DNA from: a bacterium
GTDB lineage: Bacteria > Babelota > Babeliae > Babelales > JABDEC01
NCBI GenBank assembly: GCA_023250055.1
Contig: JAHFBM010000002.1
Location: forward strand, 1 to 37,334
Length of the DNA stretch: 37,334 nt
Reading direction: 5' to 3'
The notes under the pieces are model-generated. The model did no database searches, was not told the DNA's origin, and saw only the letters and a list, made by a program, of their open reading frames with translations. Within the stretch, counting starts at the first letter, position 1. Each line of letters opens with the position of its first letter. Below, piece after piece: positions 1 through 37,334 of this stretch. The translations under genes were made by a program, and so were the position numbers.

Positions 1-1
1 A

Positions 2-1900
2 TTTGATGATTTACCAAACATTCTAAATTACACCAAACTTAAACTTACAACCTTCAGTGAACTTTACCTTAGTAGTAGTAGATGGGTTTGCATCTGGTTG
101 AATAGTTTAATTTATCAATATTTTAACAGCTCACCATTCGTATGCCGTTTAATCAATTTAGCTTTTCATACTAGCGCAGGTTTAATTTTATTTTGGTTAT
201 TAACGCACTGGTGGTCACATAGTAAAAACAGCCTAATCAAGCGCAACTGGAACTGGATGGCAACTATAGTCACTGGTACGTTTCTACTACACCCGGTCCA
301 AAGCCAAACTACTTGTTATATTATTCAAGGACAGTTAGAGGGCTTAGCAAGTTTGCTAATTTTAATTTGCTTAGCGCTATACACTCAATATTGCAAGGAG
401 CCTGTTGGGCGACATGGCAATCTAATTACTAAGCTACCCCTAGTCCTCTTACTACTAATCATGCTTACCTTAGCTAGCAGCACCAAAGAGATCGCAATTA
501 TTACACCATTCCTAATTCTACTTTGTGATTGGTTTTGGATAGCTCAAGGTAACTGGATAGAACTTAAGTCGCGCTTTAAACTACACCTAACACTGTTTTT
601 TACTACTAGCGTAATTTATCTATATTATTTAAAATCTCAGTTCTTTATTAATATGCTGCTTGGCAAAGCATCTGTTCAGAGCAGTGTCGGAAATCTGCTA
701 AGCCCCACCGGAGATCTATTTATTTCTCAAACGGAATTTATCCGATCTCAATTTAAGGTCCTGCTGCACTATTTATATATTGCAATCTGGCCTTTTGATA
801 TTTGTATAGAATATGACTGGCAATTGACTCGCTACTGGTCTGATTTTGACTGTCTAGTCCCTGGACTAATTTGGGTTTTAATTAGTATTGGATTAATCAT
901 CTTGTGGCGTAAAAACAACATTCATCCTATTGTTTTTGGTATTTTATGGTTCTTAATATGCACTATCCCCCGCAGCTTGGCACCTTCAGGTGAACTACTT
1001 GTTGATTATAAAGTATATCTAGCAAATATCGGTTGGCTAATGACCTTGAGCTACTTATTAATTTATTTTCTAGACAAATATTTAAAAAGCAGAGTTGCCC
1101 AAATCGCCATTCTAATATTAATTATTACCGGTTGCGCTACCACAACCTGGTATCGTAAATTAGTTTGGAGCAGTCAATTAACTTTCTGGGAAGATGTTAT
1201 TAAAAAGGCCCCCCATAAGGCTCGCGGATTTAATAACTATGGCATGGCCTTAATTGAACAAAATGAACTAGATAAATCAATTTTTTATTTCAAAAAGGCC
1301 CTTAATCTCAACCACTTCAATGGACATCGTGAAACTTTCTTTTGGGATCCATACATTAATTTAGCCAATGTCTATGCCATGCAGAATCAAATTGATCTAG
1401 CAGTTGATCTGATTCGAAAAGGACTAGCTATTAATCCAGAAGTAGCTAATTTACATAATAACTTGGGTGCACTACTAGAATTTCAGGGAAAAAAAGATGA
1501 AGCGATCATTCACCTACACAAAGCAATTCAATTAAAATCCAATAGTGGCCAAGCCATGTGCACTTTAGGTAAAATATATTTAGCCTCTAATCAACCTGAA
1601 CTAGCCTGGCAATGGCTCAAGCGCGCTTGTCAAAGTACCCACATGGACCGTGTTGCTGCCACCTTGCAGATATTTGCTGAAGCAAGCATCAAAACCAAAC
1701 ATTGGACCGATGCCGTCTGGGCCCTAGAAAAACTCCTACTGATCCAACCCAACCATATGGAAAGCTGGCTAAATCTAGGTAGTGTTTATTACTTTAATGG
1801 CGCTAATGAGCGGGCTAAAATCTGCTATAACAAAGCCTCTCAATTAAACCCAAATGACCCGCGGATCAAGCAAATGCTGGTAAAAATGGACTACCAGTAG
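2..1900 (+). CDS. Multi-pass membrane protein with C-terminal TPR repeats, TMTC/PMT-like (GT-C-type glycosyltransferase-like); 5' end probably runs off the window
   Basis: The frame is open from nt 2 (FDDLPNILNYTKLK... lies upstream of the track's TTG at 98), so the gene is likely cut by the window edge. About ten hydrophobic segments are followed by TPR-like units (NNYGMALIEQNELDKSIFYFKKALNLN; ANLHNNLGALLEFQGKKDEAIIHLHKAIQL; WLNLGSVYYFNGANERAKICYNKASQLNP). Confidence 0.7.
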   Translation, partial: FDDLPNILNYTKLKLTTFSELYLSSSRWVCIWLNSLIYQYFNSSPFVCRLINLAFHTSAGLILFWLLTHWWSHSKNSLIKRNWNWMATIVTGTFLLHPVQSQTTCYIIQGQLEGLASLLILICLALYTQYCKEPVGRHGNLITKLPLVLLLLIMLTLASSTKEIAIITPFLILLCDWFWIAQGNWIELKSRFKLHLTLFFTTSVIYLYYLKSQFFINMLLGKASVQSSVGNLLSPTGDLFISQTEFIRSQFKVLLHYLYIAIWPFDICIEYDWQLTRYWSDFDCLVPGLIWVLISIGLIILWRKNNIHPIVFGILWFLICTIPRSLAPSGELLVDYKVYLANIGWLMTLSYLLIYFLDKYLKSRVAQIAILILIITGCATTTWYRKLVWSSQLTFWEDVIKKAPHKARGFNNYGMALIEQNELDKSIFYFKKALNLNHFNGHRETFFWDPYINLANVYAMQNQIDLAVDLIRKGLAINPEVANLHNNLGALLEFQGKKDEAIIHLHKAIQLKSNSGQAMCTLGKIYLASNQPELAWQWLKRACQSTHMDRVAATLQIFAEASIKTKHWTDAVWALEKLLLIQPNHMESWLNLGSVYYFNGANERAKICYNKASQLNPNDPRIKQMLVKMDYQ

Positions 1901-1960
1901 AGGATGCCATATTTCGAGTACCCTAACTATTGATAGCCCATTAATTAACCAACAAATCGC

Positions 1961-2272
1961 TTAAACCCCGCTGGCTGTTTTCACATCGCCTGCAAACTTA
2001 GCAAAATCAGCTGCCATCTGCAGCTGTAAATTCACACAAACACCAGAACCGCAGTAATGATTAATTTTATTAGCCAAATCCATAGACGACATGTTTTGCA
2101 TTTCTGCTAATGTAATTGAATACCAAGCTTGTCGCATAGCTGCTGTCCTTGCCAGTAATACAAAATATATTTCTTGATTATCTAATTTTAAAAATTCCTG
2201 TGCGATCGCAACCCCGACAGGTCTGAGCAAAGTAGTCTGCATTACCAATCGGAGCAACTCTGCCCCAGCCAC
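1961..2272 (-). CDS. Hypothetical small protein
   Basis: It is the only sizeable ORF in the 490-bp gap between the TPR gene and valS. No recognisable motif. The start is uncertain (GTG at 2272 or an internal Met). Confidence 0.3.
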   Translation of the reverse strand: MAGAELLRLVMQTTLLRPVGVAIAQEFLKLDNQEIYFVLLARTAAMRQAWYSITLAEMQNMSSMDLANKINHYCGSGVCVNLQLQMAADFAKFAGDVKTASGV

Positions 2273-2391
2273 CCCATTTAGTTGGTCCAGCCCCGAAAGT
2301 TAGTCAAAAATCCACCATTGATCAACCATGCAACTTTGACCCTTTAACCAATTCTGCTTAAACTAGATATGTTGGATAAATTTTATTTTAA

Positions 2392-4869
2392 ATGTTTAGG
2401 GTGGTTTTAATGGATAAAAAATATGATAGCCAGAGCATGGAGCTCCAACTTCAGCAGAAATGGGCGCGTGAAAAAACCTATCAAACAAAGCCAAACCAAC
2501 CCATCTATAACATTGATACGCCACCACCAACTGTCTCTGGATCACTCCACATTGGCCATATTTTTTCCTACACCCAAACTGATGTTCTAGCTCGCTTTCA
2601 ACGATTAATGGGCCATAATGTATTTTACCCATTTGGCTTTGATGATAATGGATTGGCAACTGAACGCTTCGTCGAAAAAAAACTTAAAATTAAGGGGCAC
2701 CAGCTGCCCAGATCTGAGTTTATTGCCAAATGCTTAGCTGAAAGTCATGCCGCAGCCGACCAGTTTAAACAGCTCTGGAAAAGCATGGGTCTATCCGCCA
2801 ACTTAGATCAGACTTACTCTACAATTTCAAATCAAACCCGTAAAATCTCCCAGAGTTCATTTATTGAATTATACGAGAAAGGCTTTGTGTATCGCAAAAA
2901 TGAACCTGCACTATACTGCTCTAACTGTCGTACATCTGTTGCCCAGGCCGAACTAGATGATCAAGAACAACCCGGAACGTTTAATGATCTAATCTTCAAG
3001 ACCACAATTGATACTGAAGTTGTAATTAGCACAACTAGGCCCGAACTACTCTCCTCCTGCGTTGCTTTGCTATTTAATCCCAAAGATTTGCGATATCAGT
3101 ATTTAAAAAATCAGATGGCCATCGTGCCTATTTTCCAAAACGTTGTACCAATCTTATCCGATGAAACGGTTGACCCTGAAAAAGGCACAGGCTTAGTTAT
3201 GTGCTGCACCTTCGGAGACAAGCATGATATTGAATGGTTCAAAAAGTTTAATCTACCCTATCGTCAATCCATTGGCTTTAATGGCAAATGGCTAGATCAT
3301 ACTGGACTTCTAGCAGGATTAGGATTTAAAGAGGCCCGTACAACTATTTTAGAACAACTCAAAATCGATGGTTGCCTAAAGGCACAACGCCCTATCACTC
3401 ATAACGTGAATGTCCATGAACGCTGTAAAAATGAAATTGAATATTTATCATTACCACAATGGTATATTCGTGTTTTAGACTATAAAAAAGAGTTGATCGA
3501 TCAAGTTAATCAGATTAATTGGCATCCAGCCTTTATGAAGACCCGTTGTATTAATTGGATTGAAAATTTAAGTTGGGACTGGGGCATATCTAGACAACGC
3601 TTTTATGGAATTCCGTTTCCAGTTTGGCATTGTCAAGATTGTCAGCAAGTTATTATTGCCAATCCAGAACAGCTTCCAATCGATCCCCAAGAGACCGCTC
3701 ATCAAGCGCCTTGTCCAAATTGTAATAGCTCTAAAATTATTCCTGAAACAGATATCATGGATACTTGGAACACATCTTCCATTACCCCCCAAGTCTGTTT
3801 TAATTTATGGTCTAATGGTCAAGATCCATTTGCAGAGTCTACTGATATTGAAAAGTTCTTACCAATGAGCATGCGCGCTCAAGCACATGATATTATTCGC
3901 ACCTGGGCCTTCTATACCATTACCAAATCATGGATGCATCACGGCTTGATTCCATGGCGTGAAATTGTAATTTCAGGACATGTTTTAAGCTCTGAAAAGG
4001 AAAAAATATCTAAATCAAAGGAGAACTGCAAAGTTTCACCTGAAATACTTTTAACTCAGTTCCCAGCTGATGCAATTCGCTACTGGGCTTCTGCTAGCAA
4101 CTTGGGATATGATACTGCATTCTCTGAAGGTCAAATTAAAGTTGGTTGTAAATTAATCACCAAACTTTGGAATGCATTTATTTTCATCAAAGGACATTTA
4201 GATACACATCAAGTTCCTATAAACCAACCTACTGAATTAGGACTAGTTAATGAATGGATCCTAACCAGTGCCAGTGAATGCTTTGAGCAATACCAGAGCT
4301 ATTTAAATAAGCATGAATTTGGACATGCCCTGACTACCGTCGAAAAGTTTTTTTGGAATGATTTCTGTGACAATTATTTAGAATTAATTAAAAACCAGCT
4401 ATTCAATCCCGATAACTATCAAGGGAGTGAGGTTTCAGCAACTATTTGGACATTGCAACATGTTGGATTAAGAATTTTACAACTGTATAGCCCATACTTA
4501 CCACACATTACTGATGCCATTTATACCGAAATTTATCAAGTCAAAGTTGGAATTAATTCCATTCACATTACCAATTATGACAAGATTCAAAACAAATATA
4601 ACTTTACAGAATCAGCTAGTTTAATGAACCATATCATCACAGTTATCACAAACATTCGACGTTTGAAAAGTGAAAATCAACTGTCTCTAAAAACAGAACT
4701 TGAAGTTCTTACAATTCATTGCAATGCCGATTTAGCACAAACCTTAAGTCAACATGAACAGTTAATAAAGGGTATTTCACATGCCAAATCAATTACTTAT
4801 AGTCATGCAACGGGAATAAGCATCTTGAAACTTGAAAATGAACAATATTTTGCAGCTATAACTTTATAG
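2392..4869 (+). CDS. valS: Valine--tRNA ligase (class I aaRS), short form with no obvious C-terminal coiled-coil
   Basis: HIGH region TPPPTVSGSLHIGH, KMSKS-like KISKSK, WGISRQRFYGIPFPVW and DTWNTSS blocks. An alternative start is ATG 2410 (MDKKYDSQ...). Confidence 0.85.
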   Translation: MFRVVLMDKKYDSQSMELQLQQKWAREKTYQTKPNQPIYNIDTPPPTVSGSLHIGHIFSYTQTDVLARFQRLMGHNVFYPFGFDDNGLATERFVEKKLKIKGHQLPRSEFIAKCLAESHAAADQFKQLWKSMGLSANLDQTYSTISNQTRKISQSSFIELYEKGFVYRKNEPALYCSNCRTSVAQAELDDQEQPGTFNDLIFKTTIDTEVVISTTRPELLSSCVALLFNPKDLRYQYLKNQMAIVPIFQNVVPILSDETVDPEKGTGLVMCCTFGDKHDIEWFKKFNLPYRQSIGFNGKWLDHTGLLAGLGFKEARTTILEQLKIDGCLKAQRPITHNVNVHERCKNEIEYLSLPQWYIRVLDYKKELIDQVNQINWHPAFMKTRCINWIENLSWDWGISRQRFYGIPFPVWHCQDCQQVIIANPEQLPIDPQETAHQAPCPNCNSSKIIPETDIMDTWNTSSITPQVCFNLWSNGQDPFAESTDIEKFLPMSMRAQAHDIIRTWAFYTITKSWMHHGLIPWREIVISGHVLSSEKEKISKSKENCKVSPEILLTQFPADAIRYWASASNLGYDTAFSEGQIKVGCKLITKLWNAFIFIKGHLDTHQVPINQPTELGLVNEWILTSASECFEQYQSYLNKHEFGHALTTVEKFFWNDFCDNYLELIKNQLFNPDNYQGSEVSATIWTLQHVGLRILQLYSPYLPHITDAIYTEIYQVKVGINSIHITNYDKIQNKYNFTESASLMNHIITVITNIRRLKSENQLSLKTELEVLTIHCNADLAQTLSQHEQLIKGISHAKSITYSHATGISILKLENEQYFAAITL

Positions 4870-4878
4870 GATTCCCAC

Positions 4879-5754
4879 ATGCAATTTCTTAACCCATGCA
4901 ATGATGTTGCCTTTAAAAAAATTTTTGGATCAGAAGAACATAAAAGCGTTACCATCTCGTTTTTAAATTCAATCTTAGAATACACAGGTGATCAGCAAAT
5001 TACCGATGTTCAATTTTTAAATACTGAACAAAAAGGAGTTATGCCTGACAAAAAAGATAACATCTTAGATATTTTATGCACAGATCAATCTGGCAATAAA
5101 TACATTGTCGAAGTTCAAGTAGCTGGTTTAGAAGAATTTGACAAGCGCATCATTTTTTACGGTGCAAAAACTTATGTTATGCAGCTAGGTGCTACTCAAT
5201 CATATCGCACCCTAAATCCAGTAGTAGCTATTTCTGTACTTAATTTCACTTATTTTAAAGACAAACCTGACTATAAATCAATTCACTTATTGTTGGATAA
5301 AAAAACTCATACACATGATCTAAAAGAGCTATCCTTTGCTTTTATTGAGCTCCCTAAATTTAATAAGCAAGAACATGAGCTAATCTCCAATGAAGACAAG
5401 TGGATCTATTTCCTAAAAAACATTCGCAAAGAACAACAAATTCCAGCTCCACTAAATAACAATGAATTTAAGGCGGCTTGCCAGGCTGCCAATCGAATGA
5501 CCTGGACTGAAGTCGAATATAATGCCTATGAAAATGCCATTATCGCAGCAGATGATGCAATTGGTAAAATTAATTTTGCTTTAAAAGAAGGTCTAGAAAA
5601 GGGTAGAGAAGAAGGTCTAGAAAAGGGTAGAGAAGAGGGCAAACTAGCTGTGATTAAAGAACTTTTAGATGCAGGTAATCTTAGCATTGAGGCTATTGCT
5701 AAGGCAACCGGCTTTACCATAGACCGAATAAATCAAATTAAGAAGAACCTATGA
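4879..5754 (+). CDS. Rpn/YhgA-like PD-(D/E)XK nuclease (recombination-promoting nuclease / putative transposase family)
   Basis: N-terminus MQFLNPCNDVAFKKIFG..., and a D...ILDILCTDQSGNKYIVEVQV block typical of the PDDEXK_2/YhgA family. It starts 9 nt after the valS stop, and its stop overlaps the ybeY start (ATGA at 5751-5754). Confidence 0.75.
   Translation: MQFLNPCNDVAFKKIFGSEEHKSVTISFLNSILEYTGDQQITDVQFLNTEQKGVMPDKKDNILDILCTDQSGNKYIVEVQVAGLEEFDKRIIFYGAKTYVMQLGATQSYRTLNPVVAISVLNFTYFKDKPDYKSIHLLLDKKTHTHDLKELSFAFIELPKFNKQEHELISNEDKWIYFLKNIRKEQQIPAPLNNNEFKAACQAANRMTWTEVEYNAYENAIIAADDAIGKINFALKEGLEKGREEGLEKGREEGKLAVIKELLDAGNLSIEAIAKATGFTIDRINQIKKNL
5587..5634 (+). repeat. Perfect 24-bp tandem duplication (x2) inside the Rpn-like CDS, encoding EGLEKGRE twice
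   Basis: gaaggtctagaaaagggtagagaa occurs at 5587-5610 and again at 5611-5634. Confidence 0.95.
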
Positions 5755-6236
5755 TCAATATCAACAATAAACAAACAGCTCCAATTGATTTGACGCAGCT
5801 CAAAGCTGATGCTGAAACTATTTTAAAAGCTTTAGACTATAGTAACTTTGATCTAGGAATCTTAATTGCAAATCTCAAAGACATGCATGAATACAACTTA
5901 AATTATCGCCAACAAGATAAGCCCACCGATATTTTATCTTTTCCATACCACCCTGATTTGAAGGCTGGTGAAAGAATTGTTACAGACATTAATGATGACA
6001 AAGATCTAGGTGATATCATACTTTGCCCACAGTATATCTTAGATGATTTGCCACGCTGGGAAATAAATTATCAGAAAAGATTGCAAATTTTGCTTGTACA
6101 TGGCATCTGTCATCTGCTAGGATATGACCACATTGAAGATGCAGATTATGAAATCATGAAACAACAAGAGGAGCTGCTACTAGCTGTGCTAGAACAAGCA
6201 AACCAACGAACATGTCTAGAGCAAGAGCATATTTAA
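5751..6236 (+). CDS. ybeY: Endoribonuclease YbeY (rRNA maturation factor)
   Basis: Zinc-binding motif HGICHLLGYDH. The size (161 aa) is typical for the family. Confidence 0.9.
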   Translation: MININNKQTAPIDLTQLKADAETILKALDYSNFDLGILIANLKDMHEYNLNYRQQDKPTDILSFPYHPDLKAGERIVTDINDDKDLGDIILCPQYILDDLPRWEINYQKRLQILLVHGICHLLGYDHIEDADYEIMKQQEELLLAVLEQANQRTCLEQEHI

Positions 6237-6856
6237 TTTATTGCATACTATTTAGCTGCCAAGACAACTTGACAGCTAAACCCTGCCCCACTAATAACAG
6301 TCCTCAAATTTATAACACCGTAACTAATATTCAAGTTAATGGCTTTGATTTACCAAAACTACTTCAAGATGTTCTGCATCAGAACTCACAACATGGCTAT
6401 GAATGGCTCAAGGACCATCAAACTGCCTGCGCTGGAGTTGGTGCATCTGCGGTCTACTTAACAATTGCCAAGCGAGTTTGGGACGGCAAAACAATGCTCT
6501 TGGCCTCCAACAACTGGTGCAACTGGAAAAGTGACGTACCCCTAGTCAATTTATTAGGAGTGCCGGCGCGCAGTTTATATCAAGAACTACACTATGCTAT
6601 TATTAATAAGTACGCTAATAATAGCCAGGCTGACCTGCTAGCACCGCTTGTCCAATTTAGTCATGATTTAAATTTAGAATTAAAGACACTAGACTCTTTC
6701 TATCAAATCGGACTTTGGACATCTAAGCTTAAACTGTCTTGGATCTTCTGGATTAGCGCCAAAAACATCTCTGACACACAAGAAAAAATTGCCCGCCTAA
6801 CTTACTTTAAAACACTGATTAATGATTCAATTCGCATCCAACAAGTAATCAACTAG
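6212..6856 (+). CDS. Hypothetical protein, possible lipoprotein or secreted protein
   Basis: Short basic and hydrophobic N-terminus MSRARAYLIYCILFSC (weak lipobox), with one further hydrophobic segment. No recognised domain. Overlaps the ybeY end by 25 nt. Confidence 0.4.
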   Translation: MSRARAYLIYCILFSCQDNLTAKPCPTNNSPQIYNTVTNIQVNGFDLPKLLQDVLHQNSQHGYEWLKDHQTACAGVGASAVYLTIAKRVWDGKTMLLASNNWCNWKSDVPLVNLLGVPARSLYQELHYAIINKYANNSQADLLAPLVQFSHDLNLELKTLDSFYQIGLWTSKLKLSWIFWISAKNISDTQEKIARLTYFKTLINDSIRIQQVIN

Positions 6857-6862
6857 ATTTAC

Positions 6863-6911
6863 AAAGGAGAATGGATTGCCACGTCGCCCAAGAAGGCTCC
6901 TCGCAAAGACG
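6863..6911 (-). repeat. GC-rich hairpin repeat, copy A (X module only)
   Basis: The reverse complement reads cgtctTTGCGAGGAGccttcttgGGCGACGTGGCAATCcattctccttt. The same core and flanks occur at 13855-13919, and the same core occurs at 17834-17868 and 29484-29518. Confidence 0.9.
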
Positions 6912-6952
6912 ATCAAGCTCGCGTTATCTTAAATCGAATTAGCGCTTGAATA

Positions 6953-8317
6953 TCATTTAGGCAAGCTAAACTTACCCAACAGTAACTTCAAGTCGTCATC
7001 GCCAAATCTAATGCCAAGACCAAAGAACGGATTGACACTGTGTTGACTAATAAAATCATCTAGCCCAAAAGTTAAATAAACATGCTTCCACAAAAATAAT
7101 CTGTTCATCCATTTCAAATGTGGCCGGCGATCATCCAAACGAGATTGACCACGAAAGTCAAACATCTCTAATGTTGTCACCCAACGAATATTATCTGAAT
7201 TTAATGGAATATTATAGTCTGCGCCTAAACCAAATGATCCTTCAAAAACCCCAAAACGGACTGCTAAGTCATCAAAAATCCGACCAATTTGATAGCTATA
7301 GCGTACAGTATTGCGCCTAACTTTAGTTTGCTGCACACGATATGGCTGCAGGGCATACCCTGAGTCAGTAATTAAATTATCTAAATCTAGTAAGTTGTTT
7401 TTAGTATCATAATAGTTAGTATATATATCTTGGCGATCGACCACATACCCCTTCTCTGATCCAATTAGCTGCAATAGATAAAACCAATCTGGACTAGTAT
7501 GCAAGCGCAAGCCAAAATAACCCTTAGACTCTGAGTGTAAATAGTTATCTGATGGTCGCATCATTGTTTCAAAGTGCGAGTCAACCACCACGCCTAACTT
7601 TTGATAAAATTCAGAAGTTTGCCTTAGATTATGCGCTACAGTTTTAATATCAGAATAAACATCATCTTGATTAACAATCTTACCAAGCAAACCATCTCCA
7701 CGATCGATTTTGTCAGTAATTGACTGAATCGTATCAAGGTTTTGCTGCGTACATGCCACAACTCGCTGCAAATCAGCGCTAACTGGCACAGCTCTTTCAG
7801 CCAGTAAATTTAAGTTCTGAATCAACAAGTTAATCTGTTGTTTGTTGTCAGCAATCAATTGTGTCATTTGTACAATAGCATGATCAACTTTATGAGCTAA
7901 ATTATTAACCAGAACCGGTTCCCGACCAATGTTTATTAAAACTGATCCAGCTGACAATACGCCATGCAGCTCTGATCCTGGCCGCAACTCTAAATATTTT
8001 GCACCTAATATACTTTCTTGATGGATTTCAACTTGAGCATCTCGATATAACTTATAGTGAGCATTAATCATCAGACTAGCTTCAGCCTGATTAGTTAATT
8101 GATTTAAAGCCACACACTCCACCCAACCAACCTTCACACCAGCAATTTTAACATCAGCTTGCTTGGTTAATCCTGAAGCATCTTGAAAGCAAACTATGTA
8201 ATGATCATGCTTACGAATATGCCATTCAATTGCACCCAGATAAAGTGCTGCATAAATTAACACAGCTATCGCTATTAATACAAAAAAGCCCACTTTAGTT
8301 TCAGTTTTAATCTGCAA
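6953..8317 (-). CDS. MCE/MlaD-domain protein, long form (N-terminal TM helix, MCE domain, helical linker, beta-rich C-terminal domain)
   Basis: N-terminus TKVGFFVLIAIAVLIYAALYLG. MCE block FQDASGLTKQADVKIAGVKVGWV...ILGAKYLELRPGS. About 100 aa of Q/L/N-rich helix-like sequence. The C-terminal ~200 aa has alternating aromatic/hydrophobic strand-like segments (FGLRLHTS, FGVFEGSFGLGADYNIPL, VYLTFGLDDF, FFGLGIRFG). Confidence 0.75.
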   Translation of the reverse strand: MQIKTETKVGFFVLIAIAVLIYAALYLGAIEWHIRKHDHYIVCFQDASGLTKQADVKIAGVKVGWVECVALNQLTNQAEASLMINAHYKLYRDAQVEIHQESILGAKYLELRPGSELHGVLSAGSVLINIGREPVLVNNLAHKVDHAIVQMTQLIADNKQQINLLIQNLNLLAERAVPVSADLQRVVACTQQNLDTIQSITDKIDRGDGLLGKIVNQDDVYSDIKTVAHNLRQTSEFYQKLGVVVDSHFETMMRPSDNYLHSESKGYFGLRLHTSPDWFYLLQLIGSEKGYVVDRQDIYTNYYDTKNNLLDLDNLITDSGYALQPYRVQQTKVRRNTVRYSYQIGRIFDDLAVRFGVFEGSFGLGADYNIPLNSDNIRWVTTLEMFDFRGQSRLDDRRPHLKWMNRLFLWKHVYLTFGLDDFISQHSVNPFFGLGIRFGDDDLKLLLGKFSLPK

Positions 8318-8347
8318 AATAAATTACACAATCTTAGTTTGTTCTTT

Positions 8348-9487
8348 TTAAATCCAATATAATTTTTCTATCTTATATTGGATACCAGCTTTATTTTTAG
8401 GCTGCTTTTTAATAATTGCATAAACTCGCTGCACAACCTGACCAACTTGGCCCTGTGCTATAACTGAAAAAAACTGCGGGTTAAAGCGATTATCAAAAAA
8501 TGCAACTAAGTCATTTGGTACATTGCTTAAATCTGAACTATATACCAAACCCAAAGTTTTGCCCCACTCACTTAGCCAATTTGTCTGTGGTTGAAACTGC
8601 TTAGTCCACTCTGCTACTGCCTGCTCTCGCTTTATTATATCATCAGACACCGCTCTTGAAAAGCCCAATCCAGCTAAAATAGAATCTGAAAACAACCAGG
8701 GCTGAAGGTCTGAGGACCGGCCATAAGTTGTAAAAAGATCTGTTAAATAAATTGGACGATGCAATTGCACACTATCCTCTTCAGAATCAACTGGCGGAAC
8801 ATAGAAAACATAATTTTGAAAGTACTTCCAGCTCGGCAATATTAATAGCTCTGTAATATCATAAAGGGGTTGCTGGCGCTCAGCCAAAAACCTTTCCAAA
8901 TCACGCATCATGACCTTAGGATCAACCTGATCTTTAGTTAAGGCAGCTAACTTATTAAAAATATAATTTAAAGCTAGCACAGTTCCAGAATCCTCTGACT
9001 CACTGCCAGGCGCAGGCTTTACAGCTCCCTTAAATTCATGCTTTGTAAAATCATACCACTGATTTAAATTAATTTTACCTTCTTCACAAGACAGGCAAAT
9101 CTTAATTTCGCCATCCAAACCATCAATTGATTCCTGCAACTGCACCTTATCCCAACGATTTAAACCTGGCAAAATTCGCTCTAAAAAAACAGCTTGTGGT
9201 GGACGCTTCACGCTCTCGATCGACTCATCAGTAGATACATTTTTAGACTCTTTGGGTCCAGACAAGCGACTAATTGCCATCTGCACGCCTCCCAATGCCA
9301 ACATTTTTGCCTTCTCGCGCTTCACAACTAAATCTGCGACCGGGACATATCCGGTAACCTGATAATATAACTTAGTGATTATAGCTGTACCAAGCGCCAT
9401 CATCATTAACGTTAAAATTAGAATGTAACCAGATTGAGATGTACCGCCCAGCAATTTGAAATTCTTATGTTTACGCATTTTTTTCAC
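8348..9487 (-). CDS. gspK: Type II secretion minor pseudopilin GspK-like
   Basis: The hydrophobic N-terminus SGYILILTLMMMALGTAII lacks Glu+5, as GspK does. It has an EEGKINLNQ motif similar to the GspK E-x-G-K-x-N-x-N block. It is the last gene of the pseudopilin operon and overlaps the upstream gene by 4 nt. Confidence 0.6.
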   Translation of the reverse strand: MKKMRKHKNFKLLGGTSQSGYILILTLMMMALGTAIITKLYYQVTGYVPVADLVVKREKAKMLALGGVQMAISRLSGPKESKNVSTDESIESVKRPPQAVFLERILPGLNRWDKVQLQESIDGLDGEIKICLSCEEGKINLNQWYDFTKHEFKGAVKPAPGSESEDSGTVLALNYIFNKLAALTKDQVDPKVMMRDLERFLAERQQPLYDITELLILPSWKYFQNYVFYVPPVDSEEDSVQLHRPIYLTDLFTTYGRSSDLQPWLFSDSILAGLGFSRAVSDDIIKREQAVAEWTKQFQPQTNWLSEWGKTLGLVYSSDLSNVPNDLVAFFDNRFNPQFFSVIAQGQVGQVVQRVYAIIKKQPKNKAGIQYKIEKLYWI

Positions 9488-10314
9488 TGAGCCATCCCCC
9501 TTTTAGCTAGTTTAGCAACTGACTCATCCTGCGTATCACCCTCTGCCAACTTAGGCTTCTTAGAAATATGTTCAACCTGTATCGGCATATACCAAAATTT
9601 AAACTCTTGTGAAGCATCCTGCCGATCGTCTTCCCATAACTCTAAATCTACTTCGACATATTTCGGCAACTCAGTCTGCTGCTCTGATTCTAAATTAGTT
9701 AACTGCTTAGGCTCCCCTTCATCCCCCTCTTGTGGAACAAAGTGATATGTCAAAACCAGTTTTTTAATTCCATTAATTAAATTGTAATTTTCAAGACTAG
9801 CCTTAGCAGCAATATAGTTTAAATCAATTGACTCTTGACGAAACAAGCTCCAACTATTTGGTTGATCAGCCTGCAAAGTGTAAACAACCCGTGTAATGCG
9901 CGGCTTTACATCGCCATAAACTTGCAGGGGGTTACAGGTTAGAAATGTTAGATCTTTTAGAATTTGTCCACCCGATCCGTCATCCTGACTAATACTAAGT
10001 AGCTGCTGCTCAACAGGCTTAGCTGGCTCAAATTCTAACTCTTCAACAGGTTTTTGTACTTGCTTTTGACCTTTACTAACTTCTGACGTAGCCGGCTGCT
10101 CTGGCTTTTTGATTTCCGGCAATAAAGACATTCCACTTAAATCTCGCTGTAAACGCTCTTGCACTAATGCTACGCGCATTCCAACCGAAATCGTTTCTCT
10201 AACCTGAGCCTCAGAGCGATATATTTGATTAATTATAGTATATAAAACAATTCCCAAGATGCTGGAGATTGCGATACCAAGCACAACCTCTATTAAAGCA
10301 AATCCGCGCTTCAT
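9484..10314 (-). CDS. gspJ: Prepilin-type minor pseudopilin (GspJ position)
   Basis: Prepilin cleavage/methylation motif MKRG|FALIEV with Glu+5. 4-nt overlaps with both neighbours. The name is assigned by gene order. Confidence 0.6.
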   Translation of the reverse strand: MKRGFALIEVVLGIAISSILGIVLYTIINQIYRSEAQVRETISVGMRVALVQERLQRDLSGMSLLPEIKKPEQPATSEVSKGQKQVQKPVEELEFEPAKPVEQQLLSISQDDGSGGQILKDLTFLTCNPLQVYGDVKPRITRVVYTLQADQPNSWSLFRQESIDLNYIAAKASLENYNLINGIKKLVLTYHFVPQEGDEGEPKQLTNLESEQQTELPKYVEVDLELWEDDRQDASQEFKFWYMPIQVEHISKKPKLAEGDTQDESVAKLAKRGMAQ

Positions 10315-10757
10315 GCCACCTCTTCCTCTTGTGGTACCAGATGAATTAAGCTAAGTATAGTCTCAGACTGATCCTGAAAAGGAGTACTCCATGATCCAAC
10401 ACACTGAACCAAGTGAAGGTCTGGAAATTTACGGTATAAACTAGATTGAGTTGGAATCGGTATCACTTCAAACTTCAGTTCACTAAACTGGCCCGTGTCT
10501 TTAATTATAAGTTGTCGATCGGTTTTGAACTTAGGGTCTAAAATCGCCTGCCCTTGTGAATTAAAAAAATAGTTTCTTAGATTTAATACTCGCACCATAG
10601 CGCTACTCTCATACCAAACTTGCTTTAAGATACTACTTTGTAAGCTGAACAATGACATGCTCATAACTCCCAAAATGGCAACCGCAATGATCACTTCAAT
10701 GAACATAGAGCCTGAAACATTATTTTGAGCAACTTTATTAATTAATTTCTGCATCAC
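10311..10757 (-). CDS. gspI: Prepilin-type minor pseudopilin (GspI position)
   Basis: N-terminal ...NVSGSMFIEVIIAVAILG, with Glu at +5 after the Gly. Small size (148 aa). The name is assigned by gene order. Confidence 0.55.
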   Translation of the reverse strand: MMQKLINKVAQNNVSGSMFIEVIIAVAILGVMSMSLFSLQSSILKQVWYESSAMVRVLNLRNYFFNSQGQAILDPKFKTDRQLIIKDTGQFSELKFEVIPIPTQSSLYRKFPDLHLVQCVGSWSTPFQDQSETILSLIHLVPQEEEVA

Positions 10758-11313
10758 TAATCTTAAATTGAGCTGAAAAAGGATTCAAAACTAAACTGTA
10801 TATATTATTTTCTTCGGATTTAGCAACCTGCTGATCTGTAAAATTCAACCTTACGGCTTGAGCAAGGCCATCACTGGAAATATAAAACCAGAATTTATCA
10901 TTACTACCATCCATCGCATTACGATCATTAATATAAATTTCACGCAATTTAAACCGTGGGTCAAGTTGCATCTGACCGTCTTGATAATCTAATTGCATTG
11001 GTTCAAATTTCAACTCACCTTGCGAAGTTAACTGATCAATTTGCGACTCAGCTACCAGCGTCCCAGAGTTTGAATCTATTGTAATTTTATGCAACTTGCC
11101 GGTTACAATTGCATTATACCAGACCAAACCCACAAAGGAGTTTAACTTAGCTACAAAAGATAGCCGTTCTTCTTCTGGTGTTTGACGCCATAAATTAGGT
11201 ACAACTACTGTGGCCATCGCTGCAATTAAAGCGATAGCCACAATCAATTCTATAAATGTAAACCCGCTAACCTTACGGCCAAAGCCATTCTTCTTCTGGA
11301 CTGCCTGGACCAT
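10738..11313 (-). CDS. gspH: Prepilin-type minor pseudopilin (GspH position)
   Basis: Motif ...RKVSG|FTFIELIVAIALIAA. ATG 11313 overlaps the gspG 3' end by 41 nt, and there is no alternative start before the cleavage motif. Confidence 0.6.
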   Translation of the reverse strand: MVQAVQKKNGFGRKVSGFTFIELIVAIALIAAMATVVVPNLWRQTPEEERLSFVAKLNSFVGLVWYNAIVTGKLHKITIDSNSGTLVAESQIDQLTSQGELKFEPMQLDYQDGQMQLDPRFKLREIYINDRNAMDGSNDKFWFYISSDGLAQAVRLNFTDQQVAKSEENNIYSLVLNPFSAQFKISDAEIN

Positions 11314-11698
11314 TTATACCCCAAGAATAAAGCTGATATGGTGGATGCGCATTTGGAACTATTTTATAAACAAATGGATTACCCCATCCATCATTAGGAA
11401 CCTCTTTAGCTTCCAAGTATGGACCATGCCATTGTCGCTCGGTTAAGTCTGCTGGCCTACGAATCAAATCATTTAATGATTGTGGTGCTTTATTAACCCG
11501 ACGAATATAATCATCAATATTAGATTTAATTGTTTGCAGATTAGTTACAGTCGTGCTTACTTTAGCATCATTTAAATATCTAATAGCATTTGGCGCTACA
11601 ATTAATGCCAACACTGCCAATATTGCCACCGCAATAATCAATTCTATAAAAGTAAACCCAGGGCGTAATTGCCGTCGGCGTAACCCATTAAATACCAT
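11273..11698 (-). CDS. gspG: Type II secretion major pseudopilin GspG
   Basis: Motif LRPG|FTFIELIIAVAILAVLA plus a C-terminal DGWGNPFVY block characteristic of GspG. 141 aa. Confidence 0.8.
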   Translation of the reverse strand: MVFNGLRRRQLRPGFTFIELIIAVAILAVLALIVAPNAIRYLNDAKVSTTVTNLQTIKSNIDDYIRRVNKAPQSLNDLIRRPADLTERQWHGPYLEAKEVPNDGWGNPFVYKIVPNAHPPYQLYSWGINGPGSPEEEWLWP

Positions 11699-11711
11699 AA
11701 ATTAAAACTCC

Positions 11712-12932
11712 TTATTTTTTTGAAACCATTTCATTCATCTTCACAATTGGCAAGACCATTGCAACTACAATAAATCCTACCACTAATGCCATCACCACCA
11801 TCATAATTGGATTTAAGGCCGCCGTTAAGCTTTCAGTTGTTTCTGATAGCTCTTCTTCATAATTGCTAGCTATGTTTTGCAGCATCAAGGCTAATTCTCC
11901 GCTTTCCTCACCAGTACTAATCAAATAGATCGCCATTGGTGGAAATAGATTAGTCTGTTTTAAATATTGCGTGATCTTACCCTCTTTGACAATATTTTCC
12001 TTAGCTTTCTCAAGGGTTTCTGCCAAAACTCGATTTTCAACAATGTTACACACAATCTCTAAGGCCTCAGACAAGCGTACACCGCCTTCCAACAGCATTC
12101 CTAATGTTCTAGAAAATTGAACAACCGCGCTAATCCGCACAAAATAATTAAAAGCCGGAATCTTTAACTTGAATTGATCAATCATGTAAGCCCCCCGTGG
12201 TCGTGATGCCCAATACTTAAGCGCCATCACCAACGAGCCAAGTATAATTGCTAGAATCAGATAATGATCTGTCATAAAATTAGAAATATTAACTAAGAAC
12301 TGTGTTGGACCAGGCAATGACCCACCACGCGCACTAAAAGTTTGAGTCATCTTAGGCACAATAAATACAATCATCCCAACCGCTACTGCACCCACAAAAG
12401 CTAGCTGAATCAAAGGACCACGCACAGCAGACTGAATCTCTCTAGTAATTTCACCTCGTCGCTCTAAGTAAGTCGTCAAGCGCTGCAAAATCATCTCTAA
12501 ATTGCCAGTTGCCTCACCAGCCTTTACCAACTGGATATAAATTTTATCAAATGTTTTAGGATACATGCCCAGGCCATCGGCTAATGATCGCCCCTCTTTG
12601 ACACCATCTTTAAGCTGTACGATAATTGAATGCAATGGACCAGAAAACTGATCCATTAGAAGCTCTAATGACTGCAATAATGGAATACCTGATTTAAGCA
12701 AAATAGCTAACTGCTTAGTAAATAAAATTTTATCTTTGGGTTTAACGCTACCAGCAAATAAACGTTGATACCATGGAATTCCAGCTCCACCACCACCGAC
12801 TAAACCGATTTCTGTAGGAAATAGCCCGCGCTTGACCAGCGCATCTTTTACCCCAGACTCTGATGGTGCATCAAGCTGCCCAATGATTTGCTTGCCGTCA
12901 CGTGAAAATGCTTTGTAATAATATAAAGCCAT
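11712..12932 (-). CDS. gspF: Type II secretion / type IV pilus platform protein GspF family
   Basis: 406 aa with two GspF-type repeats. N-terminus MALYYYKAFSRDGKQIIGQLDA... and motifs LAILLKSGIPLLQSLE and TLGMLLEGGVRLSEALE. Confidence 0.85.
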   Translation of the reverse strand: MALYYYKAFSRDGKQIIGQLDAPSESGVKDALVKRGLFPTEIGLVGGGGAGIPWYQRLFAGSVKPKDKILFTKQLAILLKSGIPLLQSLELLMDQFSGPLHSIIVQLKDGVKEGRSLADGLGMYPKTFDKIYIQLVKAGEATGNLEMILQRLTTYLERRGEITREIQSAVRGPLIQLAFVGAVAVGMIVFIVPKMTQTFSARGGSLPGPTQFLVNISNFMTDHYLILAIILGSLVMALKYWASRPRGAYMIDQFKLKIPAFNYFVRISAVVQFSRTLGMLLEGGVRLSEALEIVCNIVENRVLAETLEKAKENIVKEGKITQYLKQTNLFPPMAIYLISTGEESGELALMLQNIASNYEEELSETTESLTAALNPIMMVVMALVVGFIVVAMVLPIVKMNEMVSKK

Positions 12933-12986
12933 TATATATTATCCCCATCACTTGCTACCCAAATTGTTACATGTTAGGCTGCAAAT

Positions 12987-13802
12987 ATGTTTATCAAAAT
13001 TCAATTAGCCAGCTGGCTGTTACTACTTAATAACTTTTGCACAACATTGTCAAACAATCCACCAACTTTTAATAACACATTCGGTGTCGACTATTTCTCA
13101 CTGCATTCACCTATTAAATTTACTGCTAGTGGAATTCAAGATTTCCTCAAGAATACCTATAACCATACTCAATATGCTAGTAATATTTTACCACACAATA
13201 CTAGCCATTTTTTACAACTACTGGAACATGGCCAAAAAACTAAACTCGATCAAGACTATATGTTGGCAGTTATTCGCTTATTTCGTCAGAAAATTAATAG
13301 CGCCAGCTTTCTGACAGCCACTGAGGTGGAGCGCGTCACCGCTCTTTTACCAAAACTACTTAATGAACACCTCAAAATCAAAGTTCCACTAGCTGCAAAT
13401 GCCAATAAACTAAACATTGTTGGGCTGCGACTAATCGAAAACTGTTTAAGCAAAACCCTCTGGAGCGGCACAAATCCTCAACTAATTTGGCCCCAGTTTA
13501 TTAATATTGGCAACAGTTTAAATCTAATGTTTAAATCCAATCAGATTATCTTAGACACTGACGACCTCAATGATGCTCTACACATCTTAATTGATCGCTT
13601 AATCTATACAATTAAACTACTAGAAGATAGTTTGCCTGAATCATTTTACACTGAACTAAGCAAACAGTTACAAACGGACCCGCCCAAGTGGCTAGAAATT
13701 GATGAACTAGAAGATTTAATCGATAGCAAACTGCAAAAAATCAAGAAAGCTGTTCTGCAGGCGCAGGTCAAGGCTCAAGCCAAAGCCGCCGGCATATTAT
13801 AA
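12987..13802 (+). CDS. Hypothetical secreted protein
   Basis: Signal-peptide-like N-terminus MFIKIQLASWLLLLNNFCTT. The rest looks helical and has no recognised domain. Divergent from gspF with only 54 bp between the two starts. Confidence 0.45.
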   Translation: MFIKIQLASWLLLLNNFCTTLSNNPPTFNNTFGVDYFSLHSPIKFTASGIQDFLKNTYNHTQYASNILPHNTSHFLQLLEHGQKTKLDQDYMLAVIRLFRQKINSASFLTATEVERVTALLPKLLNEHLKIKVPLAANANKLNIVGLRLIENCLSKTLWSGTNPQLIWPQFINIGNSLNLMFKSNQIILDTDDLNDALHILIDRLIYTIKLLEDSLPESFYTELSKQLQTDPPKWLEIDELEDLIDSKLQKIKKAVLQAQVKAQAKAAGIL

Positions 13803-13854
13803 ACGCATTCGATCTAAGAGAACCATTTCTCTTCTATCAAAACATTAAATCATG

Positions 13855-13919
13855 CGTCTTTGCGAGAAGTTTCGGCGTAGTTTAAACGAAGCTGGACGAC
13901 GTGGCAATCCATTCTCTTT
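13855..13919 (+). repeat. GC-rich hairpin repeat, copy B (X module with an expanded inner hairpin)
   Basis: cgtctTTGCGAGAAGtttcggcgtagtttaaacgaagctgGACGACGTGGCAATCcattctctttt. The flanks match the reverse complement of copy A. The loop is replaced by a longer near-palindrome (agtttcg...cgaagct). Confidence 0.9.
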
Positions 13920-14084
13920 TCCATGTTAGCGCATTGCGTTGACATTTTATCAGGGATATAAATACTTATTACCTCATCAATACTCTAAATAATTTGTGGC
14001 AAATAGCGAAATTCCCGAGCACGGTCGTTAACTTGCCACTTAGACGCACCCAGCTATGATTTCACATAGAAACTGCATTAAAGA

Positions 14085-14426
14085 CTACTTTAGGGCTAGA
14101 ACTTTTTTGAGCGCAGTGTCAATTTCTAATAAAGCGACCAGCCCCAACTTATCTATTAGATTCCCCAGCCGGACCTTGTCTATAGCTTTAATTTGGTCCA
14201 TTAAAGCCCTGCCTATTTTGTTTTTCACCGTAATAGCAACATCAAATGGATACATTTTAGATACTTGACTAGTAATTGGAGCAACAATCACCCTACTTGA
14301 GAATTCATTGCCGGTATCATTGGATATAATGACAGCTGGCCGCTTCTTGTTAATCTCCGTACCTACCACAGGATCCAGGTTGACCCAGTAAACTTCACCT
14401 CTCTTAGGAAATCGCACTTGTTTCAC
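14085..14426 (-). CDS. MazF/PemK-family type II toxin (endoribonuclease)
   Basis: PKRGEVYWVNLDPVVGTEINKKRPAVIISND...RVIVAPITS matches the PemK/MazF fold signature. The likely start is GTG 14426, which overlaps the antitoxin stop (GTGA). The track's ATG at 14456 lies inside the antitoxin gene. Confidence 0.8.
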   Translation of the reverse strand: MKQVRFPKRGEVYWVNLDPVVGTEINKKRPAVIISNDTGNEFSSRVIVAPITSQVSKMYPFDVAITVKNKIGRALMDQIKAIDKVRLGNLIDKLGLVALLEIDTALKKVLALK

Positions 14427-14650
14427 TCCCAATCTTCGACATCTAAAGCTTGCCACTCAGAGATCGACCTCTTCCGATCTGAATCATTTTCAGCTTCGAT
14501 ATACGCCAACTTGAGGACCTCTTTTTCCCGAGCTAAAGCTTCATTAATAACCTTAGTAACAAAGGAGCTCATCTGCCGGCGCTCTATCATCAAATGAAGG
14601 GCTTTATTAGTATCTTCCGGAATAGAGAAAGTTACATTAATTTTTTTCAT
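14423..14650 (-). CDS. Ribbon-helix-helix (CopG-like) antitoxin
   Basis: MKKINVTFSIPEDTNKALHLMIERRQMSSFVTKVINEAL has a beta-strand/helix/helix pattern, followed by an acidic C-terminal tail. SD AGGTGGAG lies immediately upstream of ATG 14650. The track start at 14686 would remove the promoter. Confidence 0.7.
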   Translation of the reverse strand: MKKINVTFSIPEDTNKALHLMIERRQMSSFVTKVINEALAREKEVLKLAYIEAENDSDRKRSISEWQALDVEDWE

Positions 14651-14677
14651 ACTCCACCTTATTTTATAACTAATGTA

Positions 14678-14706
14678 ATTATACAATAATTATTGTGTAT
14701 TGTCTA
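14678..14706 (-). promoter_or_regulatory. Sigma70-like promoter of the toxin-antitoxin operon, with a palindromic operator in the spacer
   Basis: The minus strand reads TAGACA (14706-14701), a 17-nt spacer, then TATAAT (14683-14678). A perfect 14-bp palindrome ACAATAATTATTGT (14683-14696) fills the spacer and touches the -10. The ATG lies about 28 nt downstream of the -10. Confidence 0.55.
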
Positions 14707-14747
14707 TGGATGTGTAAAAAAAACTCTTTAATCTCAGGCTTGTCTTT

Positions 14748-14756
14748 TGTTATAAT
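14748..14756 (+). promoter_or_regulatory. Candidate extended -10 promoter (TGtTATAAT) for the divergent orphan gene
   Basis: tgttataat at 14748-14756. The -35 is weak (ttaatc, 17-nt spacing). It lies about 45 nt upstream of ATG 14801. Confidence 0.35.
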
Positions 14757-14800
14757 TGATCTTGAACGTTAAATATTAATCAAAAATGGAGGTTATGGCT

Positions 14801-15841
14801 ATGAATTTAGGGTTGTTTTCAAGGCGAGTTTCATTGTTATTGATGATGTCTTCTTTAGCGATTATTCCTGCACCAGAACTGCACGGATCAGATGCTGTAG
14901 AAGGGGTCGTCATTGCAGCTGGAGTTTGCTTTGCTCCAACAATTATTTCAGTAGCATTTTCAATAGCTCTTATTAGACAAGGGATGAACCCCAACGATAC
15001 CATTACTACTAAAAGTTGTTTAACTTTAATTTCTTATCTTTATAAGACATATGGCCCAGCAGAGGCATTTAATCATGCATCAGGAATGTCCATGTCATCT
15101 TCCGATGTGGCAACTGCTAATAAGAGCCTAGCAGATATTGTGTCTAAAATAAATACTGATCCAAAAGGAGTAGAGGCAGGGTTAACGGATTTTTATACGA
15201 ATCTTGTTGCTGCACGTAAAAATCCACTTGGATTTCAAGGTTTCATGGACGCTTTTAAAACATCAAGTATTTATACTAACCTTTCAGTTGATGATACGGC
15301 GATTTTAGACAGTGCGCTCGCAAATACAATACTCAATCTATCAACGACACCAACGATGGGTGGCTCCGGCATTGCCGATCCGGCGGTATTGTTTACAAGT
15401 CAGATTAATGATCTTCCAACAGGCTCCATTTCTGCAGGCTCTTTGGTTGGGATTGCAGAAGATGTAGGCATGTCTCAGACTCAATTAATTAATGTGGTAA
15501 GAAACAGTCAAAAATTAACAGATAGCCTCAATCTAGCTGAAGGACAAACTGTTGAAGGTGTAATATCTAACATTGCTGAACCTAGAGATCTTCCGCCACC
15601 AATCAACCTTCTTAGTATCCAGAGTCTGTATGTTATAGATACTAATAATATAATTACTAATATAGCTTCAGGCGCTAAACTGACCTTGAGCGATTTGAGC
15701 ACTTTACGCGACTTTGTTAATGCTGGGGGAAGCCTTAAAAATGGGATGGGTGTTTTAGAAGACGCACTTAAAGCTGTAAGGAATAATCCGGACTTTACCG
15801 ATTATGGGGAATTTATTGATAATTTAATACACGCTGCTTAA
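14801..15841 (+). CDS. Hypothetical exported or membrane protein (orphan)
   Basis: GGAGG at 14788-14792 sits 8 nt before ATG 14801, which gives MNLGLFSRRVSLLLMMSSLAIIPAPELHG plus a second hydrophobic segment. The remainder is S/T/N/L-rich with no recognised domain. The track start at 14786 is less likely. Confidence 0.5.
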   Translation: MNLGLFSRRVSLLLMMSSLAIIPAPELHGSDAVEGVVIAAGVCFAPTIISVAFSIALIRQGMNPNDTITTKSCLTLISYLYKTYGPAEAFNHASGMSMSSSDVATANKSLADIVSKINTDPKGVEAGLTDFYTNLVAARKNPLGFQGFMDAFKTSSIYTNLSVDDTAILDSALANTILNLSTTPTMGGSGIADPAVLFTSQINDLPTGSISAGSLVGIAEDVGMSQTQLINVVRNSQKLTDSLNLAEGQTVEGVISNIAEPRDLPPPINLLSIQSLYVIDTNNIITNIASGAKLTLSDLSTLRDFVNAGGSLKNGMGVLEDALKAVRNNPDFTDYGEFIDNLIHAA

Positions 15842-15850
15842 TTAAGGTGG

Positions 15851-15918
15851 TTAAAAGGTTATTGGTGGGATGCACTTTATTTAACTATATAAAGTGCATC
15901 CCACCAATAACCTTTTAA
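15851..15918. terminator. Perfect 30-bp-stem hairpin between convergent genes (possible bidirectional terminator or palindromic element)
   Basis: ttaaaaggttattggtgggatgcactttat (15851-15880) is the exact reverse complement of 15889-15918, with an 8-nt loop ttaactat. There is no clear U-tract on either side. Confidence 0.5.
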
Positions 15919-16013
15919 TGTAATATAAAGAGTTTCGGTTCATTTTTACCCTAAAACCAAAGTTTTTCATTTGGCACTATAAGAAAAGCTTGCCACATTG
16001 CGTTAAGCATGCA

Positions 16014-17600
16014 CTAATCGATAAAATACAGTTCAATCCCAAAGTGGCGACGGGTTTTCAAGAAACCTAGCCCTAATAACAAACTTAATGGGCCTACCCA
16101 TAACCACAATCCCAGCTTCTCTAGTAAAAAAACCGATAGCGGAATTGACCATAAATGTACGTTACCCAAATACAATAATATTAACCACTTAATTACTAAA
16201 AAGGCTGTGATAAACAAAGCAAATAGCGCAATAACCTGTGCAATAAAGCGTGGCAAGAATTGCTTAAATGGTGCTAGATGAAAATCAAATCCATACTGGG
16301 TTCGCAGGAAGTAAATAAATAAAACAACCTGAATCAAACCCGAAATGCTTGTCGCAACTGCCAATCCAGTTGCTTGAAAATGACCCACTAAAAACTGGTT
16401 TAAAATGTAATTAGCAAATGTTGCAACAATTGAGATCATCATCGGTGTATAAGTGTCATGCAAAGCATAATAAACATTTAAAATAATTTTATTAAGTGAG
16501 AAAAAGAATAGGCCAACCAAGAAGCCCATTAAAACCCACTTAGCCTCCAACACTCGCGCTAATGGAAACTTATCAGATAAAAACAGGGTACTGAAGATAT
16601 CTTCTGCAAAGAAACTCATCAACAATGCAACAGGCACGGTCACCCACATTACTAATTTAGAGGCTTCAAACAAATAGTAACTCAGTTTCTTTGGTTCATA
16701 AACAGATACTTGGGCGAAGTATGGTAACATAATTGTTGAAAAGGCTGCAGCAAAAATCCCTAATGGAATTCCCATAAAACGGTTAGCATAATTAATAATC
16801 GATACAGAGCCATCAGCTAAATAAGAAGAAAAACTAGTATCTATGAATAAACTAATTTCCATAATGCTCATACTGAACATTACTGGGAAGAATTTTTTTA
16901 ACAATGTCCAAAATTGAGATTTGGCATGCGGCGTAATTGGACCAAAACCAAATCCTTTTTTGAAATAAACAATTAAATGCATTATAAAACTAGCCACTCC
17001 AGCCAATAAGATAGCATAACATAGATAGGTTACTGGCAAACTGTACCACAAACAGGCTAGCAAGGCCCCAATAAAGATTACATTTAATAAAACCGGCCCT
17101 AAGGCTGGAATTAGAAAGTGATTTACAGATTGCAAAGCACCAGCTAATAACGAGCTACTAGAGACAAACAGGATAAAAGAGCACATAATCCGAAACAGAT
17201 CAGCCGTGATTGCAATTTTGTCTGGTGAAAATCCTGATGCAGCCAAACGAACAACCGCTTCAGCCTGCCAAAACATTAGCAGGCAGGTAACTGCCAAAAT
17301 ACCCTCAAAGATTAAGAATGATAACGACATTAGAGCATCTACTTCTTTTTGATTATCATCCCTGGAAAGCGAGACAATCGTTGGCACAAAGGCTGCCGTC
17401 AAGGCTCCCTCGGCAAAAATTTTACGCAATGAGTTTGGGATCATAAAGGCTACCACAAAGGCATCTGCCAAAGCATTAGTACCCAAGAAACGCCCCTTTA
17501 GCACCTCCCGCACCAAGCCAAGTAAACGACTTAATAAAGTTGAGCTACCAACCTCCATGGTCTTTTTAATAATTGATTTTTTGTCTAAAAGCTTGCTCAT
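16014..17600 (-). CDS. murJ: Lipid II flippase MurJ (MviN)
   Basis: N-terminus ...VGSSTLLSRLLGLVREVLKGRFLGTNALADAFVVAFMIPNSLRKIFAEGALTAAFVP is typical of MurJ. About 14 hydrophobic segments, 528 aa. Confidence 0.9.
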   Translation of the reverse strand: MSKLLDKKSIIKKTMEVGSSTLLSRLLGLVREVLKGRFLGTNALADAFVVAFMIPNSLRKIFAEGALTAAFVPTIVSLSRDDNQKEVDALMSLSFLIFEGILAVTCLLMFWQAEAVVRLAASGFSPDKIAITADLFRIMCSFILFVSSSSLLAGALQSVNHFLIPALGPVLLNVIFIGALLACLWYSLPVTYLCYAILLAGVASFIMHLIVYFKKGFGFGPITPHAKSQFWTLLKKFFPVMFSMSIMEISLFIDTSFSSYLADGSVSIINYANRFMGIPLGIFAAAFSTIMLPYFAQVSVYEPKKLSYYLFEASKLVMWVTVPVALLMSFFAEDIFSTLFLSDKFPLARVLEAKWVLMGFLVGLFFFSLNKIILNVYYALHDTYTPMMISIVATFANYILNQFLVGHFQATGLAVATSISGLIQVVLFIYFLRTQYGFDFHLAPFKQFLPRFIAQVIALFALFITAFLVIKWLILLYLGNVHLWSIPLSVFLLEKLGLWLWVGPLSLLLGLGFLKTRRHFGIELYFID

Positions 17601-17741
17601 ATTGCACCGTTAATTAAGATAATAAAAACCTGAAATTAAGCTTAGCCTGTTTTATAAATATCTCTAGCTAAACTTGTAACAGGGCTATCTCGTATTAAAG
17701 CTTCTTAAAAAGATCTAAGAATGTTTTGTAGGTCCCGCATA

Positions 17742-17908
17742 CGTCATCGCGAGCCCCTTGTGGGCGTGGCGATCCACTTGCGTCATCGCGAGCCCCTTAT
17801 GGGCATGGCGATCCACTTAAAAATTAGCTAGTAGATTGCCACGTCGCCAGAAAAAGACTCCTCGCAATAACATACTGGTTTGTGCAAGTCTTACTGCAAT
17901 TAGCTAAT
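17742..17908 (-). repeat. Composite GC-rich hairpin repeat, copy C (two 39-bp Y units, an X module and a shared 40-bp tail)
   Basis: Y units cgtcatcgcgagccccttgtgggcgtggcgatccacttg (17742-17780) and a near-identical copy (17781-17819). X module gattgccacgtcgccagaaaaagactcctcgcaat (17834-17868). The tail runs to 17908 and abuts the stop codon of the ABC ATPase gene. The reverse complement matches 29446-29611, by eye at roughly 90 percent. Confidence 0.9.
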
Positions 17909-18582
17909 CATAACTGCAAAGTTCCACTTTCTAGATACAAACGCGTATCCATCATCTGACTTAATTGCTGATCATGCGTACTGATAATTAAACCTACCTG
18001 ATATCTATAGTGCAGATCTAAGAGCAACTCTATAATTTTTTGACCAGTTTGAGCATCCAGACTCGCCGTTGGCTCATCTGCCAAAACCATCTTCGGACGC
18101 CCCATTAAAGCCCGTACGATTGCTACTCGCTGCTGCTCACCACGAGATAAATATCCAGGGGCAGAGCTAATTTTGGGGCTTAAACCAACTTGATCTAATA
18201 ACTCAAACGCTTGCGCTTGCACTATCTGACGATCCTGTCCGGCAATTAACCCTTTTAACATGACATTCTCTAAAACCGTTAGCTCTGCAATCAAATTAGC
18301 TTGCTGAAATACTAATCCAACCTGCTGATTCCAAAATTTAGCCCGCTGATTAGAATTTAAGCCACCTAAACCCTGCTCCCCCCAATAAATTTGACCGGCA
18401 TCGGGCAACTCTGTACCAGCCAAAAGGTGAATTAAAGTTGATTTACCAGAGCCAGATCGACCAAGTAGAGCATAGTTATGATTTAAACTAAAACTAATAG
18501 ACACCTGATCCAAAACTTTAAACTCTACTGGTCCTTGCCAAAACGACTTAGAAACCTGCTGTAAGACGATCTGATTTAACAA
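17908..18582 (-). CDS. ABC transporter ATP-binding protein, LolD/MacB/FtsE-like
   Basis: Walker A GRSGSGKST, signature LSRGEQQRVAIVRAL, Walker B MVLADEPT. 224 aa. No cognate permease gene is adjacent. Confidence 0.8.
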   Translation of the reverse strand: MLNQIVLQQVSKSFWQGPVEFKVLDQVSISFSLNHNYALLGRSGSGKSTLIHLLAGTELPDAGQIYWGEQGLGGLNSNQRAKFWNQQVGLVFQQANLIAELTVLENVMLKGLIAGQDRQIVQAQAFELLDQVGLSPKISSAPGYLSRGEQQRVAIVRALMGRPKMVLADEPTASLDAQTGQKIIELLLDLHYRYQVGLIISTHDQQLSQMMDTRLYLESGTLQL

Positions 18583-18592
18583 GTGAATAACT

Positions 18593-19906
18593 CTACTCTT
18601 CCAAAACTTTAGGGTGCTTCCAGGCCAAGTATAATAGACTAAGAAGATTTGGAATTACGACTAATACTAAAAGCAAACTCATAATTTGCCAAACAGCTGG
18701 AGCCGGACTCACAGCGCTTATAAAAGCTACTGCTGCCACAAAAATAAAATAAAACTTAACGCCACGATGATGCGTAAATGAACCAAAGCTTTGGGCACCA
18801 TTGAAGCCATTGCCGATCACAGTTGTCAACGCAAATAAACAAATACTAATTAATAGGACCCATTTGCCAGCTGCTGGAGAATAGTTTTTAAACACTTCAT
18901 AAATTAAGCGACCAGTTATTTCAGATTTACCTTGCCAAACCCCAGTCATCAGGACCAGCATACCAGACATCATACACAATAAGCCATCAGCCAACATAGA
19001 ATACATCGCCAAAATTCCTTGATCTGATGGGCGCTTGGCATCTGACACAGCATGCGGAATCGAGGACGTGCCAACACCAGCCTCAGTAATAAAGGCCGCT
19101 TGATAAGCGCCAGATTTCATAGCTTGGAAAACGCTAGCTCCAGCAAATCCACCAACTGCGGCCGCCGGAGTGAAAATATGCTGTAATACTAAGTTAAATG
19201 CAGCATGCAATGCAGCTAGATTATTAAATAAAATTAAAAGTGAAAAAGTTAAATAAGAAACAAACATGACCGGAACTAACTTACTAGCCAATGCTCCAAT
19301 CCGCTTTGCGCCACCAAAACAAACCGCTACCACCAAGGTTGCTAATATCGCACCGGTAAACCAAGTCGGCACCGACTCTTGCTGTAAGATCTCTGCTAAG
19401 ACACTAGATTGACAACCTGACCAAGATGCAAATAAGAAAATTGTCACAAGCCCATACCAATTTGCAATCCAAGGATGCGCCAAGCGTAAGTACTGGGTTG
19501 GACCACCCGACACAAAACCGTTTACATCTCGCTTACGCGTAAATAGTGCAAAAGTAACCTCAGTATATTTGGTAACCATTGCAAAAAGAATATATGCTAG
19601 CAGCCAAAACATCGCCCCGGGGCCCCCAACAATAATTGCCAAGGACGGGCTAACCACATTACCAATTCCAATAGTTGTAGCCATAGCCATAAAAAGCGCC
19701 TGAATTGGGCTAATAGTCTGCATTGTATAGGTAGCCTGTTTGTCAGTTTGGACCCCCCTGGTAAGCAAACGCATAAACCGTTTGAATGAGCGCAACTGAA
19801 TAAAGCGTAGCTTAACTGTTAAAATCATAGCAACTGCAAAAAATATAATTGTTGCTGGAACTTCGAACCAACCATTTAATTGATTAACTAAAGCTAAAAA
19901 ATCCAT
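18593..19906 (-). CDS. Sodium:alanine (amino acid:cation) symporter family protein (AGCS)
   Basis: N-terminus ...VNQLNGWFEVPATIIFFAVAMILTVKLRFIQLR and GGPGAMFWLLAYILFAMVTKY are typical of the AGCS family. Multi-pass membrane protein, 437 aa. Confidence 0.75.
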   Translation of the reverse strand: MDFLALVNQLNGWFEVPATIIFFAVAMILTVKLRFIQLRSFKRFMRLLTRGVQTDKQATYTMQTISPIQALFMAMATTIGIGNVVSPSLAIIVGGPGAMFWLLAYILFAMVTKYTEVTFALFTRKRDVNGFVSGGPTQYLRLAHPWIANWYGLVTIFLFASWSGCQSSVLAEILQQESVPTWFTGAILATLVVAVCFGGAKRIGALASKLVPVMFVSYLTFSLLILFNNLAALHAAFNLVLQHIFTPAAAVGGFAGASVFQAMKSGAYQAAFITEAGVGTSSIPHAVSDAKRPSDQGILAMYSMLADGLLCMMSGMLVLMTGVWQGKSEITGRLIYEVFKNYSPAAGKWVLLISICLFALTTVIGNGFNGAQSFGSFTHHRGVKFYFIFVAAVAFISAVSPAPAVWQIMSLLLVLVVIPNLLSLLYLAWKHPKVLEE

Positions 19907-19962
19907 CTAAGGCTTTCTTTCTAAATTTTTTAAACCAACTTGTCTGTAAAATCATTTCAAAT

Positions 19963-20565
19963 TTATATGTTTTTAGACAAAAAGGATAGCGCTCGCCGCA
20001 AAGCAATATCAAACGTCTCTTCTGCACCAACAGATTTTTGATTAGCAAACTCAATTGCTGAAGATATCTCAATCTGAGTATAATTTAATGAATTTAGAAC
20101 TGCTCTAATCTGCTGAGAATGGCCAAAGCCCGGTGCTATCACAAAATCTGGCTTGGCAAGTAACTGATCAATTTTATGCTTTAGCTGAACTGCAATTTGT
20201 TCAGCTTTTTTAATACCAATCCCACTAACACTACTTAAAAGCTTCAAATCATGCTGCTGAATCGCCAAAATCAAATTATCTACCCCTAGCTGCTCCAAAA
20301 TAGCCAACCCCATTTTAGGGCCAATTCCCGAACAAGCAATTAAAGTTATAAAGAGTGCCCGCTGTGACAGATCATCAAAACCAAACAAACTGGGGCCCTG
20401 CTCAGAATTCCAATGCATATAAGTATAAATCACCACAATCTGTCCCACTGCCAAGCGTTCCGCCACCGGCACTTGACAGCTAAGCGCAATTCCAATCTGG
20501 CTCAACTGAACTACAACTTTGCCATCACCTGATGCTAACACAATCCCTTTGATTTGATCTAACAC
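19963..20565 (-). CDS. ruvA: Holliday junction branch migration complex subunit RuvA
   Basis: MLDQIKGIV... OB-fold N-terminus, then HhH motifs (LIACSGIGPKMGLAIL; VSGIGIKKAEQIAVQLK). 200 aa. Confidence 0.85.
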   Translation of the reverse strand: MLDQIKGIVLASGDGKVVVQLSQIGIALSCQVPVAERLAVGQIVVIYTYMHWNSEQGPSLFGFDDLSQRALFITLIACSGIGPKMGLAILEQLGVDNLILAIQQHDLKLLSSVSGIGIKKAEQIAVQLKHKIDQLLAKPDFVIAPGFGHSQQIRAVLNSLNYTQIEISSAIEFANQKSVGAEETFDIALRRALSFLSKNI

Positions 20566-20688
20566 AATCTTTCACCCTTTTTATATAAACACAGGTATCA
20601 TTTAGCATCAAAACAGCTCCCTGGTCAATTTATAAAAAATAATTAATTGACAAAAGCCCCATTTTTGAGATGATTTAAACTGAATTAA

Positions 20689-20764
20689 GTAGGAATAGCT
20701 CAGCTGGTAGAGCGTCGCCTTGCCAAGGCGAAGGTCGCGGGTTCGAATCCCGTTTCCTACTCCA
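20689..20764 (+). tRNA. tRNA-Gly (anticodon GCC), CCA encoded
   Basis: Acceptor stem gtaggaa/ttcctac, D arm tagctcagctggtagagc, anticodon stem-loop tcgcc-ttGCCaa-ggcga, T arm gcgggttcgaatcccgt, then discriminator t and cca. Confidence 0.93.
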
Positions 20765-20864
20765 AGTTATCCCCCTTTGAAAACCGATCTATTGTCTGTC
20801 TCTTCTAAATCAGATATTCTTTTATAAGAATGTTAAAAATTTTAAATCAGGTGGTTCTCTATTA

Positions 20865-21437
20865 ATGAAATCGATCATAGTCGAAGCATCATCAATTGCT
20901 AAAGCAGTTGAACAAGGCTGGCAAAAAGCTGGTCAACCGAAGGAATTCTCAATTAAAGTCTTTCAAGAAGCCCAAAAAAATATGTTTGGACTAACCAAAG
21001 AATCTGCTAAAATTGGCTTTTTCTTTGATGATAAATCCATTGGTAGCAAAATTCAAAGTGCTACACCAGTTGAATCTGGCAACCATAACCAACCTACCCC
21101 ACATAAAGCACCAGCTCGTCATAACAGTCCACCGCAGCCACGCATAGCACCACAACCACGCCCTGAGACGCAAGCCACAACTGAAAAAACAGCACAGATC
21201 CGTCAACAAACACCCAAGCCTGCTCAACCAAAACCAAGGGTACAATTAGCTCCAAAATCAGCACCAGCTCATCTTGAATTGGATCAAAGCGCGCCACCCA
21301 TTGCCGAAGCTGCTAATGAGGCTGCAGTTGACTCAATTGTTAACCCAAACCGCAATCGCAATCGTCGCCGACGTAATTACTATCGCAATCGCGCCAAACG
21401 TAACAGTGGTGGCGATGCACCAACAGATGCAAACTGA
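20865..21437 (+). CDS. Jag_N-domain protein (KhpB/Jag-like N-terminus) with a P/Q-rich linker and Arg-rich tail; no KH or R3H domains
   Basis: MKSIIVEASSIAKAVEQGWQKAGQPKEFSIKVFQEAQKNMFGLTKESAKIGFFF fits the Jag N-terminal domain. The conserved position directly upstream of mnmE supports the call. The tail reads NPNRNRNRRRRNYYRNRAKRNSGG. Confidence 0.65.
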   Translation: MKSIIVEASSIAKAVEQGWQKAGQPKEFSIKVFQEAQKNMFGLTKESAKIGFFFDDKSIGSKIQSATPVESGNHNQPTPHKAPARHNSPPQPRIAPQPRPETQATTEKTAQIRQQTPKPAQPKPRVQLAPKSAPAHLELDQSAPPIAEAANEAAVDSIVNPNRNRNRRRRNYYRNRAKRNSGGDAPTDAN

Positions 21438-22791
21438 CGCAACCATTATTGCACAATGTACTCCATCTGGAAGTGGCGCAATTGCTCTTTTACGCCTATC
21501 CGGTGCTGATGCAATTATAATTGTGGATCGATTTAGCAAGCTCACACAGGGGCAGACCCTTAAGGCACAAGCTAGTCACACTGTCCACTATGGTCAAATC
21601 ATTGATCAGGACAAGCAAGTCGTAGATCAGGTTATGTTTATTGTGATGATTGCGCCTAAGACGTTTACGGGAGAGAATGTAGTTGAAATCACTTGCCATA
21701 ACAACCCCTTTATTATTGAGAAAATTATTGGCTTAGCTATCTTTCACGGCGCCAGACTAGCTCATAAAGGCGAATTTGCCCAACGATCATTCTTGAACAA
21801 CAAAATTGACCTAGTTCAAGCTGAAGCAATTAATAGCTTAATCCATGCCCACACTGAACAAGCAATGCAAAAATCTCTGTCGCAACTCAAGGGTAGCTTA
21901 ACCAACTGGTCACAACAGATCGAGCAAAGTCTATATAAATGCTTAGCTCTCTCAGAGGCTAGCTTTGAATTTATAGATGAAGAAATGGATTTTGGTCCCC
22001 AAATTAGAACTGAACTAGAACAAGTTATAACTCAAATCAAGCTTGCTCAACAAAGTTATGGCATTCAGCAACAGATTAAAGATGGCGTGCGTATAGCTAT
22101 TATCGGCACGGTCAATGCTGGCAAATCTGCTCTATTTAATGCCTTGCTTAAGCGTGAGCGGGCAATTGTAACTCCAATTGCTGGTACCACCCGAGATAGC
22201 ATCGAGGCTGGAATCTACACCAATCAACATTATTTAACTTTGGTAGACACAGCGGGGTTGCGACAAACAGATGATTATGTTGAGCAAATTGGGATTGAGC
22301 GTTCCATGGCAGAAGCCCATCAAGCCGACCTAATACTACTGGTATTTGATACCAGTCGAATGGTTACGCCAGCTGAACTAGCAATTTACCAGGAAATTAT
22401 GACCAAATACCAAGATAAAATTATATTGGTAGGCAATAAATGCGATCAAATTATCAAACTAGAACTGCCAGATCAATTTAAAAATTTAAATTTAGTCTCT
22501 GCGCAGGGCCTGAATGGTCTAACTGAACTGGAAGCGCTAGTTTTAGGCCGAATCAAGCAACTACTAGAGACCGACAGTAGTCCTTTTTTACTAAATCAGC
22601 GCCAATTTAATATTTTAAGCACGGTCGCCAGCAACTGCCAACAAATTTTAACTATGATTACCAATCCTGAATATGAGCTAATCTCTCTGCATCTTAATGA
22701 AATCTTGCAAATCCTCTCTGCCCTAACCGGCCAAAGCATCACAGAACAAGGACTAGAAACAATTTTTAGAGAATTTTGCGTCGGCAAGTAA
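21427..22791 (+). CDS. mnmE: tRNA modification GTPase MnmE (TrmE)
   Basis: MQTDATIIAQCTPSGSGAIALLRLSG N-terminus, G-domain GTVNAGKSALFN and DTAGLR, and the C-terminal FCVGK motif. The preferred start is ATG 21427, because the track's 21274 start would add about 50 aa overlapping the Jag_N gene. Confidence 0.9.
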   Translation: MQTDATIIAQCTPSGSGAIALLRLSGADAIIIVDRFSKLTQGQTLKAQASHTVHYGQIIDQDKQVVDQVMFIVMIAPKTFTGENVVEITCHNNPFIIEKIIGLAIFHGARLAHKGEFAQRSFLNNKIDLVQAEAINSLIHAHTEQAMQKSLSQLKGSLTNWSQQIEQSLYKCLALSEASFEFIDEEMDFGPQIRTELEQVITQIKLAQQSYGIQQQIKDGVRIAIIGTVNAGKSALFNALLKRERAIVTPIAGTTRDSIEAGIYTNQHYLTLVDTAGLRQTDDYVEQIGIERSMAEAHQADLILLVFDTSRMVTPAELAIYQEIMTKYQDKIILVGNKCDQIIKLELPDQFKNLNLVSAQGLNGLTELEALVLGRIKQLLETDSSPFLLNQRQFNILSTVASNCQQILTMITNPEYELISLHLNEILQILSALTGQSITEQGLETIFREFCVGK

Positions 22792-22875
22792 TCTTTTTTT
22801 ACCTTTTTCTTTAATTTTCAACTTTAAATTTACTATGATTAATATTGTAGTATTAATTTAAAGGAGGTTGTTTAA

Positions 22876-24750
22876 ATGAAGAAAATTTGGTTAATCTTGA
22901 TAATATCAACGACAACTAGTGCTATTGAGGCTGGAGTAACTGAGGCAGTTTCTGCTTGTTTAAGTAGTATTCTACCCTGCGCACCTACTTTAGACAGTGC
23001 CAATGGAATGGGTTGTACAATTGCACATTTTATTTACAGTGGTAGCAAAGGTCCATTCACTTGCACTGGAACAAGTTGTGATCTCACCGAAATAGACTTT
23101 CATGAAGACTTAGCTCTAATAGCCAAAAGCTTAAGCACTTCAAGTGGGATCGCCAGCTGTCCCGGCGTGACCTTAGCTGATATTATCAATCATCAAGATG
23201 GTGTTGATTTGAGCGGTGCTACTTTAAGTGCTGCAAACCTATCTGGACTAACCTTACCACACCTAAATTTAACTGGTGCTGATTTGTCACCTGTCTTCTA
23301 TGATGGAGAAGACCACGCAACTAATTTATCAGGCTTAAATGCCGCTGGTGCTACATTCCAAGGAACTATTTTCAATGGTGCAAATTTAAGTAACGGTATG
23401 TTCTATGGTTCCAGCATGAAAGAGGCTTCTTTTGGAAACACCAACTTGTCAAATTCCGATCTTGCACATGTCGATCTTGAAGGTGCAGGATTTTATCAAA
23501 CTAATTTAGACAAAGTTAATTTTCAATTTGCGACTCTAACTGGATTAGCTGATACTGTCACATTCGATAATGGTACTACAGTAGCTGCGGGTATTAAAAC
23601 TGCTCTAAATCTTGGCACTGCTGATTACACTGGAGCTATTTTATCTGGCATAGATCTTTCTTCCTCTGGTGTCCCTGGTGATGAACTTCACATACCACTA
23701 CATGCTCCCGGTTCTCACCTGGAAGGTGCAAACTTTAACTACACCGATATGAGTAATAGTGGCTTTTATGGCGCCATTATGACCGGCGCCACAATGCATG
23801 GTACTAATCTTACAGGAGCAAACTTCCAAACCGCCCAACTAGATAGTACTGATTTTAGTGAATCTACTCTAGTAAATACCACATTAGACAACATTATATG
23901 CTATATGGCCAATTTTAGTGGCGCTACTATGACTAACTTCTCTATGACCAGCGCCGATTGCTCAAATCCAACCCCACCTGCACCTGGTTCTAATGCTCCA
24001 TGGGCTGCCAATTCCACCTTTAATGGTGCTACCATAAGCAATGATTCTGTTTCTAAACCAGCCTTTAATGGTACAATGTTGCCTAATGCAGACTTTAGAA
24101 ACAGCAACATAACCAACATTAACTTCACTAACACGAATATTGTCAACAGTCTTTTTAATGGAACCACAATGGATGGAGTAGACTGGTCTAGCACTAATCT
24201 AACCAATGCAATCTTTGGGAACATGAAAGTTGGACATGGTGGGATTATAAATTTTATAAATACAGCTGAACCAACTACCATCTTAGCAGGGTCAACCCTT
24301 ACAGAAGATTCTACCTTAGGACACTGGTTAGGTAATAATTTACAGACTAATATTGTTGGAAACTGGATGGCTACACAGTGTAAAAATGGTATTCAACCAG
24401 TCTGCGCTGCATTTTGCCACATGCCTGATGCCACAAAGATACATCAATATGATGCCAATGGAAACGATGTAACCCTTCTTACATCTTATGAAGCTTGCCA
24501 CCCACTTAAACTATTTAATGTTCCAAACTACTCTGTTAATAAAGTTGCCGCAAATAGCAATAGCAACACCGTCGACTATTGGGGAGTAGGGTATCAACAA
24601 GATCCTAATACTGGAAATAACTTAAGTTATCAAACCTGTGGAGTAGATGCATGCAGCATGTTTGTGTATAAATACAATATGCAAATGAACCAATACAAAA
24701 ATGATCCCATCTTTAATAGTCAAGGCATGATTCCAAGTACATGGAAATAA
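22876..24750 (+). CDS. Secreted pentapeptide-repeat protein with a Cys-rich C-terminal module (paralog 1)
   Basis: SD AAGGAGG at 22861-22867. Signal-like MKKIWLILIISTTTSAIEA. Long runs of A(D/N)LxX pentapeptides (GATLSAANLSGLTLPHLNLTGADLS...). The C-terminus QCKNGIQPVCAAFCHM...ACHP...CSMFVYKYNM is shared with the next gene. Confidence 0.8.
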   Translation: MKKIWLILIISTTTSAIEAGVTEAVSACLSSILPCAPTLDSANGMGCTIAHFIYSGSKGPFTCTGTSCDLTEIDFHEDLALIAKSLSTSSGIASCPGVTLADIINHQDGVDLSGATLSAANLSGLTLPHLNLTGADLSPVFYDGEDHATNLSGLNAAGATFQGTIFNGANLSNGMFYGSSMKEASFGNTNLSNSDLAHVDLEGAGFYQTNLDKVNFQFATLTGLADTVTFDNGTTVAAGIKTALNLGTADYTGAILSGIDLSSSGVPGDELHIPLHAPGSHLEGANFNYTDMSNSGFYGAIMTGATMHGTNLTGANFQTAQLDSTDFSESTLVNTTLDNIICYMANFSGATMTNFSMTSADCSNPTPPAPGSNAPWAANSTFNGATISNDSVSKPAFNGTMLPNADFRNSNITNINFTNTNIVNSLFNGTTMDGVDWSSTNLTNAIFGNMKVGHGGIINFINTAEPTTILAGSTLTEDSTLGHWLGNNLQTNIVGNWMATQCKNGIQPVCAAFCHMPDATKIHQYDANGNDVTLLTSYEACHPLKLFNVPNYSVNKVAANSNSNTVDYWGVGYQQDPNTGNNLSYQTCGVDACSMFVYKYNMQMNQYKNDPIFNSQGMIPSTWK

Positions 24751-24782
24751 AGTAAATTTAATTAAAAAAATGGAGCTAAAAA

Positions 24783-27053
24783 ATGAAAAATCTAATAAAC
24801 ATTAAAATAATCTTGATGCTGAGCATATTAAGCTCACAGGCTTTAAGCGCATCAACATCTAGCCAAAATGAGATATTAAAGTTACTTACAAGTTTTGCTA
24901 ACTCTCATGGCACTGCTGTAGTTTGTAACGGCTGCGACTTAAGCAATATCGATTTTACAATACCAATTAGTAGTTTGCTAGCTGGTGTATCAGCAGCTTC
25001 TATTCCAATAACTGCCACTCAAATGACACAATCTTTGGTACAACTACTAAATAATCTAACTGTAACACTACAGTGCACAAACTTACAATATGCTAATTTA
25101 AAAGGGCTAACTTTACAAACTAACGCTGCGGATCTATCTTGTCCAAATACCTTACTATCTACTAATTTATCAAATGCAATTTTAAATTATGCCTCCCTTG
25201 AAAAAGCTAATTTAAGGAATGTTAATTTAACTAGTGCCCAACTGAATTATGCCAATATTTCTGGAGCAGATTTAACCGGATCTAGTATTACCGGAATTCT
25301 AAAGAAAGGACTCATAGCTCAAGGTGTAATTACACCATCCGGTGCAAATAGCCCAGAGAGTAATATCGTAAATATTTTAATAAGCATCGCAAATGGAAAA
25401 CCAGTTAATTGTTCTGGTTGTGATCTATCATTACAAGATTTTAGCGATACTCAAATTCAATTTTTATTCTCATTGACCTATGGTGATTCATCTTTGATTC
25501 CTGATGAAATTTATCAAGGACAGGCCCTTGGAACGCTAATCGGAAATACTCTAAAACAAGGAATTCCGGTTCATCTACAATGTGCCAACTTAAAAAAATC
25601 CACCCTAAGGGACTTAGAATGGGATGGAATTGATTTGACATGCCCAGATCCATCTGGAGATACTAGCACCAATTTAAGTGGCGCTAATATGATCGGCATC
25701 AGCTTAAAAGGTGCTAATTTAACGAGGGCCAATATGTCAGGAGCTTCTTTAGACAATGCGTCTTTTACTGAAAAAGCCATCCTGGACCATGCTAGCTTAT
25801 ATTCTGCAAGCATGACCGGCACTGATTTCACTGGCGCTTCAATGGTTGGAGTTGGATTAGGCAGCAATGATGTTACTAACGCTATTTTTAAAGAAGCAGA
25901 TTTGTCTGACTTAATACAATCAGAAAAAAGAAGCCTTACTACAATAGCTAGCCCTGTACCTGAAATAATCTACTCAGGTTTTAAGTCAGCCAAAGTTGGA
26001 ACATTAACACTCGCTGATTTTACAGGAGCTAATATCCAAGGAGCCGACTTTTCCAACCTTGGAAACATAGGGCATATGAACTTTAATGGTGCAAACTTAA
26101 CTGGTGCCCACTTTGATAATACTGATATGTCCTGTGGCCCAAATTGTGGCAGTAACTTCTATGGTACTATTTTAGACAATTCTACTTTTACAAATTCTAA
26201 TCTATCTGGCGCAAATTTAAAAACAGCTAGTCTAAATGGTGCTGATTTCACTGGTGCAACCGTAACTGGAACATTAATGGATAACATTAATTGCAAAGGT
26301 ACTAAATTCATCAATGTTACTTTAGACGGAACCAAAGGCACTACTATGACGAATGCCGATTGCTCAGGATATACTGATGCTGGTCCAACTTCATTCTCTG
26401 GCGCAACTATTACTGGCATGAACCTAAATAATTTAATTGCTCAAAATGCTGTTTTTGATCATAGTACTATTACAGATACAGATTTTACTGGATCAAATTT
26501 AGCCGGAAGCAGCTTCTATGACACAACTTTAGCAGGTAACATCAATCTAAGCGGTGTTAGTTTAAAAGAAGCAAATTTAAGTAATGTTCAAGTTACTGGA
26601 GCCATTACCAACATAAACCAAAATATACCATTCCATACTGGTCTTTATACCGACTTCTCTGGCGCAACTCTAGATAAAGCATCTAACCTTGATCAATATC
26701 TAGGTGAAAATTTAGATACTGACACCTGGGGAAATATAATGACAGGTCAATGCAAAGCGGGGTCTATGCCAATGTGTGCAGCTTTCTGCCACATGAATCC
26801 TATGGATGCCTGTCACCCATTTGATATATACAACACATCTTATTGTATAGGAAATTTACCATATGGAGGCTTCGAAACATTAAATGAATGCCAAGCCCAG
26901 GGTGGCAATCCAAATTGCCAAAAGCAATGTGACCACAATAAATGCTATGAATTTGTTTATGGTTACCAAATGAATACTAGCTCATGGAATAGCACTTGTG
27001 CAAATTCGCCTACTAGTTTAGGCCAGAAGCTACAAGATTTTGGCGGAAGGTAG
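24783..27053 (+). CDS. Secreted pentapeptide-repeat protein with duplicated 4-Cys N-terminal modules and a Cys-rich C-terminal module (paralog 2)
   Basis: Signal-like MKNLINIKIILMLSILSSQALSA. Pentapeptide runs (NLSGANLKTASLNGADFTGATVTG...). An internal duplication covers aa 29-132 and 194-301. The C-terminus reads QCKAGSMPMCAAFCHM..ACHP...CYEFVYGYQM. Confidence 0.8.
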   Translation: MKNLINIKIILMLSILSSQALSASTSSQNEILKLLTSFANSHGTAVVCNGCDLSNIDFTIPISSLLAGVSAASIPITATQMTQSLVQLLNNLTVTLQCTNLQYANLKGLTLQTNAADLSCPNTLLSTNLSNAILNYASLEKANLRNVNLTSAQLNYANISGADLTGSSITGILKKGLIAQGVITPSGANSPESNIVNILISIANGKPVNCSGCDLSLQDFSDTQIQFLFSLTYGDSSLIPDEIYQGQALGTLIGNTLKQGIPVHLQCANLKKSTLRDLEWDGIDLTCPDPSGDTSTNLSGANMIGISLKGANLTRANMSGASLDNASFTEKAILDHASLYSASMTGTDFTGASMVGVGLGSNDVTNAIFKEADLSDLIQSEKRSLTTIASPVPEIIYSGFKSAKVGTLTLADFTGANIQGADFSNLGNIGHMNFNGANLTGAHFDNTDMSCGPNCGSNFYGTILDNSTFTNSNLSGANLKTASLNGADFTGATVTGTLMDNINCKGTKFINVTLDGTKGTTMTNADCSGYTDAGPTSFSGATITGMNLNNLIAQNAVFDHSTITDTDFTGSNLAGSSFYDTTLAGNINLSGVSLKEANLSNVQVTGAITNINQNIPFHTGLYTDFSGATLDKASNLDQYLGENLDTDTWGNIMTGQCKAGSMPMCAAFCHMNPMDACHPFDIYNTSYCIGNLPYGGFETLNECQAQGGNPNCQKQCDHNKCYEFVYGYQMNTSSWNSTCANSPTSLGQKLQDFGGR

Positions 27054-27061
27054 AAAAAATA

Positions 27062-27100
27062 TTAGAGAGAGCTTATCACAATCCGACAAGCTCTCTCTAA
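27062..27100. terminator. Intrinsic terminator hairpin between convergent genes (a better fit for pal on the minus strand)
   Basis: A 13-bp stem ttagagagagctt / aagctctctctaa with a 13-nt loop. On the minus strand it is followed by tattttttc. On the plus strand the U-tract is weak. Confidence 0.6.
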
Positions 27101-27115
27101 TTAATCATTAAAAAA

Positions 27116-27730
27116 CTACTTATTTTCAATAAAATCAGTCTCTACGCGCCGATTAACACTTTGAGCATCCATACCATCTTCATCAGTCAATAACTCTGAT
27201 GCGCCATAGCCAACTGCTTTAATCTTGGCCGCGTCAACCTGATCTTTAGCTAGTTCCTTAGCTACGTTATCAGCACGACCCTGAGAAACGGCTCGATTAT
27301 AAAGTTCTGATTTAGCTATTTTGCAAGAATGGCCTTTTACTACAACTTGAGCCTTGGGGTTATTATCAATGACCTGCTTAGCCAGCTCAGCATTGTGATG
27401 AACTTTTGGCATTTCAGCCGGCTTAATAGCTGTATCATCAAAATTAAACTGAATCACTTCGCCAGCATCACTATCATAAACAATGTTATCCCATTGCGAT
27501 TCAGCCTTGGCATCTACCGCTTCACCTTCACCCTCAAAGACATCCTGAATATCATCATCTAACTTAAATTCATCTGAGTCTTCATTAAAAACATAGGTGC
27601 CACCTTCTTTAATGAACTCAGAATTAACGATTTCTTTAGGCTCTTCAACCTTTTTGACCTTCTTTTTATGCAAACAGCCACTTAAGCCGGTTGCCAAAAG
27701 AACTAATAAACTTAAATGTTTCTTTAACAT
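27116..27730 (-). CDS. pal: Peptidoglycan-associated lipoprotein / OmpA-family lipoprotein
   Basis: Lipobox LLATGLSGC, acidic linker, and a C-terminal OmpA-like domain (IQFNFDDTAIKP...NRAVSQGRADNVAKEL...GYGASELL...NRRVE). Confidence 0.8.
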   Translation of the reverse strand: MLKKHLSLLVLLATGLSGCLHKKKVKKVEEPKEIVNSEFIKEGGTYVFNEDSDEFKLDDDIQDVFEGEGEAVDAKAESQWDNIVYDSDAGEVIQFNFDDTAIKPAEMPKVHHNAELAKQVIDNNPKAQVVVKGHSCKIAKSELYNRAVSQGRADNVAKELAKDQVDAAKIKAVGYGASELLTDEDGMDAQSVNRRVETDFIENK

Positions 27731-27909
27731 ATCCCTTTACCTCTCCCTCCAATCAAATTCTAATATACGTGATATTTTTAACATATTTTTTCACACTTTG
27801 CTAGTCCCAACCACAAATTCTATCATTCCCAGACCGAATTAGTTATACTAATTTTATAGGAAAATTTAACGAGACCAGCTAAGCATCTGGGATAAAATAA
27901 AGAAATTTT

Positions 27910-29436
27910 ATGAAAAAGATTTTAATTAGTCAAAGACCCTGGGAAACCAGAGTCGCGATTATGCGCGACAATCATCTTCAAGGCATTTTGCTTTCATCTT
28001 GCACCTCTAAATACCTAGAGCGCTCCTTTTTTAAAGGAGTTGTCACAAAGGTATTACCCGGAATTCAAACAGCTTTTGTGGACATCGGCCAAGAGCGAGC
28101 TGGATTCCTGCACATTTCTGAAATGGATTTCTCACTGGCACTGTCCAGAATGGATGACAACCTTGAACTAGATGATGAAGGTGTCGAAAAGGAACAGCCT
28201 CGTCGTCGTAATATCCAAAGCACTATGGATATGGGAAAAATTCTAACTGAAGGCGAAAGTATTCTAGTCCAGGTTAGCAAAGAGCCTATTTATGAAAAAG
28301 GCGCTAAGTTAACTCGCTGCTTTACGCTTCCAGGAAGATTCGTAGTTTTGATGCCCAATATCCCACGCATTGGAATTTCTAAGAAAATTGAAAAACCCGA
28401 AGAACGGATTGCTCTCAAAAATGAGGTTCGGCAGCTATTACCAGAAGGTATGGGCGCAATTATCCGCACCTCCGCTGGTGGTCGTGACATTGGTGAACTA
28501 CGCAAAGATGTCTTGTTCCTAATTAACACTTGGAATGAGATTCAAGCAGCTTATAATAAAGTTGAAAAAACTGAACTTATCCATGAAGATTTACCAATTT
28601 CACTACGAGCTGTGCGTGATAATTTAGATGATCAGATCGAAGTTGTAATTACGGACTCTAAAGAAACCCACAGCCAATTAGTTAAGTTCGTAAAAGAAAT
28701 TGCACCTGAATTTATTTACAAAATCAAACTCTACCAGGGCCCACCAGCTTTATTTGATTTTTACAATGTTGAACGTCAAATTGAAGATGCTCTCAAAACC
28801 AAGGTTCATCTAAAATCTGGCGGATCAATTATTGTAGAGGTCACTGAAGCCATGACGGTTGTCGATGTTAATACTGGTAAATTTATCGGAAAAAGCAATC
28901 AAGAAGAAACGATTCTAAAAAACAACATGGAGGCCGCTGAAGAAGTTGCACGTCAACTAAGATTACGTAATATTGGCGGCTTGATTGTAATTGATTTTAT
29001 TGACATGCAAAACCATCCCAACCGTCAAAAGCTATTAGATCACTTTGAGAAAGCGCTAAAAGAATATGATCGCTTTCAATCAGTAGTTTTAAAAATTTCT
29101 GAGTTTGGACTGGTGCAGATGACTCGCAAGCGATCGGGCAAAACTTTAATCCAACAGCTCACCAAAGAATGCCCAACTTGCGATGGCCTAGGGCGAATTA
29201 GCTCGGATCGCACAATTTGCTATAAAATTCTCAGCAAAATCATCGATGAGATACCTCAGGCTATGGCACATCAACACAAGGACATTTCATTGCGCCTACA
29301 CCCTGAAATTTTTGAATTTCTAACATCCATAGAGTACAACACTGTCTTGGAAATAGAGAAAGATCATAAAGTCAAAATTATTATGATTAGCGACAAGGGT
29401 CTTAGTATCAATGGTTACAAAATCGACCTGGTTTAA
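27910..29436 (+). CDS. rng: Ribonuclease G/E family endoribonuclease
   Basis: S1 domain GVVTKVLPGIQTAFVDIGQERAGFLHISE, catalytic-core blocks (VVDVNTGKF; GGLIVIDFIDM) and a CPxC zinc-link (CPTCDGLG). The size (508 aa) fits RNase G. Confidence 0.85.
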   Translation: MKKILISQRPWETRVAIMRDNHLQGILLSSCTSKYLERSFFKGVVTKVLPGIQTAFVDIGQERAGFLHISEMDFSLALSRMDDNLELDDEGVEKEQPRRRNIQSTMDMGKILTEGESILVQVSKEPIYEKGAKLTRCFTLPGRFVVLMPNIPRIGISKKIEKPEERIALKNEVRQLLPEGMGAIIRTSAGGRDIGELRKDVLFLINTWNEIQAAYNKVEKTELIHEDLPISLRAVRDNLDDQIEVVITDSKETHSQLVKFVKEIAPEFIYKIKLYQGPPALFDFYNVERQIEDALKTKVHLKSGGSIIVEVTEAMTVVDVNTGKFIGKSNQEETILKNNMEAAEEVARQLRLRNIGGLIVIDFIDMQNHPNRQKLLDHFEKALKEYDRFQSVVLKISEFGLVQMTRKRSGKTLIQQLTKECPTCDGLGRISSDRTICYKILSKIIDEIPQAMAHQHKDISLRLHPEIFEFLTSIEYNTVLEIEKDHKVKIIMISDKGLSINGYKIDLV

Positions 29437-29445
29437 AATCTACTA

Positions 29446-29611
29446 TAGCTAATTGCAGTAAGCCCTGCACAAACCAGCATGTCATTGCGAGGAGCCTTTT
29501 TCTGGCGACGTGGCAATCTACTAGCTAGCTTTTTAAGTGGATCGCCACGCCCACAAGGGGCTCACGATGACGTAAGTAGATCACCACACCCACAAGGGGC
29601 TCGCGATGACG
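29446..29611 (+). repeat. Composite GC-rich hairpin repeat, copy D (tail, X module and two 39-bp Y units), inverted relative to copy C
   Basis: It starts 10 nt after the rng stop. X module attgcgaggagcctttttctggcgacgtggcaatc (29484-29518). Y units at 29534-29572 and 29573-29611 (taagtggatcgccacgcccacaaggggctcacgatgacg and a variant). Confidence 0.9.
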
Positions 29612-29733
29612 CAGTGTGCGCTACCAAGTGAGTTTGGCTATAAATCTTTTTCAATAGTCCTTACAGGATTTTATTATTTTGATATATTGGGATGTAGATT
29701 GTTGGTGCATAATTACCATAAAGGGTTACAGGC

Positions 29734-31164
29734 GTGACAGAATACGAAATAAATATTGGAATTGAAGTACATGTGCAGCTCAACACCAAGAGCAAAATCT
29801 TTTGCCCATGTCCCAATCAAATTGCTGATCAACCCAACATCAACATTTGTCAAATTTGCAGTGGCTATCCTGGAGTATTGCCGGTTTTAAATAAATCCGT
29901 AGTTGAAAGTGCAATTTTAGCAGGGCTTGCAACTGAATCACAGATTACTCCCCGAACAACCTTTTCGCGAAAACATTACTTCTATCCCGATTTACCTAAA
30001 AACTATCAGATCACCCAGCATACTGATCCGATTTGCACTGAAGGACGTATTAAAATTAAGACACTAGAAGGTCAGGATAAGTACGTTCGCTTAACTAGAA
30101 TCCACATGGAAGAAGATGCCGGCAAGAACATCCATGCTCCTCAAGCCAATGCTAGCTTTGTAAATTTAAATCGAACTGGCACACCCCTGCTGGAGATTGT
30201 CAGTTATCCTGACATTTCCGGATCACACGAAGCTAAAGAATACCTTAAAAAATTACGCTTAATTATGCAGTACCTCAAGATCTGCTCGGGAAATATGGAA
30301 GATGGCGCCTTTCGAGCGGACACTAACATCTCTGTAAGGCCAAAAGGCTCAACGCAACTTGGAACTCGCTGTGAATTAAAAAATATTAACTCATTTAAAT
30401 TTATTAGTGATGCAATTGAATATGAAGCCTCACGCCAAATTGCCTTAATTGAATCTGGCCAAAAGGTTCGCCAAGAAACACGCTTGTGGGACGCCAAAAA
30501 TCGGATGACGATCACGATGCGATCTAAAGAAGATGCCGCAGATTATCGTTATTTTGAAGACCCAGATTTGCCAATTTTGGAGATTAGTCCAGAATTTATC
30601 CAGCAATTTAGAGTCGTACTACCGGAGCTTCCTGATCAAAAGCTAGATCGTTTAATTCTATCAGGACTATCAGAGTATGAAGCTAATATTTTAATAGATG
30701 ATTTAGAGCTAGCTAATTACTTTGACGCAGCCCAAAAACATACCTCTAGCAAGCATTTGATTAACTGGGTGCTCCGCAATTTAATGGGATATATCAAAGA
30801 AGCCAAAATTAATTTAGCTGAATGCAAAGTAACCCCTGCTAAACTGGCTGAATTGGTAGAATTAATTGAGCAAGATGTTATTAATACTAGTGTTGCCCAA
30901 GATGTCTTTGAATTAACTGCTCAAGATGGTACCAGTCCAAGCCAAATTGTTGAGCAGAGAGGGCTGAAGCAAATCGGCTCTAGCGCTGAACTTGAGGCAA
31001 TTGTTATACAGATTTTAACCGAACACCCTAATGTTGTAGCAGATTACAAGTCTGGTAAAGATCGACTGTTTGGATTCTTTGTTGGTCAGGCCATGCAAAA
31101 AACTGCCGGCAAAGGCAATCCTAAAATTTTACATGAGTTATTGAAAAAACATTTAGCCAATTAA
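29734..31164 (+). CDS. gatB: Asp-tRNA(Asn)/Glu-tRNA(Gln) amidotransferase subunit B
   Basis: GTG start. YEINIGIEVHVQLNTKSKIFCPC, HMEEDAGK and a C-terminal GatB_Yqey-like domain (LFGFFVGQAMQKTAGKGNP). Confidence 0.9.
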   Translation: MTEYEINIGIEVHVQLNTKSKIFCPCPNQIADQPNINICQICSGYPGVLPVLNKSVVESAILAGLATESQITPRTTFSRKHYFYPDLPKNYQITQHTDPICTEGRIKIKTLEGQDKYVRLTRIHMEEDAGKNIHAPQANASFVNLNRTGTPLLEIVSYPDISGSHEAKEYLKKLRLIMQYLKICSGNMEDGAFRADTNISVRPKGSTQLGTRCELKNINSFKFISDAIEYEASRQIALIESGQKVRQETRLWDAKNRMTITMRSKEDAADYRYFEDPDLPILEISPEFIQQFRVVLPELPDQKLDRLILSGLSEYEANILIDDLELANYFDAAQKHTSSKHLINWVLRNLMGYIKEAKINLAECKVTPAKLAELVELIEQDVINTSVAQDVFELTAQDGTSPSQIVEQRGLKQIGSSAELEAIVIQILTEHPNVVADYKSGKDRLFGFFVGQAMQKTAGKGNPKILHELLKKHLAN

Positions 31165-31182
31165 AAAAAGGGAATACCGACT

Positions 31183-31449
31183 ATGTTATATATTTTTTTA
31201 GCAATGCTGTTCGCACTAATGTGCATCTTAATGATCTTGCTGATTTTAATTCAAAAAGGTAAAAGTAGCTTAGGAATTGGCAGCCTTAGCGGCAACAATC
31301 AAATGTTATTTGGTGGCGGTGGTGGACAAAATGTCTTTCAGAAAGCAACTTGGATCATGGGAGCCATTCTATTATTTGGATCACTGGGATTATCAGCTTT
31401 GAAGTATCGCAACTTTAATCGCAGCTCCCACTATAGCAGTCAACGTTAA
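31183..31449 (+). CDS. secG: Preprotein translocase subunit SecG
   Basis: Two TM segments flank the glycine-rich loop LIQKGKSS...LFGGGGGQNVFQKATW. 88 aa. Confidence 0.8.
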   Translation: MLYIFLAMLFALMCILMILLILIQKGKSSLGIGSLSGNNQMLFGGGGGQNVFQKATWIMGAILLFGSLGLSALKYRNFNRSSHYSSQR

Positions 31450-31469
31450 CCTTTAACCGGATTGAAGCC

Positions 31470-32252
31470 GTGTCATTTTTGCAATTTATTAATGTAATCG
31501 GCGCTGCTACAATTCGTCAGCTAAATTTTGTGGGTAGCCTGACAATGTTTGTCGCTCAAACTATCAAAACTGCGACTTCTACCCAACTAAAAGTCCATAC
31601 TGTGCTTGGTCAAATAGATCGCATTGGGATTGGATCCTTAGGCATCACTTTGATTACTGGCACGTTTGCTGGTGCAGTTTTGGCACTACAAAGCTACAAA
31701 GGCTTCCATGAACTTGGCAGTGACAACCTAATTGGTCCGATTGTCGCACTTAGTATGGCGCGAGAGCTTGGTCCAGTTCTAACTGGATTAATGGTCGCTG
31801 GCCGAGCTAGCTCGGCCATTGCGGCTGAGATTGGCACAATGCGAATTACAGAACAAATCGACGCCCTGCAGACTCTGCGCATTAACGTTTTTCAGTATTT
31901 AATAGTGCCCCGGGTCTTAGCTGGAATCATTGTTTTGCCAATTCTAGCGCTCTTTGCAATTATTTGTGGAACAGTTGGCGGATACACTATTTGCATTGGC
32001 AAACTTGGCTTAAATAGTGAAATCTTTAGAATAGGCTTAAAGAACATGGTTGATCTTGCTGATATTCGTGGCGGTATGATTAAAGCAAGTGTCTTTGGCC
32101 TGATTTTAACAACTATTGGATCATACAAAGGCTATTTCACCGATGGTGGCGCTAAGGGGGTAGGTCAAGCTACTACCGAAGCCGTCGTACTTAGCTCTAT
32201 TTTAATTATAATTAGCAACTATTTTCTAGCCGCACTACTCTTTGGACCATAG
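31470..32252 (+). CDS. mlaE: MlaE-family ABC transporter permease
   Basis: GTG start. Blocks GIGSLGITLITGTFAGAVLALQ, ELGPVLTGLMVAGRASSAIAAEIGTMRITEQIDAL and GGAKGVGQATTEAVV are typical of MlaE. Confidence 0.85.
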   Translation: MSFLQFINVIGAATIRQLNFVGSLTMFVAQTIKTATSTQLKVHTVLGQIDRIGIGSLGITLITGTFAGAVLALQSYKGFHELGSDNLIGPIVALSMARELGPVLTGLMVAGRASSAIAAEIGTMRITEQIDALQTLRINVFQYLIVPRVLAGIIVLPILALFAIICGTVGGYTICIGKLGLNSEIFRIGLKNMVDLADIRGGMIKASVFGLILTTIGSYKGYFTDGGAKGVGQATTEAVVLSSILIIISNYFLAALLFGP

Positions 32253-32253
32253 T

Positions 32254-33039
32254 ATGATTAGAATTATTGATTTAAAGAAAAACTTTGATGACTTTTGGGT
32301 CTCAAATGGCGTAAGTCTTCAAATTCCAGAAGGCAAAATGACTGTTATTGTTGGCAGATCTGGGACTGGCAAATCGGTCCTGCTTAAACAAATGATTGGT
32401 TTAATTCAACCTACTAGCGGTCAAATTCTAGTTCACAATACAGATATTACCAAAATTCAGGGCGCCTTACTAACAGATGCTTTACAACAATTTGGATATG
32501 TATTTCAATTTGCAGCTCTATTAGATTCATTAAATATTTTAGAAAATATTGGAATTACACTTTTAGAAAAGCAAACACCGCTTACTAAAGTTTTACCAAT
32601 TGTTAAAGAAAAACTAGCCTTAGTCAACCTCAATGAAGATATTTTATATAAATATCCCTCAGAACTATCTGGTGGCATGCGCAAAAGAGTTGGCCTAGCA
32701 CGAACCATGATTACCAATCCTAAAATTATTTTATATGACGAGCCAACCACTGGCCTTGACCCAATTACTACAAAAATTATTCACGAACTAATGGCTGATA
32801 TGCAAAAAAATCTACATTTAACTTCCGTTGTAATTTCCCATGATCTAGAAATTTTTAAATACGCCGACTATATTGCACTATTAGATGAAGGACAGATTCA
32901 ATTCTTTGGACCAGCAGCTAGCATCTGGGAGGCTAATAATCCCTATATCTATCAATTTATTCGCGGTTTACCAAATGGCCCTATCAAAACTGAAGGAGGA
33001 CAGCTCAAATGCCAGACCAAAAAACATATAAAAATCTAA
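32254..33039 (+). CDS. mlaF: MlaF-like ABC transporter ATP-binding protein
   Basis: Walker A GRSGTGKSV, signature LSGGMRKRVGLAR, Walker B ILYDEPTTGLDP. ATG 32254 lies 1 nt after the mlaE stop; the track uses TTG 32242. Confidence 0.8.
   Translation: MIRIIDLKKNFDDFWVSNGVSLQIPEGKMTVIVGRSGTGKSVLLKQMIGLIQPTSGQILVHNTDITKIQGALLTDALQQFGYVFQFAALLDSLNILENIGITLLEKQTPLTKVLPIVKEKLALVNLNEDILYKYPSELSGGMRKRVGLARTMITNPKIILYDEPTTGLDPITTKIIHELMADMQKNLHLTSVVISHDLEIFKYADYIALLDEGQIQFFGPAASIWEANNPYIYQFIRGLPNGPIKTEGGQLKCQTKKHIKI

Positions 33040-37334: not shown

Follow-up and report, generated by a model that had tools for sequence, protein, structure and literature searches.

Clamp hairpin repeats akin to CGTC-tagged REPs in a bacterial genome and their association with small GIY-YIG nuclease genes

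CGTC-tagged REPs comprise the families CGTC-1 to CGTC-4, with Neisseria dRS3 and Rickettsia RPE-4 and RPE-6 among their members, and are built from an unpaired terminal CGTC (TGTC and CCTC are allowed), an 8–9-bp stem that opens with A–T, a 4–5-nt loop and a CCA tail (PMC3733652). They occur mostly as head-to-head (HH) dimers downstream of open reading frames (ORFs), have intragenic copies and lack an associated transposase, and Di Nocera, De Gregorio & Rocco (2013) cautioned that bulged members may have been missed (PMC3733652). These repeats were long 'orphan', and a link to Ssn nucleases was first published in 2025. Chenal et al. (2025) described NTS (CGTCATTCCCGCGMAVGCGGGAATCYRG) and SRM hairpins that flank ssnA, a 94-amino-acid (aa), single-domain GIY-YIG gene of Neisseria, in an NTS–ssnA–NTS layout that resembles an insertion sequence, and found SRM flanks at 71% of ssn homologues (PMC11893778). 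SsnA limits transformation in Neisseria; it recognizes sequence plus shape, binds the NTS hairpin solely as single-stranded DNA (ssDNA) and cuts about 3 nt 5′ of the tag, with the C that follows the stem being important for binding, and the three bases that precede it for cutting (PMC11893778).

Here we analyse hairpin repeats, named X and Y, in a 37,334-nt stretch of bacterial DNA (GCA_023250055.1, JAHFBM010000002.1:1-37334; 'the window') and in the genome to which it belongs (G000), an 818-kb assembly of 79 contigs with 39.6% G+C that is 93% complete, with ~7% unassembled, and whose order we take to be Babeliales (Dependentiae). We propose that X and Y are probably DNA-level hairpin repeats of the CGTC-REP/SRM kind that arose from the history of an ssn cassette, and not dedicated RNA elements.

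Repeat copies and mosaic arrays

Iterated nhmmer searches of the whole assembly detected 90 X and 103 Y units (about 190 hairpins), with E values down to 1e-14, as well as 33, 18 and 37 matches to the further modules L (TATAGCTAATTGCAGTAAGCYCTGCACAAACCAGCATG), W and T (GCAGTGTGCGCTACTAAGTGAGTTTGGCTATA), respectively. These modules make up 77 arrays with a total length of 11,957 bp (1.46% of the genome). Around 35 arrays share the syntax L-[W]-X(1-4)-Y(1-5, inverted)-T, in which the X+ Y- order places the tags on the outside (head-to-head). Other forms are solo hairpins (copies A and B in the window), X+ Y- dimers without L or T, and pure tandem arrays of X: contig C53 has nine units with a period of 45 nt, C27 has three with a period of 79 nt, and C44 has three with a period of 67 nt. 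Identity among full-length copies is ~92–93%, and 12 of the X and 24 of the Y units have identical sequences. Arrays lie at 10 of the 158 contig ends against ~7 expected, which is no notable enrichment.

The ends of the composite element are sharp (TATAGCYAA...TTRGCTATA) and form a short terminal inverted repeat; the flanks are unrelated between copies, both before ATAGCTAA, except for the preceding T, and after GGCTATA. To judge by these boundaries, the ends possibly include a TA target duplication. Mosaics of a comparable layout are known: the intergenic BOX elements of Streptococcus pneumoniae have a boxA-(boxB)n-boxC structure with fixed end modules, and in the BIMEs of E. coli, which are tied to RAYT, the orientation of the REPs alternates. 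The composite described here is likewise an ordered, intergenic mosaic with variable tandem internal hairpins and pairable ends, but its sequence is unrelated to theirs and its internal modules are of the CGTC/SRM class; we know of no link between BOX elements and a GIY-YIG nuclease. Correia elements of Neisseria and other TA-flanked MITEs, which measure ~150–200 bp and have TATAG terminal inverted repeats and a TA duplication, resemble the composite in size, in the TATAG ends, in the probable TA duplication and in their placement next to genes. By contrast, no sequence kinship is established, no matching transposase was found in the genome, and the hairpins of the composite also occur alone.

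Five copies lie in the window (Table 1). An earlier note, made from the window alone, had placed four of them at 6863-6911, 13855-13919, 17742-17908 and 29446-29611, and all four are present there. The extent given for copy C holds, whereas copy D runs further, through module T to 29644, and module L had been overlooked in both composites. Copies C and D are reverse complements of each other, with 91–92% identity over ~165 nt, and each has two Y units at 39-nt spacing, in line with the 39-nt tandem pairs reported earlier; copy D has the termini T, then ATAGCTAA ... TTGGCTATA. Copies A and B both belong to the CCA-tail subtype and have a 28-nt arm in common (the 3′ arm of copy B), with 93% complementarity. 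The nhmmer search missed copy B because of its long insert, and analogous long-inner variants are common. Copy A lies between convergent genes, as the earlier note had said of A and B, and a check of the genes agreed with the flanking genes that had been named for C (a LolD-like ABC ATPase gene and murJ) and D (the RNase G gene rng and gatB). The fifth copy, a degenerate X that was absent from the first reading, encodes YCKEPVGRHGNLI in a loop between hydrophobic segments, and in four orthologues from the same family 5 residues are missing exactly at this site.

Table 1. Repeat copies in the window and relics of the nuclease gene elsewhere in the assembly
Feature	Coordinates	Strand	Description	Score
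Composite copy D	29444..29644	+	L-X-Y-Y-T; 8 nt past the rng stop, 89 nt before gatB	
Copy D, module L	29445-29480			
Copy D, module X	29481-29520			
Copy D, linker	29521-29536			
Copy D, inverted Y units	29537-29571 and 29576-29610			
Copy D, module T	29611-29644			
Composite copy C	17742..17908	-	L-to-Y on the minus strand; 1 nt past the lolD-like stop, 142 nt before murJ	
Copy C, module L	17872-17906			
Copy C, module X	17832-17871			
Copy C, Y units	17782-17816 and 17743-17777		no clean T	
Copy A	6863..6911	-	solo X, CCA-tail subtype (CGTCTTTGCGAGGAGCC..GGCGACGTGGCAATCCATTCTC)	nhmmer 40.6 bits, E 9.5e-11
Copy B	13855..13919	+	X scaffold (GTCTTTGCGAG ... CGACGTGGCAATCCATTCTC), longer near-palindromic inner segment	
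Degenerate X	390..424	+	ATTGCAAGGAGCCTGTTGGGCGACATGGCAATCTA, in frame within membrane/TPR protein ORF 2-1900	27.6 bits, E 1e-6
ssn relic	C44:4955-5047		between head-to-head X, CCA-tail subtype	E 8.6e-8
ssn relic	C69:1332-1499		between head-to-head X, CCA-tail subtype	E 4.7e-7

Anatomy and relatives of the hairpin scaffold

X and Y are variants of a single hairpin scaffold, which consists of an unpaired (C/T)GTC tag, a 5-bp ATYGC/GCRAT clamp, a GA/GYG mismatch, an inner helix that varies between units and a C(C/T)A tail (CCA or CTA). The tag is mostly CGTC in Y and TGTC, GGTC or CGTC in X; in the copies from other bacteria described below ('pan-bacterial') it is CGTC or TGTC. A pattern for the scaffold has 133 matches in the genome, and the reversed-pattern control has 0. 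X has in addition a G–C pair and a tandem G·A mismatch followed by a 3-bp GCC/GGC helix, and its loop has 7 nt against 4–5 nt in Y; module W corresponds to the inner helix of a long-loop hairpin, of which another genome (G069) has an intact copy.

Among 170 full units, the 5-bp outer stem pairs as ATTGC/GCAAT or ATCGC/GCGAT, exactly as the earlier note had it, and its third pair covaries (T–A in 85, C–G in 80 and non-Watson–Crick in 5). The mismatched internal loop, which had been called conserved from four copies, is indeed so: it is present in 150 of 170 units, as GA/GTG in 121 and as GA/GCG in 29. The inner stem-loops take 63 different forms in the same units, most of them still pairing. 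In other Babeliales genomes, the clamp TCATYGCGA...GYGGCRATC encloses 56 distinct inner segments, which have a mean of 3.96 consecutive terminal pairs compared with 0.65 in shuffles; at least 4 terminal pairs are found in 59% of these segments and in 2.6% of shuffles. Variation of the inner helix is truly compensatory, in contrast to the fixed clamp, mismatch, 5′ (C/T)GTC and 3′ C.

Folded as ssDNA and compared with shuffles, X (z = -1.1) and the pan-bacterial form (z = +0.1) have no extra stability; Y reaches z = -2.5, and the whole composite folds with its ends paired and X against Y (dG -35.3, z = -2.7). The combination of conserved unpaired bases with unremarkable stability indicates recognition by a protein. 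The idea that the conserved mismatches reflect more than hairpin stability is thus borne out, given that GA/GYG, tag and tail are invariant across genera and single hairpins are unremarkably stable.

The tag, the A–T opening, the C-C/T-A tail, the HH dimers, the downstream position, the in-frame copies and the lack of a RAYT are all shared with CGTC REPs. Those repeats have a continuous 8–9-bp stem, however, whereas X and Y have a 5-bp clamp, the GA/GYG loop and a variable inner helix, and X goes further with its tandem G·A mismatch and 7-nt loop. The strings TTGCGA and GCAAT are absent from the running text of PMC3733652, figures excepted. With the SRM/Ssn system, X and Y share the tag–stem–tail logic, copies in the hundreds, a hairpin–gene–hairpin cassette (with a single-domain GIY-YIG of ~95 aa; see below) and enrichment in symbionts. 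The published SRM pattern, HGTCWYN(0-2)YYVSBRHN(0-5)WNVSBRGN(0-2)RNCYNB, fits the NTS control but not X, Y, short X or the pan-bacterial ATTGCGAGGAGC form, and it has 0 sites in the genome against 0–3 in shuffles. Because they share tag, A–T opening, tail, dimers and gene link but have a two-tier stem and escape the pattern, we file X and Y as a structural variant and not as a member by the published definitions.

Within the order, 11 of 151 genomes contain the scaffold pattern, with at most 16 matches per genome outside G000. A blastn search with copy D against 40 relatives returned X-like hairpins only, in a single genome from another family (G024), and none of the 40 gave a match to module L, W or T. 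Far more widely, a strict pattern, CATTGCGAGGAG-N(2-32)-GCGACGNNGCAATC, matched at least 120 loci in at least a dozen phyla. Among the matches listed are Bradyrhizobium and many other Alphaproteobacteria, Gammaproteobacteria, Desulfobacterota, Chloroflexota, Bacillota (Oscillospiraceae), Bacteroidota, Patescibacteria, Armatimonadota, Nitrospirota, Verrucomicrobiota, Omnitrophota, Zixibacteria, Latescibacterota, Ignavibacteriota and Rickettsiales; most of these matches are preceded by CGT or TGT and have a second, inverted hairpin 10–30 nt away (+/- pairs). The statement in the earlier note that similar ATTGCGAGG...GGCAATC hairpins turn up in other AT-rich intracellular bacteria was correct, but the distribution extends far beyond such bacteria, to at least a dozen phyla. 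Literature searches with the sequence strings of the repeat gave primer coincidences only, and a search on palindromic repeats in Dependentiae gave nothing relevant.

Placement of the arrays

Position statistics were based on a simple longest-ORF gene model (89% coding) from which repeat-made ORFs had been removed. The 77 arrays divide into 57 that are intergenic with both neighbours known, 7 that overlap ORFs and 13 that touch contig ends. More arrays than expected lie in convergent spacers (17 versus 9.5) and slightly fewer in divergent ones (7 versus 9.3; chi-square p = 0.03). The median distance from an array to the adjacent gene is 32 nt at 3′ ends but 119 nt at 5′ ends (Mann–Whitney p = 5e-7). 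Genome-wide, then, the position bias is strong but there is no bias in orientation, with co-directional spacers split 16:16. Copies C and D do have the same orientation relative to the upstream gene, as had been observed in the window, but this is not a general rule, because 16 arrays have the same and 16 the opposite orientation across the genome.

Such placement could mean that the hairpins are kept as RNA elements of 3′ untranslated regions (3′ UTRs), acting as exonuclease-blocking stabilisers, RNase sites or termination/attenuation signals, and roles of this sort have been proposed for the REPs of E. coli. The position of arrays close behind stops and away from starts, together with the excess of convergent spacers, agrees with this reading. 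Di Nocera et al. also argued that many REPs are transcribed (PMC3733652). Against it, the orientation is unbiased, and purifying selection on insertions would account for the position bias equally well; we infer that this bias reflects such selection rather than function. A terminator scan of both window spacers that hold composites (lolD–murJ and rng–gatB) found no terminator-like site, and Rfam at gathering score returned tRNAs only, in the window (one tRNA) and in 15 foreign loci, and no repeat family. Moreover, single hairpins are thermodynamically unremarkable, and some copies are in frame within genes. Three are truly internal: the degenerate X in the window, an X+ Y- dimer on contig C15 and an X in an FkbM-like methyltransferase gene on C67; the remaining ORF-overlapping copies are upstream of likely true start codons.

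The orthologous spacers of relatives also manage without the repeats. Synteny of the rng–gatB and lolD–murJ gene pairs is held in genomes of the same family, in which the rng–gatB spacers measure 60–180 nt. G002, G006 and G007 have short, AT-rich and empty spacers of 25–105 nt there (for lolD–murJ, 25–95 nt in G002 and G006), and G001 and G003 have a different GC-rich hairpin family at these places. In G000 the spacers are ~200 nt longer, which is the length of the element. The repeats are therefore lineage-specific insertions, and the comparison of orthologous intergenic regions that the earlier note had advised comes out as absence in the relatives. Its suggestion of a 3′-UTR element, if taken as a strand-specific RNA element, is not supported by the even split of orientations and the missing terminator-like sites, and we regard an RNA role as improbable as the reason why the repeats are kept, although it is possible as a secondary effect.

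Small GIY-YIG genes and the origin of the repeats

At one of the pan-bacterial loci, in an Oscillospiraceae MAG (L036), two inverted clamp hairpins enclose an ORF of 98 aa whose product has a GIY-YIG domain (Pfam E 1.4e-16). A jackhmmer search through all ORFs of the listed loci (at least 120, as 8-kb stretches) found a ~100-aa GIY-YIG gene at 3 of 120 (L036, L079 and L071), in each case within ~60 nt of the hairpin. Of 151 Babeliales genomes, 71 have homologues of this protein with 45–55% identity, and a single genome has up to six. At 20 or more of 30 fetched Babeliales loci, (C/T)GTC hairpins with ATCCA tails box the gene in head-to-head orientation; seven of these loci fit the published SRM pattern. 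The boxing stems vary by copy (ATCCTGAAC, ATCCCGGAC, ATCCTCGAC, GCCCCGG and a long ATTCTCAG form), and in one genus (g23; L137, L158 and L160) they are of the ATTGCGAG clamp type, as in the pair CGTCATTGCGAGGAACGTAGTGACGTGGCAATCC and CGTCATTGCGAGCACCGCGAAGCAATCC at L137. The flanked proteins have GIY-YIG as their only Pfam domain and a weak match to UPF0213 in a PDB search; an NCBIfam search with them gave no match. Taken together, these associations indicate that the partner of the repeats is a small GIY-YIG (Ssn-type) nuclease. The adjacency could also come about if the gene cassette targets hairpin dimers that were there before it.

The assembly of G000 has no intact small GIY-YIG gene; the only GIY-YIG frame is a 584-aa UvrC-like one. 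When a profile of 32 Babeliales GIY-YIG proteins was run against all six frames of the genome with filters off, it identified two relics (Table 1), both the same ~50-codon, internally deleted remnant without the GIY and YIG strands, and one of them with a stop codon. Their best match is the gene of another genome (G144, locus L156) that also has clamp-type hairpins, and the hairpins that box them are of the same CCA-tail X subtype as copy A of the window. Because X hairpins box both relics, G000 itself provides a tie between X and the nuclease cassette, and the boxed relics represent a stage between the cassette and the gene-less dimer. A metagenome scan with the relic-flank pattern GGCAATCCAYTYTCTYATGARA gave 3 matches that had neither hairpins nor a GIY-YIG gene and are put down to chance. 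A gene for a GxxExxY PD-(D/E)XK nuclease, considered as a different partner, does not occur in the assembly.

Mobility of the REP/BIME kind, one option in the earlier note, was the right family of ideas. In its classical form it would make X and Y REPs or REPINs moved by a RAYT (Y1/HUH) transposase. Their dimer architecture is REPIN-like, and their reverse complements (GTAGATTGCC... and GTGGATCGCC...) start with GTAG or GTGG, resembling a GTAG tag. However, the invariant tag, (C/T)GTC, is at the opposite end, the tail varies between CTA and CCA, and every gene found boxed by clamp hairpins is a GIY-YIG gene, none a Y1. The RAYT/TnpA-REP-like transposase that the note had advised looking for is absent from the assembly: PF01797 had no match at E <= 1 in this 93% complete genome, and 10 of 14 control genomes were positive. 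We consider a RAYT origin highly improbable.

In the history that we favour, a hairpin–ssn–hairpin cassette would have entered the lineage and shed its gene, leaving head-to-head hairpin dimers (X+ Y-) as deletion derivatives. These dimers may then have spread to ~60 spacers and persisted where they were least harmful, behind stop codons and occasionally in protein loops, and tandem slippage with periods of 39, 45, 67 and 79 nt could have enlarged them. Embedding between the lineage-specific modules L and T (TATAGC...GCTATA, probably with a TA target duplication) would have produced the BOX- or MITE-like mosaic. The nuclease gene would meanwhile have decayed to the two internally deleted relics, unless an intact copy resides in the unassembled ~7%. 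An Ssn-type nuclease acting on ssDNA-exposed hairpins may underlie the spread, and TA may be the insertion target, as far as the element ends suggest. Here the genome departs from the SRM/Ssn system, in which ssn is intact and which has no counterpart of the L/T-bounded composite in Chenal et al. (2025; PMC11893778). With no intact ssn in the assembly, and with copies that are still ~92% alike and often identical, the presumed mover is missing. The L and T boundaries lie 32–36 nt outside the hairpins, away from the published Ssn cut site, so that Ssn alone does not explain the apparent moving unit and a different enzyme may move the composite, with TA sites as its targets.

The main competing explanation starts from this misfit and treats the composite as a MITE, with ends (TATAGCYAA) recognized by a lost or unassembled TA-targeting DDE transposase (IS630/Tc1-mariner or similar) and with the hairpins as cargo. 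Sharp, symmetric ends (5′-T, then ATAGCTAA...TTGGCTA, then TA-3′) recur in ~30 copies, L and reverse-complemented T agree by eye at 19 of 32 positions, and the whole element folds end to end. Furthermore, L, W and T had no match in the 40 relatives, whereas X-like hairpins did, in one of them. Yet the genome has no match to DDE_3 (IS630-type), and no array has an L...gene...T arrangement or represents an autonomous copy; a TA duplication and a TA that is part of the repeat would look the same in present sequences. Solo hairpins, hairpin-only tandems and the boxed ssn relics all lack L and T, which gives the hairpins an independent life. We hold the MITE reading to be unlikely, and retain descent from an ssn cassette as the preferred account.

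More tentatively, the clamp hairpin (CGTC-ATYGC-GA-any helix-GYG-GCRAT-CCA) might mark a separate Ssn specificity class that is spread across many phyla, with dimers that, in this genome, gained TA-flanked ends and kept spreading after the nuclease had decayed. If this somewhat doubtful proposal were true, it would imply either that another enzyme mobilises the repeats in trans or that the whole repeat class can be copied by a route independent of the nuclease. With about 190 hairpins and only wrecks of the gene, G000 offers a natural 'after the nuclease' state that bears on how far such repeats depend on the enzyme, and its hairpin dimers are nested inside a higher-order mosaic element that has ends of its own. 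Because a distinct and widespread hairpin class falls outside the published motif, surveys of Ssn-associated repeats undercount them. On the practical side, the repeats give rise to spurious ORFs (DCHVA...LLAMT, VIARS...), break assemblies and enter proteins in frame, and recognizing them should lead to better annotation of reduced symbiont genomes.

Hairpins around small GIY-YIG genes

Genes of about 100 aa encoding a GIY-YIG nuclease occur in several copies in many Babeliales genomes, with a maximum of six per genome. Among the loci fetched from 30 Babeliales genomes (L132-L161), at least 20 of the 30 are boxed by hairpins, and the type of boxing hairpin differs copy by copy. The Babeliales genes share about 50% identity with a copy from Oscillospiraceae, which suggests that they spread horizontally. 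In the window, the solo hairpins A (6863-6911) and B (13855-13919) are mutually inverted, with a block of pseudopilin and MlaD genes between them, and belong to the subtype that boxes the decayed GIY-YIG relics (ssn) of this genome, not to the composite type. Between murJ and an orphan gene is a separate inverted repeat (15851-15918), whose 33-nt arms are 97% complementary and stand 2 nt apart; its sequence is unrelated to the X/Y family.

Orthologous gene-end spacers

In two genomes of the same family, the orthologous spacers carry GC-rich hairpins (CGCTCGTGGTGAGCTYGTCGAACCATRCGAGC and CGTCGTATCCCTCGACAAGCTCGGGACGAGCGG) of a family distinct from X/Y. Unlike repeats have therefore independently colonised the same gene-end spacers.

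Repeats in open reading frames and arrays

Two insertions in the genome under study (G000) are in frame within protein genes, in a manner resembling the protein-coding palindromes of Rickettsia. The minus strand of the nine-unit tandem X array on C53 is open throughout, giving a 144-aa ORF that is either spurious or a repeat-derived peptide. At C14:7251-7740, X-Y units recur in near-identical repeats of 131 and 215 nt alongside a stretch of N, which suggests that assembly collapsed a repeat array here or scaffolded across it; X/Y copy numbers within G000 arrays are therefore lower bounds.

Locations of hairpin repeats in G000 and related genomes
Genome	Location	Repeat	Context
G000	C53:6034-6430	Nine X units in tandem (lower bound), 45-nt (15-codon) period	
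G000	C15:11791-11882	Head-to-head dimer (X+Y-)	In frame, 400-aa ORF, residues 158-188
G000	C67:3366-3399	X	In frame, FkbM-like methyltransferase, residues 105-116
G001	L174:1370-1470	Different GC-rich hairpin family	lolD-murJ spacer
G003	L165:1360-1460	Different GC-rich hairpin family	rng-gatB spacer

What the first reader, a model, noticed from the sequence alone, without database searches (positions are those of the whole stretch)
22876..27053. Tandem secreted pentapeptide-repeat paralogs capped by an unrecognised Cys-rich C-terminal module and duplicated 4-Cys N-modules
What the sequence shows. Two adjacent same-strand ORFs (624 and 756 aa, 32-bp gap) each have a signal-like N-terminus and several hundred residues of A(D/N)LxX-type pentapeptides. 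They also share a C-terminal module of roughly 120-140 aa: LG-NL-T---GN-M--QCK-G--P-CAAFCHM ... ACHP ... C--FVY-Y-M. I cannot place this module in any family I know. Paralog 2 also contains an internal duplication of a ~105-aa module with four Cys (aa 29-132 and 194-301), of the form ...C-x-G-C-D-L-S-x-x-D-F ... LQC-x-NL ... DL(S/T)CP ... TNLS-x-A. This corresponds to nt 24867-25178 and 25362-25685. One degenerate copy is present in paralog 1 (CTGTSCDLTEIDF...SCPG). Why it is unusual. The characterised pentapeptide proteins (Qnr, MfpA) are cytoplasmic DNA mimics. An exported beta-helix flanked by modules that are probably disulfide-bonded points to a different, surface or host-directed role.
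Basis: partly seen in the sequence, partly recalled or inferred. Interest (0 to 1): 0.7.

Follow-up and report, generated by a model that had tools for sequence, protein, structure and literature searches.

The report
Exported cysteine-stapled pentapeptide-repeat protein pair
Two neighbouring genes in an uncultured Babeliales (Dependentiae/TM6) bacterium encode exported, probably disulfide-stapled pentapeptide-repeat rods that end in a small helical cysteine-rich domain found in only three related lineages; this is a lineage-specific elaboration of the already known exported pentapeptide-repeat proteins, not a new kind of system.

Summary
Two same-strand ORFs (624 and 756 aa, 32-bp gap) are strong Pentapeptide (PF00805) proteins with Sec-type N-termini. 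They share a C-terminal module of about 130-150 aa (BLASTP E=2e-16). The second protein carries a real internal duplication of an N-terminal module (E=2e-13).

The C-module is an orphan. It has no Pfam, NCBIfam, PDB-sequence or Foldseek match. An exhaustive profile search of 1.84 billion representative proteins found it in only three related lineages, always in the same tandem pair. AlphaFold2 predicts an all-helical cap on the beta-helix.

The N-module is not new. It is the helix + CxxC + first coil + insertion seen in cyanobacterial Rfr23 (PDB 2O6W).

Mature proteins always have an even number of cysteines, and cysteines are gained and lost in pairs. Many sit one coil (20-25 residues) apart.

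The host is a Babeliales MAG. The pair occupies a variable slot between mnmE and pal that is empty in the closest relatives. It diverges far faster (33-39% identity) than MnmE (82%).

Exported, Cys-capped pentapeptide proteins are already known (Rfr32, Rfr23, TL15, Caulobacter YjbI). I therefore rate this a new variant of a known kind, of moderate-to-low interest.

The parts
22862..22867 (+). AGGAGG ribosome-binding site 8 nt upstream of the PRP1 start; the 84-bp mnmE-PRP1 spacer is conserved in the sister species
   Evidence: Sequence read (window and L004).
22876..24750 (+). PRP1: 624-aa exported pentapeptide-repeat protein (14 Cys in the mature protein)
   Evidence: Ortholog P0008 (608 aa, 33% identity).
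22876..22935 (+). PRP1 Sec-type signal peptide (MKKIWLILIISTTTSAIEAG), heuristic
   Evidence: The same MKK(I/L)WLI start occurs in P0008, L007b and L008_404.
22951..23175 (+). PRP1 N-cap module with 6 Cys conserved in ortholog P0008 (C28, C35, C47, C63, C68, C95); it includes the CxxxxC/CxxC-DL start of the helix
23176..24288 (+). PRP1 pentapeptide beta-helix body, including the conserved Cys pair C342/C362 spaced exactly one coil apart
24289..24747 (+). PRP1 C-terminal orphan Cys-rich helical module (aa 472-624; 6 Cys)
24772..24775 (+). GGAG ribosome-binding site of PRP2 in the 32-bp spacer; no terminator lies between the genes, so they are probably co-transcribed
24783..27053 (+). PRP2: 756-aa exported pentapeptide-repeat protein (22 Cys in the mature protein), made of an extra N-terminal mini-helix domain plus a PRP1-like body
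   Evidence: Ortholog P0006 (860 aa, 39% identity).
24783..24851 (+). PRP2 Sec-type signal peptide (MKNLINIKIILMLSILSSQALSA), heuristic
24867..25178 (+). PRP2 N-module copy 1 (aa 29-132): helix, C48-x2-C51, first coil, insertion, then stacked C98/C120
25362..25685 (+). PRP2 N-module copy 2 (aa 194-301): helix, C210-x2-C213, first coil, insertion, then C267/C287 exactly 20 residues apart
25686..26660 (+). PRP2 main beta-helix (AF2 pLDDT about 85-96), with a C451-x3-C455 loop and the invariant pair C504/C527
26661..27050 (+). PRP2 C-terminal orphan Cys-rich helical module (aa 627-756; 10 Cys)
27061..27101 (.). 18-bp-stem palindromic hairpin between the convergent PRP2 and pal genes (probable bidirectional terminator)
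   Evidence: A different hairpin sits at the same place in the sister species.

Best explanation
PRP1 and PRP2 are a probably co-transcribed pair of paralogous extracytoplasmic pentapeptide-repeat proteins of an uncultured Babeliales (Dependentiae) bacterium. Proposed mechanism: each is exported by Sec through a cleavable signal peptide and folds oxidatively outside the cytoplasm into a long right-handed quadrilateral beta-helix rod of about 18 coils. PRP2 has an additional 4-coil domain in front. The start of each helix is closed by an Rfr23-type cap (short helix + CxxC + first coil with an insertion). Adjacent coils are stapled by cysteines spaced one coil apart. The end of the helix is closed by a lineage-specific Cys-rich bundle of about 5-8 helices, an enlarged analogue of the two-helix disulfide cap of Rfr32 and TL15. 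Because they are outside the cytoplasm they cannot act as gyrase/DNA mimics. I infer that they act as rigid, acidic, host- or environment-facing scaffolds, either displayed on the surface or released (possibly through the T2SS-type machinery encoded 10 kb away). They are a fast-evolving, lineage-specific accessory, not a core function. Shown: gene structure, repeat family, paralogy and duplication, restricted distribution, insertion into a variable slot, and the Cys patterns. Inferred: export, disulfide bonding, location and role.
For: Repeat family and fold: Pfam PF00805 hits; AF2 model with the beta-helix at pLDDT about 90; Foldseek top hits are all PRP structures. Export: n/h/c-type N-termini in both proteins and in the orthologs P0008, P0006 and L007b. 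Disulfides: mature Cys counts are 14, 22, 20 and 24, all even. Cys content is 2.2-3.3%, against a median of 0.76% in 118 generic long PRPs. In the C-module, four Cys columns are invariant; columns 80 and 127 co-occur in 4 of 5 sequences and are jointly absent in the fifth; columns 109 and 131 co-occur in 3 of 5. Recurrent Cys spacing of 20-25 residues equals one coil. N-cap: the best PDB match of the N-module profile is Rfr23 2O6W, aligned from its ECVGCNL motif through its insertion. C-cap: helical, with pLDDT 78-90 for aa 621-690 in the full-length model. Lineage-specific accessory: the C-module occurs in only 5 clusters of 1.84e9 representatives, always as the same tandem pair and in the same locus in the sister species. 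The closest relatives (MnmE 64-67% identity) have mnmE directly followed by pal. The slot varies from 33 bp to 6.6 kb across Babeliales and mostly holds signal-peptide orphans. Fast evolution: 33% and 39% identity between orthologs, against 82% for the adjacent MnmE. Context: T2SS-F and pseudopilin genes lie in the window. In the cultured Dependentiae C. destructans, 44% of CDS carry signal peptides, and secreted repeat proteins are regarded as effectors (PMC6561590). Precedent for exported Cys-capped PRPs.
Against: No signal-peptide predictor, proteomics or expression data were available. The alignment behind the C-module model has only 5 sequences; the stand-alone model has mean pLDDT 60.9, and four of its five models are poor. 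A Dsb-type oxidase was not looked for, since only a 37-kb contig was available. Nothing discriminates surface display from release or from periplasmic residence. Fast divergence could reflect relaxed constraint as well as host-driven selection.
Confidence: 0.55

Rival explanations
1. YjbI-like envelope sentinel. The proteins reside in or on the outer membrane and regulate envelope composition or stress signalling, as does Caulobacter YjbI. In this reading they are housekeeping envelope factors, not host-facing accessories.
For: They share the signal peptide, the quadrilateral beta-helix and the Cys pairs at both ends with YjbI (PMC12864828). The genes sit next to the envelope gene pal. The proteins are acidic (D+E 48-57 against K+R 17-32), like the charged faces described for YjbI.
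Against: They are 3-4 times larger than YjbI (183 aa). They lack a conserved charged C-terminal tail: the termini differ in all five sequences. The only sequence relation to the YjbI ortholog Rfr32 (2F3L/2G0Y) is through generic repeats (E=2.4e-5). They are absent from the closest relatives and from 57 other Babeliales loci. Orthologs are only 33-39% identical. All of this argues against a conserved housekeeping role.
Confidence: 0.2
2. Cytoplasmic DNA-mimic PRPs of the Qnr/MfpA/AlbG type that protect or regulate topoisomerases. In this reading the hydrophobic N-terminus is not a signal peptide.
For: Weak sub-threshold NCBIfam similarity to Qnr and MfpA models. Foldseek hits to QnrB1, AlbG and MfpA. 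The surface is acidic.
Against: All Qnr and MfpA hits are far below the curated cut-offs (for example 52.8 bits against 240) and reflect generic repeats. Signal-like N-termini are conserved across divergent orthologs. 14-24 Cys in even numbers, gained and lost in pairs, is atypical for a cytoplasmic protein. Size and domain architecture differ from the roughly 200-aa dimeric Qnr type.
Confidence: 0.04
3. The C-module is a metal- or haem-binding redox domain (CAAFCHM = CX3CH; ACH) and not a disulfide-stapled structural cap.
For: A CX3CH-like string and an invariant His in the A-x-H motif sit in an exported protein.
Against: The His after the CX3C is replaced by Glu in P0008 and by Asn in P0007. 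Cys appear and disappear in pairs, as expected for disulfides. There is no match to any cytochrome or metal-binding family.
Confidence: 0.06
4. The ORFs are low-complexity or decaying open frames without a function, and the shared motifs are chance or compositional.
For: The sequence is repeat-rich and N/S/T/G-rich. The family is an orphan. It occurs only in metagenome-derived assemblies.
Against: Both long ORFs are intact, with good RBSs, in three lineages. Synteny and the 32-bp spacing are conserved. Non-repeat modules are significantly similar (E=2e-16 and 2e-13). Cys columns are conserved despite 33-39% overall identity.
Confidence: 0.03

Closest known systems
Rfr23 of Cyanothece/Crocosphaera 51142 (PDB 2O6W)
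   Same: A pentapeptide beta-helix that begins with C-x-G-C-(D/N)-L-x-x-(V/I/L)-(D/N)-(F/L), the CxxC 'disulfide bracket'. An insertion follows between the first and second coil. It is the best PDB match to the N-module profile (E=7.7e-11 with the flanking coils, 0.015 for the cap alone; review).
   Different: Rfr23 is a single protein of about 150 aa. Here the module is preceded by a helix. It carries two extra stacked Cys in the PRP2 type, or three or four other Cys in the PRP1 type. It is duplicated within one protein and starts helices about 18 coils long.
Rfr32 (PDB 2F3L/2G0Y) and Arabidopsis TL15/At2g44920 (PDB 3N90), lumenal PRPs
   Same: A signal or transit peptide directs export to an oxidising compartment. 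The beta-helix is capped at its C-terminus by alpha-helices held by a disulfide (PMC8145042).
   Different: Their caps are two short helices with one disulfide. Here the cap is a module of 115-153 aa with about 5-8 predicted helices and 6-10 Cys, and it has no detectable sequence or fold similarity to them. The proteins are 4-5 times longer.
YjbI-type secreted PRPs (Caulobacter crescentus YjbI; PMC12864828)
   Same: An N-terminal secretion signal, a quadrilateral beta-helix, conserved Cys pairs at both extremities, and an extracytoplasmic location in a diderm.
   Different: YjbI has 183 aa and a charged C-terminal tail that is required for function. The present proteins have 624 and 756 aa, no conserved tail, many more Cys including inter-coil pairs, and are restricted to one small clade.
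Multi-module exported PRPs of related Babeliales (L010 2184-aa protein; L008 404-aa protein)
   Same: The same type of signal peptide (MKKLWLI...) and the same CxxC-(D/N)L N-cap modules. These are repeated at least 5 times in the 2184-aa protein, as they are duplicated in PRP2.
   Different: They lack the C-module and sit upstream of jag, not downstream of mnmE.
Type III effector PRPs PipB/PipB2/SopA (Salmonella)
   Same: A pentapeptide-repeat domain in a protein delivered outside the bacterium. Sub-threshold NCBIfam hits.
   Different: T3SS effectors lack Sec signal peptides and disulfides. Scores are far below the cut-offs (62.9-78.8 bits against 354). No T3SS is evident in the window.

Membership tests
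Pentapeptide repeat protein superfamily (Pfam PF00805 / Rfr fold) | At least 8 contiguous A(D/N)LXX pentapeptides that score above the Pfam gathering threshold | tested here: met
   118.9 and 179.8 bits against a cut-off of 20.2, in 7-9 stretches.
Pentapeptide repeat protein superfamily (Pfam PF00805 / Rfr fold) | Right-handed quadrilateral beta-helix | tested here: met
   The AF2 model has regular short strands every 5 residues and pLDDT 85-96 over aa 300-610. The top Foldseek hits are HetL, designed PRPs, QnrB1, AlbG and MfpA. This is a prediction only.
YjbI-type secreted PRPs (sPRPs) | N-terminal secretion signal | tested here: inconclusive
   Heuristic n/h/c-regions are present and conserved in the orthologs. 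No dedicated predictor or experiment was available.
YjbI-type secreted PRPs (sPRPs) | [quoted passage not shown] | tested here: met
   CxxC at each helix start and at least 4 invariant Cys after the helix end. There are more Cys than the two pairs of YjbI.
YjbI-type secreted PRPs (sPRPs) | Charged C-terminal tail required for function; small protein of about 180 aa | tested here: not met
   The C-termini are unrelated among the five sequences (…STWK, …FGGR, …QFQQ, …GTGC, …AQNI). Lengths are 608-860 aa.
Rfr23-type N-terminus | CxxC bracket at the first coil, followed by an insertion between coils 1 and 2 | tested here: met
   The profile alignment to 2O6W starts at ECVGCNLEGVNL and spans its insertion. 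The full profile gives E=7.7e-11. The cap-only E-value of 0.015 is marginal.
Qnr/MfpA topoisomerase-protecting PRPs | Score above the NCBIfam equivalog cut-off; cytoplasmic protein of about 200 aa | tested here: not met
   The best Qnr score is 55.8 bits against a cut-off of 240, and the best MfpA score is 44.7 against 360. A signal-like N-terminus is present.
Any described domain family for the C-terminal module | A significant match to Pfam, NCBIfam, PDB sequences or PDB/BFVD folds | tested here: not met
   Pfam has nothing at E<=10 except one chance hit at 0.075. NCBIfam lists only PRP models. PDB phmmer gives 0 hits at E<=10. Foldseek against PDB gives 0 hits at E<=10. BFVD gives only E>5.
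c-type cytochrome haem-binding site | Conserved CXnCH motif | tested here: not met
   The motif is CAAFCH in three sequences but CGSFCE and CGAFCN in the other two.

The most novel reading that the evidence does not exclude
The C-terminal module is a new disulfide-rich helical fold that serves as the functional 'head' of the rod, either a receptor or ligand-binding domain or an envelope-anchoring domain. In this reading PRP1 and PRP2 pair through it to form a heteromeric surface fibre or adhesin, which this Babeliales clade uses to attach to or manipulate its protist host. It would be a previously undescribed type of bacterial surface appendage built on a pentapeptide-repeat shaft.
Probability: 0.12. 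Interest if true: 0.6.

Novelty: new variant of a known kind. Interest (0 to 1): 0.35.

Why it matters
The function of exported pentapeptide-repeat proteins is largely unknown, and the first mechanistic study (YjbI) appeared only in 2026. This pair shows how far the scaffold can be elaborated: multi-domain rods, inter-coil cysteine staples and a private helical cap domain. It occurs in Dependentiae, a phylum of obligate protist symbionts whose secreted repeat proteins are thought to be effectors. If the C-module proved to be a binding head, it would give a handle on host recognition in an uncultured clade. It would also offer a compact disulfide-stapled capping unit for designed beta-solenoids. 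As it stands, the pair is one of many lineage-specific exported orphans in such genomes.

Tried and rejected
1. The search for homologous proteins with the PRP2 C-module alone returned nothing, not even its parent protein. I regard this as a limitation of the word index for short queries, because the exhaustive search and the exact look-up both found the proteins.

2. The genome-contig scan with the C-module patterns gave 104 pattern matches, none confirmed. Two metagenome-contig scans, with different first sequences, gave 111 pattern matches each, none confirmed.

3. The last homologous-protein search, with the full-length alignment, was swamped by generic PRPs longer than 1000 aa. Scores dropped from 868 to 325 bits after P0006. 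None of the 118 generic hits contains the C-module, and only one has the strict N-cap motif.

4. tblastn of the C-module against the plasmid and phage collections gave no match.

5. The haem c (CX3CH) idea was rejected because the His is not conserved.

6. dN/dS from the second sample was uninformative: 1 nt difference in 1875, so it is the same strain.

7. Horizontal transfer by composition: the GC content of the pair (0.36-0.42) does not differ from the contig, so there is no evidence for recent foreign origin.

8. The promoter and terminator scans were at background frequency, except for the hairpin after PRP2.

9. The C-terminal domain of the related 404-aa PRP (L008) is unrelated to the C-module.

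Full report
**1. Observation**

The window contains two adjacent same-strand ORFs. PRP1 spans 22876-24750 (624 aa) and PRP2 spans 24783-27053 (756 aa), with 32 bp between them.
- Both have strong Shine-Dalgarno sequences: AGGAGG 8 nt before the PRP1 start, and GGAG before the PRP2 start.
- No terminator lies between them. A hairpin with an 18-bp stem follows PRP2 (27061-27101).
- Both are unambiguous pentapeptide-repeat proteins: PF00805 at 118.9 and 179.8 bits against a cut-off of 20.2.
- The two proteins align over their whole length (E=5e-50).
- The non-repeat C-terminal modules alone give E=2e-16. QC-x7-C-x3-C-x-M, A-C-H-P and C-x2-F-V-Y-x-Y-x-M are conserved.

The description is therefore confirmed.

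**2. Organism and locus**

The window is an entire 37,334-bp contig held by NCBI and ENA. Identical or near-identical copies of the locus occur in two other ENA assemblies.

Taxonomy was inferred from the adjacent MnmE.
- Its best named relative is a 'Candidatus Babeliales' MAG.
- A scan of GTDB species representatives returned 57 loci. All but two carry MnmE at 38-62% identity. Those whose record titles name a taxon say Candidatus Babeliales, Dependentiae or TM6. Others are titled only 'uncultured bacterium' or 'uncultured Pseudomonadota'. The two outliers, at about 31-32% identity, are a Clostridia MAG and Candidatus Stammera.

The rest of the window fits a diderm symbiont. It encodes MlaD/E/F, a Pal-like OmpA lipoprotein, MurJ, T2SS-F with pseudopilins, a TPR protein and a RING-finger protein.

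The block jag-mnmE-[slot]-pal(-)-rng is conserved across about 50 Babeliales genomes.
- The slot length ranges from 33 bp to 6.6 kb. It mostly holds small lineage-specific proteins with signal-like N-termini.
- In the closest relatives with long contigs (MnmE 64-67% identical), mnmE is followed directly by pal.
- The PRP pair is therefore a lineage-specific occupant of a variable slot.

**3. Distribution of the C-module**

No described family matches it.
- Pfam gave nothing at E<=10 except one chance hit.
- NCBIfam listed only PRP models.
- PDB sequence search gave 0 hits at E<=10.
- tblastn against plasmids and phages gave no match.

An exhaustive HMMER profile search of 1.84 billion cluster representatives found five proteins. 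Two are the window's own. The others are P0006 (860 aa), P0008 (608 aa) and P0007 (a 274-aa fragment). Their contigs show the same arrangement.
- In a sister species, a 608-aa PRP1-type gene is followed by an 860-aa PRP2-type gene. The pair sits between the same mnmE (82% identical, P0010) and the same pal.
- In a third lineage, a PRP1-type C-terminus is followed after 32 bp by a PRP2-type start.

A C-module HMM found nothing in the 57 other Babeliales loci, nor in 118 generic long PRPs. The module is thus a true orphan, confined to one small clade, and always found in this tandem pair.

**4. Structure**

AlphaFold2 on full-length PRP2 (6-sequence alignment) gave mean pLDDT 74.7.
- The main beta-helix (aa about 300-610) has pLDDT 85-96.
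- In front of it lies a separate short helix domain (aa about 90-170), joined by a low-confidence linker (aa 170-188).
- The C-module is all-helical: H636-643, 646-658, 662-668, 675-682, 700-705, 718-727, 732-741 and 743-752. Confidence is pLDDT 78-90 for aa 621-690.

The C-module modelled alone is weaker (mean pLDDT 60.9), but it shows the same five core helices. It has no Foldseek match in PDB (0 hits at E<=10) or in BFVD. The whole model matches only known PRP structures.

Alignment A5 shows that PRP2 equals an extra N-terminal cap-plus-mini-helix domain followed by a PRP1-like body.

**5. The N-module is a known type of helix start**

An alignment of seven N-modules from both paralog types gives the consensus: helix, then C-x-G-C-D-L-S-x-x-D-F, then a variable insertion, then V-x-L-Q-C-A-x-L.
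- Its best PDB match is Rfr23 (2O6W). The alignment starts at ECVGCNLEGVNL and runs through the Rfr23 insertion into the next coil (E=7.7e-11 with the flanking coils; 0.015 for the cap alone).
- The PRP review describes exactly these Rfr23 features: a Cys39-Cys42 disulfide bracket and a 24-residue insertion between coils 1 and 2 (PMC8145042).
- Related Babeliales carry the same cap repeatedly. One 2184-aa exported PRP has at least five copies.

**6. Cysteines**

The evidence fits structural disulfides formed outside the cytoplasm.
- Mature proteins contain 14, 22, 20 and 24 Cys, always an even number.
- Cys content is 2.2-3.3%, against a median of 0.76% in generic long PRPs.
- Within the helices, Cys recur 20-25 residues apart, which is one coil. 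Examples are 267/287, 342/362 and 504/527 in the window proteins, and 68/88 and 370/390 in P0006. This places them on adjacent rungs.
- In the C-module, four Cys columns are invariant. Columns 80 and 127 are present together in four sequences and absent together in the fifth. Columns 109 and 131 are present together in three sequences.
- The CAAFCH string is not a haem site, because the His is Glu or Asn in two members.

I could not measure Cys-Cys distances because model coordinates are not returned by the tool.

**7. Export**

Both proteins and their orthologs start with a basic n-region, a hydrophobic core of 10-13 residues and small residues at positions -3 and -1. There is no lipobox. Apart from one marginal window at PRP2 aa 58 (mean hydropathy 1.61 against a 1.6 cut-off, inside the N-module insertion), there is no further TM-like segment. 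No signal-peptide predictor was available, so export is well supported but still inferred.

**8. Rate of evolution**

Orthologs in the sister species are 33% (PRP1) and 39% (PRP2) identical, against 82% for MnmE next door. The Cys framework is nevertheless retained. This suggests a stable scaffold with rapidly changing surfaces, as expected for exposed or host-facing proteins. Relaxed constraint cannot be excluded.

**9. Comparison with what is known**

The following are all extracytoplasmic:
- Rfr32, with a signal peptide and a two-helix C-cap held by a disulfide;
- Rfr23;
- Arabidopsis TL15;
- the SV2 luminal domain;
- Caulobacter YjbI, which is secreted, sits at the outer-membrane surface, and has Cys pairs at both ends of the helix.

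The present proteins share that logic but differ in scale. I file them as PRP-superfamily members of the exported, Cys-capped kind that carry a new C-terminal domain.

In Dependentiae generally, 44% of CDS carry signal peptides, and the secreted set is enriched in orphans and repeat proteins regarded as effectors (PMC6561590). A lineage-specific exported repeat protein is therefore typical for the phylum.

**10. Verdict**

- The most likely mechanism is a Sec-exported, disulfide-stapled beta-helix rod, capped at both ends, that acts outside the cytoplasm as a fast-evolving host- or environment-facing scaffold (confidence about 0.55).
- A YjbI-like envelope role is the main rival (about 0.2).
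- Novelty: new variant of a known kind.
- Interest: about 0.35.

Noticed in passing
window 34764-35540 (-) and 35537-36610 (-): A 258-aa protein has a eukaryote-type RING finger (PF13639 at 8.3e-07, PF00097 at 2.3e-06). After an internal Met it has a signal-like stretch (MLRVLLLLAYSANCLGA). It overlaps the end of a P/S/R-rich 357-aa orphan that also has a signal-like N-terminus. Local GC is the highest in the window (0.449). This is a possible secreted E3-ligase-like effector pair.
   Followed up: partly
window 8348-12932 (-): A cluster of T2SS/type IV pilus-type genes: T2SS-F (PF00482, 1.5e-56), two proteins with N-terminal methylation motifs (pseudopilins), and a GspK-like orphan. This could be an export route for folded periplasmic proteins such as the PRPs.
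   Followed up: partly
L012-L068, between the mnmE and pal matches (e.g. L060 9385-15725, L021 9464-13736, L066 10151-11097): The mnmE-pal interval is a variable slot across Babeliales, from 33 bp to 6.6 kb. It is filled mostly with small lineage-specific proteins that have signal-like N-termini, often in tandem paralog arrays. In L066 two adjacent proteins of 155-160 aa carry 14 and 16 Cys. A conserved protein of about 380 aa (MKKKIIIFTSSGGGGH...) is also frequent there.
   Followed up: partly
L010 53-6607 (also L011 1247-7798); L008 7933-9147: Relatives that lack the pair encode other exported PRPs upstream of jag. One is a 2184-aa protein with 38 Cys and at least five repeats of the 'LNxTGxCxxC(D/N)L' N-cap, a beads-on-a-string series of beta-helices. 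Another is a 404-aa PRP with the same MKKLWLI signal peptide but a different Cys/Trp-rich C-terminal domain.
   Followed up: partly
window 4879-5754 (+): A PD-(D/E)XK nuclease family transposase (PF12784, 5.9e-56; Rpn/YhgA-like) lies between valS and ybeY.
   Followed up: no
window 20865-21437 (+) and 21274-22791 (+): The Jag-like protein has only a weak Jag_N match. It carries a long P/Q-rich then Arg-rich tail whose coding region overlaps the extended upstream ORF of mnmE. The real mnmE start is probably 21415, as in the 458-aa gene call in L001.
   Followed up: partly
window 27061-27101: A perfect 18-bp-stem palindromic hairpin lies between the convergent PRP2 and pal genes. The sister species has a different GC-rich hairpin at the same position, so the terminator function is conserved but not the sequence.
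   Followed up: partly
window 29734-31164 to 31470 versus L008-L010: Relatives have secG between gatB and mlaE. In the window, the 300-bp gatB-mlaE interval was not checked for a short secG ORF, since the ORF lists used a cut-off of at least 150 aa.
   Followed up: no
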